A stretch of 11,801 nucleotides of DNA, taken from an uncultured Gammaproteobacteria bacterium (GTDB taxonomy: Bacteria > Pseudomonadota > Gammaproteobacteria > UBA9214). The translations under genes were made by a program, and so were the position numbers. This document shows positions 1 through 11,801 of this stretch, piece by piece. Each line of letters opens with the position of its first letter. Position 1 is the first letter of the stretch. Location of the stretch: assembly GCA_963827755.1 (NCBI GenBank), contig CAWHCQ010000024.1, positions 1 to 11,801 on the forward strand. Reading direction: 5' to 3'. Below the pieces are notes generated by a model, which saw nothing but the letters and a program-made list of their open reading frames with translations, searched no databases and was not told where the DNA came from.

Positions 1-310
1 AGTAGAAACCGTTCTCGATGGCCGGACCGATGGTGACCTGCGTACCCGGATAGAGCTCCTGCACGGCCTGCGCCATCACATGCGCCGCGTCGTGACGCAT
101 CAGCTCAAGTGCATCCTCGTCCTTGCCGGTGATGATCGCCAGCGCGGCATCCTGCTCGATGAGGTATGAGGTATCGACCAGCTCGCCATCGACCCTGCCG
201 GCCAGTGCGGCCCTGGCAAGGCCGGGGCCGATATCGGCGGCGACATCATAAACGCTAACGGCTTGATTAAATTCACGGCGACTGCCGTCGGGAAGGGTTA
301 CTGTCGGCAT
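1..310 (-). CDS. thrS: Threonyl-tRNA synthetase, N-terminal part (runs off the window edge)
   Basis: Manual translation from ATG at 310 (minus): [46 protein letters not shown]...[33 protein letters not shown]. This is the TGS domain plus the HxxxH editing-domain motif of ThrRS. A GGAG Shine-Dalgarno lies upstream. Not in the supplied ORF track because the gene is partial. Confidence 0.97.
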
Positions 311-325
311 TACTTCGCTCCAGTG

Positions 326-346
326 GTGACCGATACGAGGGGCCAC
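326..346 (-). promoter_or_regulatory. Putative thrS translational operator hairpin mimicking the tRNA-Thr anticodon arm
   Basis: Minus strand GTGGCC-CCTCGTATC-GGTCAC forms a 6-bp stem (one G-U pair) whose loop contains CU-CGU-A, a Thr anticodon, directly 5' of the thrS SD. Confidence 0.7.
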
Positions 347-354
347 ATGATGTA

Positions 355-386
355 TAAAAAAGAAAGCATCGGTCTGCCGATGCTTT
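355..386 (-). terminator. Rho-independent terminator downstream of tRNA-Val
   Basis: Perfect 10-bp stem AAAGCATCGG/CCGATGCTTT (363-372 and 377-386) with a 4-nt loop, followed on the minus strand by CTTTTTT. Confidence 0.8.
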
Positions 387-396
387 GTATTGAAGT

Positions 397-473
<77 letters not shown>

Positions 474-485
474 GCAAGGCGAACG

Positions 486-514
486 ACAATACCTGTAGTA
501 ACAGGCGGTTGCAA
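486..514 (-). promoter_or_regulatory. Sigma70-type promoter for tRNA-Val
   Basis: Minus strand TTGCAA (514-509), 17-nt spacer, TATTGT (491-486), then a GC-rich discriminator; the -10 ends 12 nt before the tRNA 5' end. Confidence 0.65.
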
Positions 515-548
515 TACCTGATACCACGCGTAACCGAAAAAACACCTT

Positions 549-612
549 GTAGGAGCCAGCGCCAGCTGGCGAACGCCCGATAGACAATTCGCCAGCTGGC
601 GCTGGCTCCTAC
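549..612. repeat. Inverted pair of GTAG-type REP sequences (REPIN-like doublet)
   Basis: GTAGGAGCCAGCGCCAGCTGGCGAA (549-573) and its exact reverse complement (588-612), separated by 14 nt. Each unit begins with GTAG and has an internal palindrome. Confidence 0.85.
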
Positions 613-628
613 GCACGAGGCAACAGCT

Positions 629-652
629 GCAGGAGCGGATCTCATCCGCGAT
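629..652 (+). repeat. Degenerate single REP of a second sequence class
   Basis: GCAGGAGCGGATCTCATCCGCGAT has a GTAG>GCAG head, then GA, an internal palindrome GCGGAT/ATCCGC and a GA tail, the same architecture as the adjacent REPs. Confidence 0.55.
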
Positions 653-690
653 CAGGAACGAACTGACGCGCCTGCCGCCAGGCCCGCCCC

Positions 691-2703
<2,013 letters not shown>

Positions 2704-2777
2704 GGGCTATTATCCCACCACTGAAGTTGAGTATGATTGCACCGGGTTCACCATCATCGAATAACAGGATTACCATC

Positions 2778-3968
2778 TTGGAAAAAATCAAACTTGCGAA
2801 CCGGGTACAACGTGTCAAACCCTCGCCCACGCTTGCCGTCACGGCGCGTGTCGCCGAACTGCGTGCAGCCGGCAAGGATATCATCGGACTCGGTGCCGGT
2901 GAGCCGGATTTCGACACCCCGGACCATATCAAGGCGGCGGGCATCAAGGCCATCAAGGACGGTTTCACCCGCTATACCGCCGTTGACGGCACGCCAAGCC
3001 TGAAACAGGCGATTATAGCGAAATTCAAACACGACAACGGGCTGGACTACGCCGCGGACCAGGTACTGGTCTCCTGTGGCGGCAAACAGAGTTTCTACAA
3101 CCTTGTCATGGCGCTGCTGAATCCGGGCGACGAAGTCATTATCCCGGCCCCCTACTGGGTCTCCTACCCGGACATGGTCCGCCTTGCCGATGGCGAACCG
3201 GTGATCATCCAGGCCGGCGTCGAGACCGGATTCAAGATCACTCCGGCGCAGCTGGAAGCGGCGATAACACCGCGAACCCGTCTTTTCGTCATCAACAGCC
3301 CGTCCAACCCGACCGGCATCGCCTATACGAAGGAGGAACTCGCGGCGCTCGGGGCCGTCCTCAGGAACTGCCCCCACGTGCTGATTGCCACCGATGACAT
3401 GTACGAACACATCCTCTGGAGCAAGGAGCCGTTCAGCAACATCCTCAACGCCTGCCCGGAACTCTACGAGCGCACCATCGTGCTCAACGGGGTTTCCAAG
3501 GTCTATGCCATGACCGGCTGGCGCATCGGCTACTGCGGCGGCCCGGCCGACCTGATCAAGGCGATGAAAAAAGTGCAGTCGCAAAGCACGTCCAACCCGA
3601 CCTCGATTTCACAGGTGGCTGCACAGGCCGCGCTGGAAGGCGACCAGTCCTGCATCAAGCCCATGATCAAGGCCTTCAAGGAACGTCATGATTACGTTGT
3701 TGCGGCGCTCAACGCCATCGAAGGTGTCACCTGCCTGCCGGCAGACGGCACCTTTTATGTCTTTCCACATTTGCAGGCCATTATCGACCGCCTTGACGGC
3801 ATCAACAATGACATCGAGCTCGCGGAATACCTGCTGGATGAAGCCGGCGTCGCACTGGTACCCGGCTCCGCCTTCGGCGCACCCGGGTATGTGCGTATCT
3901 CCTTTGCCACCAGTATGGCAATCCTGGAAGACGCCCTCACCCGCCTCGCAAAAGCACTGACGCCCTGA
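2778..3968 (+). CDS. aspC: PLP-dependent aminotransferase class I/II (aspartate aminotransferase subfamily Ib-like)
   Basis: Motifs GAGEPDFDTP, PAPYWVSY, NSPSNPTG, DDMY and the PLP-lysine motif GVSKVYAMTGWRIGY. Start moved from 2727 to the in-frame TTG at 2778, which follows AGGA (2766-2769). Substrate specificity is inferred. Confidence 0.9.
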   Translation: MEKIKLANRVQRVKPSPTLAVTARVAELRAAGKDIIGLGAGEPDFDTPDHIKAAGIKAIKDGFTRYTAVDGTPSLKQAIIAKFKHDNGLDYAADQVLVSCGGKQSFYNLVMALLNPGDEVIIPAPYWVSYPDMVRLADGEPVIIQAGVETGFKITPAQLEAAITPRTRLFVINSPSNPTGIAYTKEELAALGAVLRNCPHVLIATDDMYEHILWSKEPFSNILNACPELYERTIVLNGVSKVYAMTGWRIGYCGGPADLIKAMKKVQSQSTSNPTSISQVAAQAALEGDQSCIKPMIKAFKERHDYVVAALNAIEGVTCLPADGTFYVFPHLQAIIDRLDGINNDIELAEYLLDEAGVALVPGSAFGAPGYVRISFATSMAILEDALTRLAKALTP

Positions 3969-4031
3969 GCCGGGGCCTGCCCCGGACCAGGGATCGATCC
4001 TCTACCGGGGGCCGTGCTCCGCCCGCTCCGG

Positions 4032-4060
4032 TTGGCATTTCACTGAATATCGTCTACATT
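4032..4060 (+). promoter_or_regulatory. Candidate sigma70 promoter for the cytochrome c/Fe-S/NrfD operon
   Basis: TTGGCA (4032-4037), 17-nt spacer, TACATT (4055-4060) in an AT-rich intergenic stretch. Confidence 0.4.
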
Positions 4061-4126
4061 TTATAGGTATCGGAATGTTTACGTCACTTCGATCAGGAAT
4101 CCGGAGAATGCACAGGGGTCCAGAAT

Positions 4127-4694
4127 ATGCTGCAATGGCTGTGGATGATTGTCGCTTTCAGCACGCCCGGCATCCTCGCTGCCGCGGAGGCTGATTCACG
4201 CCAGGCCGGAATACAAGCTCTACCCCGAAGCCCCGGACTTCACGGTCCAGCCACGCGATAAAGAACTGCAATTCCGCGATTGTTCTCGTTGCCACGAGGA
4301 AGAGGACATCGATCCTGAACCCCGCCGGCTGAGGACGCGGCATGTGCGCGAGATCGATCATGGCGGCAACAGGTTCTGGTGCCTGACCTGCCATGCCGGC
4401 GACAACATCGATTATCTGCGCACATCGAATAACGAGAAAATTGAATTCGGGCAGTCTTACCTCATCTGCGGGTCCTGCCACGCCGATCGCCAGAAGGACT
4501 GGTATTTCGGTGCCCATGGCAAGCGGGTGAGCGGCTGGCAGGATGAACGGGTCATCCTCGCCTGTACCCACTGCCATGACCCCCACAAACCGGCCGTCAC
4601 TCCACGGGCACCCAAGGCACGTCCACCGGTTCGCGTCGGGCTGGAAAGGCAGGAGCATCATCCCCCCGCGGCAACGAGGACGTGGGACCGTTAA
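4127..4694 (+). CDS. Periplasmic tetraheme c-type cytochrome, apparently frameshifted after the signal peptide
   Basis: Four CxxCH motifs (CSRCH, CLTCH, CGSCH, CTHCH) lie in the 4149-4694 frame. A signal-peptide-like segment MLQWLWMIVAFSTPGILAAAEADS starts at ATG 4127 (SD AGGGG 4114-4118) in a different frame that stops at 4259-4261. Confidence 0.8.
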
Positions 4695-4719
4695 CCGGCA
4701 CGCAAGCGGAGCATGCACC

Positions 4720-5658
4720 ATGGCAGGCAAACAAGACACCAAAAACAAACCTGAAACGATTGACCATTACCGCCGGGCGTTCCTCAAGCGACTTGGAGTC
4801 ACTACGGCTGCGACTGTCGGCGCCACTTCTGCCCATGGCGCATGGGGCGGCAAGACGCTGGGCGATACCTTTGCCGATTTTTTCCAGCAACACTATCAGC
4901 GGATGACGCCGGAGGAACTGCAGGAGACGCTGGAGAGGATCGAACGCAAGGCGAAACGGCAATATGGAACAGCGATCAGCTGTACCGACACGCCTCCCCT
5001 GGAGGGTGTGATTTTCGGTTACGCCATCAATATTTCGAAGTGCAAGGGCTATCGTGACTGTGTCGAGGCCTGCGCAGTTGAAAATAATCTGGGACCTGAT
5101 ATTCGCTACATCCATGTCCTGGAAATGGATGAAGGCAGTACCAACCTGGAGCTGGCTGATCGCTATTACGAACATGAAACAGTTCCCGTGGAGGGAAAAT
5201 ACTATATGCCTGTACAGTGCATGCAGTGCGACGACCCGCCCTGCGTCAAGGCATGCCCGGTTGAGGCAACCTGGATGGAATCCGATGGCATCGTCGTGGT
5301 TGACTACGACTGGTGTATTGGATGTCGTTACTGCATGTCGGCCTGTCCCTATTCGGCGCGCTTTTTCAACTGGACCCGGCCTGATATTCCTGCCGACAGA
5401 ATCAACCCGAATACCAACTATCTCGGCAACCGGCCGCGACCGGTCGGTGTCGTGGAGAAGTGCCACTTCTGTACCCAGCGCACCCGCAAGGGGCGACAGC
5501 CGGCCTGCCAGGAGGCCTGTCCGACGGGTGCGCGCGTCTTCGGTAATTTACTCGATCCGAACAGCGAGATCCGCTATGTGCTCGAGCACAAGGCAGTTTT
5601 CCGCTTGAAGGAGGATCTGGGCACGGAACCCAAGTTCTGGTACTACGCTGACCGCTGA
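4720..5658 (+). CDS. Tat-exported 4Fe-4S multicluster protein (NrfC/DsrO/QrcC/PsrB family)
   Basis: ATG 4720 with GGAG SD at 4708-4711. Twin-arginine motif YRRAFLKR. Four ferredoxin Cys groups: CKGYRDCVEAC, CMQCDDPPCVKACP, CIGCRYCMSACP and CHFC...CQEACP. Family-typical C-terminus LGTEPKFWY. 312 aa. Confidence 0.92.
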   Translation: MAGKQDTKNKPETIDHYRRAFLKRLGVTTAATVGATSAHGAWGGKTLGDTFADFFQQHYQRMTPEELQETLERIERKAKRQYGTAISCTDTPPLEGVIFGYAINISKCKGYRDCVEACAVENNLGPDIRYIHVLEMDEGSTNLELADRYYEHETVPVEGKYYMPVQCMQCDDPPCVKACPVEATWMESDGIVVVDYDWCIGCRYCMSACPYSARFFNWTRPDIPADRINPNTNYLGNRPRPVGVVEKCHFCTQRTRKGRQPACQEACPTGARVFGNLLDPNSEIRYVLEHKAVFRLKEDLGTEPKFWYYADR

Positions 5659-5668
5659 GGGATAGTCC

Positions 5669-6941
5669 ATGGCCTTGCTACTGTTTTTTCGCGACGTCTT
5701 CAGGGAGTTATTCCGGGGTTCATTGCATTTACTGGGCATGGATCGTGTTCCTGTGGGCAATCATTGCCCTGGGCGGCTGGAAATATATCGGCCAGCTCAA
5801 TAACGGCCTTGTCGTCACCAATATGAGCAACCAGGTCTCCTGGGGCTTTTATATATCGAATTTCACCTTTCTGGTCGGGGTGGCCGCGGCGGCGGTCATG
5901 CTGGTGATTCCCGCCTATATCTTCGACCGCAAGGACATCCGCGATGTCGTCCTGCTGGGTGACACCATGGCCGTGACGGCGGTGTTCATGGCAATGCTGT
6001 TCGTTATTGTCGACATTGGCCGGCCCGACCGCCTCTGGCACATGATCCCGCTGATCGGCAGCTTCAATTTTCCCGCTTCGCTGCTGGCCTGGGATGTCGT
6101 CGTACTGAGCGGTTACCTGCTGCTCAACCTGGGTATCTCCTTCTACCTTCTGTTCAGCCACTACCAGGGCCATGAGGCAAAGCTGAAGGCATACCTGCCC
6201 TTTATCATGCTCGCCATCTTCTGGGCCATATCGATCCACACCGTCACGGCCTTTCTGTATTCGGCGAATACGGGCCGGCCCTTCTGGCACAATGCGCTGC
6301 TGGCGCCGCGCTTCATCGCCTCGGCATTCTGTTCCGGTCCGGCGATTGCCATCCTCATCCTGCAAATTGTACGCAAGCTCGCCGGCTATCCGGTGCGGCA
6401 GAGCGCAATCGACACCCTGCGCGTCACCATGACCGTGTCGCTGCAGATTACGCTGTTTTTTGTGGTCGCCGAGCTGTTTACAGACTTCTACTCCGAAGGC
6501 GCACATTCCGCCTCGGCTCACTACCTGTTCTTCGGCCTGCACGGGGCAGCCAAGCTGACACCATGGATCTGGACCGCACTGGCACTGCTCGTGATTGCCG
6601 TGACTATCCTGATGATCCATAACCTGCGGCGCAATCCGCTCTTGTTCAATATTGCCTGCGTACTGACTGTGGTCGGCGTATGGATCGAAAAAGGCATGGG
6701 GCTGGTGATCCCCGGTTACATCCCGACGCCCCTTGGTGAAATATTCGAATACCTTCCGAATTCGACCGAGGTGATGATCAGCCTGGGAATCCTCGCCATC
6801 GGCCTGCTGACATTTACCCTGTTAGCCAAGGCGGGCATGGCCGTTGAGCGGGGTCAGGTAAGCCTGCGCGACGACATCGAGGAAGAACTGGCGGGCCTGA
6901 CCAGCGAGGAGGAAAGTAAACCCGTGCACACCACCGGGTGA
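5669..6941 (+). CDS. NrfD/PsrC/DsrP-family quinone-interacting membrane protein, apparently frameshifted near codon 20
   Basis: Multi-TM protein with family motifs GLVVTNMSNQVSWGFYISNFTFLVGVAAAA, DIGRPDRLWH, SLLAWD, SIHTVTAFL and GVWIEKG. The likely true start is ATG 5669 (SD GAGGG) in another frame; see findings. Confidence 0.9.
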
Positions 6942-6980
6942 TTTCATTGCGCCGGATCAAGGTGGCAATAACCGTGTAAA

Positions 6981-7745
6981 TCAGGGCTTCTTGATACCCT
7001 TTGCAGCTTTCAGATCAGTACCGCGCAGATTCGCCTTGCGAATGTCCGTGCCGTGCATGTCAGCCTTGCTCACATTTGCCTTGGTCAAACGCGAATTGCG
7101 CAGGTTCGCCCCGCTCAGATTGGCGCCGCTCAGGTTCACCTTGCGCAAATCGGCACTGTGAAGATTGGCCTTGCGCAAATCGGCGCCGTGAAGACTGGCC
7201 CTGCGCATCTTTGCCTTGCGCAAGTCGGTTTTGCGCAAATCCGCCTTGTCTAATTGCGCCCCGCACAGATCCGCCCTTTTCAGACCCGCGCCGACAAGCC
7301 GGGCTTTGGTAAGGTTTGCATCGCTCAGGTCCGCGTCATCGAGATAGGCACCGCTGAGTACCGCTGCGGAAAGGTTCGCCGTCTCCAGAACCGCTTTGCG
7401 GAAGTCCGTTGAGCGAAGGTCTGCCCTGGTCAACACGGCATCGGTGAGATCCGCGCCACGTACATTCGCCTCGCGCAGATCTGCGTCCGAGAGATCGGCG
7501 CCGCGAAGATTCGCATCCCTGAGATCGGCATTCCTGAGGCTTGCGCCGCGCAGGTCCGCACCCTCAAGATCCATGCTGCCGAGGTCCATCCCGTCCAGCT
7601 CGGCATGGCAAAGCTCCGGTATCACGCCCGGATGGTTTTTCCGCCATTCATGCCAGACGCCGCTGCCCTGTTCAAGAACACTGATATGTTCCTGATTGGC
7701 CGTTGCAATATTTTCCCCGGAGATGTCCGGCTGTTCAGTAAGCAT
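6981..7745 (-). CDS. Pentapeptide repeat-containing protein
   Basis: About 200 aa of tandem A(D/N)Lxx repeats after an ANQEH...QG...WHEWRKNHP N-terminal cap. A GGGAG SD precedes ATG 7745. Confidence 0.93.
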   Translation of the reverse strand: MLTEQPDISGENIATANQEHISVLEQGSGVWHEWRKNHPGVIPELCHAELDGMDLGSMDLEGADLRGASLRNADLRDANLRGADLSDADLREANVRGADLTDAVLTRADLRSTDFRKAVLETANLSAAVLSGAYLDDADLSDANLTKARLVGAGLKRADLCGAQLDKADLRKTDLRKAKMRRASLHGADLRKANLHSADLRKVNLSGANLSGANLRNSRLTKANVSKADMHGTDIRKANLRGTDLKAAKGIKKP

Positions 7746-7887
7746 ATTTCTCCCATCCCGATTCCATCATATTCAAGCGGCCCGTCCTGGCAAAACCTGC
7801 GAGAAGGCCGGTATATTCAACCGGGTAGATTGTTATCTTACGCCCGGCCTCACCTGGTTAACATACCAGGGACTTTGCAAGCAAATT

Positions 7888-7901
7888 GCATGTTAACATG
7901 C
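7888..7901. promoter_or_regulatory. Perfect 14-bp palindrome, candidate transcription factor site in a divergent intergenic region
   Basis: GCATGTTAACATGC is its own reverse complement and lies between the divergent pentapeptide and START-domain genes. Confidence 0.35.
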
Positions 7902-8064
7902 GCTTTCTTCCATGTATAAAGGGAAAAACAGGTGGTACAAAATGCCCGGGGTCAGCGAGGCCCGATTTCGTCGCTTGATAAAGGCCTTTACCCTGTATAT
8001 TGCGACCAGTGCAGGCAACAGCACCTGTACCGCAAATATTATTAACCCCTGACGAACGTGATCC

Positions 8065-8499
8065 GTGCACTATACCGATTCCAGGCAGCTACCTTATCCA
8101 TGCCGACAGGTGTTCGATGTGGTCGCCGATATCGAGCGCTACCCCGAGTTTCTACCCGGCTGGACACAAGCGCGGATACTGCGGAGGAATGACAACTGCC
8201 TGTATGCCGAGCAGCAGCTGCAGACGGGACCTGCCGTGTTTCACTTTCACTCCACGGCACGGCTGCAACCCTGCAGCGGTATTCACATAAGTGCAAATGA
8301 TGGTCCCTTCCGCGAACTGGATATCGACTGGCGCTTTACCGAATCGGACGAATACCACTGCACGGTGACGCTGGATCTCGTGCTGGCCATGAGACCCGGA
8401 CTGATCAACAGTGCCTTGAAGATGATGCTGGAAACCGGCAGCAGCCAGCTGCTGCCGTTGTTCGAGCGCCGCGCCCGAATGCTGTATTCACAAACCTGA
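8065..8499 (+). CDS. Coq10/RatA(PasT)-family START/SRPBCC domain protein
   Basis: 144 aa with LPYPCRQVFDVVADIERYPEFLPGW, GPFRELDIDWRF and C-terminal FERRARMLY, all hallmarks of Coq10/RatA. GTG start with a weak SD. Confidence 0.88.
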   Translation: MHYTDSRQLPYPCRQVFDVVADIERYPEFLPGWTQARILRRNDNCLYAEQQLQTGPAVFHFHSTARLQPCSGIHISANDGPFRELDIDWRFTESDEYHCTVTLDLVLAMRPGLINSALKMMLETGSSQLLPLFERRARMLYSQT

Positions 8500-8657
8500 C
8501 AGGCGAATTGTCAGTTACTGCAGGTTCCTGCAGAAAAAATGTGTTTTTTTTCCGGGCGGATTGCAATAGGATAAAGCCACTCTGCCATTCGCAGCCGAAT
8601 GATCTGACTCAGCACTGCGCAGGGTTAATCCACTGTCATTACTACCCGGGGGAAACT

Positions 8658-9221
8658 ATGCAATCACAGGAAATTACCGAAGAGATGATCTTCCAATGCT
8701 TCGCGGCGGCTCAACAGTCCGAGCAATCCGATAAAACCGCGGAATCATTCGTTGACGTGGAAGAGTATGAGAACCAGATCATGTACCCTGAATTTGCCCG
8801 CTGGGCAAAACAGGCCGGTTACCCACAGCTGGCCACGCTGTTCCGCAAGGTAGCCGGTGAGGAAAAACTGCATGCCGTGTGGCTACGAGCCCTCTATGAA
8901 GATATAGGTGTACCGCAACGTGGTGAAGATACCCGGCGCGCAATCGACGCACTCAACACCATTCGTGCCAACTGCGATGAACTGATCGCGATGAATCCGG
9001 ACGGCGTGGTCGAAAAAGCACTGAGTGTCGCTATTCGGGTGGAAGAGCGCGAATACATGGACATCTATCCACGTTTCCGTGACCAGGCACTGGCCGATGG
9101 AAATACCAGGGCGGCAGAGGTCTACCAGAGAGTCATTGATTCCGAGCAGGAGCATGCGCAGTGGTTTACTGCTGCGTTAAGTGATTTCCGCTCGGGCGCG
9201 ATGGTGCCGGCATCCGCCTGA
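8658..9221 (+). CDS. Ferritin-like diiron protein of the rubrerythrin group, symerythrin-like, with no rubredoxin domain
   Basis: ATG 8658 follows a G-rich SD; 187 aa. Two homologous halves, VEEYENQIMYPEFA...EEKLH and VEEREYMDIYPRFR...SEQEH, each ExxE-x30-ExxH. No CxxC rubredoxin motifs. Confidence 0.85.
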   Translation: MQSQEITEEMIFQCFAAAQQSEQSDKTAESFVDVEEYENQIMYPEFARWAKQAGYPQLATLFRKVAGEEKLHAVWLRALYEDIGVPQRGEDTRRAIDALNTIRANCDELIAMNPDGVVEKALSVAIRVEEREYMDIYPRFRDQALADGNTRAAEVYQRVIDSEQEHAQWFTAALSDFRSGAMVPASA

Positions 9222-9240
9222 ATAGCTAGTTCATTTTCGT

Positions 9241-10104
9241 TTGCATAATTTCGCAAACGCGCAACAACAAGCCGGGTGGCGGCAGGCACTTAACCCCCCC
9301 ATCTACCTGGTGTCGGTGCTGCCCGGCCTCGGGGTGTTGTTAATCGCGGGAGATACTCCGCTTTGGCTTGCGGGCCTGGTGCCTGCTACGCTTGCCGTGG
9401 TCCTGCTGCAGCATGCGATCAATCTCCTGAACGACGTCAGTGACTGGCGCCTGGGTGCGGACACCGAAAAGTTCGACTCCTGGGTCAGGGCACATGGCGA
9501 AGACACCCGCCTTGCATCATTGCACGGGCTGGTCAGTGCACTGGCCGGAACATTACTGGGCACAGGTTTGCTGGCCTGGTCCGGCAGACTCTGGATACTG
9601 CTGATCGCTGTGCCCATGGTGGTGCTCGGCTATCTCTACAATGCCGGACCCCGGCCGCTGTCGTACACCTTTCTGGGGGAATGGGTCACCGGCCTGTGCT
9701 ATGGCCCCGGCGTATTCGGCTGCCTGTGGCTGCTGGCGGGTCTGCAGATACAGCCGGCGACGGGTCTGGGAGCACTGGCCTTCGCTGCACTGGCGATGGC
9801 GCTGCTGCTGTCTCATCAACCGCCCCAGATCGAAACCGATCGCGCTGCGGGCAAACACTCCTTTGCCGTGCGCTATGGTGCACTACGTACCTACCAGGCC
9901 GCGCGGTGGCTTGCAGTCCTGTTTCTTGTCAGTACGGGTGTCGGCATCGGTTTCGGTGAAAATACTGCATTGACTGTCACTGTCTTTGCAATGACCGGCC
10001 TGGCCAGCGTCGTCTTTTTCTGGAGGTCGCAGCCGAATCCCGGGCATATCCTGTTACCTTCGGCGGGTGTCATCGTCGCAAGCCTGCTAGCAAGCATGAT
10101 GTGA
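9241..10104 (+). CDS. UbiA-superfamily prenyltransferase, MenA-like
   Basis: Multi-TM 287 aa. First Asp-rich motif NLLNDVSDWRLGAD, GYLYNAGPRPLSYTFLGE, and second motif QIETDRAAGKHSFAVRYG. TTG start 19 nt after the upstream stop, with a weak SD. Confidence 0.87.
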   Translation: MHNFANAQQQAGWRQALNPPIYLVSVLPGLGVLLIAGDTPLWLAGLVPATLAVVLLQHAINLLNDVSDWRLGADTEKFDSWVRAHGEDTRLASLHGLVSALAGTLLGTGLLAWSGRLWILLIAVPMVVLGYLYNAGPRPLSYTFLGEWVTGLCYGPGVFGCLWLLAGLQIQPATGLGALAFAALAMALLLSHQPPQIETDRAAGKHSFAVRYGALRTYQAARWLAVLFLVSTGVGIGFGENTALTVTVFAMTGLASVVFFWRSQPNPGHILLPSAGVIVASLLASMM

Positions 10105-10215
10105 TGGATTTTGCCCGGTCTCCTCACATGGTTGAGTTAATCTTCAAATCGAGATTATGATAAAATTACGCAGGTAACGGGCGTTCCCCGGTTACTGTCA
10201 TCAGGGAGTAAAATC

Positions 10216-10449
10216 GTGAAAACACTTGCTCAAGTTTTGTTCTGGTTCGGTATTGTCTCCATCCCCCTTTCCTGGATCGCATGGTTCATTGCCCCGGAAA
10301 TAGGGAGGGAAGTCATGGCAGGAATCTCCGACCCCGCTCTTCGTGCTGTGATGGAGGAGGCACATCGCGAGCGCTGGGGCATTTACGTTGGCCACTGGCC
10401 ACCGACGATGCTCATCCTCAGCTATATCCTGGACAAGAAAGCGGGTTGA
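10216..10449 (+). CDS. Small membrane protein of unknown function (77 aa)
   Basis: GGGAG SD before GTG. Two hydrophobic segments and a conserved-looking ERWGIYVGHWPPTMLIL motif. A strong hairpin follows the stop. Confidence 0.75.
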   Translation: MKTLAQVLFWFGIVSIPLSWIAWFIAPEIGREVMAGISDPALRAVMEEAHRERWGIYVGHWPPTMLILSYILDKKAG

Positions 10450-10455
10450 CGATTG

Positions 10456-10479
10456 CTTCGCGGGCAATTGCCCGCGAAG
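10456..10479. terminator. Perfect 24-bp palindrome/hairpin just after the small-protein stop (possible terminator or 3' stabiliser)
   Basis: CTTCGCGGGCAATTGCCCGCGAAG is self-complementary and starts 6 nt after the TGA. It has no U-tract. Confidence 0.45.
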
Positions 10480-10834
10480 ACTGCAAAACCACTGCGGCAG
10501 GCCGCCTGTCATGTCGCTTGCGGGTATCGCCAGGCCGGCAAAATCTGTATGCAGGGATAAACACCCTGCGTGGCAGTTTTTTATCTTTTCTGTTCCATTG
10601 GTTTATACCCTGCCCTGTTGGTATTTCCTTCTCCAGTGCGGTAACCCGGGATGTTCCCGTCATCCTCCCGGGGAAATACTGACGCTCTCGGCACGGCCTG
10701 ACTTACACCTCGAACCGGCAGCATCTGCTGCCAAAAACAGCCGGTACATCTCATAATGCAAATACATTTGGCAGCCCGTACAACAACGACTGCTATTTAC
10801 ACAATAGCCACACACATCCACCACGGAAGGCGGG

Positions 10835-11383
10835 ATGCGCTATCAGAACAGGCAAACAGGCGGCTTCACCCTGCTGGAATTACTGGTCACCCTGACTGTT
10901 GCCATAACGCTGACCCTCGGCGCTGCCAGCAGCCTCAGCTGGCTCCTCCAGGAAACCCGCATGGTCGCAGACATCAACCGCTTTGTCAGCGCATTGCAGC
11001 TTGCCCGCAACGAGTCGGTCACGCATGCGCGCAAAATCGTACTCTGCCCGAGCGCGGACGGCGAAAATTGCGGCAACAGCAGCGAGTGGAACAGCGGCTG
11101 GATACTGTTCCAGAGTGACGACAGGGAATACGATGCAAATGAACGGCTGATCCGGCGCGGCGCTGCCCTGCAGTCCGGCATCAGGCTGAATGCCAGCAAC
11201 CATCGCAAGCGGATCGTCTACCAGCAGAATGGCAGCAGCGGCGGGAGCAACAGCTCGTTCACCTTCTGTGACAGCCGGAAAAAAGCAAAACCCAGGACCA
11301 TCTGCCTCTCCAACACCGGTCGCCCGCGCCTTAGCCGGAGGCGCTGCAACGGCAAGCCGATCGACTGTTCATCCATGATATAG
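10835..11383 (+). CDS. fimT: FimT/GspH-family type IV minor pilin
   Basis: Prepilin cleavage site G|FTLLELL with E5, followed by LQLARNESV, IVLCPS, WNSGWILF, SFTFCD and a basic C-terminal GRPR. Confidence 0.9.
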   Translation: MRYQNRQTGGFTLLELLVTLTVAITLTLGAASSLSWLLQETRMVADINRFVSALQLARNESVTHARKIVLCPSADGENCGNSSEWNSGWILFQSDDREYDANERLIRRGAALQSGIRLNASNHRKRIVYQQNGSSGGSNSSFTFCDSRKKAKPRTICLSNTGRPRLSRRRCNGKPIDCSSMI

Positions 11384-11412
11384 ACGGAATCGGGCCATGA
11401 CGGCCGGCTTCA

Positions 11413-11442
11413 TTGACCAAAAAGCCGCCAATCCAGTATGAT
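11413..11442 (+). promoter_or_regulatory. Sigma70-type promoter for tRNA-Asn
   Basis: TTGACC (11413-11418), 18-nt spacer, TATGAT (11437-11442), followed by the GC-rich discriminator GCGCCC typical of stable-RNA promoters. Confidence 0.7.
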
Positions 11443-11466
11443 GCGCCCTCTTGCAAGGTTCTCCAT

Positions 11467-11542
11467 TCCCCGGTAGCTCAGTTGGTAGAGCGGGTGACTG
11501 TTAATCACTAGGTCGGCGGTTCGAGCCCGTCCCGGGGAGCCA
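11467..11542 (+). tRNA. tRNA-Asn(GTT)
   Basis: TCCCCGG acceptor stem pairs with CCGGGGA. D-arm GCTC/GAGC, anticodon loop CTGTTAA, T-loop TTCGAGC, encoded CCA; 76 nt. Confidence 0.98.
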
Positions 11543-11592
11543 TCTTCCAAATCTTCCACTTACGTCACCCATCAGGTGGCCATAGTGACTGA

Positions 11593-11768
11593 CCATAAGA
11601 CCGATAGTCACCGGGTCGGCGGCGAGGGATCACATGGCAGAGGTTGACCGGTGGGCGGCAATCGAGGCCGTCCCGGGGAGCCATCTTCAAATTCTTGCAC
11701 TTACGACGTCTTTCGGGCGGCATCGCGGTGTGCCATTGAGTGTCCATAAGACCGTTAGTCACCGGGTC
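11593..11768 (+). repeat. Second direct-repeat pair downstream of each att-like copy
   Basis: CCATAAGACCG(A/T)TAGTCACCGGGTC occurs at 11593-11617 and 11744-11768 (24 of 25 identical). Confidence 0.8.
11668..11688 (+). repeat. Direct repeat of the tRNA-Asn 3' end (att-like site)
   Basis: CCGTCCCGGGGAGCCATCTTC is identical to 11527-11547 (21 nt, offset 141). Degenerate similarity continues to CACTTACG in both copies. Confidence 0.85.
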
Positions 11769-11801
11769 ACCCCTGTTGTGCCTTCCCCGTCCAGCAGACG
11801 G

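Follow-up and report, generated by a model that had tools for sequence, protein, structure and literature searches.

A gene for a symerythrin-like diiron protein and, directly downstream of it, a gene for a MenA-related, prenyltransferase-like protein of the UbiA superfamily form a conserved two-gene core, whose flanks vary widely from locus to locus. Our literature search found no description of this pair, which in this sense is undescribed so far. We propose, as a reading with about an even chance of being right, that the pair is a module for a prenylated lipid of the quinone type, distinct from ubiquinone, in whose synthesis the diiron protein acts as a ring oxygenase.

The pair lies in a DNA stretch of 11,801 nucleotides from an uncultured gammaproteobacterium (hereafter, the window). 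As stated in the preliminary description, the ORF listing of the window contains four co-oriented frames on the forward strand, separated by 158, 19, and 111 nt: a START-domain gene (8065-8499, 144 aa, GTG start), the diiron gene (8658-9221, 187 aa), the prenyltransferase-like gene (9241-10104, 287 aa, TTG start), and a small gene (10216-10449, 77 aa, GTG start) whose product has a hydrophobic N-terminal segment. The frame of the diiron gene is open from 8508 to 9221, and the in-frame ATG at 8658 is its likely start, as ATG stands at the corresponding position in 64 of 70 related loci. A terminator-like hairpin with a T run, found on the same strand by a consensus scan 3' of the small gene (10548..10582), could possibly mark the end of the transcription unit; this assignment is a weak one, since the region 7600-10900 holds six such sites against 2.9 expected from shuffled sequence. 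Promoter-like sites in this region show no clear excess either (three against 2.1 expected). In the Rfam search over the whole window, two tRNAs alone passed the family threshold, and nothing was found in 7700-10700. Contigs from three RNA libraries of two studies cover 8590-8967, within the diiron gene, and 9215-9465, from the final 7 nt of the diiron gene through the spacer into the beginning of the prenyltransferase-like gene. No such contig spans the junction of the two genes with at least 31 letters on each side, and libraries of this kind can contain DNA. The START and 77-aa genes have no cover in these contigs, which carries no evidential weight.

Searched from the diiron side, 66 of 80 genome loci have the prenyltransferase-like gene directly 3' of the diiron gene; searched from the prenyltransferase-like side, 71 of 80 metagenome loci have the diiron gene directly 5' and on the same strand. 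As the loci are mutually related, these counts exceed the number of independent events. Of the other 14 genome loci, two are truncated at a contig end, and the remaining 12 lack an adjacent prenyltransferase-like gene although there is room for one; the other nine metagenome loci include six without room and three with room but without the diiron gene. The linkage of diiron homologs to UbiA/MenA-type genes, raised in the preliminary description, is strong and recurrent across genera. Among the 106 loci with an adjacent pair, upstream neighbours comprise 23 recurrent families and 31 singletons, and downstream neighbours 21 families and 36 singletons. Among 400 genomes sampled from the class, the same six carry both genes, which are adjacent in all six (for G057, one of these, only a partial diiron match was obtained). 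Five of the 12 genomes with an unlinked diiron gene were checked, and each of the five carries a prenyltransferase-like gene elsewhere. Pairwise identities of the two proteins are correlated over 41 loci (r = 0.77, with none of 999 permutations as high), the median identity being 72% for the diiron protein and 50% for the prenyltransferase-like protein. A search for fusions among longer proteins gave a single protein, of 330 aa, with the diiron query, and nothing with the prenyltransferase-like query; this is weak evidence.

The other two genes do not share this linkage, and the four-gene cassette proposed earlier did not hold. The START gene is near the pair in only six of 80 genome loci and eight of 80 metagenome loci, in some of them on the opposite strand. 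Homologs of the 77-aa gene are found only in near relatives of the window (L001-L004, L012, and L100-L102), in L002 and L012 at ∼3.6 kb from the pair. The absence of these two genes from most related loci, together with promoter- and terminator-like sites not clearly above the shuffled expectation, could be taken to mean that four unrelated genes happen to stand side by side. We consider this extremely improbable; in the case of the core pair, chance adjacency is ruled out by the linkage and co-occurrence counts, as the two genes stay together within dozens of different flanks, are held by the same six genomes, and are both kept in all unlinked genomes tested.

The START protein has a PF03364 (Polyketide_cyc) domain, with 87.9 bits against the Pfam cut-off of 23.4. 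It is not the RatA of this genome: a separate canonical ratA, whose existence was an earlier question, is present on another contig (C37) beside rnfH, bamE, and fur, and the two proteins are 27.5% identical. With the RatA model NF007999 (cut-off 258), the window protein scores 64.3 bits and the canonical RatA 150.3 bits, also under the cut-off. When 401 genomes were searched with a profile of pair-linked START proteins, the top three hits (223, 218, and 192 bits, the next being 150) were exactly the pair-adjacent ones. The window protein is a dedicated paralog from a subclade specific to the pair. It stands by the pair in some lineages only, in three different arrangements; the suggested linkage to a START/Coq10 gene is real in that it recurs in several lineages, but does not extend to most loci. 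Located 158 nt from the diiron gene, the START gene may be transcribed separately. The 77-aa ORF matched no Pfam or NCBIfam family. It is a real gene, as its differences from seven homologs fall mostly at third codon positions (e.g., 5/4/23 and 10/4/33 at positions 1/2/3), and its membership in the module is doubtful.

The diiron protein belongs to the rubrerythrin family (PF02915, 64.6 bits against a Pfam cut-off of 22.8), and among solved structures its best match is symerythrin (3qhb, E 6.7e-23, residues 15-176). The AlphaFold model (pLDDT 92.3) superposes on 3qhb with TM-scores of 0.85/0.89 and an rmsd of 2.4 Å, as compared to 0.63 at most for other rubrerythrins, and the earlier label of a symerythrin-like protein is well founded. 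Relatives with 67-95% identity are distributed across Gamma- and Betaproteobacteria. In an alignment of 51 sequences, E35, E38, E69, H72, E129, E132, E163, and H166, forming ExxE and ExxH motifs, are invariant; we take them to be the metal ligands, arranged in two ExxE...ExxH half-sites as in symerythrin. F15 and V128 are invariant as well; their aligned counterparts in 3qhb are a Phe and a Val, presumably the residues of the Val-Phe cross-link that symerythrin makes in itself. Two further invariant residues are cysteines, C14 and C106; C106 is opposite a non-Cys residue in symerythrin, and C14 lies beyond the aligned stretch. Having no signal-like N-terminus, the protein is predicted to be cytoplasmic. 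Rubrerythrin-type proteins, its closest characterised relatives, act as peroxidases. Symerythrin is structurally well known and has a striking self-oxidising chemistry, and we know of no physiological substrate or assigned function for it.

The prenyltransferase-like protein matches PF01040 (UbiA, 76.9 bits). The preliminary description called it MenA-like, which is correct as to resemblance, as MenA models are its best NCBIfam matches, but not as to membership, as its score is under every MenA/UbiA cut-off: 91.8 bits against 225 for TIGR02235, the best match, 68.9 against 264 for NF004751, and 48.6 against 102.15 for TIGR00751 (menA). The model of the protein (pLDDT 92.7) has the UbiA fold, with TM-scores of 0.59-0.69 to AfUbiA, ApUbiA, UBIAD1, and DGGGP synthase, and the ESM Atlas returned only generic UbiA clusters for this query. 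In a quick tree, these proteins join canonical MenA (split support 100) and not UbiA or heme O synthase, forming a separate long-branch clade beside MenA. The first Asp-rich motif, N-D-x-x-D-W-x-x-G-A-D, is invariant in 44 aligned sequences, with N64, D65, D68, G72, and D74 aligned with the canonical MenA motif, and so are many polar membrane residues. The second motif is S-H-Q-P-P-Q-x-x-x-D, compared to N-N-x-R-D-x-x-x-D in canonical MenA and UBIAD1: in 44 of 44 proteins the first Asp is replaced by Q196, while D200 is kept. In UbiA enzymes, the first Asp of the second motif binds Mg2+ and diphosphate. With Gln at this position, the protein may carry out a different chemistry or be impaired in prenyl transfer.

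Some loci contain additional genes of quinone biosynthesis. A UbiE/COQ5-family gene is present in 16 of 160 related loci, in 11 of them directly 3' of the prenyltransferase-like gene, on the same strand, and with a gap of ∼10 nt or an overlap. Three pair-linked methyltransferases pass the MenG/MenH/UbiE model TIGR01934 (250-255 bits against a cut-off of 158), and two genomes (G414 and G415) carry a pair-linked UbiE/MenG-type copy in addition to a canonical UbiE. In a single locus, L076, a polyprenyl synthetase gene overlaps the stop codon of the prenyltransferase-like gene. The linked methyltransferase and polyprenyl-diphosphate synthase favour the synthesis of a quinone-type lipid over pure redox cycling. 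At the window locus, the quinone-related cluster consists of the prenyltransferase-like, diiron, and START genes only.

The host genome has the full set of ubiquinone genes, namely, ubiC, ubiA, Coq7 (on contig C13), two UbiH-type hydroxylases, and UbiE. In view of Coq7 and the two UbiH-type enzymes, we rejected the idea that the pair supplies a missing ubiquinone hydroxylase. As for the men and futalosine pathways, about which the preliminary description had asked, neither was detected in this genome, which is 92% complete and may have missed such genes: the best MenB match has 42.9 bits against a cut-off of 342.7, and there is no match to PF02621, that is, no MqnA/D. Canonical UbiA is found in 17 of 18 pair-bearing genomes and canonical MenA in only three; as it coexists with the prenyltransferase-like protein in these three, the two are not interchangeable. 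In one pair-bearing Bacteriovoracaceae genome, we detected no UbiA, UbiD, MenA, MenB, or MqnA/D.

These data also bear on whether the prenyltransferase-like protein is simply MenA, prenylating 1,4-dihydroxy-2-naphthoate (DHNA) that either comes from genes that escaped detection or is taken up from the sediment community. UbiE would then yield ordinary (demethyl)menaquinone, and the diiron protein would be an accessory or an unrelated neighbour. MenA followed by a MenG/UbiE-type methyltransferase constitutes the last two steps of menaquinone synthesis, and the gene order in the 11 loci with a downstream methyltransferase gene is the same; the best NCBIfam matches and the position in the tree point in this direction as well. 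On the other hand, the scores are far under the MenA cut-offs, the proteins form a clade of their own with a changed second motif, the host genome has neither MenB above the cut-off nor MqnA/D, and the near-obligate diiron partner is left unaccounted for. Hence, we regard an ordinary MenA as quite improbable.

In the module that we propose instead, the product would be a membrane lipid of the quinone type, with a prenylated aromatic ring, and distinct from both ubiquinone and ordinary menaquinone. The gene linkage, the joint occurrence, the families, and the motifs are observations, whereas the product and the following reaction steps are inferred. The prenyltransferase-like protein would transfer the polyprenyl chain onto an aromatic head group via its intact first Asp-rich motif. 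The soluble diiron protein would hydroxylate the ring with O2, in a Coq7-like role, or, alternatively, prepare the head group. A UbiE/MenG-type C-methyltransferase, with a dedicated copy in some lineages, would methylate the quinol; in the host genome, this step would fall to the single canonical ubiE. Finally, the START paralog (8065-8499) might bind or chaperone the lipid; Coq10 binds isoprenoid quinones. The product would serve adjoining quinone-reactive modules of the NrfD/DsrP, Nqr, Mtr-like, and NosZ-associated types.

One such module lies upstream of the pair on the forward strand (4149..6941) and comprises cytochrome c, FeS (DsrO-like), and NrfD (DsrP-like) genes. The NrfD module noted earlier is indeed present, as the product of 5745-6941 passes the NCBIfam DsrP model with 390 bits against 350; the DsrO-like protein has 192 bits against 200. 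NrfD-type, FeS, molybdopterin, or multihaem modules, or nqr genes, are found in 33 of 80 related genome loci, and Mtr-like and NosZ-associated modules also occur among the neighbours of the pair. In the Porticoccus loci, the pair is located among genes for nitroreductase, pirin, DoxX, LysR, and the peroxide-stress protein YaaA. Four of the 12 unlinked diiron genes (L008, L016, L020, and L059) directly follow a DsrP-like NrfD gene, an arrangement that a redox role fits as well.

Such a role could be one in redox balance or defence. The diiron protein would be an H2O2 or O2 reductase of the rubrerythrin type, and the prenyltransferase-like protein, having lost normal prenyl-diphosphate chemistry, its quinol-binding membrane partner; as a two-part quinol peroxidase or oxidase, they would guard the quinone pool or keep it poised. 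The family of the diiron protein, its far stronger conservation as compared to its partner, the second Asp-rich motif altered in all sequences, the four unlinked genes next to NrfD, and the Porticoccus neighbourhood are all consistent with it. However, the methyltransferase tightly coupled to the pair in 11 loci and the polyprenyl-diphosphate synthase of L076 are biosynthetic partners, and the invariant first motif and polar membrane residues are enzyme-like; moreover, to our knowledge, no UbiA-fold protein serves as a redox anchor. This explanation seems unlikely, and the synthesis of a quinone-type lipid remains our preferred one.

More tentatively, the pair may represent an undescribed branch of isoprenoid-quinone synthesis, in which a diiron oxygenase of the symerythrin type and a MenA-side prenyltransferase, altered in its second metal motif, would provide ubiquinone-producing sediment bacteria with a second, non-ubiquinone quinone. 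The latter might differ from ubiquinone in redox potential and feed the NrfD-type, Nqr, Mtr-like, or NosZ-linked modules, and this branch may be the sole quinone pathway in the Bacteriovoracaceae genome mentioned above. If true, the symerythrin family would gain its first physiological substrate and biological role, and the near-obligate membrane prenyltransferase partner, along with lineage-specific methyltransferase, side-chain synthase, and START genes, provides a testable hypothesis of symerythrin function. A new quinone or prenyl-aromatic lipid would extend the short list of bacterial respiratory quinones, as has lately happened with methyl-plastoquinone. It could also explain the occurrence of respiratory modules, elsewhere dependent on other quinones, in ubiquinone-only sediment sulfur oxidisers, methanotrophs, and hydrocarbon degraders. 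For the enzymology of the UbiA superfamily, the change in the second Asp-rich motif would be of interest as well.

Among known systems, those for methyl-plastoquinone (Mpq), plastoquinone (Plq), and rhodoquinone (RquA) are similar in that extra or variant quinones are made with a UbiA-superfamily prenyltransferase and a UbiE-like methyltransferase. The Mpq cluster contains a ubiA-type prenyltransferase, a ubiC-like lyase, and a radical-SAM methyltransferase, with no mention of a diiron protein in the part of the source used here (PMC11874023), and PlqH is described as a flavin monooxygenase in the abstract of PMC12998194; going by these parts of the two sources, neither Mpq nor Plq has a MenA-side prenyltransferase or a symerythrin-like protein. 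With MenA and UBIAD1, the prenyltransferase-like protein shares the UbiA fold and the first motif N-D-x-x-D-x-x-x-G-x-D, and its central block G-P-R-P-L-S-Y-T..G-E aligns with the canonical MenA of carrier genomes. Unlike them, it is found in genomes where no DHNA pathway was detected, and a diiron gene nearly always precedes it. The START paralog has the same PF03364 domain and length as Coq10 and RatA, and differs in its 27.5% identity to the host RatA and in its subclade beside the pair. Coq7, also a small ferritin-like diiron protein of a prenyl-quinone pathway, is our working analogy for the proposed ring hydroxylation, although the diiron protein is from an unrelated branch of the ferritin-like superfamily, with no match to PF03232 and an hhalign probability of 3.5% against the host Coq7. 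The closest counterpart is symerythrin of Cyanophora paradoxa (PDB 3QHB/3SID), listed as the glaucophyte plastid gene rbrA in the part of PMC6330054 consulted. The diiron protein is ∼31% identical to it over the full length, likewise has no rubredoxin domain, and retains the paired ExxE...ExxH metal ligands. Unlike symerythrin, the window family is proteobacterial, has the invariant C14 and C106, and is genetically tied to a membrane prenyltransferase.

The genome that carries the window comprises 2.85 Mb in 52 contigs and is rated 92% complete; the window is contig C24. Its four co-oriented genes, with gaps of 158, 19, and 111 nt as given in the preliminary description, are reproduced when the diiron gene is taken to start at 8658. 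They are a Coq10/RatA-type START gene (8065–8499, + strand; Pfam Polyketide_cyc/START, 87.9 bits), an open reading frame (ORF) for a symerythrin-like diiron protein (8508–9221, +; Pfam Rubrerythrin, 64.6 bits), one for a MenA-related prenyltransferase-like (PT-like) protein (9241–10104, +; Pfam UbiA, 76.9 bits), and a 77-aa ORF (10216–10449, +) without a Pfam family. The diiron gene probably starts at the in-frame ATG at 8658, since 64 of 70 related loci have an ATG at the corresponding codon. The 77-aa ORF differs from seven homologs mostly at third codon positions (e.g., 5/4/23 and 10/4/33 differences at positions 1/2/3), a bias that, at the sequence level, marks it as a real gene. The spacer between the START and diiron genes contains, at 8510–8560, a short palindromic element (CTGCAG..CTGCAG) and, after it, runs of A and of T, unflagged by the terminator scan, and a DNA contig of sequencing run X1 is missing 10 bases of this spacer at 8518. 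A 254-aa pentapeptide-repeat protein (6981–7745, −) is encoded between the upstream NrfD module and the START gene, with homologs (63–80% identity) in the same position in loci L003, L004, L101, and L102. Genes for tRNA-Val(GAC) (397–473, −) and tRNA-Asn(GTT) (11467–11542, +) lie near the opposite window ends.

The diiron and PT-like genes form a pair that recurs far beyond the window. Scanning one genome per species, we found 80 loci encoding a diiron homolog with 67–95% identity, in Chromatiales-type, Ectothiorhodospiraceae, Porticoccaceae, Methylococcaceae, Thiobacillaceae, and other records. The PT-like gene was directly downstream in 66 of them, with a weak match in L065; of the remaining 14, two were cut by a contig end, and 12 had room but no PT-like gene. 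Carriers that exist in culture include Porticoccus litoralis DSM 25064 (L005) and Methylococcus sp. EFPC2 (protein P0097). In the reverse scan of metagenome contigs, centred on the PT-like gene, 71 of 80 loci had the diiron gene immediately upstream in the same orientation; of the other nine, six had no room upstream and three had room but no diiron gene. The flanks of the pair vary: in 106 loci where a simple ORF caller made the pair adjacent, the upstream neighbours fell into 23 recurrent families and 31 singletons, and the downstream ones into 21 families and 36 singletons. The suggested linkage of a symerythrin-like gene to a MenA-like gene across genera is directly observed in both scans. 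Chance adjacency was considered for the pair and excluded.

Co-occurrence is likewise a matter of observation. Of 400 genomes sampled evenly from the class (one further genome was unscored), the same six had both genes, adjacent in all six, with a partial diiron match in genome G057; since the loci are mutually related, these counts and those of the pair loci do not represent independent events. Neither gene was found in G367, a genome from the host's genus rated 98% complete. When five of the 12 genomes with an unlinked diiron gene were tested, all five proved to carry the PT-like gene at another site, flanked by pepN and an FKBP gene. Two diiron paralogs occur in one of these five, G403: the copy directly upstream of the PT-like gene (L094:903–1439) shares 52% identity with the window protein, and the other, near a molybdopterin/FeS/NrfD and rhodanese cluster, shares 79%. 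Across 41 loci, the pairwise identities of the diiron proteins correlate with those of the PT-like proteins (r = 0.77; none of 999 permutations reached this value), and the diiron protein is much more conserved (median identity 72% vs. 50%). A contig filed under a Halobacteria archaeon MAG (L075) encodes a diiron protein 95% identical to that of the window over 135 residues; misbinning, rather than a genuine archaeal copy, is the most probable explanation.

The four genes had been proposed to form a single quinone/prenyl-aromatic cassette, but the outer two accompany the pair in only some loci. A START homolog was present within only 6 of the 80 genome loci and 8 of the 80 metagenome loci. Its placement takes three forms: upstream and co-oriented with the pair, which is the window's layout; downstream and co-oriented (L141, L142, L146, L150); and downstream in opposite orientation (e.g., L003, L004, L007, L101, L102). 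Homologs of the 77-aa gene are restricted to L001–L004, L012, and L100–L102, and in L002 and L012 they lie ∼3.6 kb from the pair; the L002 homolog (8530–8760) has an in-frame stop at codon 10. The conserved unit is therefore the diiron/PT-like pair and not a four-gene cassette. As for the START gene itself, the host does carry a separate canonical ratA, on contig C37, adjoining rnfH, bamE, and fur; its product is 27.5% identical to the window START protein, which is a paralog of it. When a profile built from the pair-linked START proteins was run against 401 genomes, the top three matches (223, 218, and 192 bits) were exactly those adjoining the pair, the next one scoring 150 bits. In the five other pair-bearing genomes of this sample, the START gene was adjacent in two, present elsewhere as a weaker copy in one, and represented by a RatA-level match only in two.

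RNA-library contigs (three libraries, two studies) cover portions of the diiron gene as well as positions 9215–9465, although such libraries can contain DNA; with 31 letters required on each side, no contig of these three libraries spans the diiron/PT-like junction. Five runs contain half or more of the sampled words; all five are metagenomes of sediment or marine sediment, drawn from four studies, and one of these runs may represent the source sample.

The model of the PT-like protein has a confident UbiA-superfamily fold (pLDDT 92.7; TM 0.59–0.69 vs. AfUbiA, ApUbiA, UBIAD1, and DGGGP synthase). Its best NCBIfam matches are MenA models, far under their cut-offs (TIGR02235, 91.8 vs. 225 bits; TIGR00751, 48.6 vs. 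102.15). The quick maximum-likelihood tree that we built covers 19 members of the family, three canonical MenA proteins that exceed the cut-off of their own family, and, from carrier genomes, canonical UbiA proteins and presumed heme O synthases (five of each). Four of the presumed heme O synthases were second-best matches of the UbiA search, with the assignment checked for the own-genome copy only. In this quick tree, the PT-like proteins form one group on a long branch (SH-aLRT 94) that joins MenA with a split support of 100, apart from UbiA and heme O synthase. In 44 aligned PT-like proteins, the first Asp-rich motif, N-D-x-x-D-W-x-x-G-A-D, is invariant, and the second reads S-H-Q-P-P-Q-x-x-x-D, compared with N-N-x-R-D-x-x-x-D in canonical MenA and N-N-T-R-D-M-E-S-D in human UBIAD1; hence an invariant Gln replaces the first Asp of the motif. 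In UbiA enzymes, this Asp normally helps to bind Mg2+ and diphosphate. That the protein is just a MenA, acting on made or scavenged DHNA, seems quite improbable: it fails both the family cut-offs and the second-motif test, and such a role would leave the diiron partner unexplained.

The quinone genes of the host bear on the same point. Its ubiquinone set includes ubiC followed by ubiA, Coq7, two UbiH-type hydroxylases, and UbiE, and it also has a heme O synthase. A search for a men or futalosine pathway, as had been advised, detected neither in this 92% complete genome: there was no MenB above the cut-off (42.9 vs. 342.7 bits) and no MqnA/D match. Judging from its genes, the host makes ubiquinone and apparently not menaquinone. 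Among 18 pair-bearing genomes, canonical UbiA was found in 17 and canonical MenA in only three; together with the host's gene set, this indicates that the PT-like protein is an extra prenyltransferase, neither that of ubiquinone nor that of menaquinone synthesis. The own-genome ubiA (canonical 4-hydroxybenzoate octaprenyltransferase; contig C17, L082:1209–2079) is split into two overlapping frames with an internal TGA, either by an assembly error or by a real frameshift; if the latter, the PT-like gene gains weight.

The best solved relative of the diiron protein is symerythrin (3qhb; E 6.7e-23, residues 15–176). Its AlphaFold model (pLDDT 92.3) superimposes on symerythrin with TM 0.85/0.89 and 2.4 Å, whereas nigerythrin and rubrerythrin reach TM ≤0.63. 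In an alignment of 51 family members with mean column identity of 78%, the paired ExxE/ExxH positions (E35, E38, E69, H72, E129, E132, E163, H166) are invariant. So are F15 and V128, whose aligned counterparts in symerythrin, also a Phe and a Val, presumably mark the sites of its Val-Phe cross-link. C14 and C106 are also invariant in all 51 proteins, whereas symerythrin has a non-Cys residue opposite C106, and C14 lies outside the aligned stretch; they may represent a family-specific thiol or disulfide feature.

The NrfD module reported upstream of the START gene is indeed present: following an aminotransferase gene, 4149–6941 (+) encodes a cytochrome c, a DsrO-like FeS protein just under the NCBIfam cut-off (192 vs. 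200 bits), and a DsrP-like NrfD protein above it (390 vs. 350); dsrMK are absent from the window. DsrJ is a trihaem protein, whereas four CXXCH motifs were counted in the translation of the module cytochrome. NrfD-type, FeS, molybdopterin, or multihaem modules, or nqr genes, occur within 33 of the 80 genome loci, an enrichment that is suggestive only, as the loci are relatives with common synteny. In Thiobacillus-type loci, FeS, NrfD, and multihaem cytochrome genes precede the pair on the same strand; metagenome loci have MtrC/MtrB-like and NosZ-plus-cytochrome genes upstream of it; and in L008, L016, L020, and L059 a DsrP-like NrfD gene immediately precedes the unlinked diiron gene. These NrfD-adjacent copies, the rubrerythrin kinship of the diiron protein, and the altered second motif of its partner would suit a quinol-linked peroxidase or oxidase with the PT-like protein as a membrane partner. 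We consider this main rival unlikely; a dedicated methyltransferase and a side-chain synthase count against it.

These partner genes are found in other lineages. Clustering of ORFs placed a UbiE/COQ5-family methyltransferase in 16 of all 160 loci; in 11, it follows the PT-like gene immediately and in the same orientation (gap of ∼10 nt or overlap), in two it follows immediately but is convergent, and in one it is divergent upstream. Three of the pair-linked proteins exceed a MenG/MenH/UbiE subfamily cut-off (250–255 vs. 158 bits), and two a UbiE equivalog cut-off. Genomes G414 and G415 have a pair-linked copy (239 bits) besides canonical UbiE (337 and 297 bits); the window's genome has canonical UbiE only, on contig C21. 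In a Bacteriovoracaceae MAG (L076), a divergent UbiE-like gene precedes the diiron gene, the PT-like gene, and a polyprenyl synthetase gene, in that order. The last of these overlaps the PT-like stop with its start, and its product is closest to long-chain synthases, though under their cut-offs. No canonical UbiA, canonical MenA, UbiD, or MqnA/D was found in this MAG, and its best MenB match scored 113 vs. 342.7 bits, absences that are a lead rather than a finding, as genome completeness is not given. One metagenome locus (L168:5242–8517) carries, on one strand and in this order, diiron, PT-like, and UbiE-like genes and a second PT-like/UbiA-family gene (PF01040, 82.5 bits). The partner genes point to quinone-type biosynthesis.

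We give about even chances to the pair being a compact biosynthetic unit whose product is a prenylated, quinone-type lipid distinct from ubiquinone. The PT-like enzyme would prenylate an aromatic head group, the diiron protein would hydroxylate the ring with O2, similar to Coq7 in role without being a Coq7, a UbiE-type enzyme would methylate the product, and the START paralog would carry it. In this scheme, co-location, co-occurrence, and the states of families and motifs are observed, and the head group, the step order, and the product are inferred. A full-text literature search, covering the main text of mostly open-access papers, found nothing joining symerythrin with prenyltransferase, or rubrerythrin with menaquinone and prenyltransferase. 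Papers joining rubrerythrin, UbiA, and prenyltransferase were, judged by their listing, unrelated, and passages on ferritin-like proteins with UbiA and quinone mention only Coq7 and AOX. We rate the diiron partner as unprecedented in an isoprenoid-quinone-type module and the prenyltransferase as a MenA-side variant, while an earlier description is possible. By comparison, the methyl-plastoquinone cluster, described only lately, combines a ubiA-type prenyltransferase, a ubiC-like lyase, and radical-SAM and ubiE-like methyltransferases (PMC11874023), and PlqH is a flavin enzyme (PMC12998194).

What the first reader, a model, noticed from the sequence alone, without database searches (positions are those of the whole stretch)
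8658..9221. Symerythrin-like protein, with Phe and Val at the self-crosslink positions, in a non-cyanobacterial genome
Seen: both halves carry ExxE...YP...ExxH (E35/E38/E69/H72 and E129/E132/E163/H166), whereas ordinary rubrerythrins have the extra Glu and the MYP segment only in the second half. From memory of the Cyanophora paradoxa symerythrin structure, the ligands are E37/E40/E71/H74 and E128/E131/E162/H165, with an autocatalytic Phe17-Val127 C-C crosslink. Here F15 (codon 8700) and V128 (codon 9039) sit at the same offsets from the ligands. Symerythrin was originally described from a few oxygenic phototrophs, while this backbone looks gammaproteobacterial. The recalled numbering should be verified.
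Basis: partly seen in the sequence, partly recalled or inferred. Interest (0 to 1): 0.8.

Follow-up and report, generated by a model that had tools for sequence, protein, structure and literature searches.

The report
Symerythrin-like diiron protein with prenyltransferase
This gene encodes a small two-iron protein that is a true relative of the algal and cyanobacterial protein symerythrin, belongs to a large unstudied bacterial branch of that family, and almost always sits beside a membrane enzyme that adds lipid tails to ring compounds, which hints at an oxygen-using role in making a quinone-like lipid.

Summary
Window 8658-9221 (+) encodes a 187-aa four-helix diiron protein with ExxE...YP...ExxH in both halves. 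Its best solved relative is Cyanophora symerythrin (E 6.7e-23; model TM 0.84-0.88, Z 25). F15 and V128 align with symerythrin F17 and V127, and all eight ligands align. In a tree it joins the symerythrin clade and an archaeal clade (support 100/99), apart from 39 ordinary rubrerythrin-like representatives.

It is not a stray. It belongs to a highly conserved beta/gammaproteobacterial subfamily (at least 458 protein clusters, 126 GTDB species genomes), annotated only as "ferritin family protein" or "rubrerythrin". True symerythrins are far fewer (23 clusters).

New here: a MenA-like UbiA-family prenyltransferase lies directly downstream in 68 of 80 loci (median gap 7 nt). It was found elsewhere in 10 of 10 checked genomes where the two genes are unlinked. 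The two genes are present or absent together in the 24 same-genus genomes and in a sample of 400 class genomes. The own genome shows no menaquinone head-group pathway.

Most likely reading (about 0.45): an O2-activating diiron oxygenase that works with the prenyltransferase on a prenylated aromatic lipid. The main rival is a rubrerythrin-type peroxidase. Neither the cross-link nor any activity could be tested here.

The parts
8658..9221 (+). Symerythrin-type diiron four-helix protein, 187 aa (stop codon included). Eight metal ligands: E35, E38, E69, H72, E129, E132, E163, H166.
8648..8653 (+). GGGGGA ribosome-binding-like site, 4 nt upstream of the ATG at 8658.
   Evidence: Read directly from the sequence. 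The start agrees with 187-aa homologues.
8700..8702 (+). Codon of F15, aligned with symerythrin F17.
   Evidence: F in 124 of 124 aligned sequences. F in 22 of 22 symerythrin-type rows and 0 of 39 ordinary rows.
9039..9041 (+). Codon of V128, aligned with symerythrin V127. It directly precedes ligand E129.
   Evidence: V in 124 of 124 aligned sequences. V in 22 of 22 symerythrin-type rows and 0 of 39 ordinary rows, where G occurs in 26 of 39.
9241..10104 (+). MenA-like UbiA-family membrane prenyltransferase, 287 aa, TTG start, 19 nt after the symerythrin-like stop. It is the conserved partner gene.
   Evidence: Pfam UbiA 2e-21. NCBIfam best hit menA_cyano-plnt, 91.8 bits, below the cut-off of 225. 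28% identity to E. coli MenA. UbiA fold, model pLDDT 91.7. Linkage and co-occurrence.
8065..8499 (+). SRPBCC/START-type lipid-binding protein (RatA/Coq10-like), 158 nt upstream. A possible accessory, not part of the conserved core.
   Evidence: Pfam Polyketide_cyc 8.2e-25. NCBIfam RatA family 64.3 bits, below the cut-off of 258. A homologue lies near the pair in only 6 of 80 loci.
10216..10449 (+). Small predicted membrane protein, 77 aa, downstream of the prenyltransferase. Conserved only in close relatives.
   Evidence: No family hit. tblastn hits in 5 of 80 loci and in 3 genus-level loci.

Best explanation
The gene encodes a cytoplasmic, rubredoxin-less diiron four-helix-bundle protein of the symerythrin type. 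It has eight carboxylate/histidine ligands, two homologous halves, and an N-terminal arm that places a Phe next to the Val preceding the helix-C ligand. This part is shown (identity about 0.95).

It belongs to a distinct, very strongly conserved beta/gammaproteobacterial subfamily that is inherited as a two-gene module with a MenA-like UbiA-family membrane prenyltransferase. This part is also shown.

The following is inferred. The diiron site activates O2, as the self-inflicted Val-Phe cross-link reported for symerythrin implies for this scaffold. It would oxidise, most likely hydroxylate, the aromatic head group that the partner enzyme prenylates, either before or after prenylation. That would make the pair a short pathway to a prenylated quinol/quinone-like lipid, functionally analogous to the diiron hydroxylase Coq7 acting after UbiA. 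On this reading the Phe/Val pair lines the substrate or O2 pocket, and a cross-link would form only as a substrate-free side reaction.
For: Identity:
- PDB best hit is symerythrin, E 6.7e-23 over the full length; the next hit, sulerythrin, is at 2.5e-9.
- Ligands and F/V align with symerythrin.
- Fold: TM 0.84/0.88 and Z 25 including the N-terminal arm.
- Tree support 100/99.

Module:
- The partner gene lies directly downstream on the same strand in 68 of 80 GTDB loci, in 9 of 9 same-genus carriers and in 3 of 3 further class-level carriers.
- The median intergenic gap is 7 nt over 65 loci.
- In 10 of 10 checked genomes where the genes are unlinked, the partner is present elsewhere at 385 bits or more.
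- In the genus, the symerythrin-like gene occurs in 9 of 24 genomes and the partner in the same 9, plus one copy cut at a contig end.
- In an even sample of the class, 5 of 400 genomes carry the symerythrin-like gene and 6 of 400 carry the partner. The sixth genome holds a symerythrin-like remnant beside an intact partner.
- No other neighbour is conserved; among real genes the next most frequent cluster occurs in 16 of 80 loci.

Substrate hints:
- The own genome (91.8% complete) has no MqnA hit, no MenB above the cut-off, and already has Coq7 and another UbiA-family gene scoring 238.9 bits. The MenA-like enzyme therefore probably does not serve menaquinone or standard ubiquinone synthesis.
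- Quinone-linked genes recur nearby: RatA/Coq10-like SRPBCC in 6 loci, NqrA in 9, a PhsA-like Mo-oxidoreductase in 7, and the DsrJOP-like genes in the window.

Precedent: Coq7 and AOX are ferritin-like diiron proteins acting on prenylated quinols (passages of PMC5714133). A Val-Phe cross-link in a di-metal ferritin-like protein is cited in PMC9314684 (passage).
Against: - No activity, metal content or product was or could be measured here.
- The only functional label in print that I saw calls symerythrin a peroxidase (passage of PMC4396506).
- Cyanobacterial symerythrin loci show no UbiA-family neighbour. This rests on 3 loci of 6.5 kb or more, of which only two have downstream flank. The linkage may therefore say nothing about symerythrin itself.
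- The partner's second Asp-rich motif reads QxxxD where E. coli MenA has DxxxD. This is conserved in at least 95% of 66 sequences, so its prenyltransferase activity is not assured.
- V34, the symmetry mate of V128, is equally invariant (22 of 22). Conservation of V128 may therefore be structural.
- The diiron protein is far more conserved than its partner: mean pairwise identity 72% against 50% over 24 pairs. That could reflect other interactions.
- Linkage is broken in 12 of 80 loci.
Confidence: 0.45

Rival explanations
1. It is a rubrerythrin-type peroxidase or oxidative-stress protein. The diiron site would reduce H2O2 (or O2) with electrons from a cellular reductant. The gene pair would be co-inherited because the peroxidase protects the membrane lipid or quinol made by the prenyltransferase, or for another indirect reason.
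For: Pfam Rubrerythrin 1.6e-17. The ligand set is that of rubrerythrins plus one Glu. Symerythrin is called a peroxidase in PMC4396506 (passage). Carriers come from redox-gradient sediments (coded runs).
Against: The own genome already has an ordinary rubrerythrin (C4, 102.8 bits). A stress peroxidase would not be expected to co-occur so strictly with one particular prenyltransferase. There is no rubredoxin domain or dedicated reductase gene in the conserved module.
Confidence: 0.25
2. It is a two-subunit quinol oxidase or peroxidase. The UbiA-fold protein, with its altered second Asp-rich motif, would no longer transfer prenyl groups. Instead it would serve as a membrane anchor and quinol-binding site that feeds electrons to the soluble diiron protein, an analogue of the diiron alternative oxidase split into two parts.
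For: QxxxD in place of DxxxD is conserved in at least 95% of 66 partners. Quinone-reactive complexes recur in the neighbourhood. AOX is a ferritin-like quinol oxidase (passage of PMC5714133).
Against: The first motif NDxxDxxxGxD and many other UbiA-family positions are invariant, which fits a working active site. No precedent for a UbiA fold as a redox anchor is known to me (recalled).
Confidence: 0.1
3. It is an iron-handling protein, either a ferroxidase or mini-ferritin, or an erythrin-like module comparable to the N-terminal domain of the iron exporter MbfA.
For: Pfam Ferritin 8.1e-6 (above its cut-off of 24.5) and a weak NCBIfam MbfA hit of 23.1 bits. Ferritins and bacterioferritins share the fold at Z 14-15.
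Against: It is much closer to symerythrin than to any ferritin. The partner is not a transporter family. Eight-ligand saturated sites are not typical ferroxidase centres (recalled).
Confidence: 0.05

Closest known systems
Symerythrin of Cyanophora paradoxa (PDB 3QHB, 3QHC, 3SID; plastid gene rbrA)
   Same: About 180 aa and no rubredoxin domain. ExxE...YP...ExxH in both halves, so eight ligands. An N-terminal arm with Phe, and a Val before the helix-C Glu. The fold superposes over 177 of 179 residues.
   Different: Only 34% identity, and a separate, well-supported subfamily. The hosts are beta/gammaproteobacteria rather than early-branching cyanobacteria and glaucophyte plastids. It has family-specific invariant residues such as C14, C106, W49, W75 and R131. 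It is strictly linked to a UbiA-family gene, which was not seen next to cyanobacterial symerythrins.
Rubrerythrin, nigerythrin, sulerythrin and erythrins
   Same: The diiron four-helix bundle and the ExxE...ExxH motif of the second half.
   Different: Ordinary members have one Glu in helix A, Gly rather than Val before the helix-C Glu (26 of 39), and no N-terminal arm. Many carry a rubredoxin domain. NCBIfam rubrerythrin scores 60.7 bits against a cut-off of 200. Structural Z is 16.9 or less, against 25 for symerythrin.
Coq7 (diiron hydroxylase of ubiquinone biosynthesis) acting after UbiA/Coq2
   Same: A ferritin-like diiron protein working with a UbiA-family prenyltransferase on a prenylated aromatic. 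This is a proposed functional analogy only.
   Different: There is no specific sequence relationship: Pfam COQ7 E 0.039, below its cut-off. The own genome has a separate true Coq7.
MenA (1,4-dihydroxy-2-naphthoate polyprenyltransferase), for the partner gene
   Same: UbiA fold. 28% identity to E. coli MenA. The first motif NDxxDxxxGxD is shared.
   Different: It scores below every MenA cut-off (91.8 against 225; 48.6 against 102.15). The second motif is QxxxD rather than DxxxD. No MqnA or MenB pathway was found in the own genome, which is 91.8% complete.

Membership tests
Symerythrin-type diiron proteins | A single four-helix diiron domain of about 180 aa without a rubredoxin domain. | tested here: met
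   Only PF02915 and ferritin-like hits. The model has helices H24-52, H56-77, H90-112, H114-146 and H150-179.
Symerythrin-type diiron proteins | ExxE...ExxH in both halves (an eighth ligand, the extra Glu in helix A) and internal two-fold sequence symmetry. | tested here: met
   E35/E38/E69/H72 and E129/E132/E163/H166 align with the symerythrin ligand positions. The halves are 33% identical, E 2e-7.
Symerythrin-type diiron proteins | An N-terminal arm carrying the Phe, and a Val before the helix-C Glu, at the cross-link positions. | tested here: met
   F15 pairs with F17 and V128 with V127. Both are present in 22 of 22 symerythrin-type rows and 0 of 39 ordinary rows. Model residues 1-20 superpose only on symerythrin. 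That these are the cross-linked residues is recalled, not read.
Symerythrin-type diiron proteins | Groups phylogenetically with symerythrin rather than with rubrerythrins. | tested here: met
   A union of 22 rows has support 100/99, and the window's subfamily has 100/93. The tree is unrooted; the group is a clade if the root lies among the 39 ordinary rows.
Symerythrin-type diiron proteins | Spatial adjacency of the Phe ring and the Val side chain, and autocatalytic Val-Phe C-C cross-link formation. | not testable with these tools
   Model coordinates are not exposed, and the cross-link needs MS or crystallography.
Symerythrin-type diiron proteins | Binds two Fe and shows peroxidase or O2 reactivity. 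| not testable with these tools
   This requires biochemistry.
Canonical rubrerythrin | Passes the NCBIfam rubrerythrin equivalog cut-off and carries a rubredoxin-type domain. | tested here: not met
   60.7 bits against a cut-off of 200. No rubredoxin family hit.
MenA (partner gene 9241-10104) | Scores above the MenA equivalog cut-offs. | tested here: not met
   Best scores are 91.8 against 225 (TIGR02235) and 48.6 against 102.15 (TIGR00751).
MenA (partner gene 9241-10104) | Two Asp-rich motifs: NDxxDxxxGxD and DxxxD. | tested here: inconclusive
   The first motif is present and invariant. The second reads QIETD where E. coli MenA has DINSD. The consequence for activity is unknown.
UbiA superfamily (partner gene) | Pfam UbiA above its cut-off, and the multi-helix UbiA fold. 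| tested here: met
   76.9 bits against a cut-off of 34.2. Model pLDDT 91.7. The best structural matches are AfUbiA, ApUbiA, UBIAD1 and DGGGP synthase, at TM 0.57-0.68.

The most novel reading that the evidence does not exclude
The proteobacterial symerythrin-type protein and its MenA-like partner would form a previously undescribed two-gene pathway that makes or remodels an unknown prenylated aromatic (quinone-like) lipid in sulfur-oxidising, methanotrophic and hydrocarbon-degrading beta/gammaproteobacteria. The eight-ligand symmetric diiron site would be a true oxygenase. The Val-Phe cross-link seen in algal symerythrin would then be its substrate-free side reaction, which would give the 15-year-old orphan protein symerythrin a testable function.
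Probability: 0.3. Interest if true: 0.75.

Novelty: new variant of a known kind. Interest (0 to 1): 0.6.

Why it matters
Symerythrin is known from one crystallographic study system. It is cited for two reasons: as a model of how the ferritin-like superfamily arose by duplication of a two-helix unit, and for a rare self-made Val-Phe C-C bond. Its physiological role is unsettled.

This work shows three things. The symerythrin architecture, including the Phe and Val, is conserved in three separate lineages: early-branching cyanobacteria and glaucophyte plastids, archaeal MAGs, and beta/gammaproteobacteria. By far the largest branch is proteobacterial. That branch is locked to a membrane prenyltransferase.

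Together these turn an orphan fold into a testable hypothesis of an oxygenase in prenyl-lipid synthesis. They also offer cultured hosts in which to test it, such as Porticoccus litoralis and Methylococcus sp. EFPC2. If the rival peroxidase reading is right instead, the finding is an ordinary, if neat, family extension.

Tried and rejected
- **Complex prediction.** Complex prediction on the diiron protein plus partner (alignments A4 and A5) returned "no answer", score 0.00, with controls not run. It carries no weight either way.
- **F15-V128 distance.** Model files are not exposed to the script box, so the distance was not measured.
- **Cooley 2011 papers.** PMC3184327 and PMC3736988 are not held. 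I saw them only as reference-list entries.
- **Literature on the gene pair or on proteobacterial symerythrins.**
  - 'symerythrin': 6 papers, none on proteobacteria (passages read).
  - rubrerythrin + UbiA + prenyltransferase + quinone: 0 papers.
  - ferritin-like / UbiA / prenyltransferase / diiron: 9 papers, none relevant by listing, and one read in passages.
  - rubrerythrin / menaquinone / MenA / gene neighborhood: 10 of 113 listed, none relevant by listing.
  - Supplements are closed and were not seen.
- **Promoter and terminator scan of 7700-10900.** 3 promoter-like sites against 1.8 expected, and 5 terminator-like sites against 2.8 expected. This is not above chance.
- **Expression.** Three RNA-library contigs from 2 coded studies cover 8590-8840, 8649-8967 and 9215-9465. 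None bridges the gene junction by 31 nt on both sides, and DNA carry-over is not excluded. This is a weak hint only.
- **Long secreted proteins with 4-9 rubrerythrin-like stretches (P0123, P0125 and others).** They score high through repetition. I set them aside after reading their N-termini and left them out of the tree.
- **P0244, P0252 and P0254.** They match the double-motif regex but fall among ordinary rubrerythrins.
- **Base composition.** GC is 0.52-0.64 across the window, with no sign of a foreign island.
- **Rows dropped.**
  - The tree used 61 chosen rows: 12 of about 122 family sequences and 39 of 92 representatives.
  - Alignments A4 and A5 used 24 of the 65 loci that have both genes.
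  - 2 of the 12 unlinked loci (L028, L089, both short contigs) were not checked for a partner elsewhere.

Full report
**1. The observation**

Window 8658-9221 (+) is an open frame of 187 codons. It is preceded by GGGGGA at 8648-8653. The two halves are recognisably homologous (33% identity over 51 aa, E 2e-7).

Pfam gives Rubrerythrin (1.6e-17) and Ferritin (8.1e-6), and nothing else above cut-off except DUF892. The NCBIfam rubrerythrin equivalog is missed by far (60.7 bits against 200).

**2. Relation to symerythrin**

Among all PDB sequences, the best hits are the three symerythrin entries. They score E 6.7e-23 over residues 15-176, fourteen orders of magnitude ahead of sulerythrin (2.5e-9).

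One search returned the Cyanophora paradoxa protein itself (P0292). BLASTP gives 34% identity. It pairs F15 with F17, V128 with V127, and each of the eight ligands with E37/E40/E71/H74 and E128/E131/E162/H165.

That Phe17 and Val127 are the cross-linked residues remains recalled. Both Cooley 2011 papers are not held. [quoted passage not shown]

**3. Fold**

An AlphaFold2 model built from 47 aligned sequences has pLDDT 86.6 and pTM 0.85. The first 30 residues are less confident, at 64-77.

- Foldseek places symerythrin first: 3qhb_A at TM 0.84/0.88, rmsd 2.5 Å over 175 columns, E 4e-9. Nigerythrin follows at TM 0.61.
- VIA-align gives Z 25.0 over 177 residues, with model 1..181 on chain 4..180. 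Every other chain reaches Z 16.9 at most and begins to align only at model residue 17-21.

The N-terminal arm that carries F15 is therefore a symerythrin-specific element, and it is predicted to lie as it does in symerythrin. The F15-V128 distance itself could not be measured because coordinates are not exposed.

**4. Family and phylogeny**

The protein has 458 relatives at E ≤ 1e-3 in the 90%-clustered collection. The best 120 are 74-93% identical. Those with names come from Chromatiaceae, Sedimenticolaceae, Porticoccus, Thiobacillaceae, Methylococcus and unclassified Gammaproteobacteria, and are annotated "ferritin family protein" or "rubrerythrin".

One hundred and twenty-six GTDB species genomes encode a relative; the best 80 are all beta/gammaproteobacterial. 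In 124 aligned sequences, F15, V128 and all eight ligands are invariant. Ninety of 187 positions are at least 98% conserved among 122 family members. That sample is biased towards close relatives.

True symerythrins are far fewer. There are 23 clusters, from Gloeobacter, Cyanaurora, Anthocerotibacter, Gloeomargarita and glaucophyte plastids. This agrees with the passage in PMC6330054 saying that rbrA (symerythrin) is a glaucophyte-specific plastid gene.

A third group, typified by P0136, has 11 clusters. Its named members are Thermoplasmatota and Halobacteriales MAGs.

In a careful IQ-TREE analysis (61 rows, 168 columns):

- the window's family has support 100/93;
- the symerythrin clade has 100/98;
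- P0136 plus symerythrin has 100/95;
- the union of all 22 symerythrin-type rows has 100/99, on a branch of 1.20 away from 39 ordinary rubrerythrin-like rows (the quick tree agrees).

The tree is unrooted.

Column counts confirm the diagnostic characters:

| Position | Symerythrin-type rows | Ordinary rows |
|---|---|---|
| 15 | F in 22 of 22 | F in 0 of 39 (26 have a gap) |
| 128 | V in 22 of 22 | V in 0 of 39 (G in 26) |

One caution: V34, the symmetry mate of V128, is equally invariant. Conservation of V128 therefore does not by itself show selection for a cross-link.

**5. Surroundings and the conserved partner**

Nineteen nucleotides after the stop begins a 287-aa UbiA-family membrane protein at 9241-10104 (Pfam 2e-21).

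- Its best NCBIfam matches are MenA models, all far below cut-off.
- It is 28% identical to E. coli MenA. It shares the first motif NDxxDxxxGxD, but reads QIETD where MenA has DINSD. This change is conserved in at least 95% of 66 orthologues.
- Its model (pLDDT 91.7) matches the UbiA-fold structures AfUbiA, ApUbiA, UBIAD1 and DGGGP synthase at TM 0.57-0.68.

The gene follows the symerythrin-like gene on the same strand in 68 of 80 GTDB loci. One of these, L077, is only a partial 34% match, and two are cut by contig ends. It also does so in all 9 same-genus carriers and in 3 of 3 further carriers from a class-wide sample. The median gap is 7 nt over 65 loci.

Of the 12 loci without it, 10 were checked. 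All 10 genomes carry the partner elsewhere, at 385 bits or more with a family-specific profile.

Presence and absence coincide:

- In the genus, 9 of 24 genomes have the diiron gene. The same 9 have the partner, as does G009 (75% complete), where the partner gene is cut at a contig end.
- In an even draw of 400 class genomes, 5 have the diiron gene and 6 have the partner. The sixth, G086, has only a remnant of about 45 aa of the diiron gene, directly upstream of an intact partner.

No other gene is conserved around the pair. Pairwise identities of the two proteins co-vary (r = 0.87, Mantel 0 of 2000). The diiron protein is much more constrained, at 72% mean identity against 50%.

The module is rare (about 1% of sampled class genomes), patchy and accessory. 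Cyanobacterial symerythrin loci (3 of 6.5 kb or more) show no UbiA-family neighbour.

**6. Clues to the chemistry**

The own genome is 91.8% complete. It has a high-scoring UbiA-family gene elsewhere (238.9 bits), a second UbiA-family gene split by a TGA, a true Coq7 and an ordinary rubrerythrin. It has no MqnA and no MenB above cut-off. The MenA-like enzyme is therefore unlikely to serve menaquinone synthesis and is not needed for standard ubiquinone synthesis.

Genes that deal with quinones recur nearby without being conserved:

- a RatA/Coq10-like SRPBCC protein (window 8065-8499; 6 of 80 loci);
- NqrA (9 loci) and NqrC (6 loci);
- a PhsA-like molybdopterin oxidoreductase (7 loci);
- the DsrJOP-like genes (window 4149-6941).

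**7. Most likely mechanism and its rivals**

Two things are shown: the symerythrin-type identity, and the two-gene module.

The mechanism is inferred (about 0.45). The diiron centre would activate O2 and hydroxylate or otherwise oxidise the aromatic substrate or product of the prenyltransferase. This is analogous to Coq7 after UbiA; ferritin-like proteins acting on quinols are noted in PMC5714133 (passages). The Phe/Val pair would line the active-site pocket.

Rivals:

- a rubrerythrin-type peroxidase (0.25; PMC4396506 calls symerythrin a peroxidase);
- a split quinol oxidase in which the altered UbiA fold is a membrane anchor (0.1);
- iron handling (0.05).

**8. Comparison and novelty**

The protein meets every sequence, fold and tree criterion of the symerythrin type that could be tested. 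It fails the criteria for canonical rubrerythrin.

It is a sister subfamily, not symerythrin proper. It differs in host range, in family-specific invariant residues and in its obligatory gene partner.

I found no paper on proteobacterial symerythrin-type proteins or on the gene pair (searches; supplements not seen). I rate it a new variant of a known kind, with interest 0.6. The identity claim is solid. The functional link is new and testable, but not proven.

Noticed in passing
window 4149-6941 (+): A DsrJOP-like trio: a multihaem cytochrome c, a TAT-type 4Fe-4S protein (DsrO 190.6 bits, cut-off 200) and an NrfD-type membrane protein (DsrP 390 bits, cut-off 350). No DsrMK lies beside it; upstream is an aminotransferase. 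The same NrfD/FeS genes lie directly upstream of the symerythrin-like gene in several Chromatiaceae and Sedimenticolaceae loci (L020, L028, L032, L071).
   Followed up: partly
window 6981-7745 (-): A 254-aa pentapeptide-repeat protein (Pfam 4.2e-58). The best NCBIfam hit is HetL-like, 176.7 bits, below the cut-off of 260.
   Followed up: no
window 397-473 (-) and 11467-11542 (+): tRNA-Val(GAC) and tRNA-Asn(GTT). The long ORF listed at 2-436 (-) reads through the tRNA-Val region into the N-terminal TGS domain of a threonyl-tRNA-synthetase-like gene.
   Followed up: no
L104 (G086:C7) about 1501-1640 (-): In one complete genome, only the last 45 or so codons of the symerythrin-like gene survive directly upstream of an intact prenyltransferase partner. 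This is a decaying or rearranged copy of the module.
   Followed up: partly
proteins P0136, P0301-P0310: A third symerythrin-type clade (about 205 aa, with F and V conserved in P0136). Its named members are Thermoplasmatota and Halobacteriales MAGs. In the tree it is sister to the cyanobacterial symerythrins. Its gene context was not examined.
   Followed up: partly
proteins P0123, P0125, P0129, P0131-P0134, P0145, P0146: Very long proteins (650-2143 aa), many beginning with a hydrophobic signal-peptide-like N-terminus, that contain 4-9 tandem rubrerythrin-like stretches.
   Followed up: no
G000:C17:101756-102488 (+): A second UbiA-family gene of the own genome is matched in two pieces, with one TGA inside the match. 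This may be a frameshift or assembly error, or a broken gene.
   Followed up: no
L063 and L077 (same contig CAWAJU010000012.1): One betaproteobacterial MAG contig carries two copies of the symerythrin-like gene about 27 kb apart. The second copy is followed by only a partial, 34%-identical UbiA-family match.
   Followed up: no
window 10835-11383 (+): A GspH/FimT-type minor pseudopilin with an N-terminal methylation motif.
   Followed up: no
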